From contig JAKFBU010000073.1 of assembly GCA_036676985.1 (NCBI GenBank), positions 96,001-160,000 on the forward strand: a stretch of DNA of 64,000 nucleotides, read 5' to 3'. This DNA comes from Candidatus Sericytochromatia bacterium. Its GTDB lineage: Bacteria > Cyanobacteriota > Sericytochromatia > S15B-MN24 > UBA4093. The position numbers and the translations under genes were made by a program. Below, in pieces: positions 1-64,000 of the stretch. The notes beneath the pieces were generated by a model. It saw nothing but the letters and a program-made list of their open reading frames with translations, was not told where the DNA came from and did no database searches. How positions within the stretch are numbered: position 1 is the stretch's first letter; every line of letters starts with the position of its first letter.

Positions 1-269
1 CGGAAGGGCTCGTCCACGCTCAGATCGACCATGAGCACCAGGACCAGGGGAGCCGAGGCCACGGCCCCGGTGTCGTAGGCAGCCCGGCGTACGACGTCCA
101 GGCCGTCCTCTTCCTGCACGACGATCACGCGGACGTGCGAGAGGTTGCAGGCCGCTGGCGACAGGCGGGCGGCCTCGAGCATGGCCTCGACGTACTCGCG
201 ATCGACCGAGCGAGGCTGGAACTTGCGGGTGCTGTGGCGGTTGGCGATCGCGCCGAGAATGGTGGGCAT
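1..269 (-). CDS. Nitroreductase family protein (5' part; runs off the window edge)
   Basis: Not in ORF track. Manual translation MPTILGAIANRHSTRKFQPRSVDREYVEAMLEAARLSPAACNLSHVRVIVV matches the nitroreductase RxSxRxF...LEAARxAPS-N pattern; SD GGAGG upstream. Confidence 0.85.
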   Translation of the reverse strand, partial: MPTILGAIANRHSTRKFQPRSVDREYVEAMLEAARLSPAACNLSHVRVIVVQEEDGLDVVRRAAYDTGAVASAPLVLVLMVDLSVDEPF

Positions 270-309
270 GGGACCTCCTGGGCGGGCCCCGGGCCGTGTG
301 CCCGGAAGG

Positions 310-1158
310 CTAGCCGGAAAAAGCAGCCAGGTTCTCCGAGATGAACTGATCCAACGAACGAGCGGGCTTGTGGATGACCTCCGCGACCGAGGCGGTGGGC
401 GCGGGGGATTCGGTGGTGCGGGCCGCGGCGAACATGGCGGCGATGTCGAGCGCCATCGGGCCCGGCAGGCCGAGCTCCGCAAAGACGTCCGGTCCGTTCT
501 CGGGTGGCACGTCCTCGAAGCGCACCGGACGCTCGAGGGCCACGGAGAACCGATCGGCGATGGCCGCGCACGACAGCGCCTCGGGCCCCGTGAGCTCGTA
601 GGTGCGGCCCTCGTGGCCAGGCGCGGTCAGGACGGCGACCGCGACCTCCGCCACGTCGCGCAGGTCCACGTAGGGGATGGCGCCGTCGCCCGCCGGAGCA
701 CAGAAAGCCCCCCGCGACTTGATCCCCGGTGCGAAGACCATGAGGAAGTTCTGCATCAGGAAGCGCGGCCGCAGGATCGTGAAGGGCACCCCCGACTCCC
801 GGACGGCCGATTCGAGCTGCCAGTTCCACCGGGCCTGGACGAGAGGGGAGTCCGCGGCCGCCCCGAAGTTCGAGATCTTGACGATGCGCTCGATGCCCGA
901 CCCACAGGAGGCATGGATGGCGTTCAGCTGGAGGGTGAGCTGGGCCAGGGTGCCGGGGGCCGAGCAGTAGAGGGCTCGGACATCCTTGAAGATGGCGCTC
1001 CAGTCCTCCGGCTCCCGGGTCACGACCTCGACGTCCATGCCGAAGGCGGCAGGGTTGGGCAACCCGGGCGCCAGGACCCGCACGGGGATCGCCCTCGCGC
1101 GCAGCTGCGTGATGACGGCCTTGGAAATCCGACCGGTGGCTCCCACGATGAGGATCAT
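310..1158 (-). CDS. NmrA/atypical SDR family NAD(P)-binding protein
   Basis: MILIVGATGRIS Rossmann start, TILRPxxxMQN, YVDLRDVAEVA, YELTGPEALS motifs. Confidence 0.85.
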   Translation of the reverse strand: MILIVGATGRISKAVITQLRARAIPVRVLAPGLPNPAAFGMDVEVVTREPEDWSAIFKDVRALYCSAPGTLAQLTLQLNAIHASCGSGIERIVKISNFGAAADSPLVQARWNWQLESAVRESGVPFTILRPRFLMQNFLMVFAPGIKSRGAFCAPAGDGAIPYVDLRDVAEVAVAVLTAPGHEGRTYELTGPEALSCAAIADRFSVALERPVRFEDVPPENGPDVFAELGLPGPMALDIAAMFAAARTTESPAPTASVAEVIHKPARSLDQFISENLAAFSG

Positions 1159-1306
1159 GCGTCCCTCTTTCCGGATGGCAACGAAAACGGGCACGATTCG
1201 AGCATCTTAGATCCAGATTAGCCATGTACCTCGGACTAGCCATCCGTATCTATTACGAAGCCGACATAAGAGAACGCTAATCACCGGCTTTAAGTAACAA
1301 TCAGAA

Positions 1307-1344
1307 CAAAGTCCCCCTCGATTCGCGAATCGAGGGGGACTTTG
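1307..1344. terminator. Perfect 38-bp palindrome, probable terminator of the arsR-SRPBCC operon
   Basis: CAAAGTCCCCCTCGATTCG/CGAATCGAGGGGGACTTTG, about 20 bp past the SRPBCC stop. Confidence 0.7.
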
Positions 1345-1363
1345 GTAAAAAAGCGGAAAGCGG

Positions 1364-1903
1364 CTACTGCCCGAGGCTCCAGGACGGATAAGCGTGCTTG
1401 ACCTCGTCGTAGCGTTGCATCCAGTTCGGCAAGGTCTCTTTGGAGAGCTGGGCGCCCAGGCGATCGAGGAAGGAGTGCGTCCCCGGCGCGAAGCCGAGCG
1501 CCGTGCCGCGCGAGAGTCGGCTGTGGGTCAAGGTGAGCCGGGTGCCGCCCTCGATGGGCTCGAGCTCCCAGCGCACCACCGAGCGCTCGCCCTGCGGGAC
1601 GTGCTCATGGGGCTCCAGGTTCCACTCGTAGGAGTAGAGGGTGTAGGGCTCCCAGGCGAGGATCTGGCCGGTCCACTCGAAGCGCGCCGGGCCGCTCGTC
1701 ATCTTGACGCTGCCGCCCGGACGGCCGTCGATGACCGCCTGGGTCATGAACCAGCTCGCGAGCTGCGCGGGATCCGTCAGGGCCGACCAGACGGCCTCCG
1801 GGGGATGGGGATAGGTGCGCACGAAGTGCAGGGTGGCCTGATCGCCGTCGAAGGCGACCTCTCCCGCCGGGGTGGGCAGGCTGTCACGGGTAGGCTGGGT
1901 CAC
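1364..1903 (-). CDS. SRPBCC/AHSA1 (START-like) domain protein
   Basis: RTYPHPPEAVWSALTDPAQLASWF, DGRPGG, GTRLTLTH motifs; GTG start with AGGAG SD; follows ArsR gene. Confidence 0.85.
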   Translation of the reverse strand: MTQPTRDSLPTPAGEVAFDGDQATLHFVRTYPHPPEAVWSALTDPAQLASWFMTQAVIDGRPGGSVKMTSGPARFEWTGQILAWEPYTLYSYEWNLEPHEHVPQGERSVVRWELEPIEGGTRLTLTHSRLSRGTALGFAPGTHSFLDRLGAQLSKETLPNWMQRYDEVKHAYPSWSLGQ

Positions 1904-1907
1904 GGGT

Positions 1908-2231
1908 CTAGCTCCTGTCGTCTCTGGGGTATCGGGCATCCAGGTGGGTGCCAAGGGCGTCGAGGCTCCGGGTCCAAAGGGCCTGGTAGCGCTCGATCCA
2001 GGCCGTCACCTCGGCGAAGGCCGCGGGCTGCAACGAATAGATCCGCCGCTGGGCATCGACGCGCGCCCGGATCAGGCCCGCCTCGCGCAGCACCCGGAGG
2101 TGCCGAGAGATGGCGGGCTGACTGAGGGCCGGAAACGCCTCCACCAGCTCACCGGCGGCGCGATCGCCGTCCAGGAGCAGGTCGAGGACGCGCCGGCGCG
2201 TCGGATCCGCAAGGGCGGCGTAGACGTCCAC
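1908..2231 (-). CDS. ArsR/SmtB family transcriptional regulator
   Basis: ALADPTRRRVLDLL...SQPAISRHLRVLREAGLI HTH signature. Confidence 0.9.
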   Translation of the reverse strand: MDVYAALADPTRRRVLDLLLDGDRAAGELVEAFPALSQPAISRHLRVLREAGLIRARVDAQRRIYSLQPAAFAEVTAWIERYQALWTRSLDALGTHLDARYPRDDRS

Positions 2232-2241
2232 GAAGCCTCCT

Positions 2242-2255
2242 TAACCGATCAGTTA
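2242..2255. promoter_or_regulatory. Probable ArsR autoregulatory operator overlapping a sigma70-type promoter
   Basis: Imperfect palindrome TAACCGATCAGTTA next to the arsR SD; TTGATC-N18-TATATA on the minus strand. Confidence 0.5.
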
Positions 2256-2384
2256 TATAACACGAACGTGATACACCGATCAAGCGGTGGTTCGCAGGAC
2301 ACAGGCAGTCAGTCGGCGGTCATGGTAACGTGCAAGCACGATGCCCCCTGCGGCCCCCCGGCCGGACGATCAGAAGGATCCGAG

Positions 2385-3398
2385 ATGCGCGCATTCGTCC
2401 TCTCACGCTACGGTGGCCCCGAGGGCGCCGACCTCCGCGAGGTGCCCGTCCCCCAGCCCCGACCCCACGAGCTCCAGATCAAGGTGCATGCGGCGGGCCT
2501 CAACCCGGTCGATTACAAGTTCCGCGAAGGCAAGCTGAAAGTCCTCTACCGGCCCTCCTTTCCCGTGATCCTGGGCAACGAGCTGTCCGGGACGGTCATG
2601 GCCATGGGCCGCGAGGTCCGCGGCTTCGAGGTGGGCGATCGAGTCTTCACGCGGGTCGACAAGTTCGCCATGGGCGCGTTTGCCGAGGTCGCCTGCATCG
2701 ACGCGGGCCTGGTCGCCAAGGTGCCCGCGTCCCTCGAGCTCACGGCGGCGGCGGGCGTGCCGCTCGCCGCCCTCACGGCCCTGCAGTGCCTGCGCGACGA
2801 GCTGAACGTGCAGCCGCGCTTCCGCCTCTTCATCTCCGGAGGGGCCGGTGGCGTCGGCACCTTCGCCATCCAGCTCGCCAAGCATCTGGGCGCGCACGTC
2901 ACGACGACGGCCTCTCCGCGCGGCGAGGCCCTGGTCCGGCGGCTCGGCGCCGACGAGGTCGTGGACTACACGCAGGCGCGCTTCTGGGACGTCCTGAAGG
3001 ACATGGACGGGGCCCTGGACCTGGTGGGGGGAGAGACGCTCGAGCGGTCGTTCGAGGTCGTCAAGCGCGGCGGCAAGGTCGTCTCGGTCGCGGGCCTGCC
3101 CGAGCCGGAGACGGCGCGCCGGGACCTGCAAGCGGGCGGGGGGCTGGCCGCCCTCTTCTGGCTCGCGAGCCTGCAGACCCGCATGGTTGGCCGGAAGCAC
3201 GGCGTCACCTACCGCTACAAGTTCATGCTGCCGAGCGGCACGGACCTCGCCCTGCTCGCGGACCTCCTCTCGGACGGTCGGCTCGACGTCGTGGTGGACC
3301 GGGTCTTTCCCCTGTCGCAGATCGACCAGGCCTTTGCCTACCTGGAGTCGGGTCGCGCCAAGGGCAAGGTCATCGTGAGCCTCGGTGAAACGCCCTAG
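2385..3398 (+). CDS. NADP-dependent oxidoreductase (MDR/quinone oxidoreductase-like)
   Basis: AAGLNPVDYK, GGAGGVGTFAIQLAK, GRAKGKVIV motifs. Confidence 0.9.
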   Translation: MRAFVLSRYGGPEGADLREVPVPQPRPHELQIKVHAAGLNPVDYKFREGKLKVLYRPSFPVILGNELSGTVMAMGREVRGFEVGDRVFTRVDKFAMGAFAEVACIDAGLVAKVPASLELTAAAGVPLAALTALQCLRDELNVQPRFRLFISGGAGGVGTFAIQLAKHLGAHVTTTASPRGEALVRRLGADEVVDYTQARFWDVLKDMDGALDLVGGETLERSFEVVKRGGKVVSVAGLPEPETARRDLQAGGGLAALFWLASLQTRMVGRKHGVTYRYKFMLPSGTDLALLADLLSDGRLDVVVDRVFPLSQIDQAFAYLESGRAKGKVIVSLGETP

Positions 3399-3582
3399 CA
3401 CGAGCCGCCGGGCCCGCCGACAGGTTCGCCCTGAAGGCGGGATGCCGAGCGGAAACGCACGAAACTAACGGCCAAGGCCCAAGCATCACGTTTACCTCAC
3501 CCAAGCCTAACGGCCTCTCACGCAAGCGATGGCTGGTTGTTTGTTAAATTAAAATTAGCCAATCGTTTTTGGGAGGTTATGT

Positions 3583-4698
3583 TTGAAGAAGTTCGTACTC
3601 GCGTCCCTGGTCCTGTCGATCGTGGCGGGCTGCGGCCAGATCCAGCCGACGGCCTACTCGACCCGCTCGCTCGACGATGCCACCGTCGTCCGCGACATGG
3701 GCTTCAAGGGCGGCAAGACGCTCGCCCTCAACCTCTCGGTCCCCCAGGAAGCCCTGCGCGGCATCCAGGCGGTCTCCGACTTCAAGGGTTGGACGGCCAA
3801 GGACATCTACCAGTACGACCTTACGCTCAGCGACGTGACGACGTCGACCGCCAAGACCCTGGCGACCTTCTCGGTCGTTTGCAAGGAAGGCAAGGCCAAG
3901 GCCCTCTTCACGAACTTGAAGCCCGGCCTCAAGTACCAGATCAAGGTCGTCGCGAAGGGTAACAAGGGCGGCACGGCGGCCACGTCGGTGCTCAACACCC
4001 AGACGCCTGCCGTCGGCAACCTGGACCTGACGGAGACCGCCCCGGACAGCGGCGCCATCGAGGTGACGACGAGCATCGTCGTCCAGTTGGACGGCGCCTA
4101 CGAGCGCACGGGCTCGGTGAGCCTGGTGCCCCTCGACGGCAACACCATCTCCGATGCCGCCGAGGTCGGCTTCGGAGAATGCGGCGACTGCGAGGACAAC
4201 CGCATCACCGGCGGCACCACCACCTACGACTCGACGCTGGTGGACGGCGACGTGTTCAGCACCGACGCCTCGACGAACAGCTGGACCAACAAGAACAACG
4301 GCTGGGCCTGGATCCAGCATGACCTGGACGGCGTCTACGAGATCTCGAAGATCCGGGTGCGCCACGCCTACTCGGACCTCCGCTACGCGCCCTGCACGGA
4401 CATCTACCTGAAGGTCCGCAACCTCGACGGCGAGTGGGTGACGGTCGATCACCTCCAGAACACCAACCTCAACTTCTACACCAAGACGCTGACGACTCCC
4501 ATCAAGGCCACGGCGTTCCGCCTGGTCATGACCGACCTGAACGGCTGGTTCTCGGCCACGGGCCTCTCGCTCCACGGCGTCGCCGGCTCGCAGGCCGACA
4601 ACGAGCAGGCCGAGAAGGTGAAGAAGGAGCACGACGACAACGGCCACGGCAACGACCCGGGCCACTTCGACCCCTCGAACCCCGGCAAGAACTGGTAA
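3583..4698 (+). CDS. Lipoprotein with beta-sandwich and discoidin (F5/8 type C)-like domains
   Basis: Lipobox IVAGC; FTNLKPGLKYQIKVVA (FN3-like); WIQHDLDGVYEISKIRV (discoidin-like); SD GGGAGG. Confidence 0.7.
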   Translation: MKKFVLASLVLSIVAGCGQIQPTAYSTRSLDDATVVRDMGFKGGKTLALNLSVPQEALRGIQAVSDFKGWTAKDIYQYDLTLSDVTTSTAKTLATFSVVCKEGKAKALFTNLKPGLKYQIKVVAKGNKGGTAATSVLNTQTPAVGNLDLTETAPDSGAIEVTTSIVVQLDGAYERTGSVSLVPLDGNTISDAAEVGFGECGDCEDNRITGGTTTYDSTLVDGDVFSTDASTNSWTNKNNGWAWIQHDLDGVYEISKIRVRHAYSDLRYAPCTDIYLKVRNLDGEWVTVDHLQNTNLNFYTKTLTTPIKATAFRLVMTDLNGWFSATGLSLHGVAGSQADNEQAEKVKKEHDDNGHGNDPGHFDPSNPGKNW

Positions 4699-4713
4699 TT
4701 CAATCAACGACCG

Positions 4714-4745
4714 TCAGGGCCGCCTTCGAACGAAGGCGGCCCTGA
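4714..4745 (+). terminator. Intrinsic terminator
   Basis: TCAGGGCCGCCTTCG-AA-CGAAGGCGGCCCTGA followed by GTCTTT. Confidence 0.75.
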
Positions 4746-4790
4746 GTCTTTGAACAACCAGTGCCCCGCAACCGCCCGAGCGGACGACGG

Positions 4791-4898
4791 TGGACCCCCG
4801 CTTTCGCGAGGGTGACGGGAGTGCCGAATCGTGAGTAAGTGAATGCACTTTTCGGCAGCCAGTAGCGGCTACGTCACCCTCGCGAAAGCGGGGGTCCA
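4791..4898. repeat. Inverted pair of 27-bp CGTC-type REP-like palindromes
   Basis: TGGACCCCCGCTTTCGCGAGGGTGACG (4791-4817) is the exact reverse complement of CGTCACCCTCGCGAAAGCGGGGGTCCA (4872-4898). Confidence 0.8.
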
Positions 4899-4924
4899 GT
4901 ACGGGGCCCTCGGGCAGAGAATCA

Positions 4925-7357
4925 TCAGGGCAGGTCGTCGCTCACCAGGGCCCGACGGGCCGCGAACCCGTAGCGCGCCACGACCATCAGGGCCTGCTGG
5001 TCGTAGGACGGGGTCCGGGCGAACTGCAGCGATGCCCCGACCTGCCACCGATCGCCGAGCAGATAGGCGGCCTTTAGCTCGCCGTCGACGCCCCAGGTCC
5101 ACTGGGCGCTGCCCTCGTACACGCGACCTTCCGGCGACAGCGGGAAATAGGGCGCGGCATCCAGCTGGTGATACGACGGCCCCGTGCCCACGTGCATGGA
5201 GAGCATCCACGGCTCGGACTCGGGCGTCCGGGCATCCCAGGTGAGCTGAGACCCGGCCGCGAGCTGGGGGCTGTAGTAGCCTCCATGGCCCACCGTGAAG
5301 TGACCGAGGTTCAGCTGGTAGCGCTCGTAACTGGCTTGCAGTCCCAGCACCCCGAAGTCCAGGTGCGGCAGCCTCAGATCTCGTTGCAGTCCCACCTCGA
5401 GGCGCCCCTGCTGGTTCGGCGCCACCCGCTCACCCTGCAACCGAGCGACGAGACCGCCAAGCTGTAACTGGTAGTCGCCTCCCAGCGACAGGCGCTGGGA
5501 ACCCGTGAAGCCGTAGCGATAGGCCCGCCCCCATCCCTCCCCGCCGTAGGGATCGGGCATTCCCAGCCATGACAGGGCCGAGTCCTGGACGGGCAGGGCG
5601 AAGGCCGATAGGCCGACGGGCCCCCAGGGTGCATCCGCCTGCACGCCGAGCCGCATGGTCGGTAGCGGTGCGAGCGTGGTGCCGACCGGAGCGAGGCCCA
5701 GCACCGCGTCGTACTGCGCCCCATCGGCATAGGAGACGTGCAGCCGGGGCTCGAACCAGGCATAGGCCGGCTGCAGCGTCGCGACCGTGCCGTCATCAGG
5801 AAAGCTGCCGACGGCCGCGGCCCCGACCAGGGTTCCCCCGTCGATCTGGAGGCGGTCGATCTGCAGGCGGAGACGCGCCAGGCCACCGGGGGCGATCGCC
5901 ACGTCCGCAGCCGGCACCGCCCAACCCGTCAGCGCCGAGGTGCCGGCATCCCCCGAGCGGCGCCAGATCCGTCCGCCAGCGCCCAGTGTCGGGCCGTCGA
6001 GGCCCTGGAGCGACGGATAGTCCTCCGGCGCGAGCCTCCGGGCCGTGAGGAACTGCTTCTGGTAGTAGCGTCCCTGGGCCGCGTGGCGGCGGAAGAGAGG
6101 CACGAGCTGGGGCATGCTCGGGTCGAGCGAGGAGAGCCTGTCGGCCTTGAGATGGCTGTAGAACAGGCCGGACGCCGTCTCGTCTCCTGGCGAGGCGACA
6201 AAGGCCCGGACGAAGGCCTCGGCCGACTGGGGAAACGACCCGCGGTGGTACATGGCCCAGGCCCGCTCGGAGAGCTGGCTCTCGCTCAATGGCACCATAC
6301 GTTCGAGCTCGTCCAGCAGCGCCAACGCGTCCTCGTAGAGCTGGTCCTCATAGGCCTGGTGGGCTCGACGTCCCACGAGGGTCGCAAGCAGCCTCCGCGG
6401 GCCCTCTTGAGACAACCGGGCCTTGCGGGCCCACCGCTCGGCTGCCGCGGCATCCGAGAGCTCGCTCGCGACGATCGCCAGTCCGTAGGCGGCATCCGGA
6501 TTCTCGGGCCGCCACTGGGCGACCCGCTCGAACCACGCGCGCGCCGCGGGCAGGTCGCGGCGGTTCAGGGCGAGCCACCCCAGACCGAGCCCCTGGGGGA
6601 CGTCTTGCCGCGCGAGGATATGGGGCGCGAGCTCTCGACTCAGGCGATCGGCGCGATCGCGCTCTCCCGCCTGGAGGGCAGCGGCCAAGGCGCCGCAGGC
6701 CGACTCGTACCAGAGGCGACCGAGGTGCGCGACCTCCGCGCGATCGCGCGCCGCCTTCAGGGCGAGTTGCAGACAGGCCAGGTAGTCGTCCGTCGCGAGC
6801 CATGCCCTGGCCTTGTGCAGCGTGGCCGCGCGCTCCGCCCGCGTGAGGGGCGCGGCGAGCATGTCCTTCAAGAGGCGCCGCACCCGGGACGCCTCCTTGA
6901 GGCGATGGTGGGCCTTCGCCAAGGCCCACAGGCGATCGACGTGGCGCGGGCGGAACTGGTCGGGGTGGCGACGGGCGAAGGCGATCAGCGCACGCGGGTC
7001 GTCCTTTTCGAGGACGGCCTGTAGCTCGGCCCCCAGGCGGCGGGCCCGCATCTCCTGGACCAGGTCTCGAGACGGTCGCCAGCCCTCATGCGCCCGCCTC
7101 AGTCGCGTGTAGAGGCGCTGGGCTTGCGCGAGCCGCCCGGCATGCAGCAGGCGCCAGAGGGGCCCCTCATCCGGAGCGGCGACCGATGGCCGTGAAGCGG
7201 ACGGGGAGAGCGTCTCCGGCAGCGCGGGGCCGATGGGCGCAAAGGAAGCCGAGGCGCCCGGCAAGGCCCCGATCAGCACGTGCTCGGCGGCCATGGCCCC
7301 ATGCGGAGCCATGCTCACGGTCGCGGCGACGACGACGGACAGCCAGCGAGCGCTCAT
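4925..7357 (-). CDS. bcsC: Cellulose synthase outer-membrane export protein (TPR + C-terminal beta-barrel)
   Basis: Signal peptide, TPR-like helices, DSALSWLG and FTVGHGGYYSPQ BcsC C-terminal motifs; last gene of the bcs operon. Confidence 0.85.
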   Translation of the reverse strand: MSARWLSVVVAATVSMAPHGAMAAEHVLIGALPGASASFAPIGPALPETLSPSASRPSVAAPDEGPLWRLLHAGRLAQAQRLYTRLRRAHEGWRPSRDLVQEMRARRLGAELQAVLEKDDPRALIAFARRHPDQFRPRHVDRLWALAKAHHRLKEASRVRRLLKDMLAAPLTRAERAATLHKARAWLATDDYLACLQLALKAARDRAEVAHLGRLWYESACGALAAALQAGERDRADRLSRELAPHILARQDVPQGLGLGWLALNRRDLPAARAWFERVAQWRPENPDAAYGLAIVASELSDAAAAERWARKARLSQEGPRRLLATLVGRRAHQAYEDQLYEDALALLDELERMVPLSESQLSERAWAMYHRGSFPQSAEAFVRAFVASPGDETASGLFYSHLKADRLSSLDPSMPQLVPLFRRHAAQGRYYQKQFLTARRLAPEDYPSLQGLDGPTLGAGGRIWRRSGDAGTSALTGWAVPAADVAIAPGGLARLRLQIDRLQIDGGTLVGAAAVGSFPDDGTVATLQPAYAWFEPRLHVSYADGAQYDAVLGLAPVGTTLAPLPTMRLGVQADAPWGPVGLSAFALPVQDSALSWLGMPDPYGGEGWGRAYRYGFTGSQRLSLGGDYQLQLGGLVARLQGERVAPNQQGRLEVGLQRDLRLPHLDFGVLGLQASYERYQLNLGHFTVGHGGYYSPQLAAGSQLTWDARTPESEPWMLSMHVGTGPSYHQLDAAPYFPLSPEGRVYEGSAQWTWGVDGELKAAYLLGDRWQVGASLQFARTPSYDQQALMVVARYGFAARRALVSDDLP

Positions 7358-7363
7358 CGCCTC

Positions 7364-8383
7364 CTACCAGCTCGGATCGCCGATCGCGCGCGCGAAGAGC
7401 TGCAGGGTGGCCGAATAGTAGTCGGGCCCGAGCTCCGCCAGGGGCGTCCGCCTCGGCAGGGCCGGGTGAGCGAGCGTGGCCTGGGCGATCGCCTGGATGC
7501 CCGGCGAGGCGTGGTAGCTGTCGACCGAGTTCTCGACCACGTCCGTCCAGGCCGGCAGGAACGAGGCCGGGCGGAAGTAGCGCCAGTAGCCCTGGAAGGG
7601 CGAGAGGAGATCGGGCTCGGGGTTGCCCGCCCAGAGGAGGTACAGGGGGATGCGCACCGCGTTGTAGCCGAAGCGGGGCTTGAAGCCCGCAGCAGGGACG
7701 GGCGGGGCGGCGAGCAGCAGCCAGTCGGTGGGGAGGCTCCAGCGCCCGAAGCGCGCCTCCTTCAGGAGCGCCCGACCGGAGACGTCGAGCTCCGCCCACT
7801 CTGGCCGGGAGTCCCGGCGCTGGAAGTACCGGAACGCCGGGAACACCCAGTAGGAGAGGTTGAGCGTGAGACCGTCCGTCGACTCGAAGCCGTAGGCCCC
7901 CGGCAAAAGCAGCGCCCGGCCGTTCGAGCGGCGCACGAGCCGATCCAGGACGTCCCCCGTGATCCGGCGGCTCTCCGCCTGCCACTGGGGCTCCTTCCAG
8001 CGCTCGGCCGCGCGGGAGAGGGCCCAGGCGATGAGCAGATCCCCGTCGGTGGCGTTGTTGGTGTCCGCCACCCCGGCCTCGGGCGTCCACTTCCACGCGA
8101 ACAGGGCGTCCTGGCGAACCTGGAGGTGGGCCTTGGTCCATTGCCACAAGGACGTGAAGGCCGTGCGATCGCCGTAGTGGGTCGCGAGCAGCATGCCCGC
8201 CCCCTGGCCCTCCGAGTGGCTGATGGCCTGGTTTCCGGTGTCGATGACCCGGCCCTCGGCGCTCACGAAGCGCTCCTTGAAGGCCCCCCACGGGTCGAAG
8301 GCCGCGGGAGTTGGGGGAGCCTTGGGGGCCATGGCCGCCAGGACCAGCGCGCTAACCGCGAGCGTCTTGAACGCCATCGCCAT
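7364..8383 (-). CDS. bcsZ: Endo-1,4-beta-glucanase, GH8
   Basis: SHSEGQG, NNATDGDLLIAWAL, LNLSYW, FGYNAVRIPLYL GH8 motifs. Confidence 0.92.
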   Translation of the reverse strand: MAMAFKTLAVSALVLAAMAPKAPPTPAAFDPWGAFKERFVSAEGRVIDTGNQAISHSEGQGAGMLLATHYGDRTAFTSLWQWTKAHLQVRQDALFAWKWTPEAGVADTNNATDGDLLIAWALSRAAERWKEPQWQAESRRITGDVLDRLVRRSNGRALLLPGAYGFESTDGLTLNLSYWVFPAFRYFQRRDSRPEWAELDVSGRALLKEARFGRWSLPTDWLLLAAPPVPAAGFKPRFGYNAVRIPLYLLWAGNPEPDLLSPFQGYWRYFRPASFLPAWTDVVENSVDSYHASPGIQAIAQATLAHPALPRRTPLAELGPDYYSATLQLFARAIGDPSW

Positions 8384-10679
8384 GGACCGTGTGCAGTCGC
8401 CGCAAGAGGACCAGGTGGGCCGCGTAGGCGAAGAGCAGGACGAGACCCAGAAGGAAGGCCACCGTGGGCCAGGGGTAGCGACCGACGAGGTACGAGATAC
8501 GCTCGAGCCAGCTCACCTTGCCCACCTCGAAGAAGGTGGAAGGCTCCTGGGCGGAGAGTTGTTCGGACTTCCAGTCCCAGACGACGAAGCTCCCGTGCAT
8601 GGCGCCCCACTGCTTGGGGTGGATCAGCTGCTGGACGCCTGCCTGCAGTTGGGAGCCGGTGCCCGCCGCGAAGGCCGTGACCGTCCGCGACGGCGCAAAG
8701 GGGCTCTCCATCTGGAAGCCGACGAGCTGATCACCCCAGGTCGCGTGGTAGGCAGCGGCGCTCCGCGCGCTCGAGTCGGTCTCGCTCCGGGCGGCCGGCT
8801 GAGACGAGAAGAAGCTCAGGGGCTGACCCAAGAGCGGCGCGAGGGCGTTCGGAATCATGGTGCCGCGCCCCTCGCCGAGCGGAGAGGCGGCCCGGACGCT
8901 CGCGGGCAGCTTGTCGGCAGGACCTATCATGAGCACGTTCTGGGCGGGTCGCTCGGGCGCGAAGCTGGCCGTGGCGTTGAAGAGCGGCAGCCCCGTGGTC
9001 TGGGCGAGCCGGCCCATGAGGGTCCAGGCGGCCGACAGGGTGCCGGGGTCCTTGGAGACCGGCCAGAGCATGGTCTCGAGGCCGTCGGGCTTGGCCGTGT
9101 AGGGAAAGCCCGAGCGCGACAGCAGGCTCAGGTTCGGCATGCGGACGTAGTGAGGGACCTCGGGCAGCTCGATCCACGAGTCCTCGTACAGCGTCATGAT
9201 GAGGTTGTCCGTCAGGACAGGCTTGCAGTCCCCGCTCTCCATGGGCAGGAACTTGGGCGCGAACGAGAGGACGTTGGCGCCGGACTGCAGGCTGCGCATG
9301 GGCATCTCGATGCGGTAGTCGTCCACGACCGTGCCGCGGGGCTCGTCCACCGGCACGGCCCGCGAGAACTGGCGGTTGAGCGAGACGTTCATCACGGAGT
9401 CCCGGCGCAGGCCCGCGCCGTGGGCGTAGTGCATGTGCAGGACGAGCTTGCTGTTCTCCCAGGGCATGAGGTCCGGCGGCACCGCGAACTCGAGCTGGCC
9501 GATCTCGCCGATGTAGCCGTTGAGCGTCTGGGTCTTGAAGCCGAGCTCGGCGAAGGTGTAGCGCCGGTTGGTCAGCATGTTCCGGCTGCCCGCGTAGTCG
9601 GGCCAGCGAGGCAGCTTCAGGTCCGTCACCAGGGTCTCGGAGGTCGGCGGGAAGGGCGTGTCCAGGAAGGCGAACGTCGAGGCCGCGAGGTCCACCTCTT
9701 GCGGGGTCCGACCCGAGACCACCACGATCACGTGCGCCGGATCGGCCTTCAGGGGGTAGACGCCGAGGAAGGCACCCGTGATCTTGCCCGCGAGCTCCGG
9801 GGCGAGGTAGGGCGAGAGGGACTCGCGGGTGCCGACCAGGAGCGAGTCGCCGCCCACGAGCGATCGCTCGTCGAGGGTCGGCAGGTGGACCGAGCCCGTG
9901 GCCGCCGAGCGCGCCGCCTCGTACTGGAAGCTCGTCGGCAGGTACTGGTAGCGAAGCGCCAGGCCCTGGGAGAGCAGGCTACCGGTCCAGAGCACCCGGT
10001 CGTCGATGCCCTGGGAAAGGGGAAAGACGAGCTTGAGGGAGCCCTGGCCGGGGTCCCGGGGGCTGAAGATGAGGTTGAGGTCCGCGAGGCGCGGCTTCAG
10101 GGGGGCCCCTTCGCCCTCGTAGCGGATGTAGGACTCGGTGGTGTCGATCTCGGTCCAGAGCTCGGGAGCGAAGGGATCCTCGCACTCCTCGTTCGTGTAG
10201 TGCTGCGCGACCCGGAACGAGAGCTTGTTGTAGGCGCCCTCGAGCCGGTCGACGGGAATGGGGATGTCGAGCGTGGTCTGGGGGCGATCGCCCTTCAAGG
10301 AGATCTGCTGGATCGTCCGGTCGTTGAGGCGGACGGCGAGCGCCGAGCGCTGGCCCACGAGCGAGACGGAGTTGGTCAGCGACAGGTGCAGCATGGCTGC
10401 GCGCAGCTTGGTGCGAGCCCGCACGGGCACGAAAACCGCATGCTCGCTGGAGGTGCGGACGAGCCGGATGTTCCCCGTCTGCTCGCTGAGCTTGCTGAGC
10501 GGGATACGCTCGCCGGCCGTCGGCAGGGTCGCGGCCGCCGGTGCGATCCTTTGCGGGGCGCGCTTCCCCGGCGCGGCTTCGACGGGCAGCGCGGCCCCCA
10601 CGACCTGGGCCGAGAGGACAAGGGCAGCGGCGACGAAGGAGAGAGCGGCACGGAGGCGAGACGACATGAAGCTACTCAT
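8352..10679 (-). CDS. bcsB: Cellulose synthase periplasmic subunit
   Basis: Signal peptide, C-EDP-xPELWTEID motif, C-terminal TM anchor; lies between bcsA and bcsZ. Confidence 0.9.
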   Translation of the reverse strand: MSSFMSSRLRAALSFVAAALVLSAQVVGAALPVEAAPGKRAPQRIAPAAATLPTAGERIPLSKLSEQTGNIRLVRTSSEHAVFVPVRARTKLRAAMLHLSLTNSVSLVGQRSALAVRLNDRTIQQISLKGDRPQTTLDIPIPVDRLEGAYNKLSFRVAQHYTNEECEDPFAPELWTEIDTTESYIRYEGEGAPLKPRLADLNLIFSPRDPGQGSLKLVFPLSQGIDDRVLWTGSLLSQGLALRYQYLPTSFQYEAARSAATGSVHLPTLDERSLVGGDSLLVGTRESLSPYLAPELAGKITGAFLGVYPLKADPAHVIVVVSGRTPQEVDLAASTFAFLDTPFPPTSETLVTDLKLPRWPDYAGSRNMLTNRRYTFAELGFKTQTLNGYIGEIGQLEFAVPPDLMPWENSKLVLHMHYAHGAGLRRDSVMNVSLNRQFSRAVPVDEPRGTVVDDYRIEMPMRSLQSGANVLSFAPKFLPMESGDCKPVLTDNLIMTLYEDSWIELPEVPHYVRMPNLSLLSRSGFPYTAKPDGLETMLWPVSKDPGTLSAAWTLMGRLAQTTGLPLFNATASFAPERPAQNVLMIGPADKLPASVRAASPLGEGRGTMIPNALAPLLGQPLSFFSSQPAARSETDSSARSAAAYHATWGDQLVGFQMESPFAPSRTVTAFAAGTGSQLQAGVQQLIHPKQWGAMHGSFVVWDWKSEQLSAQEPSTFFEVGKVSWLERISYLVGRYPWPTVAFLLGLVLLFAYAAHLVLLRRLHTVHGDGVQDARG

Positions 10680-12931
10680 TTCAGGGCAGGGACCCGACGG
10701 ACGGTACGAACGAGGGAGTTACCGATGAGCAGCAATCGCTGCCCCGCATCCAGGAGAAAGGCCCTGACATGGTCCCCATTGTACTTGGTTCCCAAGAGGA
10801 CGACGAACCAAAACGAGCGCATGATGCCGGGGCTCGCCTGTCGCGACTCCTGATAGGTGCGCCAGCGTTCGCTGTCCCCGTGCGTGAGGGTGATGACCCG
10901 CCTCCGTGCTTCAACCGTGTCGGTGACGAAGCGGACTCCCCAGCCGATGGTGCCGTCGGGCAGGGAGCGACGGTTCAGGACCTGGACGGGCAGGACGCTC
11001 TCGGCTTGCCGCGCCACGTCGTGGACCCGCAGGGCCAAGAGATCCGAGGGTGGGGCGAGGACGCCGGGCGGGATGATGAGGTAGGCCCCGCCGACCGAGA
11101 GGTCGCGGATCCGGCAGGCGATAGGCTTGCTCTCGGGATGCTCGAGCAGAGCCGCCATGTCCGCCGGCATACGGGGGTTGGCGCGGCGCTGGCGACGCTC
11201 GTAGAGGACGCCGTTCGCGGCGTTCAGCATGACGAGGTTGAACGTCTCCCAGGCCATGGTGAGGACGGTGACGACGCGATCGCCCGGAAACTCGAACCAC
11301 CGGCGCACCCCGAGCACCAGCGCCAGGATGGTGACGAGGTAGAGCGGGTAGAAGGGGCCCGAGAGGTCCGAGACGAAATCCCGATCCGAGAATTCGCCCT
11401 TGGGCGTCACGGTGAAAGTCGGCGCCCAGGGGTTGAGGAACACCTTCACGATGGCCGGGAAGGCGAACGTGGCCTGGAGCAGCTCGTAGACCTCCGAGAT
11501 GAAGGTCCAGCGGGACTTGCCGAACAGGAAGTCCGCCACGAGCACGTTGGTGATGACGTAGGGCAGGGCGTAGGCGAGGTACGCGATGGGCGTGGTGTGA
11601 TAAATCTTCAGGCCCAGGATCAAGAAGGCCGCAGGCGCCACCAGGAAGACCAGGCGGGCGTAGCCGAAGAGCCAGAAGAAGCAGCTGCCGAAGTAGCACA
11701 GGCGCTGTGCCAGGCTGAGGCCGGGGTAGAGGAGCGGGTTGCGCAGCAGGAAGATCTGGATCATCCCCTGCGCCCAGCGCACGCGCTGGGTGACGAAACC
11801 GCTGAACGTCTCGGGCTGCAGCCCCGAGATGAGCACCTCGTTGAGGTAGATGCTGCGATAGCCCTTGGCGTGCAACCGGATGGAGGTCTCGGCGTCCTCG
11901 GTGATGGTCACGCCGCTGATGCCGCCCACCTCGTCCAGCTGCCTTCGCCTCAAGATGGCGGCGGATCCGCAGAACTGGGCGGCGTTCCAGAAGTCGAGCC
12001 CCTGCTGGATGACGCCGTGGAACATCTCGTTCTCGCTCGGGATGCGGCCGAAGATGTCGTGGTTCTTCTCCAGGGGGTCCGGGTTGATGAAGAAGTGCGG
12101 GGTCTGGACCATGTAGACCAGGGGATCGGCCTGGAAGAAGCCCACCGTCTTCTCCAGGAAGTCCGCCGTCGGGATGTGGTCGGCGTCCAGGATGAGGACC
12201 AGGTCGCCCCGGGTGTGCTGCAGGGCCTCGTTGAGGTTGCCGGCCTTCGAGCTGACGTTGCGCGGGCGCGTGAGGTAGGTGACGCCGATCTGCTCGCAGA
12301 GGGCCTGGCAGCTTGCTCGGCGCTCCTTCGCCCGGCGGGCGAGCTCGGGATCGGGGCTCAGGAGGCGCTCGTCGGTGCCGCCGTCGTCGCACAGGTAAAC
12401 GCGCAGCTTGTGCTGGGGGTAGCGCATGGCGGTCGCGGCGACGAGCGTGACCTCGAGCAGTTCCAGCGACTCGTTGTAGCTCGGCACGAGCACGTCGACC
12501 GAGGGCCAGGACTCGGCGGGGCCGCTGGGCGGGCACGGCTTGCGGCGGATGGGCAGGGCGTTCGAGAAGAAGCCGAGGAACAGCACGATGATGGCGTAGA
12601 GCTCGGCCAGGAAGAGCGCGATCATGGCCGAGCTGCTCAGCCAGTCGTTCCAGTAGATGGTGTTGGTCACGCGCCACACGAAGTAGCGCGCCGTCAAGAC
12701 GCCCGCGAGCGCGAGGAAGAGGGTGCGCGTGAAGCCATTCTGGGGCAGGCGCCGCAGGAGGAAGAGGACGGCGAGGACGCTGACGGCGACGCAGAGCTCG
12801 ACAGGGGAGTCGAAGGGAATGAAGGCGAATAACACGAGGAGCAGGAGGCCGACGACGTAAGCCACCTTGACGCCCGGACGCTGCTTGTACGGCGCACTGG
12901 CTGCCGATGCGTCATTCATGGGCAGCGGCAC
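10676..12931 (-). CDS. bcsA: Cellulose synthase catalytic subunit (GT2 + PilZ)
   Basis: DDG, KAGNLN, DAD, QTPH, FCGS, TED, QRVRW motifs; PilZ RxxxR (RANPR) and DLSVGG. Confidence 0.96.
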   Translation of the reverse strand: MPLPMNDASAASAPYKQRPGVKVAYVVGLLLLVLFAFIPFDSPVELCVAVSVLAVLFLLRRLPQNGFTRTLFLALAGVLTARYFVWRVTNTIYWNDWLSSSAMIALFLAELYAIIVLFLGFFSNALPIRRKPCPPSGPAESWPSVDVLVPSYNESLELLEVTLVAATAMRYPQHKLRVYLCDDGGTDERLLSPDPELARRAKERRASCQALCEQIGVTYLTRPRNVSSKAGNLNEALQHTRGDLVLILDADHIPTADFLEKTVGFFQADPLVYMVQTPHFFINPDPLEKNHDIFGRIPSENEMFHGVIQQGLDFWNAAQFCGSAAILRRRQLDEVGGISGVTITEDAETSIRLHAKGYRSIYLNEVLISGLQPETFSGFVTQRVRWAQGMIQIFLLRNPLLYPGLSLAQRLCYFGSCFFWLFGYARLVFLVAPAAFLILGLKIYHTTPIAYLAYALPYVITNVLVADFLFGKSRWTFISEVYELLQATFAFPAIVKVFLNPWAPTFTVTPKGEFSDRDFVSDLSGPFYPLYLVTILALVLGVRRWFEFPGDRVVTVLTMAWETFNLVMLNAANGVLYERRQRRANPRMPADMAALLEHPESKPIACRIRDLSVGGAYLIIPPGVLAPPSDLLALRVHDVARQAESVLPVQVLNRRSLPDGTIGWGVRFVTDTVEARRRVITLTHGDSERWRTYQESRQASPGIMRSFWFVVLLGTKYNGDHVRAFLLDAGQRLLLIGNSLVRTVRRVPALK

Positions 12932-13071
12932 GTCCTCCTCAGCCTCGATGGGTGAGGCCCGGAGTGCCTCGATCCCCTAATCAGCAAGTAACAGCCCCAT
13001 TATGCCCCAAAGCGGCAAGCTGCCACTGCTGATTTAGCCAAGCTTTGCGCTAGATTCACCCAACCCTCACG

Positions 13072-13100
13072 CGCCGCATGGCCCGGCGGGCCATGCGGCG
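13072..13100. terminator. GC-rich hairpin downstream of the oxidoreductase operon
   Basis: CGCCGCATGGCCC-GGC-GGGCCATGCGGCG. Confidence 0.55.
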
Positions 13101-13130
13101 GTCGGCAAACGCACGAGAACCGCCAGGCGC

Positions 13131-13685
13131 CTACCGGGCCGGCGCCATCCGGCCGTACTCCATCCCACGTTCGATGGCCGCGCGGTTGACGGGCACGAAG
13201 CGGACCTTGTCCTCGCCCATCACCTTGATCATCGCCTTGAGGACCGTCTCCGGCTCCACCATGGGCACCGCTGCGATGAGCGCCCCCAGGGCCACCATGT
13301 TCGCGAACTTGGGGCTGCCGAGCTCCGAGGCGAGGTCCGTGGCCGGCAGCGCGATGACCGTCAGGTCCCGGCGCGTCGCCGGTTTGTCGCACAGGGACGT
13401 GTTGACGACGAGCACCCCGGCCTTCTGGATCGCCGGCTCAAACTTGTCGAGCGACGGCTGGTTCATCACGATGCAGGCCGTCGGCTCGGTCACCAGCGTA
13501 CAGGCGATCGGGCGATCGCTGACGACCACCGAGCAGTTGGCAGTACCGCCCCGCTGCTCGGGGCCGTAGGCCGGGACCCAAGAGACCTGCTTGCCTTCGA
13601 AGTTGCCGGCATAGGCCAGGAGCTGCCCCGCCGTCAGGACGCCCTGCCCCCCGAAGCCCGCGATGAGGATCTCATGCGTGAACAT
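13131..13685 (-). CDS. 2-oxoacid:ferredoxin oxidoreductase gamma subunit
   Basis: AGFGGQGVL, YGPEQRGG, NMVALGA motifs. Confidence 0.92.
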   Translation of the reverse strand: MFTHEILIAGFGGQGVLTAGQLLAYAGNFEGKQVSWVPAYGPEQRGGTANCSVVVSDRPIACTLVTEPTACIVMNQPSLDKFEPAIQKAGVLVVNTSLCDKPATRRDLTVIALPATDLASELGSPKFANMVALGALIAAVPMVEPETVLKAMIKVMGEDKVRFVPVNRAAIERGMEYGRMAPAR

Positions 13686-14430
13686 CGGCCACCTCCTTGG
13701 TCAGATCCTTGAGCTCGCCGAGCGGAAAGGCCGGTACGAGGTCGTTCATAACGTACTGGTTGGCCTCTTCCGGGCTGATGCCCCAGTTGGTCGGGCAGTT
13801 GCCGAGCACCTCGACCATCGAGAAGCCGAGGCCCTTTAGCTGGGACTCGAAGGCCTTCTTGAGCGCGCGCTTGGTCTTGACGATGTTGCCGAGGTCCGCC
13901 ACGTGAGTCCGGGCCACGTACACCGCCCCGGGCGTCTGGGCCAGGATCTCGGCCATGCGGTAGGGCATGCCGGCCTCGGGCCCGCGGCCGTTGGGCGTGG
14001 TCGCCGTCACGGCGCCCATGAGGGTCGTGGGCGACATCTGGCCGCCCGTCATGCCGTAGATGGTGTTGTTGTACATGATGGCCGTGATCTTCTCGCCGCG
14101 GGCCGCCGCGTGCAGGATCTCGGCCGTGCCGATGGCCGCCATGTCCCCGTCCCCCTGGTAGGTGAAGACCGTCAGGTTCGGGTTCGCCCGCTTGACGCCC
14201 GTGGCGACGGCGGGCGCTCGGCCATGCGGAGCCTGGACGAAGTCCGTCTCGAAGTAGTTGTAGGCGAGCACCGAGCAGCCCACCGAGGCGACGCCGACCG
14301 TCGACTCGCGGACGCCCAATTCGTCGAGGACCTCGGCCACCAAGCGATGCAGCACCCCGTGGCTGCAGCCCGGGCAGTAGTGCGTGCTCACCTTGGAGAG
14401 CGAGTCGGGAATGCCGATGATCTGCTTCAT
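13672..14430 (-). CDS. 2-oxoacid:ferredoxin oxidoreductase beta (TPP-binding) subunit
   Basis: True start MKQIIG; YCPGCSHG, HGRA, QGDGD...NN, YGMTGGQ, CPTNW motifs. Confidence 0.93.
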   Translation of the reverse strand: MKQIIGIPDSLSKVSTHYCPGCSHGVLHRLVAEVLDELGVRESTVGVASVGCSVLAYNYFETDFVQAPHGRAPAVATGVKRANPNLTVFTYQGDGDMAAIGTAEILHAAARGEKITAIMYNNTIYGMTGGQMSPTTLMGAVTATTPNGRGPEAGMPYRMAEILAQTPGAVYVARTHVADLGNIVKTKRALKKAFESQLKGLGFSMVEVLGNCPTNWGISPEEANQYVMNDLVPAFPLGELKDLTKEVADVHA

Positions 14431-15497
14431 TGCGAACCCCCTCCCAGGAGCGACTGGATCTGGTCGAGCACCTCGCGCGGCGTGGGCACGATGCCCCCGT
14501 AGCGCCCGTAGAAGTGCACCTCGGCGCGGCCCAGGACGGCGAGGCGCACGTCCTCGACCATCTGACCCGCGGACATCTCGACCGCGAGGAAGCGGGACGC
14601 CGGGCCCTCGGCCATGCGCGCGAGCGGCTCGGACGGGAACGGCCAGACGGTGACGGGCCGCAGGAGCCCGACCTTGAGGCCGAGCTGCCGGGCGGCATCC
14701 ACCGCCGCGCGGCAGATGCGCGCCGTGGTGCCGTAGGCCACCAGCACGAGCTCCGCGTCCGCGCATTGGTACTCCTCGTACCGGCACTCGGCCTCCATCA
14801 GCCTGAACTTGGCCTGGAGCTTGTGGTTGTGCTGCTCGAGCGCCTCGGCGTTCAGGTTGAGCGAGGTGAAGATGCGCTTGGCGCGTCCCTTGGCACCCGT
14901 GAGGCCGTCGTCGCGCGTGGGCGTTCGCTCCTGCAGCGCGGGGAACGCGACGGGCTCCATGGTCTGGCCCAACAGGCCGTCGCCGAGGATGCCCACCGGG
15001 TTTCGGTACTTGTCCGCGAGGTCGAAGGCCAGGGCCGTCAGATCGACCAGCTCCTGCACCGTGGAAGGCGCCAGGCTGATGAGGCGGTAGTCGCCCTGAC
15101 CGCCGCCCTTGACCATCTGGAAGTAGTCGGCCTGCGACGGCTGGATGTTGCCGAGGCCCGGCCCGCCCCGCATGACGTTGACGACGACGGCCGGCAGCTC
15201 CGAGCCGACCATGTAGCTGATGCCCTCCTGCTTGAGCGAGAAGCCCGGGCTCGAGCTCGAGGTCATCACCCGCACGCCGGCCGCGCTCGCTCCGAGCACC
15301 ATGTTGATGGCCGCAAGCTCCGACTCCGCTTGCAGGTAGCAGCCGCCCACCTCGGGCATGCGCCGGGCCATGTAGGCGGGCAGCTCGCTCTGGGGCGTGA
15401 TCGGGTAGCCGAAGAAGTGGCGGCAGCCGGCGCGGATGGCGGCCTCGCCCAGTGCCTCGTTCCCCTTGACCATCGTGAGTTCCATCGTGGCGGTCAT
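14427..15497 (-). CDS. vorB: 2-oxoacid (2-ketoisovalerate-type):ferredoxin oxidoreductase alpha subunit
   Basis: KGNEA, FGYPITPQSE, QAESE, SSSPGFSLKQEG, RGGPGLG motifs. Confidence 0.9.
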   Translation of the reverse strand: MTATMELTMVKGNEALGEAAIRAGCRHFFGYPITPQSELPAYMARRMPEVGGCYLQAESELAAINMVLGASAAGVRVMTSSSSPGFSLKQEGISYMVGSELPAVVVNVMRGGPGLGNIQPSQADYFQMVKGGGQGDYRLISLAPSTVQELVDLTALAFDLADKYRNPVGILGDGLLGQTMEPVAFPALQERTPTRDDGLTGAKGRAKRIFTSLNLNAEALEQHNHKLQAKFRLMEAECRYEEYQCADAELVLVAYGTTARICRAAVDAARQLGLKVGLLRPVTVWPFPSEPLARMAEGPASRFLAVEMSAGQMVEDVRLAVLGRAEVHFYGRYGGIVPTPREVLDQIQSLLGGGSQ

Positions 15498-15506
15498 GGG
15501 GTCCTC

Positions 15507-15719
15507 CTAGGCCAGCTGGTAGATGGTGAAGACCGCGTCGGGGCAGACCATGGCGCAGGCTTTGCAGCCGGTGCACTTCTCGGGCTCGACGACGGAGGTG
15601 GGCTTGTATCCGAGGGCGTTGATGTGGCTCGCCATGGCCAGGACCTGCTTCTTGCAGGCCTTGACGCAGAGCTCACAACCCTTGCAGTGGTTCTCGTTCA
15701 GCTCTAGTTGAAATCGCAA
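15507..15719 (-). CDS. 2[4Fe-4S] ferredoxin (delta subunit)
   Basis: CKGCELCVKAC and CTGCKACAMVCP; TTG start after a GGAGATAGG SD-like run. Confidence 0.92.
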   Translation of the reverse strand: MRFQLELNENHCKGCELCVKACKKQVLAMASHINALGYKPTSVVEPEKCTGCKACAMVCPDAVFTIYQLA

Positions 15720-15723
15720 GGTC

Positions 15724-16410
15724 CTATCTCCCTGGTAGCCCCGCCACCGGGAGCTCCCAGGGGGGGCGCATCCGGAGGTGCAGGGGCATGACCTCCAGAT
15801 CGGGTAGCTGTGCGGCGATGGCCGCCGTGGCGGTGGAAGTGACGACGGGCAGGCCCATGGCGTCGGCTGCCGCCTGCACCACGCGCAGACCGTCGCGGAC
15901 GTGCACGGGACGCGTCCGGTCCCCGGCGTTGGCGTTGTTGATGAGGCCCGTGAAGGAGACCCGCGCGACGCCTTGCAGCCAACGGGCGTACGCGATGACC
16001 TCGTCCACCGTGCCCGTGCCGGGCCGGTAGGGATTGACGACCATGTAGGCCTGGTACGGGCCCGCGGCAAGGCGACCAGCGAGGCTGCCGACGACCCGGG
16101 CCCCTTCGTCGCCGCCGACGTCGGCGCAGACGTCCCCCGGATGGTGCGTGAGCGCCTGGACGGCCCGCGCGGTCACGACCGGCAGGTCGGAACGGGCGAG
16201 CTCCCCGTCGGGGGCGACGACGTCGACGCCCCGATCCGCCAGGTCGAGCGCCACGTCGCGCGATCGGAAGTAAGGGGTGATGAAGTCCAGGTCCAGGAGC
16301 AGGGGGCGCTGGCCCGAAGCTGCCGAGGACAGGGCGTAGGCGATGGCGACCTCGGTCTTGCCCGACCCGAAGTGGCCCAAGAAGAGCGTGCGCATGGACA
16401 TGCGCTCCAT
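15724..16410 (-). CDS. Uncharacterised P-loop NTPase heading the oxidoreductase operon
   Basis: Walker A GHFGSGKT, DLDxxxPYFRSR, DVGGD. Confidence 0.75.
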   Translation of the reverse strand: MERMSMRTLFLGHFGSGKTEVAIAYALSSAASGQRPLLLDLDFITPYFRSRDVALDLADRGVDVVAPDGELARSDLPVVTARAVQALTHHPGDVCADVGGDEGARVVGSLAGRLAAGPYQAYMVVNPYRPGTGTVDEVIAYARWLQGVARVSFTGLINNANAGDRTRPVHVRDGLRVVQAAADAMGLPVVTSTATAAIAAQLPDLEVMPLHLRMRPPWELPVAGLPGR

Positions 16411-16580
16411 CTCCCTTCTGGCCGGCCGCATCGTTGAGAGCCCTACCCGGCCTGGGGCTGATCAGGCCTATTCTAGCCCCAGTGAGCGAGCGAGACCTTC
16501 CGTAGTTACTACCGCAAGGCGCGCGGACGGGCCGGGCGCGAGAAGGGCGCGATCTTCCGGTTCAACCTGCCCTGGAGCCC

Positions 16581-16627
16581 GCGAGCCGGGAACAGGCGGC
16601 CTCCGGCTCGTCCTGTTCCCGGCTCGC
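16581..16627. terminator. 16-bp inverted repeat after the RND gene
   Basis: GCGAGCCGGGAACAGG ... CCTGTTCCCGGCTCGC. Confidence 0.55.
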
Positions 16628-16631
16628 GCCG

Positions 16632-19600
16632 CTATGGGGTGGGGGCCGCGGGCGCGGCCTCCCGGGCAGGAGGCGGCGTCGGGTGCCCGCGACGGCCGAT
16701 CCGCCGCTGCACGCCGTCGAGGTAGACGTAGATGACGGGCGTCAGGTACAGGGTCAAGACCTGCGAGACCAAGAGACCACCGAAGACCGCGAGGCCCAGC
16801 GGCTGACGCGCCTCGGCGCCCGCTCCGTGGCCCAAGGCGATGGGCAGGGCCCCCGCCAGGGCCGCGAAGGTCGTCATCATGATGGGGCGGAAGCGCACCC
16901 GGCAGGCCTCGTAGATGGCCTCCGAGGCCGAGAGCCCCCGGCTCTTCTGGGCCTCCAGCGCGAAGTCGATCAGCATGATGGCGTTCTTCTTCACGATGCC
17001 GATGAGCATGATGAGGCCCACGAAGCCGTAGATGTCCAGGTCCTTCTGGAAGAGCCACAGCGTCAGCAAGGCGCCCATGCCGGCCGACGGCAGACCCGAG
17101 AGGACCGTCAGCGGGTGGATGAAGCTCTCGTAGAGGATGCCAAGCACGATGTAGATGACGACGATGGCCAAGAGCAAGAGCCAGCCCATGTTGCCCATGG
17201 ACTGCTGGAAGACCTGGGCCGAGCCCTGGAAGCTCGCATCCACGCTCTCGGGCAGGACCATGCGCGCGATGTCCTCGACCTTCTCGGTGGCCTGGCTCAG
17301 GGCGACCCCGGGCTTGAGGTTGAAGGAGATGGTCGTGGACGGCATCTGGCCGAGGTGCGTCACGCTGGTGGGCCCGAGGCTCGGCACGATCTTGGCGACC
17401 GAGCCTAGGGGCACGAGCTTGCCCGTGGTCGAGCGGACGTACAGCGACGAGAGCGCGCTCGGGTCCGCCTGGAACTCGGGCAGGACCTCGAGGATGACGT
17501 TGTATTGGTTGGTCGGCGCGTAGATCTCGGAGACCTGGCGGTTGCCGTAGGCGTTCGCGAGGGCCTGTTCGACCTGGGAGGTGGTGACGCCCAGGGCCGA
17601 GGCCTGGTCCCGGTCGATGGCGACCGTCACCTGCGGGTTGCGCAGGTCGAGCTCGCTGGTGACGTCCGTGAGCTCCGAGAGGTCGCGCAGGCGCTCCTCG
17701 AGCTCACCGGCGCCGCGGTAGAGCTCGGGCAGGTTGGTGCCCGTCAACGTCAGCTGGTAGAGGCTCTTGGAGTTCATGCCGCCGATGCGGATGGACGGCG
17801 GAGTCTGGAGGAAGACCCGGATGCCGGGCACCTCGGCGAACTTGGGCCGCAGCTGGGCGATCACCTGGTCGGAGCTGAGCTTGCGCTCGGACCGGGGTTT
17901 GAGCCGGATGATCAGGCGCCCACGGTTGGCCGAGGCGTTCGGACCGCCCGCGCCCACGCTGGACATGACGCCTTCGACGTTGGGGTTCTGGAGGGCGATC
18001 GCGGCGACCTGCTGTTGGTGCGCCTTCATGTCGTCGAAGGAGATGCCCTGGGGGCCCTCGGTGGTGCCCTGGAGCTGGTTGATGTCCTCGGTGGGGATGA
18101 AGCCCTTGGGCACGGCCGTGAAGAGGTAAGCCGTGAAGACCAGGAGCACGCCCGAGGCGATGAGCGTCGTCAGGCGGTGCTTCAGCACCCAGCGAAGGCC
18201 CCCGTCGTACAGGGCGAGCGCCCCGTCGAAGACGGCCTCCAGCGCGCGATAGAAGCGACCATGCCGCTCCTTGGCCGGATCCTTGAGGAAACGGCTCGCG
18301 AGCATGGGCGTGAGGGTGAGGGACACGAGGCCCGACACCAGGATGGCCGCGCTGATGGTGATGGCGAACTCGTTGAAGAGCCGGCCCACGATGCCGCCCA
18401 TGAAGAGGACGGGGATGAAGACGGCCACCAGCGAGATGGTCATAGCGAGGATCGTGAAGCCGATCTCGCGCGCGCCCGCGAGGGCGGCCTCCATGCGGCT
18501 CTCGCCCGCCTCCATGCGCCGCACGATGTTCTCCAGGACGACGATGGCGTCGTCCACGACGAAGCCCGTGGCGAGCGTCAGCGCCATGAGGGAGATGTTG
18601 TTCAGCGTGAAGCCCATCATGTGCATGACGGCGAAGGCCGCGATGATCGAGGCGGGCAGGGCCAGGCTCGGGATGATGGTGGCGGACAGGTTCCTCAGGA
18701 AGAGGAAGATGACCATGATGACCAGGCCGGTCGTGAGCACCAGCGTGAACTGGACGTCGTGGACCGAGGCCCGGATCGTCTCCGAGCGGTTGAAGACCGT
18801 CTCGAGGTTGACCGAGGCCGGCAGCTGCTCGCGCACGCTGGGCAGCAGCTCCATGATGCCGTCCACGACCGCGACGGTGTTGGCGCCGGGCTGGCGCTGG
18901 ACGGCGAGCACGACGCCGCGCTTGCCGTTGTACCAGCTCGCCTGACGGACGTTCTCGACGCTGTCGATGATCCGGCCGAGCTCCTCCAGGCGCACGGGCG
19001 AGCCGTTGCGGTAGCTGACGATGAGCTTGCGGTAGGCCTCGGCGTCGTTGAGCTGGCCGTTGGTCTGGATGGTCAGCGCGCGCTGGGCGCCGTTCAAGGT
19101 GCCCGTGGGACCGTTGGAGTTGCCCTGCTGGATGGCCTGGGCCACCTCGTCGATGCCGATGCCGCGCGAGGCAAGGGCGTTGGGATCGAGCTGGGCCCGG
19201 ACGGCGTACTTCTGCGAGCCGAAGACGTTGACCTCGGCCACGCCGTCCACGGTCGAGAGGCGCTGGGCCACGGTGGTCTGCGCGTACTCGTCCACCTCGG
19301 ACAGGGGCAGGGTCTCCGAGTTCAGGGAAAGGAAGAGGATGGGCGACGCGGCAGGGTTGACCTTGCGGAAGGAGGGCGGGTTCGGCATGCCCTGCGGCAG
19401 GCGCGTGGACGAGATGGCCGTCTGGACGTCCTGAGCGGCCGCGTCGATGTCGCGCTCCAGCTTGAACTGGAGCGTGATCTGGGTCGAGTTCTGGTTGCTC
19501 GAGGACGTGATGGACTCGATGCCCGGGATGGTCATGAACCGCCGCTCCAGGGGCGTCGCCACAGCGGCCGCCATGGTCTCGGGGTTGGCGCCGGGCAGGT

Positions 19601-19748
19601 TGGCGCTGACCTGGATGGTCGGGAACTCGACGTTCGGCAGGTCGCTAACGGGCAGCTGCCGGTAGCTGAGCATGCCGAAGAGGACGATCGCCAGCATCAC
19701 GAGGGTGGTCATGATGGGGCGACGGATGAAGACGGCCGAGAGGTTCAT
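16632..19748 (-). CDS. RND efflux permease (AcrB/MdtB/MdtC family)
   Basis: FIRRPI, GFVVDDAIVVLENI, GIVKKNAI, RFRPIMMTT motifs; 1038 aa. Confidence 0.96.
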   Translation of the reverse strand: MNLSAVFIRRPIMTTLVMLAIVLFGMLSYRQLPVSDLPNVEFPTIQVSANLPGANPETMAAAVATPLERRFMTIPGIESITSSSNQNSTQITLQFKLERDIDAAAQDVQTAISSTRLPQGMPNPPSFRKVNPAASPILFLSLNSETLPLSEVDEYAQTTVAQRLSTVDGVAEVNVFGSQKYAVRAQLDPNALASRGIGIDEVAQAIQQGNSNGPTGTLNGAQRALTIQTNGQLNDAEAYRKLIVSYRNGSPVRLEELGRIIDSVENVRQASWYNGKRGVVLAVQRQPGANTVAVVDGIMELLPSVREQLPASVNLETVFNRSETIRASVHDVQFTLVLTTGLVIMVIFLFLRNLSATIIPSLALPASIIAAFAVMHMMGFTLNNISLMALTLATGFVVDDAIVVLENIVRRMEAGESRMEAALAGAREIGFTILAMTISLVAVFIPVLFMGGIVGRLFNEFAITISAAILVSGLVSLTLTPMLASRFLKDPAKERHGRFYRALEAVFDGALALYDGGLRWVLKHRLTTLIASGVLLVFTAYLFTAVPKGFIPTEDINQLQGTTEGPQGISFDDMKAHQQQVAAIALQNPNVEGVMSSVGAGGPNASANRGRLIIRLKPRSERKLSSDQVIAQLRPKFAEVPGIRVFLQTPPSIRIGGMNSKSLYQLTLTGTNLPELYRGAGELEERLRDLSELTDVTSELDLRNPQVTVAIDRDQASALGVTTSQVEQALANAYGNRQVSEIYAPTNQYNVILEVLPEFQADPSALSSLYVRSTTGKLVPLGSVAKIVPSLGPTSVTHLGQMPSTTISFNLKPGVALSQATEKVEDIARMVLPESVDASFQGSAQVFQQSMGNMGWLLLLAIVVIYIVLGILYESFIHPLTVLSGLPSAGMGALLTLWLFQKDLDIYGFVGLIMLIGIVKKNAIMLIDFALEAQKSRGLSASEAIYEACRVRFRPIMMTTFAALAGALPIALGHGAGAEARQPLGLAVFGGLLVSQVLTLYLTPVIYVYLDGVQRRIGRRGHPTPPPAREAAPAAPTP

Positions 19749-20938
19749 TCAGCCGCCTCCCGCTTCTTGCCGCCCTTCTCACCCTTGGCGGGCGCCTCGG
19801 GATCGTAGACCTGGACCTTGGCGCCGGGCTTGAGCTGGAGCTGGCCGTCGGTCACGACGCGCTCACCGGGCTTCAGGCCCTCGCGGATGACCGCGTCGCC
19901 CTCGTTGCCCTGCCCCGTCACGACCGGACGGGCCTCGACGGTCTGGTCCGCCTGGAGGACGTAGACGAACTCGCCCTGCTGGCTGGTCTGGACGGCCCGC
20001 GCGGGGACGACCGTCACCTGGGGCTGGGTCGTCAGCGTGACGGCCACCTTGGTGAACTGGCCGGGCCAGAGGCGCTTGGCGGCATTCTCGAAGGTGGCGC
20101 GCAGCTTGATGGTGCCCGTAGTGGCGTCGATGGCGTTCTCGACGAAAGTGAGCGTGCCCTCCTCGGTGAAGGCGTCCGTGCCGGGCAGGGCGGCCGCGAC
20201 CTTGATCCGGCCCTGGGCCTGGTAGCGCGTGATGTCCGGCAGATCCTTCTGGGGCACGGAGAAGGTGACGTAGATGGGGCTCAGCTGGTTGATGGTGACG
20301 AGCGGCGCGGTGTCGTTGGCCCGCACCAGGTTGCCCGCGTGGACCTGCAGGGTGCCCGTGCGGCCCGAGACGGGGGCGGTGATGGTGGCGTAGCCCAGCT
20401 GGACCCGGGCGTTCTCGACGTTGGCGCGGCTCGCCGCGACCGTGGCCTGGATGGCCGCGAGGTTGGTCCGGAACTGGTCGTACTGCTCGTCGGAGACGCC
20501 GCCCTCCTTGTAGAGCGCGCCGTAGCGCCGGAGCTGCTCGGCGGCGTTGCGCTCCTGGGCCTTGTCCCGGGCGAGGGCCGCCTCGGCCTGCGCGAGCTCC
20601 GCCTTGAGGGGGCGCGCGTCGATGGTGAAGAGGCGATCGCCCTTCCGGACGTCCTGGCCCTGCTGGAAATGGACCGCCTCGAGCTGGCCCCCGATGAGGG
20701 CGCGCACGGCGACCGTCGAGTAGGCCTCGACGTTGCCGATGGCCGTGAGCTGGAGGGGCACGTCCTTCACCTGGACCGGCGCGACCGTGACGAGGGCCGC
20801 GCGGTTACGGCCTTGGCCCTTGCCTTCCTTGGCACCTGACTCCTTGGGGTGACAGGCCGAAAGCAGGCCAGCGGCGGTCATGCCCGCCAGGGCCATCGTC
20901 AGCCAGCGTCGGCCCGTGCGTGTCTCAACGATCATCAC
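19745..20938 (-). CDS. RND periplasmic adaptor (MFP, MdtA-like lipoprotein)
   Basis: Lipobox LSAC; ITAPVSGRTG, TGTIKLRATF, LWPGQF, GLKPGERVVTDG. Confidence 0.93.
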   Translation of the reverse strand: MMIVETRTGRRWLTMALAGMTAAGLLSACHPKESGAKEGKGQGRNRAALVTVAPVQVKDVPLQLTAIGNVEAYSTVAVRALIGGQLEAVHFQQGQDVRKGDRLFTIDARPLKAELAQAEAALARDKAQERNAAEQLRRYGALYKEGGVSDEQYDQFRTNLAAIQATVAASRANVENARVQLGYATITAPVSGRTGTLQVHAGNLVRANDTAPLVTINQLSPIYVTFSVPQKDLPDITRYQAQGRIKVAAALPGTDAFTEEGTLTFVENAIDATTGTIKLRATFENAAKRLWPGQFTKVAVTLTTQPQVTVVPARAVQTSQQGEFVYVLQADQTVEARPVVTGQGNEGDAVIREGLKPGERVVTDGQLQLKPGAKVQVYDPEAPAKGEKGGKKREAAE

Positions 20939-21383
20939 AGCTCCTCAAGTATTGTTGCCATGCGTGGGTCAGCGCCGCGATGCCCAGGCGCACATGCTCC
21001 TGGGCGGCGGGGTCAAGCCCGGTGTAGACTTCCTGGGTCATCTTGCGCCGCGCCCCGGTGACCGCGGCGAAGGCCTCGGCCCCGCGCTGCGAGGCGTGAA
21101 TGCAGACCGCGCGCCGATCGTGCGGGTCCGAGCACCGCTCGACCCAGCCTTGCCGCACGAGGCGATCCACCAGCGTCGTGCAGGCCCCCGGCGTGAGGCC
21201 CAGGTACGTGGCCAGCTGCGACATCTTGGGGTTGCCAAGCGCGTGGAGCGCCGCCAGGGCGAAGTACTGGGTCGGCGTGACGCCAAAGGCCGAACACGCG
21301 CGGTAGAGCGCCGTCTGGGTGGTCACGGAGAGTTGTTCGGTCAGTTCCTCGTAGCGCGCGAGATCCTGGACATTGGGTCGCAA
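20925..21383 (-). CDS. MarR family regulator
   Basis: GVTPTQY, TTLVDRLVRQGWVER, DRRAV motifs. Confidence 0.88.
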   Translation of the reverse strand: MRPNVQDLARYEELTEQLSVTTQTALYRACSAFGVTPTQYFALAALHALGNPKMSQLATYLGLTPGACTTLVDRLVRQGWVERCSDPHDRRAVCIHASQRGAEAFAAVTGARRKMTQEVYTGLDPAAQEHVRLGIAALTHAWQQYLRSCDDR

Positions 21384-21433
21384 GCGGGATTCCTCCAGGT
21401 GTGGGCCCTTGGCAAAATGTACTTCGCCCTATA

Positions 21434-21456
21434 AATTGTTTCTACAGCAAACTGTT
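21434..21456. promoter_or_regulatory. Probable MarR operator in the divergent marR/tolC promoter
   Basis: AT-rich imperfect palindrome AATTGTTTCTACAGCAAACTGTT in an 89-bp divergent spacer. Confidence 0.45.
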
Positions 21457-21472
21457 GGGGATGGGAAGTGTC

Positions 21473-22744
21473 ATGAAGCGATTTCTACTGCTGAGCGTCT
21501 CGGCCGCGCTCGCCATGAGCGCCCTGCCGGCGCATGCGCAGCCGGCGCCGTTGAGCCTCGAGGAGACGGTGCGGCTCGCCCGCGAGCGAAGCCTCGCGTC
21601 CCAGGCCAGCGCCCGGCGCGTCGAGGCCGCCCAGGCCCTCGAAGGCGCCGCCGGCGCCCAGCTCGTGCCGAGCGTCGGCCTGCAGGTCGGCCCGGGCCTC
21701 ACGACGGGCCGCGCGGGAGCCGCGGGCAGCGCGGCGTCCGCGGCCGGCATGGCCATGGACACCACCCTGAGCGGCAGCCAGCTCCTCTACGACTGGGGGG
21801 CCGCGCGCGGCAACGTCGCGATCGCCGAGTACCAGACCCGGATCGCGCGCCTGACGCTCGAAGCCGCCGAGCAGGACGCCATGGCCACCGCGGCCGTGGG
21901 GTACTTCCAGGTGCTGCGAGCCGAGGCCCTCGCCAAGGTCCAGGAGAACGCGGTCCAGCAGGCGCAGACCCACCTGCGCCTGGGAGAGCTGAGGCTCAAG
22001 TCGGGCACCGGCACCCGTGCCGAGACGCTGCAGCTGCAGGCCCAGCTCGCCAACGCCCAGACGGCCCTCAGCCAGGCGCGGAACGCCGTGGCGATCGCCC
22101 GGCTCACCCTGTCCAACGCCCTCAACACGCCCGTGGGCGATCGCGCCCTGGTCGCGACGAACCCGGTGCCGCCCCGCGTGGTGGCGCACGGCGACGTCGA
22201 GACGCGGCTCGCCGAGCGGCCCGAGGTGAAGGCCCAGGCCCTGCGCGTCGAGAGCGACGCCAAGCGCGCCCAGGTGGAGCGCGCGGCCCTGCTGCCGGGC
22301 GTGTCGGCGGTCGCGCGCTACAGCCAGCGCAACCTCGACCGCGGCGAGCTGTTCGGCGGCGTCGGCGTCAGCTGGTCCGTCTTCGAGGGGGCGCGCGCGT
22401 CCAACCGCGCCAAGTCCGCCGAGGCGGAGCTCGAGGCCGACAAGCTGCTCTTGGACCAGGCCAAGCTCAACGCGGAGCTCGACATCCGCCAGCAGCTGCA
22501 GACGCGCGACGAGGCGCGCTCGCGGCTGGCCTCCGCTCAGGCGGGCCAGACGGCGGCCGAGGAGGCCTATCGGATTGCGGTCAAGCGCTACGAGCTGGGT
22601 CTGGCCACCCAGTACGAGCTGACGGACGTGCAGAACACGCGCATCCAGGCGCAGACCAACGCCGTGCAGGCCAACTACGACCTGGCGATCGCCGAGATCC
22701 GGCTCACCCGGGCCTTGCACCACGACCTGTCGACCTTGCCCTGA
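21473..22744 (+). CDS. TolC family outer-membrane efflux protein
   Basis: Signal peptide; two OEP repeats (RPEVK, RYELGLAT); divergent from the RND operon. Confidence 0.9.
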   Translation: MKRFLLLSVSAALAMSALPAHAQPAPLSLEETVRLARERSLASQASARRVEAAQALEGAAGAQLVPSVGLQVGPGLTTGRAGAAGSAASAAGMAMDTTLSGSQLLYDWGAARGNVAIAEYQTRIARLTLEAAEQDAMATAAVGYFQVLRAEALAKVQENAVQQAQTHLRLGELRLKSGTGTRAETLQLQAQLANAQTALSQARNAVAIARLTLSNALNTPVGDRALVATNPVPPRVVAHGDVETRLAERPEVKAQALRVESDAKRAQVERAALLPGVSAVARYSQRNLDRGELFGGVGVSWSVFEGARASNRAKSAEAELEADKLLLDQAKLNAELDIRQQLQTRDEARSRLASAQAGQTAAEEAYRIAVKRYELGLATQYELTDVQNTRIQAQTNAVQANYDLAIAEIRLTRALHHDLSTLP

Positions 22745-22826
22745 TCTTGCAGTCGAGCTAGGATTCGCTAGAATAGGACCCGGTGCCGCTTTGGCGCCGG
22801 GTTTCCGACTTTCGAGAGGGCAAACG

Positions 22827-23591
22827 ATGAGACCGCTACGTCGCTTCCTGGTGGCTTCGGTTCTGGCCATGACGCTCCTGCCCATGACGGGCTGCGCGCG
22901 CCTCTACAAGCTCTCCCCCGAGCGGGACGCCAACACGGACCGCATCTTCATCGCCGGCGACGAGTGGGCGGTGGTGGAGGATGCCGACGCGCGGGTGGCG
23001 ATCAGCGGTGAGAAGGTGACGGGCAGCGAGATCTACCTCAAGCTGTCGGTGACCAACAAGGGCGAGCAGCGGGTCGACATGCTGCCCGAGGAGATCCGGG
23101 TCTGGGCCCACGAGGACTCGGGCAAGCGTCCCCTGAAGGTATGGTCGCCGGATCGCTACATGTCCGAGCTGCGGCACAACCAGGCCATGTCGATGTTCGT
23201 CTCGGCGTTCGCGAACGGCCTGGCCTCGGCGGACGAGGGCCGCAAGACGGTGACCACCAAGACCAGCGGCAGCGCCCAGAGCGTGACCTACGGCAGCGAC
23301 ACCAAGTACTCGCGCGAGCGTTACGCCGAGAAGTCGGTGACGGTCATCGACGATCCGGCCGCCCGCGCGGCCGCCCAGGAGCGCGATCGCAAGCGCCTCG
23401 AGGAGCAGAGCGACCGGAACGCGGAGCACAACGCGCGGCTGGACGCGTCGCTCCTGAAGGCGACGACGCTCTTCAAGGGCGACAAGATCGAGGGCATCGC
23501 CATCGTGGACGCGGCGGACGCCAACCTATACACGGTGTCGGTGGTGCTGGGCGAGAAGGTGTACCGGGTGCGGTTTCGGCCGAAGGAGTAG
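22827..23591 (+). CDS. Hypothetical lipoprotein
   Basis: Lipobox MTGC; strong GC3 codon bias. Confidence 0.7.
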   Translation: MRPLRRFLVASVLAMTLLPMTGCARLYKLSPERDANTDRIFIAGDEWAVVEDADARVAISGEKVTGSEIYLKLSVTNKGEQRVDMLPEEIRVWAHEDSGKRPLKVWSPDRYMSELRHNQAMSMFVSAFANGLASADEGRKTVTTKTSGSAQSVTYGSDTKYSRERYAEKSVTVIDDPAARAAAQERDRKRLEEQSDRNAEHNARLDASLLKATTLFKGDKIEGIAIVDAADANLYTVSVVLGEKVYRVRFRPKE

Positions 23592-23604
23592 CCGACCAAG
23601 TACC

Positions 23605-23755
23605 ACCCCCCCTTCCCCCCTGCTTCGCAAGGGGGGCTTTTTTCTGAGGACGGCCCCCTGGCGGGGGCAGATTCCTCGTGAGCAACACACGCCGAAAATC
23701 CTGCGCAGCAGGACGCCCTATGCCCCCCTTGCGAAGCAGGGGGGGAAGGGGGGGT
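23605..23755. repeat. Inverted pair of C-run/G-run palindromic repeats
   Basis: ACCCCCCCTTCCCCCCTGCTTCGCAAGGGGGGC (23605-23637) and its near reverse complement (23722-23755); first copy followed by a T run. Confidence 0.75.
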
Positions 23756-23779
23756 CAAAGGAATCGTTAAGTTGGGGGC

Positions 23780-24985
23780 TTACTTCACCCACACCGGGCT
23801 CGTCCACGCCCACGCCGTGCGATCGCCGTACACCGCCTTGGCGAAGTAGTAGGACTTCTTTCCATTCGACGGCAGCTTGAACGCCCACTTGGCACTCTTC
23901 TTGCCGACCGCCACCTTCGCGACCAGGGCCGCCGGGCGGCCGCCGACGCCGTCGGTGTCCCCGTACAGCTCCAGCCGCTGAATGGTCGTGTCGGGATCCG
24001 ACACCGCCACCTCGACCGACAGCTCCTTGCCGCCCGCGATCTCGCCGCCCATGGGCTCGCCGTTCAGGGTGAAGTACAGCTTGAGGTTGTGGTCGAAGGT
24101 CGCGAACGTCCGCCGGGCGCGGAAAGCTTCCACGATCCCCGCCTTGCTGAGCGACTTGGCCCACACGCCGGTGCGCGTCTCGGCCGCCGTCCCCCAGTTC
24201 TTCACGTGGTTGTCCTGGTCGCCGATGGCGCCCACGCGCCAGCCGCGGTTGAGGAAATCCTTGAACTCCTCTTCGTAGTTCAGGCCGTTGACGCCGCGAT
24301 CCCACTCGTCGGGAACGCCCTTCATGTCCTCGCCCTCGTACTTGCCGGGACCATTGAGGAGCGCCATGCCCGCGACCTTGTCGAGGGCCACCTTGGAGGC
24401 GGGAATGGGAGCAACCGGCGAGAAGCCCGTCCCACCGAACTCGAGCACGTTGGACGGGTGCGGGTGGTTGAACTGCACCCACGCGATCTCCGGGTGGGAG
24501 GGCAGCCACTTTTGGTAGAAGCCGTTCCAGTCGCCATTGTCGACCGGGCAGCGCTCGTTGGCCTCGAAGATGTTGATGTGCCCACCCTTGGAGATGGAGC
24601 TCCACTCCTGAGCGACCAGCGCCACGAACTTGCCGTTCTGGGTGAACTGGGAAGAGGCGCGCTTGAGGCTCTCGTAGCCCTCGTCGGTGATCATGTGGGC
24701 ATGCGAGGACACGCCCAGAAAGTCGAGGTTCGCCTTGTCGCGGGCGTAGGTGTAGGCCTCGGCGAGCGTGCCCTGGCCGTCGTCGCCGTTCTCGGCCACG
24801 TGGGTGTGCTGGATGCCATAGAACGCCTTGAAGCCGCTCTTGGCCCCGGCCTCATCGGCGTCGAGCGCCTGCAGGGCCTGCTCGGGGGGGACGACGCCCG
24901 TGGTGAACGAGGAGCTGCCGCAGCCGACCACCAGGATGGCCACGAGGGCGACGGTGTGTGCCTTGAGACGCGAACCCAACGTCAT
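23780..24985 (-). CDS. PHP-fold (CehA/McbA-like) metallo-phosphoesterase lipoprotein
   Basis: Lipobox VVGC; HTH, SSHAH, EWS, GHIN, NHP, DNH metal ligands. Confidence 0.78.
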   Translation of the reverse strand: MTLGSRLKAHTVALVAILVVGCGSSSFTTGVVPPEQALQALDADEAGAKSGFKAFYGIQHTHVAENGDDGQGTLAEAYTYARDKANLDFLGVSSHAHMITDEGYESLKRASSQFTQNGKFVALVAQEWSSISKGGHINIFEANERCPVDNGDWNGFYQKWLPSHPEIAWVQFNHPHPSNVLEFGGTGFSPVAPIPASKVALDKVAGMALLNGPGKYEGEDMKGVPDEWDRGVNGLNYEEEFKDFLNRGWRVGAIGDQDNHVKNWGTAAETRTGVWAKSLSKAGIVEAFRARRTFATFDHNLKLYFTLNGEPMGGEIAGGKELSVEVAVSDPDTTIQRLELYGDTDGVGGRPAALVAKVAVGKKSAKWAFKLPSNGKKSYYFAKAVYGDRTAWAWTSPVWVK

Positions 24986-25016
24986 GCCGTTCCTCCTCTC
25001 GATCCCCTACGAGGAG

Positions 25017-25060
25017 GTTATCCGGCCGGTGAGGCAAAAATGACGTTAAGTCGGTGTTAA
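25017..25060 (-). promoter_or_regulatory. Shared promoter motif, copy A (PHP lipoprotein)
   Basis: TTAAC-ACCGAC-TTAAC-N22-GATAAC, 31 nt upstream of the ATG. Confidence 0.6.
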
Positions 25061-25076
25061 TTTATAGGGAAACGCC

Positions 25077-25274
25077 CTAGCGAATCCGCTTGCGGCCAGC
25101 CACCCAGAACGCCGTGGTGAAGACCGCGAGCTCGATGACGACCAGGGCGATCATGGTGCCCACGGGGTTGCCCCGGGTGACGTAGGGGGCCATGAGCCAG
25201 AACAGGAGCAGCGTCCCGCCGATGGACAGGGCGGCGATGGTCAGGACGGTTCGTTGTGCGCGCTTGATGGCCAT
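25077..25274 (-). CDS. Small 2-TM membrane protein (65 aa)
   Basis: MAIKRAQRTVLTIAALSIGG...; two hydrophobic segments; directly downstream of the DUF5655 gene. Confidence 0.65.
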   Translation of the reverse strand: MAIKRAQRTVLTIAALSIGGTLLLFWLMAPYVTRGNPVGTMIALVVIELAVFTTAFWVAGRKRIR

Positions 25275-25278
25275 GCGT

Positions 25279-25866
25279 TTACTTCGCGTCCAGCTCGTAG
25301 GCGGCCTTGAGCCAGCGCTCGACCTCGGCATCCACGTCGGCCAGGGATTCGAGCCCGATGCGGTGGGTGATCTTGTCCGAGCCGAGCCCCTTGGCCGCGA
25401 CGAGCCTTCCCCCGGGTTCCAGACCGGGAAGGGCGAACCCCACGTCGATCCGGGTACGGGTCGTGGGCTTGATGACCACGAACTGGCGCTTGCGCATGAG
25501 GGGCACGTAGGTCGAGCAAGGAGCGGCGACGACGTCCTTTGCGACGGCGAGGCCCATCTCGAGCACGCGTTCGTAGATCGGCAGGAGGTCACGCTTGGGG
25601 CCCGCGTACATGGCGGCGACCAGGGCCTCGGCGTCGTACGGCTCCCGGCCGTCCACGTGCAGGGCGATGACCATGGCCGTGTCCCGCCCGAGCCCGTGCT
25701 CGCTCTTGAGCCACGCCATCCGATCCTTCTCGGTCCCGAGGCCGGTAGCCTTCACCAGCTCGATCCAGGCCTCGAGGGACCGGCCCGTCTTCTTCTCCAA
25801 GTTGGAGGCGATCGCCTGGATGTGGCTCTCGGAGGGATGGACACCGTACTTGGACTGGGTCGTCAT
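25279..25866 (-). CDS. DUF4287/DUF5655 domain protein
   Basis: NLEKKTGRSLEAW, WLKSEHGLG, YVPLMRKRQF, WLKAAYE patterns. Confidence 0.75.
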   Translation of the reverse strand: MTTQSKYGVHPSESHIQAIASNLEKKTGRSLEAWIELVKATGLGTEKDRMAWLKSEHGLGRDTAMVIALHVDGREPYDAEALVAAMYAGPKRDLLPIYERVLEMGLAVAKDVVAAPCSTYVPLMRKRQFVVIKPTTRTRIDVGFALPGLEPGGRLVAAKGLGSDKITHRIGLESLADVDAEVERWLKAAYELDAK

Positions 25867-25941
25867 GAACTCGGAACTCCTCGCAAGGGGTGGGCAGGGC
25901 TTCTATACCACGATCGCCACAACCCTCACCTGCTCGGATGA

Positions 25942-26838
25942 TTACGAGAAGACGATCGTGTCCTCCTCGGCGTAGTGATCCGACACGGTCTGGGCGTTGG
26001 GCGAGCCCGGAAGCGACAGGCTGTCGCCCGTGTACCACTTCGAGTCGAGGCCCTGGAAGCCCTTGACGAGCACGTAGTCGATGTTGGTCTTGCCGGGCGG
26101 CTTGCCCTTGGGGCCCACGTCCAGGTAGTCCCGGTACAGGGCGCGCACGGCGTCGAAGCGGGGATCCGAGTTGGTGTCCGCCGTCGGGACGTTGAGGTCG
26201 CCCGCCACGATGACCCCGCCCTGCTTGGCGGCCTCGTTCGCAGCCGCGAAGACCCGCCGGGCCTGCGGCTCCTGCATGCCCTGCTGGTAGCTGACGTGCG
26301 TGTTGATGACCGTGAAGGACTTGCCCGTGAGCGTGTCCTTGAGACGCAGCTCCTGGAAGCCGCGCGGCTCGACGAGCTGGCCGACGTTCGGCTTCACGCC
26401 GCCCTTGAACCAGTCCCACACGCTCTTCACGGCCGCCGTGACCTGCGCCATGCCGAAGCGATCGGCATCGTAGTCCAGGACCTCGAAGCGCTTGGGTACG
26501 AGCACCATGTTCCCCTGGTCCACCCCGGTGCGCATGTAGACGGCGCGGAACTGACCGTTTCCGGCGAGCTTCTCGACGGCGTCCTTCTGCGCGTTGCCGA
26601 CCTCCTGCAGGCAGAGGATGGGAGCGTCGGGCGCCCCCTGGAGGACCTTCTGGTAGAAGGGCAGCTTCGGAAAGTCGGCCTGATCGGTGGTGATCTTGGA
26701 GTTGCCGCAGGCCGTGTTGAAGGTGATGACCCTGAAGGCCTCGGCCGCAGCGGAGCTCGTCGGGCGCGGAGCGACGCCCGTGCCGGCCGGACGCACCGGA
26801 CGCTGGAGCGATGGGCGGGACGAAACGCCGTCGAGCAT
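25942..26838 (-). CDS. Endonuclease/exonuclease/phosphatase (EEP) family protein
   Basis: TFN, LQEV, NTH, AGDLN, IDYV, SDH catalytic motifs; AGGAGG SD. Confidence 0.9.
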   Translation of the reverse strand: MLDGVSSRPSLQRPVRPAGTGVAPRPTSSAAAEAFRVITFNTACGNSKITTDQADFPKLPFYQKVLQGAPDAPILCLQEVGNAQKDAVEKLAGNGQFRAVYMRTGVDQGNMVLVPKRFEVLDYDADRFGMAQVTAAVKSVWDWFKGGVKPNVGQLVEPRGFQELRLKDTLTGKSFTVINTHVSYQQGMQEPQARRVFAAANEAAKQGGVIVAGDLNVPTADTNSDPRFDAVRALYRDYLDVGPKGKPPGKTNIDYVLVKGFQGLDSKWYTGDSLSLPGSPNAQTVSDHYAEEDTIVFS

Positions 26839-26859
26839 GGGACACCTCCTCTTGGGGTC

Positions 26860-26902
26860 CTTATCGGACGCTCCACCGAAATCCCGTTTAACCCGGCGTA
26901 AA
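26860..26902 (-). promoter_or_regulatory. Shared promoter motif, copy C (EEP gene)
   Basis: TTTAC-GCCGGG-TTAAA-N21-GATAAG (TCCGATAA). Confidence 0.55.
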
Positions 26903-26934
26903 CCTTGGATGAAAAAGCGACGAACCAACCATGA

Positions 26935-26978
26935 TTAACGCAAATTTAACGTCAAGCCGGGCGGCGGGGCGCGATAAC
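26935..26978 (+). promoter_or_regulatory. Shared promoter motif, copy B (EF-hand/GH19 gene)
   Basis: TTAAC-GCAAAT-TTAAC-N22-GATAAC. Confidence 0.6.
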
Positions 26979-27019
26979 TCCCGAAGCAATGGCGTGCGGG
27001 CACGCGCGAGGAGGGATTC

Positions 27020-28573
27020 ATGGGGATGGGACAACCGATCCAGGGGTACCCCTACGTTCCGGCGGTCCCCTACATGCCACCCGTGGGCATGCCGCCCGTC
27101 ATACCGTACATGCCGCCGGTTCCGGTGGCCCAGCCGGTCCCCATGATGCCGACCGTGCCAATGGCGCCCCCGGCCCCGCCCATCACGGTCGTGCCCATCG
27201 GCCAGATTCCGCCAGCCGTTCCAGGCGATCAGTGGGTCCCCAGCCAGCCCACCGCCGGCCCCACCGTGCCGCCGGCCCCCCCGGCTCCCCCGATGACCCC
27301 GGCACCGCTCAATCCGCCGGCCGACCACTATGTTCCCAGTCAGCCGACCCCGGGCCCCAAGGCGCCTCCCGCGCCCCCTGCGCCTCCGGTCCACGAGCCG
27401 AAGAAGGTGAAGCCCACGAGCGACCGGGCAGAGTTCAATCGCATGGACTCCAACCATTCCGGCAAGGTCTCGGCCAAGGAGTTCAAGGCCCGCGGTGGCG
27501 ACAACTTCAAGCAGGCCGACCGCAACCGCGATCGCCACGTGACCTGGCGCGAGTACCGTGCCACCGAACTCACGCGCCAGTCCTTCCAGCACCTGGACCG
27601 CAACCATGACGGCATGCTCAAGGCCGGCGAGATCTCCCGGATCGAGACCCCTTCGGGCGCGACCTTCGACGCCAACCATGACGGCAAGGTGACCAAGAAG
27701 GAGTTCCTGGCGGCGCGCACCAAGGATGCCAAGGCCGTCGGGCGCCCCGATGCCAAGGACGTGCGGGCCCGGGCGGACAAGGTCTTCAAGCAGGCCGACC
27801 TGGACCGCAACGGGCGCCTCACGGGCGACGAGCGGAGCCGCCACCGCGCCTACGATCGCAACAAGAACGGCATGATCTCGCGCTCCGAGTTCATGGCGGG
27901 CCAGGCCGACGACCGCCAGGCGGCCGACCAGCAGCTGCAGCTCAAGGGGCGCTTGCCCGATGCCCTGGCGCGCCGGCTCTGGAAGGACGCCCTGGGCGAG
28001 TCCCGGAAGGTGCCCAAGCCCGGCATGTGGCTCGACGCGACCAAGATCGCCGCCCTGCTCGGCTCGCCCGTCGCGAACGTCCGCAAGAGCCTGCCCGGCA
28101 TCCTCAAGGCCCTCAACGAGGCCGGCCTCAAGGACCGCAACTCCGTCATCGCCGTGCTCGCGACCATCCGCACCGAGGTGGGCAGCTTCATGCCCATCCA
28201 CGAGTACGGGGGCCCGTCATACTGGGCCCGGTACAACGGTCGCTCGGATCTCGGCAACGTGCGGCCCGGCGACGGCGTGCGCTACCACGGCCGCGGTTTC
28301 ATCCAGCTGACGGGGCGTCACAACTACCGTACCTATGGCCAGGCCGTGGGCGTGGACCTCGAGAAGCACCCGGACAAGGCCCTCAACCCCAAGGTGGCGG
28401 CCGAGGTGCTCATCGCCTACTTCAAGTCCCACGGCATCCCGGACAAGGCGCGCCGGGGTGACTGGTACGGCGTGCGCACCGCCGTCAACGGCGGCGACAA
28501 CGGCTGGGACACCTTCAGATGGGCCGTCAGCAGGCTCCAGAGCTCCTCGAGCTGGCTCAAGCGAGACGGATGA
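27020..28573 (+). CDS. Pro-rich, multi-EF-hand, GH19-like (chitinase/lysozyme) fusion protein
   Basis: About six DxNxDGx EF-hand-like loops; C-terminal TE...HE, YHGRGFIQLTGRHNY, DLEKHPD, VNGGDNG GH19 motifs. Confidence 0.85.
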   Translation: MGMGQPIQGYPYVPAVPYMPPVGMPPVIPYMPPVPVAQPVPMMPTVPMAPPAPPITVVPIGQIPPAVPGDQWVPSQPTAGPTVPPAPPAPPMTPAPLNPPADHYVPSQPTPGPKAPPAPPAPPVHEPKKVKPTSDRAEFNRMDSNHSGKVSAKEFKARGGDNFKQADRNRDRHVTWREYRATELTRQSFQHLDRNHDGMLKAGEISRIETPSGATFDANHDGKVTKKEFLAARTKDAKAVGRPDAKDVRARADKVFKQADLDRNGRLTGDERSRHRAYDRNKNGMISRSEFMAGQADDRQAADQQLQLKGRLPDALARRLWKDALGESRKVPKPGMWLDATKIAALLGSPVANVRKSLPGILKALNEAGLKDRNSVIAVLATIRTEVGSFMPIHEYGGPSYWARYNGRSDLGNVRPGDGVRYHGRGFIQLTGRHNYRTYGQAVGVDLEKHPDKALNPKVAAEVLIAYFKSHGIPDKARRGDWYGVRTAVNGGDNGWDTFRWAVSRLQSSSSWLKRDG

Positions 28574-28584
28574 GCTCGAACGCA

Positions 28585-28619
28585 AACGACCCGGGAAGCC
28601 GTCGGCCTCCCGGGTCGTT
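28585..28619. terminator. Bidirectional hairpin between convergent genes
   Basis: AACGACCCGGGA...TCCCGGGTCGTT. Confidence 0.6.
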
Positions 28620-28630
28620 CGCGTCGTGAG

Positions 28631-29626
28631 CTAGACCCAGCGCTTGTGGCGGAAGGCCGCGAGCATGCCCATGGCCACGCCGACCATCAGGCAGAGGATG
28701 CCGATGAAGGCGAAGGCCGAGCGCTCGAAGGGAAGCGGGACGTTCATGCCGTAGATGCCCGAAACGAGGGTCAGGGGCAGCATCACGACCGACATGACCG
28801 TGAGCGCGCGGATGACCTCGTTGGTCCGGTGGGTGGTCAGGGAGTTGTAGGTGTCGTTGAGGGCCTCGATGATGCCCTTCTGGTCCTCGAGCGTGTCCCA
28901 GATCCGGGCGAGGGCGTCGCCGATGTCCGAGAAGTAGACCTCGAGCTCCTCGCCGGTGAGACGGCTCTTCAGGTACTCGAGCCGGGAGATGACGGGGATC
29001 ATGGGCTTGATGATCCGGCGGCAGGCGATGATGTCCCGGCGCAACAGCGAGATCTCCTGGACCGTCTCGCGGCCCGCCCCGTTGAAGATCTGGTCCTCGA
29101 CCTCCTGCACGTTTCGCTCGATCTTGTAGGCGAGCGGCATGCAATTGTCCACGAGCTTGTCGATGATGCGGTAGAGGAGGTAGCCCGTCCCCTGGGACAT
29201 GGTCTCGGTCTTCAGCTTCTCGGAGCCCTCGCAGGCCTCGAAAAAGCGCTCGATGGGCCACACCTTGCCCTTGCAGATGGTGATGAGGAAGTCCCGGCCG
29301 ACAAAAAGGTTGACCTCGTTCGGCTGCGTGACCCGCAGACGCTTATCGAAGACCGGGAAGTGCAGCACCATGAAGAGGTAATCGTCGTACTCGTCGAGCT
29401 TGGGGCGCTGGACCTTGGACAGGAGGTCCTCGAAATCCAGCGGGTGGAACTCGAAGTGGTCCTGGAGGTACTCCAGATCGTCGCGGGTCGGCTGGGAGAC
29501 GTTGATCCAGCTGAGGCCCCCGTACTCGACGCTGCGCAGGCCGGGCGCGAACAGCCTGGCCTCGGCGAGGTCAGCCGTGGAGAGCGGGGCCGGGCCCGGG
29601 CCCAGCGGGTTGAGGGAGCGTAGCAT
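28631..29626 (-). CDS. corA: CorA Mg2+/Co2+ transporter
   Basis: HPLDFED, QRPKLDEY, GIYGMN signature, two C-terminal TMs. Confidence 0.95.
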   Translation of the reverse strand: MLRSLNPLGPGPAPLSTADLAEARLFAPGLRSVEYGGLSWINVSQPTRDDLEYLQDHFEFHPLDFEDLLSKVQRPKLDEYDDYLFMVLHFPVFDKRLRVTQPNEVNLFVGRDFLITICKGKVWPIERFFEACEGSEKLKTETMSQGTGYLLYRIIDKLVDNCMPLAYKIERNVQEVEDQIFNGAGRETVQEISLLRRDIIACRRIIKPMIPVISRLEYLKSRLTGEELEVYFSDIGDALARIWDTLEDQKGIIEALNDTYNSLTTHRTNEVIRALTVMSVVMLPLTLVSGIYGMNVPLPFERSAFAFIGILCLMVGVAMGMLAAFRHKRWV

Positions 29627-29709
29627 GGTCACCTCCTTGCCGGATCATGAATGAGGGTCTCGACGGGCACCAACTGCCAGGGTCCATGCGTGCTCACCTC
29701 CTTTCCGCC

Positions 29710-29742
29710 AACAAAAAGCCCCCCGCCCGAGGGCATGGGGGA
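29710..29742 (-). terminator. Riboswitch expression-platform terminator
   Basis: CCCCCATGCCC-TC-GGGCGGGGGG-CTTTTTGTT on the minus strand, between aptamer and corA. Confidence 0.65.
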
Positions 29743-29782
29743 CAAGCCGGCACGACGCCGGAAGGACCCGAGGTCCGCTCAT

Positions 29783-29941
29783 CCCCATTCGTCGGAGCTT
29801 CGGCACTGGAGATCGTAGAGGCTCGCCCTCAGCCACCTTAGGTAACGCCTTAATTCGGCGGAACCTGGTCTACCCATTGGGGTCTTTGGACCTTTCCGGG
29901 CAGTGGCCTGTGTCTCTCCAGACGCCTCGCCTAACGAGGAC
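29783..29941 (-). ncRNA. M-box (ykoK) Mg2+ riboswitch
   Basis: Minus strand CTCGTTAGGCGAGGC...CTGCCCGGAAAGGTCCAAAGACCCCAATGGGT...TAAGG...CAGTGCCGAAGCTCCGACGA matches the ykoK leader; upstream of corA. Confidence 0.93.
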
Positions 29942-29970
29942 TTTCTTCGTCGCGACGCGACGCTAACCCT

Positions 29971-29999
29971 ACGTTAAAGAGCCGCCCGGGCCGTGTCAA
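29971..29999 (-). promoter_or_regulatory. Sigma70 promoter of the M-box/corA transcript
   Basis: TTGACA-N17-TAACGT. Confidence 0.7.
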
Positions 30000-30081
30000 C
30001 GGCCCGGGCATTAAGTTTCGTTTCCCCGCCGAACCGCGCGCGGCGCGCAGGTTCTGCCCCTGTTCGCCCACCGGGGACCGG

Positions 30082-30876
30082 CTACTGCACCTGGGTGCCG
30101 ACATGCTCCCGGAGGAGGGTGCGAGCGCGATCGAAGGGCTCCGGACCGAGGCCCGCTCGCCCCCACAGCGGATGATCGAGGGCGATGATCAGGAAGACCA
30201 CCAGCCCGAGCATGCCGGCGAGACTCGTGATCATGGCGGCGTGGACGCGCCGGTTGTCGGTCCAGAAGCAGTAGGTGAACCCGACGGTCAGGGTCGCCCC
30301 CGCGAACAGCACAAACCACAGCTCTCCCGGCAGTCCCGCGGTGCCGGCGAGGATCCGCTGGCGACGGTAGCCGATCAGGTCGTCGAGGTTGCGGAGGGCT
30401 TCGGCGTGCATGAGGCCCTGCCCCGTGCCGACGGGCTCGAAGCGGGCCCACTCCCGCACCAGGCCCTCGATTGCCCGACCGCTCGCATGGGGCTCCTCCC
30501 GGCGCGCGAGGCGCGGCCAGTCGTCCGAGACCACGAGGCTCGCGTAGTCGACGAGCATGGCCTCGAGCCGCTGACGGACGGCCGGCGGGTAGGCCTCCAG
30601 GTCCAGGGCGAGCTCGGTGAGGGTCGCGGCCTCGTGGGCGATCGCCCGCTCGGCCGCCGTGTAATTCTCCCAGGCCCCCACGGCCACCAGCCCCAGCAGC
30701 ACCGCGTAGATGACGGAGATCCCCTCGAAGACGAAGCGCGCGAGCTCGTTGTGGGTGAGGCTGAAGCGCTGGATCCAAGGGTGCGCGAGGCGGAAGCCCA
30801 GGAGCGACAGCCCCACGAAGCCCCCGATCACCCCCACGGCCAGCAGCGAATTGGGGACCCACTCCCACCAGCGCAT
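30082..30876 (-). CDS. DUF4239 / bestrophin-like membrane protein
   Basis: IYAVLLGLVAVGAWE, EAATL, RRQR, IIALDHPL motifs; four TMs. Confidence 0.75.
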   Translation of the reverse strand: MRWWEWVPNSLLAVGVIGGFVGLSLLGFRLAHPWIQRFSLTHNELARFVFEGISVIYAVLLGLVAVGAWENYTAAERAIAHEAATLTELALDLEAYPPAVRQRLEAMLVDYASLVVSDDWPRLARREEPHASGRAIEGLVREWARFEPVGTGQGLMHAEALRNLDDLIGYRRQRILAGTAGLPGELWFVLFAGATLTVGFTYCFWTDNRRVHAAMITSLAGMLGLVVFLIIALDHPLWGRAGLGPEPFDRARTLLREHVGTQVQ

Positions 30877-31146
30877 GGCCCGTCCTCCCGCGCCATCAGG
30901 CGCTTGCCGGCCTCTTGAGCCCGATCGCGCGCATTAAATCCTCGTTGCGGTTCCGTGAGAAGTGTTTGGAATTAAAAAAATCTCAGACAAGTGTGACAGA
31001 TTTGGGTGCCCGCCGGGTGAAATACGGGAGGAAGCCGAAACGATCCCCCGGCAAGAATGAGTCCAGCAAGCCGTCGGGGTATAGAACTCGCAGCCGAATG
31101 CGAGTCGCAACGTCCAGGCACTCGCATTCGAATCGGGAGGGTTTGC

Positions 31147-32433
31147 ATGTCAGGCATTTCATCAGTCACCAACACACCGGCCTACACGCCGCCGGCCCAG
31201 ACCGCGGGGGCCGGAGCTCCTGCCGCTGCCGGCGGTGCCGCGCCCGCTTCCGCTCCGGCCGCGGCCGGCGACTCCGTCAGCACGGGTGGCGGTCAAGCAG
31301 CCTCGGGCAACCTCGAGATGTTCCAGGCCTCGGGCGTCGTCAAGGACGTCTCGCCCCCCCTGCCCCCGGTCGAGCAGCCCAAGGCGACGGCCGCACCCGA
31401 CATCAAGCCGTACGAGGCCCCGCCGGTCCACGACGACACGATCAAACCGCCTTCGCCCATCAAGAACACCCATTTTTCGATCATCGAGGGCCCGGCGAGC
31501 CCCGACCCCTGAGTGGAGTTCTGCGGCCGCGATGGTATCGCGGCAACGGTGAGCGGCCCCCACGGGTCCATGCAGATGCCCATCCAGCAGCGCAACGGCA
31601 CCTACGAGATCCTGCGCGACGCCTACAACCCGGGCGACCTCAACGTCAAGGGCGAGTTCGTCGACGGCGACCTCAAGAAGGTCTCCATGACCGTCAGCAT
31701 GGATAAGGCCAAGGGCACGGCCGACCTGATCGAGTACGACGGCACGACGCTCATGGTCAACGGCAAGCCGGCCAACCCGCCCCTGACCACCGAGAACGGC
31801 ACCAAGATCACGATGGAGGGCGGCAAGTTCCACATCGAGACCAAGGGCGGCGACACGTTCAACATGGAGCCGACCATCTGCCCGGCCATCAACCTGGAAG
31901 GCGACGTCAACCCCAACCGCGGCACGGATAGCGTGCGCTCGGAGCTGCTGGGCGACTTCGACGACGATCCCAACAGCACCTGGGTCACCAACGCGGATGC
32001 CCAGAACATCTTCGGTGCGGGCGGCGCCACCGGCGCTCCGGCCGGCGGTGCGGGCGCTGCGGGTGGCGGTACCTCGTTCCTGGACAGCATCTTCGAGAGC
32101 CTGCGCAAGCTCTTCTCGTCGCTCGCAGGCTCCAGCGACGCCGGCTCCGTGCCCCCTGGCCCCGGCCAGGACCTGCTCAACAAGGTCAAGACGCCCGAGC
32201 TCAAGCAGGCGATCTTCGACAAGGCCAAGTCGGGCGGCGGCATCGACGTCGACAAGCTGCTCGCGACCATCAAGGATCCGGCCGAGCGCGAGAAGATCGG
32301 CATGGCCCTCACGCACGGCTCGACGTCTGTCGAGGACGTGATCAAGATGATCTCGAAGCCGGAGGAGCGCCTGGCGTTCCTGACCGAGCTGGTCGGTCCC
32401 ACCAAGGCCGCCGAGCTCAACGCCAAGCTCTAG
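31147..32433 (+). CDS. Low-complexity N-terminus plus VWD-like domain protein with in-frame TGA at codon 122 (candidate selenoprotein, or nonsense pseudogene)
   Basis: ORFs 31057-31512 and 31513-32433 are in the same frame, separated only by TGA 31510-31512; GGGAGG SD before ATG 31147, none before GTG 31513; GC3 bias continuous; SPDP*V and LLGDFDDDPNS resemble the ends of a VWD domain. Confidence 0.65.
31526..31544 (+). promoter_or_regulatory. Bacterial SECIS-like hairpin
   Basis: GCCGCGAT-GGT-ATCGCGGC, 8-bp perfect stem; G-first loop begins 21 nt after the UGA. Confidence 0.5.
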
Positions 32434-32443
32434 TCTGACCCAG

Positions 32444-32470
32444 GGAGGGCGGGGGACTTCCCCCGCCCTC
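32444..32470 (+). terminator. GC-rich hairpin after the TGA-containing gene
   Basis: GAGGGCGGGGGA-CT-TCCCCCGCCCTC. Confidence 0.6.
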
Positions 32471-32495
32471 GCTTCCCGTCTCAAGAGGAGTCTCC

Positions 32496-33335
32496 ATGGC
32501 CACCGCGAGCCCCGCCCCCGTCCGCACCGGCAACGAGAAGGTCGTCTACGACTGCTGCACCGCCATGCGGGGAATCCTGGACCGCTTCAAACCGAACGGC
32601 GCCCTCGACTGGCCGGGTGCCGAGGCCATCGTCAACAAATTAGCCAAGATCTTGCCCCCCTCGCCCGAGCTGGTGCCCGGCCTCCGGGTCACGGGCGGCT
32701 ACGACGAGGCCCACGCCATCAACGTGGCCGTCTACGCCATGACCATGGCGCGCGGCATGGGCATGCCCCAGGGCCGCCTCATCGAGATCGGCCTCGCGGC
32801 CCTCTTCCACGACATCGGCAAGATCATGCCCCAGTCCCACCCGAAGAAGGCCGAGCTCACCCGCTTCGAGGAGCACGGCTCCATCGGCCGGGTGATGCTC
32901 TCCGAGCACTTCGAGGTGCTGCCGCGCATCACCGAGTGGGTGGCCGACCACCACGAACGGGTGGACGGCAGCGGCCCGCGCGGCCACAAGACCCCGTCCA
33001 TCGAGGCCCAGATCATCGGCCTGGTCGACATCTACGACGCCAACCTCACGCCCCACCCGCGCCGGGCCACCCTGACGCCGCACTCGGCGTGGAACGTGGC
33101 CCTCACGGTGGCCCCCAAGAAGTTCGCGCCCGAGGTGGTCGCGGCCTTCAAGGCGCACATCCTGCCCTACCCGCCCGAGACCCGGGTGGTGCTCACGGGC
33201 GGCACGCCCGCGGTGATCGTGACGCCCGCCGCCTCGGAGCACCCCTTGGCTCCGGTGGTGCGCTGCGGCGACGGCAACGTGTACGACCTCTCGGAGTACG
33301 CCTCGCCGCGGGTCGTGGGCCTGGCGCGCGACTGA
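32496..33335 (+). CDS. HD-GYP-like metal-dependent phosphohydrolase
   Basis: HAINVA, ALFHDIGK, HHERVDGSG, DIYDA, PYPP motifs. Confidence 0.85.
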   Translation: MATASPAPVRTGNEKVVYDCCTAMRGILDRFKPNGALDWPGAEAIVNKLAKILPPSPELVPGLRVTGGYDEAHAINVAVYAMTMARGMGMPQGRLIEIGLAALFHDIGKIMPQSHPKKAELTRFEEHGSIGRVMLSEHFEVLPRITEWVADHHERVDGSGPRGHKTPSIEAQIIGLVDIYDANLTPHPRRATLTPHSAWNVALTVAPKKFAPEVVAAFKAHILPYPPETRVVLTGGTPAVIVTPAASEHPLAPVVRCGDGNVYDLSEYASPRVVGLARD

Positions 33336-33465
33336 CCCCACGGCGGCCCCTAGGTCGCCATGCCCAAAACCGTTTGCGAGGGCCGGATGGACAAGTCCGG
33401 CCCTCGCGGCTTACGATTGGAGGGGCGGGAGGGCCCCGCCGAGGGAGAAAAGAGGCTTCGAGACG

Positions 33466-33996
33466 ATGATGACCGCCGACAACGCGCACCTGGCCGCCAA
33501 GATCCGGGAGATCCCGGACTACCCCAAGCCGGGCGTGAGCTTCAAGGACATCACCCCCCTGATGCAGGACGCCGCGGCCCTGCGCGACGCCATCGACCAG
33601 GTGGCGCGCCACTTCGCCGCGGCCGACATCGCGCACGTGGTGGGCATCGAGTCGCGCGGCTTCATCTTCGGCGCGGCCATCGCCTACGCCCTCAAGGCGG
33701 GCTTCATCCCCGTCCGCAAGCCGGGCAAGCTGCCCCATGAGACCCACCGCTGCGAGTACGAGCTCGAGTACGGCACCGACGCCCTCGAGATCCACACGGA
33801 CGCCGTCCGGCCGGGCGAGCGGGTGCTCATCATCGACGACGTGCTCGCCACCGGCGGCACCGCCTCGGCCGCCGTCGAGCTCGTCAACAAGCTGGGCGGC
33901 GAGGTCGCGGGCCTCGGCTTCCTCATCGAGCTGGGCTTCCTGAACGGGCGCGATCGCCTCAAGGGCCACGACGTCTTCAGCCTCGTGACCTACTAG
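33466..33996 (+). CDS. apt: Adenine phosphoribosyltransferase
   Basis: IPDYPKPGVSFKDITPL, ESRGF, RKPGKLP, IIDDVLATGGT. Confidence 0.97.
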   Translation: MMTADNAHLAAKIREIPDYPKPGVSFKDITPLMQDAAALRDAIDQVARHFAAADIAHVVGIESRGFIFGAAIAYALKAGFIPVRKPGKLPHETHRCEYELEYGTDALEIHTDAVRPGERVLIIDDVLATGGTASAAVELVNKLGGEVAGLGFLIELGFLNGRDRLKGHDVFSLVTY

Positions 33997-34010
33997 CGTT
34001 CACGCTCGGC

Positions 34011-34036
34011 GGCCGGAGTCCCGCGGGACTCCGGCC
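34011..34036. terminator. Perfect palindrome between convergent genes
   Basis: GGCCGGAGTCCCG/CGGGACTCCGGCC. Confidence 0.55.
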
Positions 34037-34046
34037 TGGTCTTTGG

Positions 34047-34871
34047 CTACCGGCCCCGCTGGTGGGCCAGGCGATGGGCCTTCTTGAGGCTCTTGGGCGC
34101 CGGGTGCGCCCGATCGTAGACGACAACGGCGTTGGTGAGCCCCCAGTGAGGCTTGGCCACGATCTTGCCCCGGTAGGCCATGCCCACCGAGGGGCCGCCA
34201 TCCAAGTTGAGGGCGTCGTGCACGCCGAGCCTCCGCATGGCCTCGGCCTCTTCTTGAAGCGTGATGCGCTCCGGGAAGGTCACGAACATCAGGCGCCGGC
34301 GATCCCGGCTCAGGCCCACGGCCGTCCGCGGGGCGCGCCCGAACACGGAGGGATCGCGGAAGCCCTCGAACCACGGCCGGAGCCAGACCTGGCCGTCCTT
34401 GACCAGGCGCGGCCCCGCGGCGAAGGACAGCCAGGCGGTGCGGTAATCGGGCAGCCCTTCGGTCCGGATGGTCTGGATCCTAGCCTTGCCGCTCCGGTCG
34501 ATGGTCAAGGACGTGCCGCGGGTGTCCCAGTCCCGGTACTGGACGAGCCGGCCGTCCACTACCGTGTTGCCGAGGGTGTCGAAGGTCGAGACGCTGAAGA
34601 AGGTGCCGTTGACCACGGCTGCCGCCCGCGAGGCCTGCGTGAAGGCCTGGAAGCCCTCGTGGCAGCGGTGCTGGGGGACCCCGCCGTGCGCGAAGCGCAT
34701 GGACACGAGCGTCTGGGCATCCTTGAGGTCCGCCGAGACCACGATCGCCTTGACCGGTCGGCGGTTGATCGTGACCGCTTTGCGGGCAATCGCCACCGGT
34801 TGGGCGAGGGCCGGCGCGGGCCAGAGGGACAGGGCCAGGACGAGGGCTACTAGCGGGCGATGAGCGGTCAT
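34047..34871 (-). CDS. Secreted phosphodiester glycosidase (NAGPA/DUF2233) family protein
   Basis: Signal peptide; NGTFF, AGPRLVKDG, PRTAVG, ALNLDGGPS motifs. Confidence 0.85.
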   Translation of the reverse strand: MTAHRPLVALVLALSLWPAPALAQPVAIARKAVTINRRPVKAIVVSADLKDAQTLVSMRFAHGGVPQHRCHEGFQAFTQASRAAAVVNGTFFSVSTFDTLGNTVVDGRLVQYRDWDTRGTSLTIDRSGKARIQTIRTEGLPDYRTAWLSFAAGPRLVKDGQVWLRPWFEGFRDPSVFGRAPRTAVGLSRDRRRLMFVTFPERITLQEEAEAMRRLGVHDALNLDGGPSVGMAYRGKIVAKPHWGLTNAVVVYDRAHPAPKSLKKAHRLAHQRGR

Positions 34872-35028
34872 GGGTCCCTCCGGCGTTGCAGCGACGTTTC
34901 TCCCAGTGTCCGCAATCGGGGCGCCGGGCGCCACGGCGGGGGCGCCGAGCTTCGTTGGCCACCTTGGCGGGACCGTGCAACGCTTGCTCGCTCGCGGTAA
35001 GATGGGGCCGTACCGTCCGGAGGAACTC

Positions 35029-36111
35029 ATGATCGGCAACCTCTCCTCGCGCACCTTCCTGTGGGCCGTCTGCTACACGGGACTCTTCATCGTCACCTTC
35101 GCCCTCCTCAGGCCCTTCTGGGAGGCGATCGCCTGGTCCTTCATCCTGGCGGCCGTGACGTGGCCCCTGTACCGCCGGCTCCGCGACCTCTGCAAGGGCA
35201 ACGCCACGGTCTCGGCCGTCCTCATGTGCCTGGTGGTCGTGGCGGCCATCGCCGTCCCGTTCTCGTTCATCGTGGCCTCGCTCTTGAAAGAGGTGGGCCC
35301 CGCCTTCAACTCGCTGATGCACATCCTGTCCTCGCCCCCCTCGCCGCCGGGCTGGCTCAACCGCTTCCCGGCCGTGGTCAACGCCTACGAGGAGGCGATC
35401 GCAGCCGCGCGCAGCGGCTCGGGCCCCGGCCGGGACTGGCTGGTCTCCCTGGCCCGGCCCGGCACCCGGGTGCTCGCGGCGGCGGGCGACACCCTCTTGC
35501 AGGGGGCCATCGCCCTCTTCACGCTCTTCTTCCTGTACCGGAACGGCGATCGCTACCGGGTCCAGGCGCGGGCGGTCTTCACCTACCTCTTGGGCCCGTC
35601 GGTGGGGCGCCTCGTGCAGCCGACCAAGGACGCCATGCGGGCGGTGTTCGCAGGCGTCATCCTGGCGGCCGCCGCTCAGGGCGTGACGGCAGGCATCGGC
35701 TTTGCCATCGTCGGGCTGCATGCCCCCATCCTCTTGGGCGTGGCCACCGCCGTCACGGCCCTCATCCCCTTTGGCGCGGTGCTCATCTGGGGCACGTCGG
35801 CCGTGTGGCTCATCGCCACGGGCTCCCTGGTCAAGGGGCTCGTCCTGGTCGCGTGGGGGGCGCTCGCCGTCAGCAGCGTCGACAACCTGGTGCGCCCCCT
35901 GGTCATCAGCGGCGCCACCCGCTTGCCCTACCTGCAGGTCTTCTTCGCCTTCCTGGGGGGCCTGGCGACCTTCGGGCTCATCGGCCTCTTCATCGGTCCG
36001 GCCGTGCTCGCCATCTGGATGGTGCTCTGGAACGAGTGGGCCGCCGCCGGCGCCCCGCCGTCGACCGAGAGCCCGCCCGTCAGCCTTGACGCGCCGCCCG
36101 CCGGGGGCTAG
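35029..36111 (+). CDS. AI-2E family transporter
   Basis: DNLVRPLVI, GGLATFGLIGLFIGP motifs; multiple TMs. Confidence 0.9.
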   Translation: MIGNLSSRTFLWAVCYTGLFIVTFALLRPFWEAIAWSFILAAVTWPLYRRLRDLCKGNATVSAVLMCLVVVAAIAVPFSFIVASLLKEVGPAFNSLMHILSSPPSPPGWLNRFPAVVNAYEEAIAAARSGSGPGRDWLVSLARPGTRVLAAAGDTLLQGAIALFTLFFLYRNGDRYRVQARAVFTYLLGPSVGRLVQPTKDAMRAVFAGVILAAAAQGVTAGIGFAIVGLHAPILLGVATAVTALIPFGAVLIWGTSAVWLIATGSLVKGLVLVAWGALAVSSVDNLVRPLVISGATRLPYLQVFFAFLGGLATFGLIGLFIGPAVLAIWMVLWNEWAAAGAPPSTESPPVSLDAPPAGG

Positions 36112-36114
36112 AAT
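36086..36114 (+). promoter_or_regulatory. Sigma70 promoter of the fluoride riboswitch/crcB transcript
   Basis: TTGACG-N17-TAGAAT; predicted +1 falls at the riboswitch 5' end. Confidence 0.7.
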
Positions 36115-36120
36115 CGCCCT

Positions 36121-36178
36121 GGCGATGAAGCTCGCCTGGCCGCTTGCGGCCGAACCGTCGTGAGACTGATGGCTTCTG
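36121..36178 (+). ncRNA. Fluoride (crcB) riboswitch
   Basis: GGCGATGAAGCTCGCC...AACCG...CTGATGGCTTCTG, followed by a hairpin and U tract, directly upstream of crcB. Confidence 0.9.
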
Positions 36179-36220
36179 TGGCCCGTTCGGGCTGCAGGGG
36201 CCTTTTTTGTTGGGGGAGAG

Positions 36221-36604
36221 ATGCGCGACTTCGTCATGATCGGCCTCGGCGGGTGGCTCGGCGCCTTCACCCGCTACGTCACGGACCGCTGGGTGATCCA
36301 GGCGACGGGCGGCCAGTTCCCGTACGGGACGCTCGTCATCAACCTGGTGGGCTGCCTCCTCCTCGGCTTCCTCGCCACGCTCGCCCGCGACCGGGTGGTC
36401 GCGATCCCGCGGGGGGTCTGGCTGTTCGCGACCTACGGCTTCCTCGGGGCCTTCACGACGTTCTCGACCTTCGGGTTCGAGACGCTGCGCCTCATGGAGG
36501 CCGCGCGCTGGTCCGCGGTCCTCTTCAACGTGGTCGCGAGCGTGGGCGGCGGGCTTCTGGCCTGCTACCTGGGGTCCGTCATGGCCCGGAGCCTCGCCGG
36601 CTAG
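36221..36604 (+). CDS. crcB: Fluoride channel Fluc
   Basis: GGWLGAFTRY, PYGTLVINLVGC, GFLGAFTTFSTF. Confidence 0.95.
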   Translation: MRDFVMIGLGGWLGAFTRYVTDRWVIQATGGQFPYGTLVINLVGCLLLGFLATLARDRVVAIPRGVWLFATYGFLGAFTTFSTFGFETLRLMEAARWSAVLFNVVASVGGGLLACYLGSVMARSLAG

Positions 36605-36673
36605 CCTCCGCCCCGACCCACGGGATGCGATACAATAGGGAATTTGGCGAGCGTGTCGCGGAAGGAAGATCGG

Positions 36674-38614
36674 ATGCCCCGTTACGCGGACTACCTCGAA
36701 TCGGGCGGGTCGTGGCTCCAGGAGCTCGTCTGCCACAAGCTGGGCGTGCCCCCCATGCGGAGCGCGGACCATGCCGCGTGGCAGGCCCTCGCGGATCGCT
36801 TCCTCGCCCTGCCGCACCTGCAGACCCTCCTGGCGGACCTCAGCGACCTCGAGGGGGACCTGCTCTGGATGGCGCTCTTCTCGGGCAACGGCGCGAGCGA
36901 TCGCGAGCTCCTGGACTTCGCCCGGCGTCAGGGCATCGAGCGCCATGACGCGCAGGAGGCCCTCTACACCCTGTCGCACTCCGGGCTCGTCTTCTGCTCG
37001 CGCGGCTGGAGCAACGACATCACCCTGTTTGTCCCCACCGACCTCGCCGAGCGCCTCGTGGCGCTGCGCGGCCTGACGCGGCCGGCCCTCCTGACGCCGA
37101 GCGCGGAGGCGCCCCGGACCTACCGTTCCGAGGAGATGGCGCTGCATCGGGACCTCTACACGCTGCTCACGGCCATCGAGAAGGATCCGCCGCCGCTCAC
37201 GCAGCAGACGCGCCTCATCTACAAGCGTCAGCTCGAGAAGGTCCTCCTGCCCAAGCTGGAGATCCAGGAGCGGGCCCCGGCCGACGGGAGCTACCCTCCG
37301 CGCTTCGCCTTCCTGTTCGATTTCTGCACCGCCAGCCAGCTCGTGCTCCGGAGCCGCGACGGCAAGGTCGTCGTCTCGACGGGCGTGCCACGCTGGTTCG
37401 CCCTGGGCCCCCTCGACCAGGCCCGCGCGATCTTCAACTTCTGGGAGCACCGTTGCCTCAGGGCGGGCTGGCGCTACGAGCAGCGCGTGCTGGTGCGGGT
37501 GCTCGCCACCTGTGAGCCGGGCGTCTGGTACGACGTCGCGGGCCTCGTCCCGCTCGTCCAGGCGTGGTACGGCAAGGCTCCAACAGCCATGGCGGACGCC
37601 TTCAAGGCCCTCGCCTATCAGAGCCTCATCGACCTCTCCCTGGACGCTCACCTCCAGCCCGTGAGCTTCCGGCTCACGGACCTGGGGGCGACCCTCCTGG
37701 GGATCCCCCAGGAGGTGGACCCGACCCGCCCGGACCCGGTCGCGCGGGACTACCAGCCGCCCGTGACGAGCACCTTCCTGCTGCAGCCCAACTACGAGGT
37801 GCTCGTGCCGCGCACGCTCGACCTGTCGGTGCGGCACCGGCTCGACCAGGTGGCGGAGCTCTTGCGGGCGGACGTCGTCTCGCGGTACCGGCTCACGGAC
37901 GCCTCGGTGCAGCGCGCCATGGAGCACGGCTGGGAGGTCCAGGCGCTCCTGGACTTCCTCAGGAGCCACTCGGAGGCCGAGCTGCCCCAGAACGTGCAGA
38001 TGACGCTCTCGGACTGGGCCGAGCGTTACGGCCGGATCACCTTCTGGGAGGTCTTCCTCATGCGGGTGGCCGACAAGGCGCTCGCCAAGGAGCTCAAGGC
38101 CCACCCCAAGCTCGCGACCTTCTTCCACGGGGAGGTCGCTCCCACCGCCCTCATCGTCGCCCGCAAGGATTACTCGCGGCTGGTCGCGGCCCTCAAGGAG
38201 TACGGCTACTGGCCGCGCGTCGGGGTGATCAACCCGGAGCCCGACGAGGCGCAGGGGCCAAAGAGCGCCGCCAAGGACCTGCTCATCCTGGACTTCGGAG
38301 CAGGCCAGCGCCTGCCCATGGCCATCAACCAGCAGATCCCCAAGCCGACGGGCAAGAAGACGGGCCCCCTGCGCCGTCGGGAGCGCGGCGGCCGTGACCT
38401 GCCGAGCGCGACGGTCGCGGATCTGGTGCAGGCCGCCATCAAGGAGCGCAAGCAGCTGGAGATCGAGTACCTGGCCCCGACCACCGGTCGCACCCGGCGC
38501 ACCATCGATCCCCGCCAGCTCGCCGGCGACCAGGTGGAGGCCTTTTGCCACCTGCGTTCCGAGGATCGACGCTTCATGCTGGACAAGATCCGGGAGATCT
38601 GGGTATTGGACTAG
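36674..38614 (+). CDS. Helicase-associated (Helicase_C_3/XPB-N) domain protein with C-terminal WYL domain
   Basis: LQPNYEVLVP, YRLTDASVQRA, LPQNVQMTLSDW; C-terminal IEY...RTIDP...AFCHLRSEDRRFMLDKI (WYL). Confidence 0.8.
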   Translation: MPRYADYLESGGSWLQELVCHKLGVPPMRSADHAAWQALADRFLALPHLQTLLADLSDLEGDLLWMALFSGNGASDRELLDFARRQGIERHDAQEALYTLSHSGLVFCSRGWSNDITLFVPTDLAERLVALRGLTRPALLTPSAEAPRTYRSEEMALHRDLYTLLTAIEKDPPPLTQQTRLIYKRQLEKVLLPKLEIQERAPADGSYPPRFAFLFDFCTASQLVLRSRDGKVVVSTGVPRWFALGPLDQARAIFNFWEHRCLRAGWRYEQRVLVRVLATCEPGVWYDVAGLVPLVQAWYGKAPTAMADAFKALAYQSLIDLSLDAHLQPVSFRLTDLGATLLGIPQEVDPTRPDPVARDYQPPVTSTFLLQPNYEVLVPRTLDLSVRHRLDQVAELLRADVVSRYRLTDASVQRAMEHGWEVQALLDFLRSHSEAELPQNVQMTLSDWAERYGRITFWEVFLMRVADKALAKELKAHPKLATFFHGEVAPTALIVARKDYSRLVAALKEYGYWPRVGVINPEPDEAQGPKSAAKDLLILDFGAGQRLPMAINQQIPKPTGKKTGPLRRRERGGRDLPSATVADLVQAAIKERKQLEIEYLAPTTGRTRRTIDPRQLAGDQVEAFCHLRSEDRRFMLDKIREIWVLD

Positions 38615-38662
38615 GAGTTCGCCCGGGATCCCTCGTTCGCTAGATGACGCAAGGAGTTGCAA

Positions 38663-39474
38663 ATGGTCCTCGTGCTGCGCCTTGGCCTCCTGCTCGCCCT
38701 CCTCTTGCCCCTGATGGCACCCGCGTCGGCCCAGACGCCTGCCCCCAAGCTCACGTTCGTCGCAGCCTCCCACAACCGGGCCAAGGGGCCGGACGCGGTG
38801 GACGGCGATCGCAGCACCACCTGGCTCGGCCTCGCCCGCCGCGAGCCCGCCTGGATCACCTTCCGGCTGGATGCCGCCACCCCGATCATGGGCGTGGTCG
38901 TCACCATGGCCCCCATGCCGGCCAGCACCTACTACCACGTGGACGTCTCCAAGGACGGCGAGACCTTCGAGACCGTCCTCAAGGACCTCCAGAACCGCAC
39001 GGACAAGCCGGCCGTCCGGGCCTTCGGCTCCCTGCGCGAGGTCAAGGCCCTGCGCCTGCGCTTCGAGAACGGCTCGCGCCAGCCCGTGATCCCCTTCTCC
39101 CTGAGCGAGGTCACGGTGCTGCCCGCAGGGGCCGTGCCCGACGCGGCGGAGCTCTCCTACGACGCCCTGCCCGTGGTGCTCGCCCAGACGCCGTCGCCTG
39201 CCCCCGGCCCGCGCATCCTGGGGACGGTCATGGGGCGCCACGAGGGCGATCGCGTGCTCGTGGTGGTGGGCGACGGCTTCCCCGAGCAGGTGGAGGCCGT
39301 CATGGTCAATGACCGCAAGGTCCAGGTCCTCGAGTCGACGAGCACCCAGATCCTCTGCCGCTACCCCTTCTCCAAGCAGGCCAAAGTGACGGTGGTCCTA
39401 AAGGCCGGCGGCCGCACCGTCACCCGCAAGGTGCCCATGGTCCAGCGCGAGGTGCGCTGGCAGCCCGCCGAGCG

Positions 39475-39478
<4 letters not shown>
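38663..39478 (+). CDS. Secreted discoidin-domain protein with Ig-like (IPT) C-terminus
   Basis: Signal peptide; AVDGDRSTTW, VSKDGETF. Confidence 0.65.
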
Positions 39479-42126
<2,648 letters not shown>

Positions 42127-42276
42127 GAAGGCCCCCTTTGACGGAAACACAGGGCCATTGTGGCCGCCCGCGCACCGGAATCCAAGCGGGAAGCGGGCCT
42201 TAAGCCCTCCGGTAGGCCCGGTCGCCAGTGTGGTAGCATTTCATGGACCCCACCCGGAAAGGACCCAAGCACCCGC

Positions 42277-42894
42277 ATGAACGTCAAGCTCGATCTCTCG
42301 CATCTCACCGTCGACCTCCTGGAGCTCGACCTGGTGGAGCTCAGCATCCTCCACGACGCCCTGGCGGCCTACGTCGAGACCCAGTTCCCCGAGGTCGCCG
42401 AGGCCCTCGCCAACGGCACGCCCCTGGACGACGCCATCGAGGGCCTGGACGAGAACGACGCCTTCCGGATCCACACCATCGTCGAGCGCCTCTACGACAA
42501 GATCGAGCGGCCCCTGACCATCCTCGAAGAGGAGGCGGACCTCCAGGCCGCGGAGGGCGAGGACGGCGTGCGCGTGCGGATCATCCTCGAGAGCGAGGCC
42601 GAGGCGGGCGTCATCCACGAGGCCGCCAAGGCCCTGGGCGACCAGGTGGGCCGGGCGCTCGACGCGAGCAGCCTGCCCTATCCGGACGCCGAGCGGCTGG
42701 TGCGGGAGTTCGCGAGCTGGTTCGACCCGGACGACATCCCCGAGTACCCCTACTACATCGAGATGGAGGTCGCCGACGCGCGGATCATCGCGCAGCTGGC
42801 CGAGCGGGTCCAGGCCCACGCGCCGACCGAGCAGATGGCCCAGCTCCTCAAGGTCATGTCCGCGGCGGCCGCCGTCGAGACCGACGAGGAGTAG
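42277..42894 (+). CDS. Acidic hypothetical protein
   Basis: Strong GC3 bias, Asp/Glu rich; coupled to the downstream RibD-like gene. Confidence 0.7.
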   Translation: MNVKLDLSHLTVDLLELDLVELSILHDALAAYVETQFPEVAEALANGTPLDDAIEGLDENDAFRIHTIVERLYDKIERPLTILEEEADLQAAEGEDGVRVRIILESEAEAGVIHEAAKALGDQVGRALDASSLPYPDAERLVREFASWFDPDDIPEYPYYIEMEVADARIIAQLAERVQAHAPTEQMAQLLKVMSAAAAVETDEE

Positions 42895-43677
42895 GTGCGC
42901 CGCCTCTTCGACCGACATGCCGGGCCGGGCGAGGTGGACCTCGCCCGGCTCGCGGCGTCCTGGGACTTCCCGGCGGGGGCGGGCGATCGCCCCTACACCT
43001 GGGTGAACATGATCGTCTCGCTGGACGGCAAGGCGGTCTTCGGGGCCCCGGGCACCACCTGGACGGTCGGCTCGGAGTGGGATCACGCCCTCTTCAAGGA
43101 GCTGCGCCGCCACGCGGACGCCGTCCTCGCCGGCGCGGGCGTCATGGTCGCCGACGACATCCCCTATCCCCGGATCGACCCGGACGAGGCGGCCCGGCGC
43201 CGGGAAGCGGACCTGCGTCCGAAGCCGCTCTGGATCATCGTGAGCGGGCGGGGAGGACTGCCCGAGTCGCTGCGGGTGTTCCGGGGCGGGCGCGAAAACG
43301 TGCTCGTGGTGGTCTCCGAGGGATCCGACCCCGCCGATCGCGCCCGGCTCGAGGCCCATGCCCAGGTCCTGGTCATGCCGGGGGCGACCCTCGACATGGG
43401 CGAGCTCGCCCGCACGCTCTATGCGCAGTACGGCATCCGGCGTTGCTACTCGATCGGGGGCCCCACGCTCAACGGGGCCATGGTCGCGGCCGGCACGCTG
43501 GACGAGATCTTCTTCACGCTCGCACCGAAGATCCACGGGGGCAAGGGCATGGCCACCATGATCGAGGGCCCGAGCCCGGAAAGCCTCGTGGAGGCCCGGC
43601 TCTTGTCCATCCACCAGGAAGGCGACGAGCTCTTCATGCGCTACGCCGTCTCCCCCGAGGCGCGGGAGCGGGCATGA
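42895..43677 (+). CDS. RibD C-terminal/dihydrofolate reductase-like protein
   Basis: NMIVSLDG, LRRHADAVLAGAG, GGPTLN, DEIFFTLAPKIHGG. Confidence 0.88.
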   Translation: MRRLFDRHAGPGEVDLARLAASWDFPAGAGDRPYTWVNMIVSLDGKAVFGAPGTTWTVGSEWDHALFKELRRHADAVLAGAGVMVADDIPYPRIDPDEAARRREADLRPKPLWIIVSGRGGLPESLRVFRGGRENVLVVVSEGSDPADRARLEAHAQVLVMPGATLDMGELARTLYAQYGIRRCYSIGGPTLNGAMVAAGTLDEIFFTLAPKIHGGKGMATMIEGPSPESLVEARLLSIHQEGDELFMRYAVSPEARERA

Positions 43678-43681
43678 AACA

Positions 43682-43703
43682 GCGCCCCCCTTGCGGAGGG
43701 CGC
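43682..43703. terminator. Hairpin between the RibD-like gene and the tRNA
   Basis: GCGCCCCCC-TTGC-GGAGGGCGC, followed by TGTTTC on the minus strand. Confidence 0.55.
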
Positions 43704-43706
43704 CAG

Positions 43707-43793
43707 CGGAGGCGGTGGGATTCGAACCCACGGTGGCTGTGACACCACGCTTGTTTTCAAGACAAGAGCCTTAAACCACTCGGCCACACCTCC
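43707..43793 (-). tRNA. tRNA-Ser (anticodon TGA), CCA not encoded
   Basis: GGAGGTGTGGCCGAGTGGTTTAAGGC...CTTGT-CTTGAAA-ACAAG, long variable arm, GGTTCGAATCC T-arm, G discriminator. Confidence 0.96.
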
Positions 43794-43838
43794 CGAGGCC
43801 TTCCAGTGTAGCAAGGCGGGCCGGGTTGGCGCAATTCC

Positions 43839-44258
43839 CTACAGCACGTCGGGCAAGATGGGGTGGCCGACGATGTGGACGTGCACCCTGCGGCTGCGCG
43901 GCCCGTCGAATTCGGCTAGGTAGATGGCCTGCCAGGTGCCGAGCACCAGCTTGCCCTCGTGAACGGGCAAGACCTGGCTCACGCCCACGAAGCTCGTCTT
44001 GAGGTGGGCGTCCGCGTTGCCCTCGGCATGGTGGAACTCCCCGTCCTGCGGGATCCGGGTCCGGAGCCAGTGCAGCATGTCGCGCGGCACGTCGGGATCC
44101 GAGTTCTCGTTGACCGTGATGCCCGCCGTCGTGTGCGGGCTCATGACCAGCACGAGCCCCTCCTGGACCGCGGACTCGTCCACCTGCTGCCGCACCCAGG
44201 CCGTGACGTCCACGAAGGTCTCCCGGGCTCGGGTGTCCACCGTCAGGGTATGAAACAT
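43839..44258 (-). CDS. yjbQ: YjbQ/UPF0047 family protein
   Basis: HTTAGITVNEN-DPDV, HAEGNADAHLK, LGTWQAIYLAEFDGPR. Confidence 0.93.
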   Translation of the reverse strand: MFHTLTVDTRARETFVDVTAWVRQQVDESAVQEGLVLVMSPHTTAGITVNENSDPDVPRDMLHWLRTRIPQDGEFHHAEGNADAHLKTSFVGVSQVLPVHEGKLVLGTWQAIYLAEFDGPRSRRVHVHIVGHPILPDVL

Positions 44259-44315
44259 GAGCGCATCCTCCAAGCAAGGGATAGCTCCAGTCTACCATCA
44301 CGAGCAGGAGGCCCC

Positions 44316-45140
44316 ATGCCCCCATCGGTCGCCTTTCAAGGAGAGCCCGGAGCCTACAGCGAGGCGGCCCTCCGCTTCCACTTCGGGCCCGCGGCACGGG
44401 CGGTCCCGTGCGGCTCCTTCGAGGAGGTCTTCCGGGCCGTCGCCACCGGGGAGGTCGAGACCGGCGTCGTGCCCATCGAGAACTCGCTGGCGAGCAGCAT
44501 CCTCGAGAACTACGATCTGCTCCTGGAGCACGACCTGCAAATCGTCGGCGAGGTCATGCTCAACATCCGCCACTGCCTGATGGCTCAACCCGGCACCCGG
44601 CTGGAGGACGTTCGCTGGTGCTACTCGCACCCGCAGGCCCTCGCGCAGTGCGCCCCCTTCCTCAAGGAGCACGGCATCGAGGCCCGGGTGGCGCACGACA
44701 CCGCAGGAGCCGCCCGCCTGCTCGCCGAACGCCGCGCGCCCGCCGAAGGCGCCATCGCGAGCGCCCATGCCGCCTTACTCTACGGCCTTTCGGTCGTGGC
44801 GGAGGACATCCAGACCCGGCCGGACAACACCACGCGCTTCTTCGTCATCTCCCGCGATCGCCCGGACGATCTGCCCAGCCAGAAGTCGTCCCTGGTCTTC
44901 GCCACGGCCAACCGCCCCGGCGCCCTCCACGGCTGCCTCGGGGCCTTCGCCGCAGCAGGCCTCAACCTGACCAAGCTCGAGAGCCGTCCCACCCGGGCCA
45001 CGCCGTGGGAATACCACTTCTACCTCGACTTCGAGGGGGACGCCTTCGGCCCTGAGGGCATGGCGGCCCTGGAGGGCCTTGCGGAGCACGTGCGCTTCGT
45101 GCGGCTGCTCGGCGCCTATCCGCAGGCAGCCCGGGGCTAA
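44316..45140 (+). CDS. pheA: Prephenate dehydratase
   Basis: FQGEPGAYSE, PIENS, SHPQALAQC, NTTRF, NLTKLESRP (ACT domain). Confidence 0.95.
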   Translation: MPPSVAFQGEPGAYSEAALRFHFGPAARAVPCGSFEEVFRAVATGEVETGVVPIENSLASSILENYDLLLEHDLQIVGEVMLNIRHCLMAQPGTRLEDVRWCYSHPQALAQCAPFLKEHGIEARVAHDTAGAARLLAERRAPAEGAIASAHAALLYGLSVVAEDIQTRPDNTTRFFVISRDRPDDLPSQKSSLVFATANRPGALHGCLGAFAAAGLNLTKLESRPTRATPWEYHFYLDFEGDAFGPEGMAALEGLAEHVRFVRLLGAYPQAARG

Positions 45141-45195
45141 CGCCGGGCCCGAATCTTCTCCGATCCACCCGTAGGAACCACCCCGTCCTTGCGCC

Positions 45196-47256
45196 ATGCT
45201 GGACTGGCGCAAGACGTGCCGAGCGAGGATCCAACGGGTGAGCGACGCGCTGCACGAGATCGAGGGCGAGCTCGACGACCTGCTGGTCCAGGTGGACCCG
45301 GCAGGTCGAATGCTGTACGTCTCTCCCTCGGCCGCGTCCTCCCTGGGCCTCTCCCCCGAGGAGTGCCTGGGTCGGAGCCTCTGGGAGTTCGTCTCACCAG
45401 AGGACCGCCAGAGCCTCCAGGCGACCATGACCCGGGAGGTCGCCCGGCATGCGGAGCACTGGGAGCAAGAAGGCGAGCTCGTGAGCCTCAAAGGGCCCAC
45501 GACCAGCGTCAAGTGGGTCGTCTGGGCCCACTACGAGCCCGCCGGCAAGCTCGATCACCTCAACGTCATCGGGCACGACATCACCGAGCAACGGCGCGCC
45601 GAGCGCAGCCTGGCGGATCGCCTCACGCTCGAGGCCCTCATCATGCGCCTGTCGACGCACTTCAACCGGCTCTCCCCCCCTGAGGTCGACGCGGGGGTGC
45701 TGCAGGCGCTCCAGGAGATCGGGGAGTTCGCGGGGGTGGACCGCGCCTACGTCTTCCGCTTCTCGGAAGAGGGCCGCTACCTGAACAACACCCATGAGTG
45801 GTGCCGGCCGGGCATCGAGCCCCAGATGACCAAGCTGCAGCACCTGCCCAGCGCGAAGTTCCCGTGGTGGCTGGAGCGCCTGCGGCGCCACGAGGCCATT
45901 CACCTCCCGGACGTCACGGCCATCCCGGAGGAGGCGGCGCGGGCCCAGGAGGTGCTCTTGATGCAGGGCATCCAGTCGCTCCTCGCCGTCCCACTGGTCT
46001 ATGAGCGCCAGGTCATCGGCTTTCTGGGGTTCGATGCCGTCCGGAGCCCCAAGACCTGGTCGGACGAGACGCGCGCCTTGCTGTCCATCGTGGCCGACAT
46101 GCTGGCCAACGTCTTCCACCGCCAAGAGGCCGAAGAGGCCCTGCGTCGCACCACAGCAAGCCTGGCCGCGGCCCAGCGCATCGCCCACATCGGCCACTGG
46201 GAAGAGGACCTCCTGACCGGCCGGACGACCTGGTCCGACGAGATCTATCGGCTCCTCGGGTACGAGCCCCACTCCGTCGAGCCGGGCCTCAAGACCTTCG
46301 AGGTCTCCCTGCACCCGGACGATCGCTCGCGCGTGATCGAGACCCTGCGCCGGGCCATCGACGCCCAGGCGCCCCTGAACCTGGACTGCCGCATCACGCG
46401 GCCCGACGGCACGGTGCGCATGCTGCACATCCAGGGAGAGGTGGGCCACGACGAAATGGGCTGGCCGCTCTATACGCGCGGCACGATCCAGGACACCACC
46501 GAGCTGCGGCAGGCCGAGGCCGAGCTCGCCCGTCGGGAGGCCGAGCTGCAGCAGAGCCGAGAGCTCGATCGCATCAAGACCGAGTTCGTCAGCGCCGTCT
46601 CCCATGAGCTGCGCACGCCCCTCTCATCCATCAAGGGCTATGCGGAGTTCCTGGCAGACGAGCTCTCCGGTCCTCTCAACGACGATCAGCACGGCTACGT
46701 CTGCCAGATCGAGGAAGGGGCCGCGCGCCTCGAGCGCATCATCAACGACCTCTTGGACTTCGCCCGGCTCGAGGCCGGCACCTTCACGCTCAACATGCGC
46801 ACGGCGGACCTGGCGGAGACCATCGGCGAGATCGTCTCGGGCCTCGGGCCCCAGGCCGCCAGCCGTCAGCTGGAGGTCGAGACCGAGCTCACGGGGCCCC
46901 TCCCCGTGCGCATGGATCCCGAACGGATCGGCCAAGTGCTCATGAACCTGCTCGGCAACGCCCTCAAGTTCACGCGTCCGGGCGGCCGGATCAGCGTCGC
47001 GGCCGCCCGGATCCCGGGCGAGATCCGGGTGGAGATCCGCGACACGGGTATCGGCATCCCCGCAGAGCGCCTGACGCACGTGTTCCAGAAGTTCTACCAG
47101 GTCGACACCAGCCTGACGCGCGAGGTGGGCGGCGCCGGTCTCGGCCTCTCCATCGCCCAGGCCCTCGTCGAGGCCCACGGTGGCCGCATCGGGGTCGTGA
47201 GCACGCCGGAGGTGGGGACGACGTTCTGGTTTACGCTGCCCCTCAACGGGGCTTAG
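45196..47256 (+). CDS. PAS-GAF-PAS sensor histidine kinase
   Basis: SHELRTPL H-box, NLLGNALKFT, DTGIGI, GAGLGL; PAS and GAF motifs. Confidence 0.93.
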   Translation: MLDWRKTCRARIQRVSDALHEIEGELDDLLVQVDPAGRMLYVSPSAASSLGLSPEECLGRSLWEFVSPEDRQSLQATMTREVARHAEHWEQEGELVSLKGPTTSVKWVVWAHYEPAGKLDHLNVIGHDITEQRRAERSLADRLTLEALIMRLSTHFNRLSPPEVDAGVLQALQEIGEFAGVDRAYVFRFSEEGRYLNNTHEWCRPGIEPQMTKLQHLPSAKFPWWLERLRRHEAIHLPDVTAIPEEAARAQEVLLMQGIQSLLAVPLVYERQVIGFLGFDAVRSPKTWSDETRALLSIVADMLANVFHRQEAEEALRRTTASLAAAQRIAHIGHWEEDLLTGRTTWSDEIYRLLGYEPHSVEPGLKTFEVSLHPDDRSRVIETLRRAIDAQAPLNLDCRITRPDGTVRMLHIQGEVGHDEMGWPLYTRGTIQDTTELRQAEAELARREAELQQSRELDRIKTEFVSAVSHELRTPLSSIKGYAEFLADELSGPLNDDQHGYVCQIEEGAARLERIINDLLDFARLEAGTFTLNMRTADLAETIGEIVSGLGPQAASRQLEVETELTGPLPVRMDPERIGQVLMNLLGNALKFTRPGGRISVAAARIPGEIRVEIRDTGIGIPAERLTHVFQKFYQVDTSLTREVGGAGLGLSIAQALVEAHGGRIGVVSTPEVGTTFWFTLPLNGA

Positions 47257-47264
47257 GGGTGACG

Positions 47265-47341
47265 GATCCGCAGATTTCGCAGATGACGCAGATTGGGTGA
47301 GAAAGACCCTCAATCCCCAAAATCTGCGAAATCTGCGGATC
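47265..47341. repeat. CGCAGAT-unit inverted repeat (20-bp perfect arms)
   Basis: GATCCGCAGATTTCGCAGAT (47265-47284) / ATCTGCGAAATCTGCGGATC (47322-47341); 9-bp periodic CGCAGAT units. Confidence 0.75.
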
Positions 47342-47350
47342 GTTTCCCCA

Positions 47351-48952
47351 TCAGGCGAATGATGGACCGGTGGATCCGTCCCATGCCTTGCCCAGCGCGG
47401 GCAGAGGCAGCTCCGGCAGCGTAACGGGCAAGCGGCCAGGAAACTCCCCGGCACGCAACCCCGCAAGCGCGGCCTCGATCTGGACCGGTCGGCTTCCGTA
47501 GGCGAGCACCCAGCGGGCGGCCTCGGGCACCTGCGCCACCAGAAAGGGGCTCGAGAAGGACACGAGCGTCATGGGGTGGGCGGCCGCGAGGCGCCGCAGG
47601 GGCTCGACGAGCTCCGGGGGCATGAGGCTGCGCTCCTTGCTCACGCGGATGGGCGAGAACACCCCGGCGAGCACCGCCGGGGCCCGTCCGGCCTCGGCCA
47701 AGAGCTCGGCCCAGATGGCGGGGCTCGTGCCTGCCGTCACCACCGCGCTGGCGCGCAGGCCCAGCGCCTCGAGGGCATGGCGCCAGACATCCAGGCGCTC
47801 GGACTCCACCCCGTCGTCGATTGCCAGGCAGAACGTGCCTTCGGGCAGGGCCCGGCCGGCGTCGCCCTTGGCGAGGGTGATGGCCTGGGCCGCCACGTGA
47901 CGGGCGAGGGCCTCCGGCGTGGGCTTCAGGGGCTCGTGCGGGGGGCGCCTCAAGCGGGCCTTGGCCGCGAGCACGCGGCCCGCGGCCTCGTACACGCGAC
48001 GCTCGTCGAGGCGCCCGGATCGCGCGGCCTCGTACAGGGCCTCGAAGGTCAAAGCCGGGTCCGGGGGCATGAGCAGCATGTCGCAGCCCGCCCGGACGGC
48101 CAGCACGGCGGCATCCACGGGATCGAGCGTCCGGGTGATGCCGCCCATGACCAGGGCATCGGTGACGACGAGCCCCGAAAAGCCGAGCTCCCGGCGCAGG
48201 AGGTCCGTGAGGATGGCCGGGCTCAGGGTGGCGGGCACGTCCGGAGCGTCGAGCGCCGGCACGGCCAGGTGGGCCGTCATGACGCTCGCGACCCCCGCCC
48301 CGATGGCCGCCTGGAAGGGGGGCAGCTCGACCTGGGCGAGGCGGGCGCGCTCGGCCGTGACCACCCCGAGCTTGGCATGCGAGTCGGTCGAGGTGTCGCC
48401 GTGGCCGGGGAAGTGCTTGGCGCAGGCGAGCGCCCCCTGGGACTGGCAGCCCAAGACGAAGGCCTCGACCAGCCGGGCGACCAGCGCCGGATCCCCTCCG
48501 AAGCTGCGGATGTTGATGATGGGGTTGAGGGGGTTGTTGGTCACGTCCGCCACCGGCGCGAGCACCCAGTTGATGCCCACCGAGAGGGCCTCGCGCGCGG
48601 TCCAGGCCCCCAGCTCGTAGGCATGCGCGGGCTCGCGGGCGGCCCCGAAGGCCATGGCCGTCGGGAACACGGAAAGGCCCGCGACCTGTTGGCCCGCGCC
48701 GTGCTCCAGATCGGCCGCGACAAGCAGGGGGATCCGGGCGGCCTCCTGGAGGTCCGAGACGCGCTCGGAGACCTCCGCCTTGCTGCCATGGAAGAGGATG
48801 TAGCCGCCCCAGCCGTAGCGCTCGAGGTCGTTGCGGGCGGCCACCGGGTCGTAGACGCGGCCCTGGCGATCGCCCCCGAAGAGCGTCGGGCAGATGAGCT
48901 GGCCGACGGCCTCGTGCAGGCTGAGGGAGTCGACGGGGGGCAGGTGGTCCAT
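47351..48952 (-). CDS. nagZ: GH3 beta-N-acetylglucosaminidase (NagZ-like)
   Basis: ADLEHG, INIRSFG, KHFPGHGDTSTDSH, VMTAH, TDAL motifs. Confidence 0.9.
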   Translation of the reverse strand: MDHLPPVDSLSLHEAVGQLICPTLFGGDRQGRVYDPVAARNDLERYGWGGYILFHGSKAEVSERVSDLQEAARIPLLVAADLEHGAGQQVAGLSVFPTAMAFGAAREPAHAYELGAWTAREALSVGINWVLAPVADVTNNPLNPIINIRSFGGDPALVARLVEAFVLGCQSQGALACAKHFPGHGDTSTDSHAKLGVVTAERARLAQVELPPFQAAIGAGVASVMTAHLAVPALDAPDVPATLSPAILTDLLRRELGFSGLVVTDALVMGGITRTLDPVDAAVLAVRAGCDMLLMPPDPALTFEALYEAARSGRLDERRVYEAAGRVLAAKARLRRPPHEPLKPTPEALARHVAAQAITLAKGDAGRALPEGTFCLAIDDGVESERLDVWRHALEALGLRASAVVTAGTSPAIWAELLAEAGRAPAVLAGVFSPIRVSKERSLMPPELVEPLRRLAAAHPMTLVSFSSPFLVAQVPEAARWVLAYGSRPVQIEAALAGLRAGEFPGRLPVTLPELPLPALGKAWDGSTGPSFA

Positions 48953-49078
48953 GGCTCCTCCTCTTTCCGACACCCTACCCGATTCCACGCGGGATGCCAA
49001 CCACTCTTCCCGACCATCCCAGCATCCCTTGTGAGCCGCCCCCCGACTTGCCTAAGATGCTGAGAAGGGGGGAGAGCA

Positions 49079-50704
49079 TTGCTGAAACTCTCGTTCGGAC
49101 GTTACCGCCAGATGCTCCGGGTCCTGGCGAAGTACGGCATGGCCGACCTCCTGGAGGAGCGCGGCAGCCGGCTCGTGCCCAAGGGCGTGGAGCGGCCGCA
49201 TCCGGACGCCCTGCCCGAGGAGACGCGGGCCCTCAACCTGCGCCTGGCCCTTCAGGAGCTGGGGCCGACCTTCATCAAGTTCGGGCAGGTGCTCTCCACG
49301 CGTCCGGACATCCTGCCGCCCGCCTACATCCGCGAGCTGGTGAAGCTGCAGGACAAGGTCCCCCCGTTCGGCTTCGACGCGGCCAAGGTCATCCTCGAGA
49401 CCGAGCTGGATCGGCCCGTCCACGAGGTCTTCGCCATCATCTACGAGACGCCCCTCGCCTCGGCCTCGCTCTCGCAGGTCCACGAGGCCCTCCTGCCCTC
49501 CGGCGAGCAGGTGATCGTCAAGATCCAGCGCCCCGAGGCCCGGGCCATCATCCGGCGCGACATCCCGATCCTGCGCACCTTCGCCCAGGTGCTCTGCTCG
49601 CGCTTCGAGTGGGGCCGGCTCTACGACGTGGCGGGCATCGTCGAGGAGCTGGAGCGATCGCTCAAGGCCGAGCTCGATTTCGTGCAGGAGCGCGAGAACA
49701 TGCAGGTGATGGCGTGCCACCTGGCGGACTTCCCGCGCATCAAGGTCCCCCGGGTCTTTTCCGAGCTCTCGACCGAGCGAGTGCTCACCATGGAGCGGGT
49801 CTTCGGCCAGAAGCCAAACGGCGGGATCGACGACCCGGAGCTTGCCGAGGAGTTCTTGCGCGCCTGCCTCGAGCAGTTCGCGGTGGACGGCTTCTTCCAC
49901 GCGGACCCGCACCCCGGCAACGTGCTCGTCACCAAGGACCGCGACCTCTACCTCCTGGACTGGGGCATGGTGGGCTACGTGGACAGCCGGAGCCGCCGGG
50001 GCTTCACCAAGATCCTGCTCTCGATGGTGGGCGGCCAGGGCGACATGACCGCCGAGCTCTTCCTCGAGATGAGCGAGCCCGGGCGCGACTTCCGCTTCCA
50101 CGACTACCGGCTCGACATCGGTCGCCTGGTGGCGCGCTTCAACAACAGCGGCTTCGAGATCGGCGAGGCCCTCATGGAGCTCGTCCGGATCGGCAACAAG
50201 CACAACCTGCGGGCCCAGCCCCAGCTCACCCTGATGTTCAAGGCCTTGTCCCAGATTGACGGGATCGTGGCCGCGATCGCTCCATGCGTGGACCCCCTGG
50301 AGCTCATGCAGCCCTACCTGCCCCAGATCCTCGCGCGTCAGACCGGCCAGCTCTACGCCCCCATGAACGCCCTCAACTCGACCATGGAGGCCGCCGAGAC
50401 GGCCATGGAGCTGCCCCGTCGGCTCAACACCATCCTCGACCGGCTGAGCTCGGACAACCGGATCCGGATCCAGTTCGAGCACATCGGGCTCGCGGACTCC
50501 CTGCAGCCCATCGGGCGTTATGTCAACCGACTGGCGCTGGCGGCCATGTTCCTGGGGCTCTCCATGTCCTCGGCCATCATCCTCGCGACCAAGGTCGGGC
50601 CCGCATGGTACGGCTTCTCCCTCCTGGGCCTCCTGGGATTCCTGGCGGCCTTCGTCCTGGGCGTCTACCTGACCTTCACCATCCTGCGCACCAAGCTCTA
50701 CTGA
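49079..50704 (+). CDS. ABC1/UbiB (AarF) atypical kinase
   Basis: LGPTFIKFGQVLSTRPD, ASASLSQVH, KIQRP, FFHADPHPGN, LDWGMVG. Confidence 0.93.
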   Translation: MLKLSFGRYRQMLRVLAKYGMADLLEERGSRLVPKGVERPHPDALPEETRALNLRLALQELGPTFIKFGQVLSTRPDILPPAYIRELVKLQDKVPPFGFDAAKVILETELDRPVHEVFAIIYETPLASASLSQVHEALLPSGEQVIVKIQRPEARAIIRRDIPILRTFAQVLCSRFEWGRLYDVAGIVEELERSLKAELDFVQERENMQVMACHLADFPRIKVPRVFSELSTERVLTMERVFGQKPNGGIDDPELAEEFLRACLEQFAVDGFFHADPHPGNVLVTKDRDLYLLDWGMVGYVDSRSRRGFTKILLSMVGGQGDMTAELFLEMSEPGRDFRFHDYRLDIGRLVARFNNSGFEIGEALMELVRIGNKHNLRAQPQLTLMFKALSQIDGIVAAIAPCVDPLELMQPYLPQILARQTGQLYAPMNALNSTMEAAETAMELPRRLNTILDRLSSDNRIRIQFEHIGLADSLQPIGRYVNRLALAAMFLGLSMSSAIILATKVGPAWYGFSLLGLLGFLAAFVLGVYLTFTILRTKLY

Positions 50705-51381
50705 CGCACGACGTCGCGCGCCACCGCCCGGTAGTCATGGGCCGATTGGCGCCCGTAGGACCAGTCCGCCGGGTAGTAGGCCGGGCGACCGAGAGAATGA
50801 GCGAAGGCATTGAGAGCGGGCAGGTGATCCTCGGCCTGGGCGTAGGTCAGGCCCATGGCGAACATCTCCTGGGCGGCATCGCGGGCGCTCCAGCCCTGCG
50901 TGAGGCGGAGCATGGCCGCGAGCACGCCCGTGCGCCCGATGCCGCCCGCGCAGTGCCAGAGGGCCACCTCGCCCCGGTCCTGGGCCGTCCGGACGAAGCG
51001 GAAGAAGCGCGCGACCTGCTCGGGAGTGGGCGCCGCGCCGTCCGTGATGGGCATGTGCTCGTAGCGCATGCCGCAGGCCCGGGCCGCCGCCCTATCCTCG
51101 GCCGACTCCGAGCGCAGGTTCATGACGGCCGCGACCCGGTACTTGCGCTTCAGGGCCAGGTAGACCCTTTCCACCGCCGCTTGATCGGACGGAGCGTCGT
51201 CCGCGAGCTTCCGGCCGTCCACGATGACCGCCCCCGAGCGCAACAGCACCCCGGGCACCACCCATGCGAGCCGGTAGACGACCCGGGAGTCGCCGGGGAT
51301 GGGCTGCGAGTACGGGGGGGCCGCCAACAGCGGGGTCTGCAGGAGCAGGCTCAGCACCAGGAACAGCGACAGGATGCGCAA
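50698..51381 (-). CDS. Secreted Cys-dependent (PTP/dual-specificity) phosphatase
   Basis: Signal peptide; HCAGGIGRTG CX5R motif; PITDGAAP general-acid loop. Confidence 0.85.
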   Translation of the reverse strand: MRILSLFLVLSLLLQTPLLAAPPYSQPIPGDSRVVYRLAWVVPGVLLRSGAVIVDGRKLADDAPSDQAAVERVYLALKRKYRVAAVMNLRSESAEDRAAARACGMRYEHMPITDGAAPTPEQVARFFRFVRTAQDRGEVALWHCAGGIGRTGVLAAMLRLTQGWSARDAAQEMFAMGLTYAQAEDHLPALNAFAHSLGRPAYYPADWSYGRQSAHDYRAVARDVVRQ

Positions 51382-51390
51382 AACGTCCTC

Positions 51391-52191
51391 CTAACGGCTC
51401 AAGGCGTCCAATCCGGCTGGCAAGGGTTCGCCCTTGAGCCAGGCGCGCACGGTGCCCGTGAAGCGATCGGGGTCCTCCAGGCTCCAGCCATGCCCGAGCC
51501 CCCGGGCCACCGCCCCCTGCGCGTTCGGCAACGCCCGGACCAGATCCTCGGCCGACCGGCGGATGACCTCCCGCTCGTGCTCGCCGACGACGACGAGCGT
51601 GGGCACGGGCGATCGCCCGATCCCCTCGGGCAGGCCAAAGCGCATGTTCTCCTCGAACACCACCCGGCGCAGGAGGCCCACCGTCAGGCGGCGGGTGTCG
51701 GCCGCGAACTCGGTGCGGAACTCCTCGGGCACCCCCTGGGCGCGCATGTTCGCCCGCACCAGGAAAGCCATGTTCCGAACGGGCATGTAGGCCCGCAGGG
51801 CGAGCTCGGTCAGGAGGCGGGACGCCCCTCCGCTCAGCCCGGGGACGGGGCGCACGAGGGTGCCCGAGAGGATCGCCCGCCCCACGCGCTCGGGATGGCG
51901 CACGAGGAGCTCGGCCGCGATCTGGGCGCCCAGGGAGTGACCCACGACATGGGCCCGGCTGTAATGGGCATGCTGCTCGATGAGCCGCGCGAGCTGCTCC
52001 GCGGTTTTGGCGATCGAGAAGGGGCGCTCCCGGAGGCTCTTGCCATGCTCGGGCAGGTCCGGCACCAGGTGGTGATAGTCGTCCATGCGGTCGATCTGCG
52101 GACGCCAGACCCACCCGCTCACACCGCCGCCGTGCAGCCACAGGATCGTCTCCCGGGCCCCGGTGTGCCATTCCTCGTAGAAAAGCGCCAT
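51391..52191 (-). CDS. Alpha/beta fold hydrolase
   Basis: LHGGG, PDLPEHGKS, GHSLG nucleophile elbow. Confidence 0.9.
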   Translation of the reverse strand: MALFYEEWHTGARETILWLHGGGVSGWVWRPQIDRMDDYHHLVPDLPEHGKSLRERPFSIAKTAEQLARLIEQHAHYSRAHVVGHSLGAQIAAELLVRHPERVGRAILSGTLVRPVPGLSGGASRLLTELALRAYMPVRNMAFLVRANMRAQGVPEEFRTEFAADTRRLTVGLLRRVVFEENMRFGLPEGIGRSPVPTLVVVGEHEREVIRRSAEDLVRALPNAQGAVARGLGHGWSLEDPDRFTGTVRAWLKGEPLPAGLDALSR

Positions 52192-52262
52192 GCCCCTCTC
52201 CTGCCTACCTCACCTTCGCCAGTATGCCAGAAAATGGTCCCCACCGTCGGCCCCGCGGCCGA

Positions 52263-53621
52263 TTACCCGACCAACAGAGGCTCTTCGGCATAGCGTAGCG
52301 TCGTCTTGCGGCGGGTCGTGAAGATGGCGAGCAGCACCGACAGCACGCCTACCCGGCCGATGATCATGCCCACGACCAAAACGACCTTGCTCACAGGTGA
52401 CAGCTCGGCGGTGATGCCCATCGAGAGGCCGACGTTCGCAAAGGCCGACACCGTCTCGAAGACGATGGCGAGGAAGGCGTGCGGCTCGATGGTCGTGAGG
52501 AAGCCCGTGATGAGCACGATCGCGGCCGTCGTGAGGACGAGGACCGTGACGGCCCGAAAGACCAGGCGATGACCGATGCGGCGCCGGAAGTAGTAGAGGT
52601 TGATGTCGTCCTGCCCTCGGAGCGAGGCCAGGATGGCCGCCCACACCACGGCGATGGTCGTCACCTTGACGCCGCTCGCCGTGCTGCCCGGCCCCCCGCC
52701 GACGAACATGAGCAGGATGGTGATCAGCAGGCTCGCCTCGCTCATGGCCCCGACGTCGATGCTGTTGAGGCCGCCCGAGCGCGGCTGGGCCGCCATGAAG
52801 AGCGAGTTGACGAGCTGCAGGTCCCAGGACAGCGGACCAAGCGTCCGGGGATTGAAGGCCTCGCTCACCCAGTAGAGCAAGGTCGCCAGGACCAGCAGCA
52901 CCGCCGTCCAGCTCACGACGATCCCGATGAGCAGGTTCCAGCGGGGGTTCGGCGGCCGCCGCAGGAGGTGGCGGTTGACCAGCTCGCGGTTGACGTTGAA
53001 GCCGAGCCCCGCCACGACCACCAAGAGGGTCAGCACCAGGAGCATGTAGGCATGGGACTGCCAGCGCACGGCCCCTTCAGGAAACAGGGCGAATCCGCCG
53101 TTGGTGAAGGCCGCCACCGACTGGAACAGGGCGACGTAGGCGCCTTGTCGCCAGCCGAACTCGGGGACGGTCACCGGCAGCATCAGGACGAACCCGATGG
53201 CCTGCATGGCCAACGAGAAGCGCACGATGCTCTTCACGAAGCTGACGAGCCCCGACATGCCGGGCTGATCGAGCGCCTCTTGCAGGTTGAGGCGATCGCG
53301 CAGGGCCATGCGCCGGCCGATGGCCACCATGCCGAGGGTGAAGACCGTCATGTAGCCCAGTCCCCCCACCTCCATGAGCGCCATGAGCATGACCTGGCCG
53401 AGGGCCGAGTAGCGCGTGGACGGATCGAGCGTAGCCAGCCCCGTGGTCGTGAGCGCCGAGGCCGCCATGAACAGGTCGTCGTACCACGCATGCGGCCCGC
53501 CCCGGTGCGCGGCCGGCAAGCCGAGCAGGAAGGAGCCCACGAGCGTGAGGACCGTGTAGCCAATGATGACGATCTGAAAGGCGTTCAGGGAGCGCGCCGG
53601 ATGGCCTGGGGCGAGGCTCAT
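52263..53621 (-). CDS. ktrB: Ktr/Trk potassium uptake membrane subunit
   Basis: Four pore motifs (TTTGL, TNGGF, RSGGLN, ANVGLS), GGGPGSTASGVK. Confidence 0.9.
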   Translation of the reverse strand: MSLAPGHPARSLNAFQIVIIGYTVLTLVGSFLLGLPAAHRGGPHAWYDDLFMAASALTTTGLATLDPSTRYSALGQVMLMALMEVGGLGYMTVFTLGMVAIGRRMALRDRLNLQEALDQPGMSGLVSFVKSIVRFSLAMQAIGFVLMLPVTVPEFGWRQGAYVALFQSVAAFTNGGFALFPEGAVRWQSHAYMLLVLTLLVVVAGLGFNVNRELVNRHLLRRPPNPRWNLLIGIVVSWTAVLLVLATLLYWVSEAFNPRTLGPLSWDLQLVNSLFMAAQPRSGGLNSIDVGAMSEASLLITILLMFVGGGPGSTASGVKVTTIAVVWAAILASLRGQDDINLYYFRRRIGHRLVFRAVTVLVLTTAAIVLITGFLTTIEPHAFLAIVFETVSAFANVGLSMGITAELSPVSKVVLVVGMIIGRVGVLSVLLAIFTTRRKTTLRYAEEPLLVG

Positions 53622-53624
53622 GGG

Positions 53625-54287
53625 CTACCGCTGGAGGGCCCGCAGGCGCTCGTTGGTCCCGATCACGGCGAGCAAGTCGCCGGGCTGGATGCGATCGTTT
53701 CGCAAGGGGGCGATGTTCACGCCCCCCTTGCCCTTGATGGCGATCACCGTGACGCCGAAGCGACCACGGATGTCCGCCTCGCCGAGCGACATGCCGTAGA
53801 CCTCGGGCGGGGCGGGCACCTCCGCGATGCTGTACTCGGGATCAAGCTCGATGGCCTCGAGGATGGCCGTTCCTCCCAGGGCGTTCGCCACCCGCTCACC
53901 CATCATCGCCTCGGGGTAGACCACCTGTAGGCTCTCCCCGCCGACCCGCTTCAGCACCTTCCCGTAATTCTCATAGGCGGCCTTGGCCACGATCCGCGGG
54001 ATCCCGAGCTCGATGAGGTTCAGGACCGTCAGGACGCTCGCCTCCAGGTTGGTGCCGATGGCGAGCACCACCGCGTCCATGCCGCGGAGGCCCGCCTCCT
54101 CCAAGGAGCGCATGTCCGTCGAGTCCGCCTGCATGACGTGCGTGGCGATGCCCTCGGCATGGGCCGTGCGGACCTCGTCCTCGCTTGCGTCCATGCCGAG
54201 CACCTCATGGCCCTGGAGGGCCAGCGTGCGGCATACGGCCCGGCCGAAGCGTCCCAAGCCAATCACGGCGAATTGCTTGCGTTGCAT
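53625..54287 (-). CDS. ktrA: Ktr/Trk RCK regulatory subunit
   Basis: AVIGLGRFG, RCK_N and RCK_C domains. Confidence 0.92.
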   Translation of the reverse strand: MQRKQFAVIGLGRFGRAVCRTLALQGHEVLGMDASEDEVRTAHAEGIATHVMQADSTDMRSLEEAGLRGMDAVVLAIGTNLEASVLTVLNLIELGIPRIVAKAAYENYGKVLKRVGGESLQVVYPEAMMGERVANALGGTAILEAIELDPEYSIAEVPAPPEVYGMSLGEADIRGRFGVTVIAIKGKGGVNIAPLRNDRIQPGDLLAVIGTNERLRALQR

Positions 54288-54474
54288 GCGTCCCTCGAAG
54301 TATCTGCTCGCCAGGCCCCAATGGTATCAGACGGCCGACGGGTCGGCGAGTAAGAGACAAGAGCGGCCGCGCATCACAGAAGCTTCACACGAAACCTGGC
54401 AGCAGGGCCACTCGACCAGAAGGCGGGCGGGAATATAAAGGAGCAAGGGTCATGACATCATGCGAAGGGGAACC

Positions 54475-55680
54475 ATGCGGGACGAGGACATGACGCGCGA
54501 GGAACTGCTCGCCGAGCTCGCCGCGACCCGGGCCGAGCTGCACCGGGCGCACGACGAGAGCGCGCGGATCATGCGGCTGGTGCCGGCCGCCATGATCTAC
54601 GTGGATCGCCAGAGCATCGTGCGCTGGGCCAACGCCGAGTATGGCCACCTCCTGAGGCTGCCCCAGGAGCAGGTGGTGGGCAGGTCCATCTACGACGTCC
54701 TGACCACGGTCGAGCGGCCCAGCCCACGCCTCGAGGGCGTCTTCCAGACCGGGCAACCCTTCCTCGCCAAGGGGCTGCTCATCCCGGACGACCAGGATGG
54801 CGTGCGGACCGATCGCTACTACGACGTGACCTACCTGCCCACCAAGGGGCCCGACGACGAGGTGCAGGGCGTCTTCCTCTTCGGCACCGAGGTGACGGAC
54901 CGCGTCCAGGACGAGCACGAGCAGGCCGAGCGCATCGCCCAGCTCCAGGAGCTCGACCGGCTCAAGGGCGACTTCATCAACACCGCCTCCCACGAGCTGC
55001 GCACCCCCCTCACCTCCATCATGGGCTACGCCGAGTTCCTCGAGGACGAGCTGGGCGGCCCCTTGACCCCCGAGCAGTCGGCCTTCGTCCACCAGATCCA
55101 GCTCGGCGTCCGGCGGCTGGGACGCATCGTGGACGACCTCTTGGACTTCGCGCGCATGGAGGCCGGCACCTTCGGACTCGCCAAGGTCGAGGCGGATCTC
55201 GGCCAGCTCATGCGCGACGAAGTCGAGAGCCTCCGCCCCCAGGCCAGCATCGCGGGCGTCGGGCTGGAGTGCGCGGACGACGGCGAACCGAAGGTCATGA
55301 TGGACCCCAAGCGGATCGGCCAGGTGCTCCTGAACCTCCTGGGCAACGCCATCAAGTTCACGCCCTGCGGCGGCAAGGTGCAAGCCCGCCTGCTCGCCGA
55401 GGACGAGTGGGTCCGCATCGAGGTCGTGGACACCGGCATCGGCCTGTCGCCCGAGCACCAGGAGCGGGTCTTCGAGAAGTTCTTCCAGGTGGATCCGAGC
55501 ACCACCCGCACCCACGGCGGGGCGGGGCTGGGGCTTGCGATCGCCCGTGCCCTCGTCGAGGCCCATGGCGGCCAGATCGGCGTCGATAGCCTGCCAGGCG
55601 AGGGCAGCACCTTCTGGTTCCGGCTCCCCGCCCGGCGCGTTCCCACCGCGCCCCCGCCCATGGCGCTGCAGCAGGGCTAG
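54475..55680 (+). CDS. PAS sensor histidine kinase
   Basis: SHELRTPL, NLLGNAIKFT, DTGIGL, GAGLGL. Confidence 0.93.
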   Translation: MRDEDMTREELLAELAATRAELHRAHDESARIMRLVPAAMIYVDRQSIVRWANAEYGHLLRLPQEQVVGRSIYDVLTTVERPSPRLEGVFQTGQPFLAKGLLIPDDQDGVRTDRYYDVTYLPTKGPDDEVQGVFLFGTEVTDRVQDEHEQAERIAQLQELDRLKGDFINTASHELRTPLTSIMGYAEFLEDELGGPLTPEQSAFVHQIQLGVRRLGRIVDDLLDFARMEAGTFGLAKVEADLGQLMRDEVESLRPQASIAGVGLECADDGEPKVMMDPKRIGQVLLNLLGNAIKFTPCGGKVQARLLAEDEWVRIEVVDTGIGLSPEHQERVFEKFFQVDPSTTRTHGGAGLGLAIARALVEAHGGQIGVDSLPGEGSTFWFRLPARRVPTAPPPMALQQG

Positions 55681-56654
55681 AAGGTGTAGCGCACCCCGAG
55701 GCCGCTCAGGCCGTCGCCGCGCGGGTGCCAGTTGGCCACGGCGAAGTCCAACACGTCGTAGTAGACATGGGCCGCGATGGGCTTGGTCATGTCGTAGCCG
55801 CTCGCCTGGTACAGGTAGCCCAGGAGCAGCTCCGCGATGAGCGGCGTGCCCACCTGACGGACATCCGTGCGCCAGCCGGCGTTGCGGTAGTGCAGGAGGC
55901 CCACGAAGACCGACGTGACGCCGAGGCTGCCCCAGGGTCCCATGTGACGCTCCAGCTCGTCCTGGACCAGGCCGCGGAACAGCACCTCCTCGCCCACCCC
56001 GGGCTGCAGGGAGAGAAGGGAGGTCCCGAGCGTGTCCACGGCGTAGCCCACCATGGGGGAGATGGGCTGAGAGCCGAGGGACGTCGCGCGCGCCGCGAGC
56101 ACGGAGGGGACCCGCAGCGTCTCGGGCTCGAAGAGGGCGCGCATGAGCCAGGTCTCGACGAGGCCGAGCCCCACCACCGCCCAGACCCGCCAGTCGCTCC
56201 AGCTCTCCGCCAGAAAGGGGGCTGCCACGAGCTCCTCGGCCGTGCGGACCTTGAGGGGCTGCGGAAAGCCGCGGTTGTCCGTGAGCCGCCGGGCCTCCTG
56301 GTAGCTCGTGTACATCTGCAGCCACCAGAGCTTGACGGCTGTTGTCGCGAAAGCCGACTGCCGGTTCTCGAGGTCGAACAGCCCCATGCGCGGGTCGGGG
56401 GCGTAGTAGCCGCGCAGGTCGGGGGGCAGGATGGGCGGCACGCGCAAGACCGCGAGCGTGGTCGGCACGGCCATGGCCCCGAGGGTGCGCGCGGCCGCCT
56501 CGGGCTGACCGAGCAGCACGTAGCCCATGCCTGGCAAGAGGGCGGCTCCTGCCGCCTGCAGGGGCAGCCAGTTGGGATCGGCGGCCTCCGCGGCCCGCAC
56601 AGGGGCGCTTCCGAGCATGAGCGCCGCCAGCAGCGCGGCCGTCCCGCGTCTCAT
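55677..56654 (-). CDS. CPBP/Abi family intramembrane glutamic protease with signal peptide
   Basis: GEEVLFRG, FxxxH-like (FVGLLH), AHVYYD motifs; start codon uncertain (up to 56732). Confidence 0.75.
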   Translation of the reverse strand: MRRGTAALLAALMLGSAPVRAAEAADPNWLPLQAAGAALLPGMGYVLLGQPEAAARTLGAMAVPTTLAVLRVPPILPPDLRGYYAPDPRMGLFDLENRQSAFATTAVKLWWLQMYTSYQEARRLTDNRGFPQPLKVRTAEELVAAPFLAESWSDWRVWAVVGLGLVETWLMRALFEPETLRVPSVLAARATSLGSQPISPMVGYAVDTLGTSLLSLQPGVGEEVLFRGLVQDELERHMGPWGSLGVTSVFVGLLHYRNAGWRTDVRQVGTPLIAELLLGYLYQASGYDMTKPIAAHVYYDVLDFAVANWHPRGDGLSGLGVRYTF

Positions 56655-56867
56655 TTGCCTGAAACCGAGGCGTGACAAGGCCTGCTCCTCTCCCCTGACA
56701 GCCATCCATTGGCTACTTACCCGCTGGACCATGCTTCATGTCGTTTGGGCGTCTTGCCCCATGGCCATAGGCCATTTCGGAGGGCTGAAATGGCGTAAAG
56801 AAGCCTATTTTAGGGTATAAGACCTACCGCCGTCGCTCCTTCGACGGAAGGCAAGAAAGGACCTCGT

Positions 56868-57794
56868 TTGATTCGTTTTCGGATTTTCGGCCCCCTCGCC
56901 CTCGCCCTGGGGCTCACGTCCCTGGCGGCCGCGCCCTCCACGGCGGGCAACCAGCACTCCTTCGCCCTGCGCGGCCTGGCCCGCAACGTGACCATGCTGA
57001 CGGTGGCCCCGGGCGCCGTCGTGCCCCTCGCGGCCCTGGACCCGGCCACCGGCCGGAGCGTCGCCATCGACTGGACGGCCGCGGACGGCGACCTCGTCCG
57101 CTCCGGCCGCGACACGTCCTGGCGGGCCCCGGCGAAGACCGGCGTCTATCGGCTGGTCGGAGCGGCGCAGGTGGGCGATCGCCGCTACCAAGAGACGTTC
57201 ACGGCCTTCGTGACCGTCCCGGTCGAGCAGGCCAAGAGCGGCTACATCAACGGGTACCGCGTCGGCCGCTACCCGGCCCTGACGGCGGGCGTGAGCCGCG
57301 GCGCCCGCGCGGCGGCCCTCATGCCCGCGGGCTTCATCAAGCTCGACGCCCGCAGCGCCAAGATGCCCGTGAGCCGCTCCTTTACGCTCGGCCAGTTCGC
57401 CGTCAAGGACGGCCCGCGCTCCGAAAAGTTCATGCTGCTCAGCCCGACCTTGATCGAGAAGCTCGAGACCCTCGTCGACGAGCTGAACGCGGCGGGCTAC
57501 CCCGCGGACGGCCTGCGGATCATGAGCGGCTATCGGACGCCCGCCTACAACTCCGGCATCGGCAACAAGACGAGCCTGAGCCGCCACACGTACGGCGACG
57601 CCGCCGACGTGCTCGCGGACGACTGGGACCGGGACGGGCGCATCACCAAGAAGGACGCCCAGATCCTGTACCGGATCGCCGACAAGCTGGATCGCAAGAC
57701 CCACCTGAAGGGCGGACTCTCGCTCTATGCGCCCACCTCCGCCCACAGCTGGTTCGTGCACGTCGACACGCGCGGCAAACTCGCTCGTTGGTAG
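56868..57794 (+). CDS. Secreted peptidase M15 (LAS/D,D-carboxypeptidase-like) protein
   Basis: SGYRTPAYN, SRHTYGDAAD, FVHVDTRG..ARW. Confidence 0.85.
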   Translation: MIRFRIFGPLALALGLTSLAAAPSTAGNQHSFALRGLARNVTMLTVAPGAVVPLAALDPATGRSVAIDWTAADGDLVRSGRDTSWRAPAKTGVYRLVGAAQVGDRRYQETFTAFVTVPVEQAKSGYINGYRVGRYPALTAGVSRGARAAALMPAGFIKLDARSAKMPVSRSFTLGQFAVKDGPRSEKFMLLSPTLIEKLETLVDELNAAGYPADGLRIMSGYRTPAYNSGIGNKTSLSRHTYGDAADVLADDWDRDGRITKKDAQILYRIADKLDRKTHLKGGLSLYAPTSAHSWFVHVDTRGKLARW

Positions 57795-57857
57795 CCCCAA
57801 GACGGCGTTGTATCATAGGGCCATCCGCTCCCCGTTTGGGTGAACAAGGATGGTCCT

Positions 57858-58817
57858 ATGTTCGGATGGATCGCCGGCCTCGCCGTGGCCGGCCTGACCT
57901 TGGCGGCGGCACCGGCCGTCGGTGCCCAGGGGCTTCCGACCATGGTGGGGCAGGAATGGATCTACCAGGTCCGAGCCGAGGACACGCTTAGCCGGATCGC
58001 AGGCCGTCACAACCTGTCTCCCCGCGTGGTCCGGGGCCTGAACGGCCTCAAACCCGGGACCCGGCTGAAGCCGGGCCAGTCCCTCCGGCTGAGCACGCGC
58101 CGGATCGTGCCGCCTGCCGCCAGCGCCGCCATCGTCATCAACATCCCCGACCTGCACCTCTACCACTTCCGGGATGGCCGGCTCGCCGGCTGGTACCCGG
58201 TCGCGCTCGGGCAGCCCTTCGACACCAAGTACGAGCCCGATCCCAAGCGCTGGCAGACGCCCACCGGCAGCTTCAAGATCGCCGAGAAGCGCGAGAATCC
58301 CGTCTGGCGGGTGCCCAAGTCGATCCAGGAAGAGATGGCGGCCGAGGGCAAGACGGTCTACGAGCGCATGCCGCCCGGCCCCGAGAATCCGCTCGGTAAA
58401 TTCTGGATCGGCCTCTCCAAGTGGGGCTACGGCATCCACGGCACGATCGCCCCCTCGAGCGTCGGCCGCTACAAGACGCACGGGTGCGTGCGCATGAAGC
58501 CCGAGCACATCGACCGGGTCTTCGGCGGCGTCCAGGTGGGGCAGGCGGTCCGGATCGTCTACGAGCCCGTCATGGTGCTCACGCGGGGGGACGAAGTCTG
58601 GTTGCAGGTCTCTCCCGACAGCTACCGAAAGGTCTCGGACCTGCGCACCCTTACCCGCCGGAAGCTCCAGAGCGCCGGCCTGACGGGCCGCGTCGACCTC
58701 AAGCGGGTGGACCAGGTGGCCAAGGATCGCTGGGGCATCGCCATCCGGGTGGATCCGCAGGCGCTGCCTCCCCTTCCGCCCGCGACCCCGTCGGCCGCTC
58801 CCCCCGAACGGCTCTAG
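57858..58817 (+). CDS. LysM + L,D-transpeptidase (YkuD)
   Basis: YQVRAEDTLSRIA LysM; TPTG, GPENPLG, YGIHGT...THGCVRM. Confidence 0.92.
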   Translation: MFGWIAGLAVAGLTLAAAPAVGAQGLPTMVGQEWIYQVRAEDTLSRIAGRHNLSPRVVRGLNGLKPGTRLKPGQSLRLSTRRIVPPAASAAIVINIPDLHLYHFRDGRLAGWYPVALGQPFDTKYEPDPKRWQTPTGSFKIAEKRENPVWRVPKSIQEEMAAEGKTVYERMPPGPENPLGKFWIGLSKWGYGIHGTIAPSSVGRYKTHGCVRMKPEHIDRVFGGVQVGQAVRIVYEPVMVLTRGDEVWLQVSPDSYRKVSDLRTLTRRKLQSAGLTGRVDLKRVDQVAKDRWGIAIRVDPQALPPLPPATPSAAPPERL

Positions 58818-58971
58818 CCTGGCGGAGCGGCGCCCCGGCGTACCCGCCCAGACGCCGTCGGGGCTCGCGTTGCGACGGCCCGGGCAACATGCCGGTGACG
58901 TCGACGCAACATGCGCGCAATCTTTCTCCGCCACAATACCTGCTTGTATGCTCATGCAACGAGGTGCCCCC

Positions 58972-59151
58972 ATGGTGGAGGCAAATGCGCCCGTATGCCC
59001 TGATTGCCAGGGACCGCTCCTGGTGGTCTTCCGTGCCGGCTACTTCTGCCGGCACTGCGAGATCGCCATCTCGGTCTCCGACGGGTGGGCCCACATCCTC
59101 GGACCGTCGCTCATGGAGCGCCGTATCCCAGTCCGACCGCCCGCCCCCTGA
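58972..59151 (+). CDS. Small CxxC/CxxC zinc-ribbon protein (59 aa)
   Basis: GAGGTG SD; CPDC and CRHC. Confidence 0.6.
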   Translation: MVEANAPVCPDCQGPLLVVFRAGYFCRHCEIAISVSDGWAHILGPSLMERRIPVRPPAP

Positions 59152-59220
59152 GGATCCGGGCCCCTTGGGACGTTCCGTAAAACCTACGCTCGTATGCTCG
59201 AGCGGCGCTGCGTATCATGT

Positions 59221-59236
59221 TGTGAATGACATCACA
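59221..59236. promoter_or_regulatory. Consensus CRP-family binding site
   Basis: TGTGA-ATGACA-TCACA. Confidence 0.7.
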
Positions 59237-59299
59237 GCACCGTCGTCGTCGGCGCTCTACGATGCAGAGGTTCATCACGAAACGTTACAGGAGGTCGCC

Positions 59300-59434
59300 A
59301 TGGGATGTGACAAGTGCGGAAGGCAGATGCCCCTGATCTCGACCATCGAGGACACCCCAGCCCAGCCGCTCCGGGTCTTCGAGTGCAGCCCCTGCGCCCG
59401 CGGCATCATCGTCGAGGCGGCCGCGGCGGCCTAG
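59300..59434 (+). CDS. Small CxxC/CxxC zinc-ribbon protein (44 aa)
   Basis: AGGAGG SD; MGCDKCGR...FECSPC. Confidence 0.65.
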   Translation: MGCDKCGRQMPLISTIEDTPAQPLRVFECSPCARGIIVEAAAAA

Positions 59435-59468
59435 GGTGCCCACTATTTGGTCGTTTCTTTCGGAAAAC

Positions 59469-59511
59469 TTTACCTCACGTTTACCTTTCCGGCGCCCGAG
59501 TCCGCGATAAC
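59469..59511 (+). promoter_or_regulatory. Shared promoter motif, copy D (clostripain gene)
   Basis: TTTAC-CTCACG-TTTAC-N21-GATAAC (CGCGATAAC). Confidence 0.55.
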
Positions 59512-59551
59512 TCCCTGAGAGGCCCCGCCACCTCCACGAAGGGAAAAGCCC

Positions 59552-60898
59552 GTGGCTCGACCGTCGCCCGCCATCCGGCTCCTCGCCGGCACCCTGCTCC
59601 TTGCTAGCCTGCTTACGGGCTGCGGCGCTCCGGGCGCCCCGGTCTCCCCGGGTCCCGACGGTGGGCTGGAGGCCACGGCGGACACGCCGCATGTGGCGGA
59701 CGACATCGCCAAGCACCGGCTCCAGGAGACGCCCGAGGGCGTCCTGGTCCGTCAGCTGCCCGATCCGAGGCGCGAGAAGAAGGCCACCATCCTCTCCTAC
59801 CGCGCCATGGACAACGACCTCTCGGGAGCCCTGAAGCCCCACCTCAACGACCTCGAGGCCGCCGGATCCTCCACCTACGCCAACGTCCTCTCCCTGTCGG
59901 ACTCGAGCGCGCAGGACGACTCGTACCTGCACTACCTCGTCCAGGACCGGAGCAGCAAACTGGTGTCGCCCTACATGTGGGCCCCGGACGCGCTCGGCAT
60001 GTCGACCAAGACCCAGCCGCTCAAGGAAGTGAACACCGCCGATCCGCGCACGCTCGAGACCTTCGTCGGCTGGGGCTTCCGCTCTTATCCCGGACGCTTC
60101 AAGGTGCTCGACGTGGCGAGCCACGGCAGCGGCTACCAGGGCATGTGCATGGACTACACGTCCAACTACGAGCAGATGGCCCTGCCCGCCTTCGCGCAGG
60201 CCGTCAAGAGCGGACTCAAGGGCCGCAAGCTGGACGTCCTCAACCTGCTCGCCTGCCTCATGGCCACCGTCGAGGTCGGCTACGAGTTCCGGGACGCGGC
60301 CGAGGTCATGGTCGCGAGCGAGGACCTGCTCATGGGCGGCCGGGTGATGGTCTACGGCAGCTCCTTCGGCAAGCTCGCCGCACGCACCGACTGGGATCGA
60401 GCCGATGCCAGGGTCGTGGCCAAGCAACTGGTCGCCGACGCCCAACCCCAGGTGCCGAGCTCCGGGGCGTACACGCTCTCGGCCATCGACCTGGCCCGGA
60501 TTGCCGAGGTCAAGCGCGGGCTCAACGTCCTCTCCAACGCCCTCTTGACCCACTTCGAGCCCCACCGGGGCGAAATCCTCGCGGCCTACGACGCCGTACC
60601 GGTGCTGCGCAAGGACAAGGGCCAGAGCAGCCACCGGGACCTGGTGCGCTTTTGCCGCAACCTGCAGGACATGGTCACCCACCCCGAGGTCCGGCAAGCC
60701 GCCAAGGAACTGGAGGCGGTCTGCGGCGAGGCGATCCTCGTCTCGCGCGCCAAGAAGATGGAGCAGGGCGCGGCCTTCGGGCTCTCCGTGTACCTGCCCG
60801 ATCCGCACGAGGAGTTCAACCAGGCCTATCGGCAGACGCGCCTGGCGCGCGAGTCCGCCTGGGACGAGTTCCTGCTCGCGGTGAAGGCGAGCCGCTGA
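59552..60898 (+). CDS. Clostripain (peptidase C11) family lipoprotein
   Basis: Lipobox LTGC; DNDL, SHGSG (catalytic His), ACLMATVEV (catalytic Cys), ASE, GLSVYLP. Confidence 0.88.
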   Translation: MARPSPAIRLLAGTLLLASLLTGCGAPGAPVSPGPDGGLEATADTPHVADDIAKHRLQETPEGVLVRQLPDPRREKKATILSYRAMDNDLSGALKPHLNDLEAAGSSTYANVLSLSDSSAQDDSYLHYLVQDRSSKLVSPYMWAPDALGMSTKTQPLKEVNTADPRTLETFVGWGFRSYPGRFKVLDVASHGSGYQGMCMDYTSNYEQMALPAFAQAVKSGLKGRKLDVLNLLACLMATVEVGYEFRDAAEVMVASEDLLMGGRVMVYGSSFGKLAARTDWDRADARVVAKQLVADAQPQVPSSGAYTLSAIDLARIAEVKRGLNVLSNALLTHFEPHRGEILAAYDAVPVLRKDKGQSSHRDLVRFCRNLQDMVTHPEVRQAAKELEAVCGEAILVSRAKKMEQGAAFGLSVYLPDPHEEFNQAYRQTRLARESAWDEFLLAVKASR

Positions 60899-60961
60899 CG
60901 ACAAAGCAAGCTTGCCCGGGTATAAGATGAAGGCCTCATCGTTCGCCCCTAGGAGTGCTCC

Positions 60962-61915
60962 TTGCGGTACGCGCTCATTTCCACGCCCCTGCCTGGCTAC
61001 AAGAAGCGGCGGTTCCGCCTCATGCGGATCGCCTCGCGGGTGATCGCCGCCGGCATCGTGGCAGCCCTGGGGCTCACGGCCTACGTCGACTGGCAGGTCT
61101 CATCGGCGCTCATGCACCCGAGTCCCTTCGCCAACCCCGACTCACCGGACCGCTACGGTCTCTCCTACCGCTCGATCGACATCCGCTCCCCGCGTCTGAC
61201 CGCTCCCCTCAAGGGCTGGCTGTTCGAGAACCCGCAGGCCGGGGGGCGCGCGGTGTTGTTCCTGCATGGCTGGCGCAGCCACAAGGAGCACATGCTCAAG
61301 GACTACGTGAGCTGGCTGGCACGCCGCTACACGGTCCTTGCCTTCGACCACCCGAACCATGGCCAGAGCCCGGCGGGCCCGACCACGCTGGGGGATCTCG
61401 AGCAGGTGGATGCCGCGGCGGCGCTCGCGGAGCTGCGGCGACGCGGCTACGGGCGCCTCGGGGTCATGGGCGTCTCCATGGGCGGGACGACGGCCATCGG
61501 GCTCGCGGCGTCAGCCAAGGACCTCAAGGCCATTGTGAGCGAGGGGACGTACGCGTCACCCCCGGGTGCTTCGCTCGGCTATTTCAAGAATCACGGGTTC
61601 GTGATGCCCGAGTGGCTGGCGTTTACGACCGCGAGCATGCTCTCGGCCCGGACGGGCCGTAACCTGTGGGACGCCAGTGCCGAGCGCCACATCGCCGCGC
61701 TGGCTCCTCGGCCGGTGCTGCTCATCCACGGCACCCGGGACTCGGTGGTCCTGCCGGGCAATGCCCATCGGTTGCATGCGCTCGCCAAGGAGCCGCGCGA
61801 GCTCTGGATGGTGCCGGAGGCGGACCACGTCTCCGATCCGGTCAAGGGGCCCCATGCGCTGCGTCCGGCCGAGTACGAGCGCAAGGTTCTGGGGTTCTTC
61901 GACCGGACGCTCTAG
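60962..61915 (+). CDS. Membrane-anchored alpha/beta hydrolase
   Basis: LHGW, HGQS, GVSMGG, IHGTRD, ADH catalytic triad. Confidence 0.88.
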   Translation: MRYALISTPLPGYKKRRFRLMRIASRVIAAGIVAALGLTAYVDWQVSSALMHPSPFANPDSPDRYGLSYRSIDIRSPRLTAPLKGWLFENPQAGGRAVLFLHGWRSHKEHMLKDYVSWLARRYTVLAFDHPNHGQSPAGPTTLGDLEQVDAAAALAELRRRGYGRLGVMGVSMGGTTAIGLAASAKDLKAIVSEGTYASPPGASLGYFKNHGFVMPEWLAFTTASMLSARTGRNLWDASAERHIAALAPRPVLLIHGTRDSVVLPGNAHRLHALAKEPRELWMVPEADHVSDPVKGPHALRPAEYERKVLGFFDRTL

Positions 61916-61948
61916 CGCTTTGAGCATGCCACCTGAGGCCTCATGCAC

Positions 61949-62112
61949 TAAAGGAACCGTTCATCTTTCGACCAGGCTCAAGACGAACGGATGTGTTGTC
62001 GGTACAGCGTTGGCTATGCTTGTAACTGGCCTTTAACCAGAGCCAACGCTCACTCGAGCCCCACGACAATCCGTTCACATTGAGCCTGGTCGAAATGCGA
62101 ACGGTTCCTTTA
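61949..62112. repeat. 164-nt nested inverted repeat (rod-like element)
   Basis: Arms TAAAGGAACCGTTC/GAACGGTTCCTTTA, TTTCGACCAGGCTCAA/TTGAGCCTGGTCGAAA, GAACGGA/TCCGTTC, TTGTCG/CGACAA, AGCGTTGGCT/AGCCAACGCT. Confidence 0.8.
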
Positions 62113-62133
62113 AGAAACAGGTCCCACAGCCGC

Positions 62134-63300
62134 TCACTTACCCGGCTTGAGCACCACCTTCCGGCACTGCTCGCGCTTCCGATCGAACACGTCGTATCCC
62201 TGCGCCGCGTCCTCCAGGGACATGCGGTGGGTGATGATCTCCTGGGGCCGCAGGTGCCCCAGCTCGATCAACGACAGCACCCCCGGCAGGTACTTCTGGA
62301 CATGCGTCTGCCCCATGCGCAAGGTCAGCCCCTTGTCGAACGCGTCTCCCAGCAGGAACGCGTGCATGAACCCCACGTACACGCCCGGGATGCTCACGAT
62401 CCCGCCGCGCCGGGTCACTGCGATGCACTGCCGGATGGCCGTGCCCGTGCTCGTCTCCAGCTTCAGCTCCAAGAGGGCGCTCTCGATGCGGCTACCCTTG
62501 GCCTCGAAGCCCACCGCGTCGATGGCCGCATCCACCCCCCGGTAATCCGTATCCTCCACGATGAAGCCCGCGGGATCCCGGTCCCGGTAGTTGAGGGGAG
62601 TCACCCCGTACTGGGCGGCGGCGAACTCCGTCCGGTAATCCTCCTCGTCCACCAGGTAGATCTTGCGCGCCCCCTTGTGCCGCGCCACCTCGGCGCACAG
62701 GAGCCCGACCGGACCTGCCCCGTAGATGGCGACCGTCGAGCCCGGCCCGACCTCCGCCTGAGCCACCGCCTGGTAAGCGGTCGTCAGGATGTCGCCCAAA
62801 AAGAGCACCTGCTCATCCTCCAGGCCGTCCGGGACCTTGAAAGGGTTCACGTTGGCGTGGGGCACCCGCACGAACTCCGCCTGGCCCCCGGACACGCCGC
62901 CGTACAGGTGCGAGTAGCCGAAGAAGGCGGCCGCCGGACGCAGCTGCTTCTTGTTGATGGCCCCGCCCGGGCCGGGATTGGTGCGCTCGCAGCCCGAATA
63001 GAGGCCCTTCTGGCAGAAGTAGCACTGGCCGCAGGCGATGACGAACGGCACGACGACGCGATCGCCCTTCTTGACCCGCGTGACCTCCCGGCCGACCTCC
63101 TCGACCACGCCCATGAACTCGTGCCCCAGGATGTCGCCCGGCTTCAGGCCCAACACCTTGCCGTGGTACATGTGCAGGTCCGAGCCGCAGATGGCGCACG
63201 TCGTCACCCGCACGATGGCGTCATCCGCGGCCTCGAGGGCCGGATCGGCCACGGTCTCGACCCGGAAGTCGCGCTCGGCGTGGTACACGACAGCCCGCAT
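62134..63300 (-). CDS. Zn-dependent alcohol/formaldehyde dehydrogenase (FDH-like, YbdR type)
   Basis: CGSDLH, GHEFMG, CGQCYFC...C, GAGPVG, MGQTHV. Confidence 0.93.
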
Positions 63301-63392
63301 GGGACCTCCCTTCCGATAGCGGTGAAGCGGACGCTATTCGTCTCGCCCCGTTCTAAGGGAGGTGTCCAGCGGCGCGCAAGAATCAGGCGCGC

Positions 63393-63668
63393 TCAGCCGG
63401 CGAGCTGATTCTGCCAGCGATCGTGATCCGTGCGGATCTCGACTTCCTGCTGCTCGAGATCCCCGAGCACCTGTCGGATCTCCTGCACCATGGGCGCCAG
63501 ATCCCGGATCAGCGCCTCGTACTCGGCGATGATCTTCTGGGTGCCCTCGATTTCATTGAGTAGCGCCTTGAGCTTGGCATTCAAGCGGGCGCGCTCGGCG
63601 CTCAACCCGCGCAGCAGCACCTCGTCCAGCTCGGCCTGCCGCTGCGCCCGCAACCGTCGGAAGTCCAC
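63393..63668 (-). CDS. Small coiled-coil hypothetical protein
   Basis: Heptad-rich helix, GC3 bias; GTG start after GGAGAGG (alternative ATG at 63698). Confidence 0.6.
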   Translation of the reverse strand: MDFRRLRAQRQAELDEVLLRGLSAERARLNAKLKALLNEIEGTQKIIAEYEALIRDLAPMVQEIRQVLGDLEQQEVEIRTDHDRWQNQLAG

Positions 63669-63959
63669 GGTCTCACCCTCTCCCTTCGTCCCGGGCATGG
63701 CCCGGCTGTTCGATCAGGGACCCCTTGTTCGTGAACCCGGCATCCGTCCAGGAACCAGGCGCCGCCGGGCGACGCCTCGCCAATGCGTGTTATACCCCAA
63801 GCAACCACCCGAAACCCAGACAAACAGGGATTCACGGGCAAAGGAAGACGCTCAAAGGCCCATCACGAGGGCTCCGCGACACAAAACTTGATTCGCTCCC
63901 ATCGAAAAAGCGAGCGAGGGTCAGGGTACAATCCGATCCCCGATCCGAGTGAGGCCCGC

Positions 63960-64000
63960 ATGGAATTCGACCTGAGATTTTTCGCCAACCTCTTCAACGT
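63960..64000 (+). CDS. Start of a CDS running off the window (MEFDLRFFANLFN...)
   Basis: GAGG SD, ATG, and an upstream TACAAT -10-like element. Confidence 0.4.
   Translation, partial: MEFDLRFFANLFN

Follow-up and report, generated by a model that had tools for sequence, protein, structure and literature searches.

The window, that is, the whole 64,000-nucleotide stretch analysed here, carries on its forward strand a candidate selenoprotein gene at 31147..32433, with 428 codons and a TAG stop, in which UGA122 is the proposed selenocysteine (Sec) codon. The frame opens with ATG 31147, contains a sole in-frame TGA at 31510-31512 directly followed by GTG 31513, and closes with TAG at 32431-32433. 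Both the sequence and its translation with TGA read as U confirm the single 428-codon frame, broken only by TGA 31510, that a sequence-only reading of the window had described. The same reading remarked that GTG 31513 has no Shine-Dalgarno sequence, and this is the case: the 15 nt upstream of it (gcgagccccgacccc) hold no Shine-Dalgarno-like word, and a GGGAGG (31135..31140, forward strand) stands instead 6 nt upstream of ATG 31147. Homologues have the same architecture as the window gene, and GGAGG-like words also precede their N-terminal ATG.

Read through, the gene would give a product of 428 residues in which a VWD-type beta-sandwich stands between a disordered N-terminal region and a C-terminal one. 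The N-terminal region (residues 1-100; 31147..31446, forward strand) is rich in Pro, Ala, Gly, Ser and Thr, which make up 64% of its composition, and by hydropathy it has no signal peptide or transmembrane segment. The earlier suggestion that the protein is probably exported finds no support, since the N-terminus lacks a hydrophobic stretch (maximum Kyte-Doolittle 19-residue mean 0.78) and the gene that is conserved next to it codes for an HD-GYP-like phosphohydrolase; the suggestion was dropped on the hydropathy evidence. Residues 1-120 are matched alone by G000:C77 and G001:C119, which represent a paralogue without the VWD part. The predicted VWD-like beta-sandwich covers residues 101-288 as modelled (31447..32010, forward strand). 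The C-terminal region (residues 300-428; 32044..32430, forward strand) is conserved in no clade other than the window's own, and it matched no family. Searches of Pfam and NCBIfam with the whole protein and with each half gave no match.

The HD-GYP-like (HDIG) phosphohydrolase gene lies directly downstream at 32496..33335 on the same strand (Pfam HD 60.7 bits, NCBIfam HDIG 35.5 bits). Its alignment carries DHHERxDGxGP, and it has this position in all four lineages examined (the window, L026, L024 and L014). Between the two genes is a perfect 10-bp hairpin with the loop ACTT and no T-run (32446..32469, forward strand), which has only sub-threshold Rfam matches (E <= 10); L014 has a comparable G/C hairpin past its stop.

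Coding signal and conservation at the TGA

Between close homologues, differences in the window's frame are dominated by third codon positions on both sides of the TGA (for example 5/4/27 upstream and 8/8/60 downstream). By this comparison, same-frame purifying selection acts on both sides. TGA 31510 also passes a genome scan for in-frame TGA codons with at least 60 coding-like codons on each side, a pattern found at just 29 sites in 4.68 Mb. The coding signal thus runs on across the stop, as had been proposed.

The TGA itself (31510..31512, forward strand) is shared by all seven distinct homologous DNA sequences, which come from 13 loci in at least four deep lineages at 34-51% identity; the set comprises the window, L026 (51% identity), the G018 type (40%) and the g7 types (34-37%). 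The motif around this column is ...[G/P]DP-U-xExCG.... In 401 genomes of the phylum, the five full-length matches that cover the column each hold exactly one TGA (5/5), and 12 other matches are partial ones to relatives of the GDPH type, without a stop. Database gene calls give the same picture: C-terminal clusters all begin downstream of the UGA column (9/9 and 10/10), the complete N-terminal clusters end in ...SPDP (7/7), and no form with a sense codon at the column was seen. Cys is absent from the column in 19 database clusters, in the best 150 of 3393 representatives and in the 401 genomes. The nearest stop-free relatives have His after the Asp-Pro. In a crude gene set of this genome TGA ends only 640 of 2531 genes and TAG 1254, so it is unlikely that four lineages came to share TGA through drift; as a rough estimate, the chance would be about 0.25^3 to 0.25^4. 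Homologues had been named as a check on the Sec reading, and they retain the TGA in its column and the hairpin in its register, the latter with compensatory changes.

One explanation for a broken frame is a pseudogene, or an assembly or sequencing error at the TGA, and the sole point in its favour is that the window comes from a draft assembly of 79 contigs. Against it, the same TGA occurs in independent assemblies from several genera and in metagenomes, at 34-51% protein identity, with purifying selection on both sides, and this conservation effectively refutes it. Parts of the stretch are contained in 20 listed runs from 13 studies, four of which were compared as contigs. A 260-nt contig from one independent run (X10) spans 31423-31682 with two differences, none of them at 31510-31512 among those listed. 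It is the only contig in the four runs that visibly bridges the TGA; many contigs from X5 and X8 end at 31496-31503 and resume at 31551-31552. The TGA was to be checked against reads, and at read level it is confirmed only in part. Of the RNA runs, X20 alone was clear, and it yielded nothing but short, unlike pieces.

Two further residues set the TGA-bearing (Sec-type) sequences apart. Cys126, which completes a U-x-x-x-C motif (31522..31524, forward strand), is invariant in 6/6 aligned Sec-type sequences and present too in the fragments that extend to that column, and Cys245 (31879..31881, forward strand) is invariant in 13/13. The set of GDPH-type paralogues has no invariant Cys.

The hairpin and the selenocysteine machinery

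Just after the TGA lies a SECIS-like element (31518..31554, forward strand) with an upper stem, a GGU loop and a bulged lower stem. The upper stem pairs GCCGCGAT (31526-31533) with ATCGCGGC (31537-31544) in a perfect 8-bp helix around the loop GGT (31534-31536). Between the TGA and the loop lie 21 nt, exactly the spacing that had been claimed. The remark that the hairpin uses rare codons is also right by genome-wide codon usage: GAT makes up 19% of Asp codons, GGT 6.9% of Gly and GCA 3.1% of Ala, and all three fall within codons 129-133, inside the stem and loop.

Stability by itself is ordinary at this G+C content. The first 45 nt past the TGA have a folding energy of -19.7 kcal/mol, a stability reached by 9.4% of 1500 random in-frame coding 45-mers from this 67% G+C genome. 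The geometry is rarer: a comparable perfect hairpin (at least eight Watson-Crick pairs, a loop of 3-8 nt, G in the first two loop positions, start at 16-37 nt) is found at 47 of 20248 random in-frame coding positions (0.23%) and after 34 of 640 ordinary TGA stops (5.3%). The homologues carry stems of 8-9 bp, two of which contain a single mismatch, and keep the register; across the set the loops are GGU, GUG or GUC. In the alignment of seven related sequences 85.7% of cells are paired and five pairs have changed on both sides, a level of covariation reached by 0 of 500 shuffles; slid controls gave 34-62%, and RNAalifold recovers the same helix. No Rfam family matched at the hairpin at E <= 10 in a search over 31000-32600. 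The bSECIS model, as given in PMC13188914, asks for a spacing of 16-37 nt, an upper stem of 4-16 bp, a loop of 3-9 nt with G in its first two positions and an MFE of at most -7.5, and the hairpins of the window and of its homologues all fall within these limits. They also resemble the SECIS hairpins of this genome's own selenoproteins, with which a comparison had been proposed and which have similar small G-containing loops.

The search for sel machinery that the sequence-only reading had called for turned up every component. The tRNA-Sec scores 75.2 bits and is called SeC(tca) by ARAGORN, SelA scores 543 bits, SelB has a detectable wing domain, and SelD has an in-frame TGA of its own and is thus itself Sec-containing. 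In five more genes one Pfam domain spans an in-frame TGA: a Redoxin/AhpC-TSA protein, a formate-dehydrogenase-type molybdopterin oxidoreductase, two CMD/AhpD-like proteins and an AhpC-TSA protein. It follows from these five that the genome really decodes UGA as Sec. The tRNA-Sec is also present in 5/5 other genomes that hold a homologue (four complete, one cut by a contig end), and in only 24 of 47 genomes of the class; among the genomes examined, the window gene family occurs only where there is a tRNA-Sec.

These data bear on a further alternative, in which near-cognate decoding or a lineage-specific change of code puts a standard amino acid (Trp, Cys, Arg or Gly) at the UGA. The conserved open frame on both sides suits it, and the identity of the inserted residue cannot be told from the sequence. 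The code is not reassigned, however, since about one gene in four ends at an ordinary TGA and a second TGA terminates the g7 homologues of this same gene as a real stop. The genome has the whole Sec system and the gene a SECIS-type hairpin, and of no more than 29 TGA sites flanked by coding signal, six are this gene and the five Pfam-confirmed selenoprotein genes. This alternative is very improbable.

The main rival is a split VWD protein, in which translation really ends at the TGA and begins anew at the GTG, ATG or TTG next to it, and the two chains assemble like a domain autocleaved between the GD and the PH of GDPH. The N-terminal fragment would end in ...Asp-Pro, the C-terminal one would begin at the next strand, and the first strand would stay bound non-covalently. 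In its favour, canonical GDPH domains are described as being cut at almost the same spot and staying folded (PMC10880436), every lineage offers a possible start codon at most three codons past the TGA (GTG at +1 in the window, ATG at +3 in family f4, TTG at +3 in L026), and all gene callers annotate two ORFs. The stop, however, is always TGA and never TAG or TAA, though TAG is the commonest stop here. The restart codons lack a Shine-Dalgarno sequence, and a stable hairpin, which matches the bSECIS model and covaries, begins 6-14 nt after them. The restriction of the gene to genomes with tRNA-Sec and the invariant Cys gained four residues after the TGA in the Sec-type subfamily likewise speak against two chains, and a split protein is improbable, if less so than a standard amino acid.

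The VWD-type domain and the GDPH register

The earlier proposal of a VWD-like domain is supported by the structure model and by a Pfam match in a paralogue. The AF2 model (pLDDT 85.4, pTM 0.83) gave a Foldseek match to MUC2 at E 4.9e-7, and VIA gave Z scores of 18.8 for MUC5AC, 18.7 for VWF, 18.1 for MUC2, 16.0 for FCGBP and 13.1 for RGMB. The 37 VWD/RGM entries scored from 18.8 to 10.8, and the rest at most 3.9; the fold, as predicted, is the VWD beta-sandwich. The window protein itself has no Pfam match at E <= 1, to VWD (PF00094) or otherwise. Its Pfam link is indirect, through the paralogue L043, which reaches the VWD family (25.6 bits against a cut-off of 22.9), and through one Sec-type fragment, P0173, which carries a precomputed PF00094 label. 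In the model, residues 109-113 form the first strand, which is thus encoded before the TGA; taken with same-frame selection on both sides and a Shine-Dalgarno word only before ATG 31147, this argues for a VWD domain that is continuous across the TGA.

Asp120-Pro121 (codons GAC CCC, 31504..31509, forward strand) would be the counterpart of the scissile Asp-Pro of GDPH, and both residues are invariant in 12/12 Sec-type and GDPH-type sequences. Family f4 retains the Gly of GDPH, and the window's clade has Pro in its place (SPDP-U). At the other end, the C-terminal LLGDFDDD, pointed out earlier as VWD-like, does align with the LGxFDxD of the GDPH-type VWD paralogues in MAFFT. As distant stop-free paralogues have a canonical GDPH and a Pfam VWD match, the Sec would stand directly after the Asp-Pro, in the register of the His. 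The claim that it sits at the His position is thus sustained by the motif, but an insertion of 11-12 residues, whose codons encode the SECIS, begins at the Sec itself in both the MAFFT alignment and the structure ranges. The hhalign comparison of the Sec-type and GDPH-type profiles covered no more than the C-terminal two thirds of the domain, and the Sec loop is modelled at a pLDDT of about 52. By alignment and model, the Sec may either replace the His or head an inserted loop.

A selenoprotein reading and its relation to known systems

Taken together, UGA122 is very probably decoded as selenocysteine. We infer that it would be read by the bacterial SelB/SECIS route, with the hairpin at 31518-31554 recruiting SelB-GTP-Sec-tRNA(Sec) to the ribosome. 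The Sec would head a Gly/Ala/Arg-rich loop of 11-12 residues whose codons form the SECIS stem. Most likely, it would form with the subfamily-only Cys126 and Cys245 a redox-active selenylsulfide or a soft-metal site beside the Asp-Pro, and the product probably acts together with the co-located HD-GYP-like phosphohydrolase.

The family looks undescribed. No mention of a VWD-type selenoprotein was found in literature on selenoproteins, VWD domains, GDPH or selenocysteine in Sericytochromatia, and the words 'Willebrand' and 'VWD' are absent from the main texts of PMC13188914, PMC12013277, PMC13326102 and PMC9312934. It may be listed already under another name, for instance among the 111 families of BSepDB. 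Confirmation of the Sec reading would widen the range of chemistry for which selenium serves, provide a natural experiment on what the GDPH histidine does, and show that families are overlooked by screens that look for Sec/Cys pairs. The data also reveal that Sericytochromatia, the non-photosynthetic class to which the source bacterium belongs, has an active Sec system and seven or more candidate selenoprotein genes, next to a lineage, the Cyanobacteria, that a 2022 review counts among the few that appear to be without Sec (PMC9312934).

A more far-reaching possibility, which is unlikely, is that this is the first selenoprotein family from an ancestor with His rather than Cys, with the Sec at work in selenium-dependent autoprocessing or acyl transfer at the scissile Asp-Pro. 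The selenolate might then capture the Asp anhydride formed when the Asp-Pro bond is cut, or cleavage might be gated, through redox state or a soft metal, by a U-x-x-x-C selenylsulfide; coupling of the output to the conserved HD-GYP-like neighbour is conceivable, and the inserted loop would exist mainly for encoding the SECIS.

Several known systems come close to parts of this gene. Proteins of the NopE1/DUF1521 type are cut between Asp and Pro. They give a bacterial precedent for the GDPH autocleavage motif (PMC6506597), and by their description, the basis of the comparison, they differ in that the motif belongs to a calcium-induced, intrinsically disordered domain of type III-secreted proteins, which is not a VWD beta-sandwich and has no Sec. 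The eukaryotic GDPH-type VWD domains (FCGBP D10, MUC2, MUC5AC, VWF and the RGM family) have the same fold as that predicted for the window protein, with an Asp-Pro between strands 1 and 2 and an LGxFDxD at the end of the domain. In FCGBP D10, a change of the His to Asn blocks cleavage (PMC10880436). The window protein, by contrast, is prokaryotic, has no C8, TIL or E modules, signal peptide or disulfide-rich scaffold, and has the UGA in place of the His after Asp-Pro, followed by the extra 11-12-residue loop; its clade also has Pro for the Gly of GDPH.

Closer at hand are the GDPH-type VWD-like paralogues of Sericytochromatia and other prokaryotes (such as G000:C56 and L043:811-1920), a large family with 3393 representatives at E <= 0.001. 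They match the Sec-type profile at E 1e-15 to 1e-6, with an hhalign probability of 98.8%, and share the layout of a disordered N-terminus and a VWD domain. A canonical GDPH is found in 48 of 50 shorter proteins among the matches listed. Unlike the Sec-type proteins, they have no in-frame stop, xExCG loop or invariant Cys; the one neighbour examined is a 2-phosphosulpholactate phosphatase and not HD-GYP-like, and some occur in genomes without tRNA-Sec (genus g2).

The known bSECIS selenoproteins (FdhA, SelD and the Prx-, AhpD- and thioredoxin-like families) have the same in-frame UGA, with a small G-containing loop 16-37 nt further on, and the same machinery, with examples in this very genome. 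Nearly all bacterial selenoproteins described to date resemble thiol oxidoreductases or are metal-cofactor enzymes, and they have Cys-containing twins, a pairing on which present-day prediction relies. The window protein differs from them in that it has no thioredoxin-type or molybdopterin fold and in that its stop-free relatives have His. Nearly all known selenoproteins have a Cys homologue (PMC13188914), and for pipelines built on Sec/Cys pairs it is stated that such cases may be missed (PMC12013277, Discussion).

Reading frame and conservation of the TGA

The candidate gene starts at an ATG at 31147 (+), preceded by a Shine-Dalgarno-like GGGAGG (31135-31140, +), and runs over 428 codons to a TAG (32431-32433, +). 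The sequence-only reading claimed that this frame is broken by a single TGA (31510-31512), and both the sequence and its translation confirm this; the codon directly following is a GTG (31513, +). It is highly likely that UGA122 is decoded by SelB- and SECIS-dependent insertion of selenocysteine (Sec).

When the read-through protein is used as a query, matches are found in 7 of 61 related genomes. Those in another family (G012, G018, G020 and G024; 34-40% identity) have exactly one TGA per match, and in the same-genus genome G001 only residues 1-90 are found because the contig ends. The same search returned two more rows that are paralogues of the N-terminal 120 residues only, and two that are partial matches to GDPH-type proteins, the stop-free paralogues carrying the self-cleaving Asp-Pro motif of VWD domains. 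In the translated loci the TGA falls at one shared column within a conserved motif, ...GPASPDP-U-VEFCGRDGIAATVSGP in the window and ...GPPQGDP-U-LEMCGGAVGAATISGP in the homologues. Scans of genome and metagenome contigs gave nine more loci, with TGA at the column in all eight that reach it (L031 stops short). The locus L026 is 51% identical across all 428 residues and reads ...SPDP-U-NELCGRAVGG.... In total the distinct sequences number seven and represent four or more deep lineages, the relatives being labelled as Candidatus Sericytochromatia or Tanganyikabacteria MAGs. When 401 genomes of the phylum were searched with a profile, five matches covered the column, each with one TGA, and the 12 other rows were all partial and stop-free. 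In genomes of the genus g7, the same gene ends with a second TGA that is a real stop.

In the protein database all relatives are split at this point: the C-terminal clusters, hypothetical proteins in NCBI, start just past the column (9/9 of 284-306 aa and 10/10 of 260-285 aa), and all seven complete N-terminal clusters end with ...THFSIIEGPASPDP, at identities as low as 47%. No sense-codon form at the Sec column, Cys or other, was found in the protein database clusters or in the genome and contig searches. Close homologues differ mainly at third codon positions, in the same frame on both sides of the TGA; that the gene is a pseudogene, or the TGA a sequencing error, can practically be dismissed.

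MAG labels are inconsistent between sources: the partial database protein P0180 (91 aa, 75% identity to the candidate's N-terminus) has the source name 'Stenomitos sp.', a filamentous cyanobacterium, versus Candidatus Sericytochromatia on other named relatives. In two independent metagenome runs (X5 and X8), Logan contigs break off again and again at 31496-31503 and resume at 31551-31552, so that the TGA and the hairpin fall between them (31496-31552). This may reflect strain variation, or a break of the assembly graph at the hairpin.

Genomic neighbourhood and N-terminal module

An HD-domain gene of ~280 codons lies directly downstream in all four lineages examined (window, L026, L024, L014). 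It has the motifs HDIG and DHHERxDGxGP, and we take it to be HD-GYP-like. The GDPH paralogue on contig C56 has a neighbour of another kind. Between the candidate and the HD gene there is a perfect 10-bp G/C hairpin with the loop ACTT and no T-run (32446-32469), which could act as an attenuator or affect the stability of the mRNA; a similar hairpin comes after the stop in L014. Other genes in the window encode a multi-EF-hand protein with a weak chitinase class I match (27020-28570, +), a bestrophin-like channel (30082-30876, -), a phosphoribosyltransferase (33466-33993, +), an NAGPA phosphodiester glycosidase (34047-35054, -) and tRNA-Ser(tga) (43706-43793, -).

A 417-aa paralogue, at G000:C77:12552-12917 (L020:1456-2709) and on G001:C119 (L021), shares only the N-terminal ~120 residues with the candidate. 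This module is Pro/Ala-rich (M-x-G-[IM]-...-NT...ELFQA..V.KD..PPL.P). The C-terminal part that follows it here is of another kind, internally repeated and with DTNGNGxxD motifs, so the module looks like a reusable unit.

Predicted VWD fold and position of the proposed Sec

Pfam and NCBIfam do not recognise the candidate protein. Searching with a profile of its family brought up distant relatives that lack the stop (E 1e-15 to 1e-6), both in its own genome and in related ones. At the equivalent place they carry a canonical GDPH, e.g. ...FSSWGDPHEKTGDG..., and the paralogue on C56 scores 25.6 bits against Pfam VWD, versus a cut-off of 22.9. A profile of both types matches 3393 representative proteins at E <= 0.001, giant multi-domain proteins included, with GDPH in 48 of the 50 shorter top matches, among the matches listed. 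The prokaryotic GDPH-type VWD-like family is large and apparently undescribed. Its members, which have no signal peptides, occur in G018 (6-7 loci), G026, G025, G002, G005, G008, G023, G013, G017 and G019 and at G000:C56:123551-123889. The 3393 representatives, from a global protein library, include eukaryote-like giant multi-VWD proteins.

According to an AlphaFold2 model (69 aligned sequences, pLDDT 85.4, pTM 0.83), residues 101-288 of the candidate are a VWD beta-sandwich. Foldseek of the model finds MUC2 (E 4.9e-7), and VIA matches it to MUC5AC (Z 18.8), VWF (18.7), MUC2 (18.1), FCGBP (16.0) and RGMB (13.1), against 3.9 for the best unrelated chain. The proposed C-terminal VWD-like motif also holds, the candidate's LLGDFDDD lining up with LGxFDxD. 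None of the 12 aligned sequences, Sec-type or GDPH-type, deviates from Asp-Pro. The placing of Sec at the GDPH His needs to be modified: it directly follows Asp-Pro as His does, but probably heads an inserted, flexible loop, U-V-E-F-C-G-R-D-G-I-A-A. This is suggested by an 11-residue MAFFT gap in GDPH proteins right after the Pro, by chains starting at the Pro of cleaved GDPH (8qci_B, RGMB), which align from model residue 33 on, and by a pLDDT of ~52 at model residues 21-30. The SECIS stem-loop is encoded inside this loop by codons C126 to A133, and the variable Gly/Ala/Arg/Val content would fit a peptide shaped by RNA needs. Two Cys, C126 (U-x-x-x-C) and C245, are invariant in the Sec subfamily and not in the GDPH paralogues. 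No signal peptide or transmembrane segment was found in the candidate.

Mutation of the GDPH His to Asn in FCGBP D10 prevents the Asp-Pro bond from being cleaved; the authors of that work propose that this His polarises the carbonyl under attack (PMC10880436, section 2.4). With a selenolate at this place and two additional Cys, three roles suggest themselves: a redox switch based on a selenylsulfide, a site for soft metals, or a nucleophile that takes part in the Asp-Pro chemistry and might feed into the HD-GYP-like partner. If Sec is inserted, a site beside Asp-Pro for redox chemistry or metal binding is a tentative but reasonable reading; a more specific autoprocessing chemistry there seems unlikely.

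Literature searches found no link between selenoproteins and VWD or GDPH, nor between Sericytochromatia and selenocysteine, and VWD is absent from the main texts of recent selenoproteome papers, whose supplementary family lists may name the family otherwise. By its own statement deep-Sep may miss selenoproteins without Cys homologues (PMC12013277), which would explain an oversight. The candidate looks like a new selenoprotein family with an unusual fold, Sec at the His position and no Cys counterpart, possibly listed under another name.

The hairpin and the Sec machinery

The reported perfect hairpin is present, with GCCGCGAT (31526-31533) and ATCGCGGC (31537-31544) enclosing GGT (31534-31536), and the loop starts 21 nt after the TGA. 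The 45 nt 3' of the TGA fold at -19.7 kcal/mol, a value that 9.4% of random in-frame coding 45-mers (n = 1500) also reach. Perfect stems of at least 8 bp whose loop is small, contains G and lies at 16-37 nt are seldom found inside genes (47 of 20248 positions, 0.23%) and occur 3' of 34 of 640 ordinary TGA stops (5.3%). At a genome G+C of 67.3%, the candidate's hairpin alone is weak evidence. The remark on rare codons was correct (GAT 19%, GGT 6.9% and GCA 3.1% of their codon families); all three lie within codons 129-133, i.e. in stem and loop, and this clustering indicates selection at the RNA level.

Across the homologues the hairpin keeps the same register in all seven sequences, with GGU, GUG or GUC in the loop at nt 25-27 from the U of UGA. 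On the alignment of these sequences (A2), 85.7% of cells are paired in the specified structure, and 5 of 16 pairs are changed on both sides (e.g. U-A and A-U in the window versus C-G and C-G elsewhere). None of 500 shuffles attains any of five measures, pairing is 34-62% when the partner is slid by 1-3 columns, and RNAalifold yields an identical upper stem. Seven related sequences are few, so the covariation is supportive, not decisive. The homologues thus agree with what the sequence-only reading proposed to look for, a TGA kept at the column and a hairpin with compensatory changes. All seven fit the published bacterial SECIS model (PMC13188914, Fig. 2), in which a loop of 3-9 nt with G in its first two positions tops an upper stem of 4-16 bp, the spacing is 16-37 nt and the MFE is <= -7.5.

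The sel genes, also proposed as a check, were all found in the genome G000 (4.68 Mb, 79 contigs; the window is C73:96001-160000): tRNA-Sec (75.2 bits; SeC(tca) by ARAGORN), SelA, SelB and SelD, the last itself broken by a TGA (...SGU-ASK...; C26:280471-281394, -). Of the 47 genomes of the class, 24 have a tRNA-Sec, and so do all five other genomes with a homologue; Cyanobacteria are named in a passage of a 2022 review among lineages that seem to be without Sec (PMC9312934). The main rival is a split two-chain VWD mimicking the cleaved state, which is plausible because start-like codons come after the TGA. Given that the stop is exclusively TGA, that the restart codons have no preceding Shine-Dalgarno, that a SECIS-type hairpin covaries and that the gene is confined to Sec-using genomes, it is improbable. 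Read-through of the UGA with a non-Sec residue is still less probable.

Six more selenoprotein genes are found in G000, a Sericytochromatia genome, with SelD among them. A scan for TGA with 60 coding-like codons on either side gave 29 sites, and besides the candidate, five have the TGA inside a single Pfam domain on read-through: a thioredoxin/redoxin-like protein (Redoxin/AhpC-TSA; C23:238012-238620, -), a molybdopterin oxidoreductase of formate-dehydrogenase type (C27:46615-49656, +), two CMD/AhpD-like proteins (C38:151880-152452, +; C41:21241-21879, +) and an AhpC-TSA peroxiredoxin (C41:73848-74630, -). The remaining 23 mostly look like same-frame gene junctions with a Met soon after the TGA. 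TGA is also an ordinary stop (TAG 1254, TGA 640, TAA 637 of 2531 crude ORFs); this stop usage is unusual at 67% G+C, the shares being rough with a heuristic gene set. The hairpins 3' of the UGA in the other selenoprotein genes have stems of 6-8 bp, loops starting at ~17-33 nt, and the loop sequences GGUCU, GUU, CGGG, GUCG and GUC, with AGGUU (by eye) in the thioredoxin-like gene; the candidate's hairpin resembles them.
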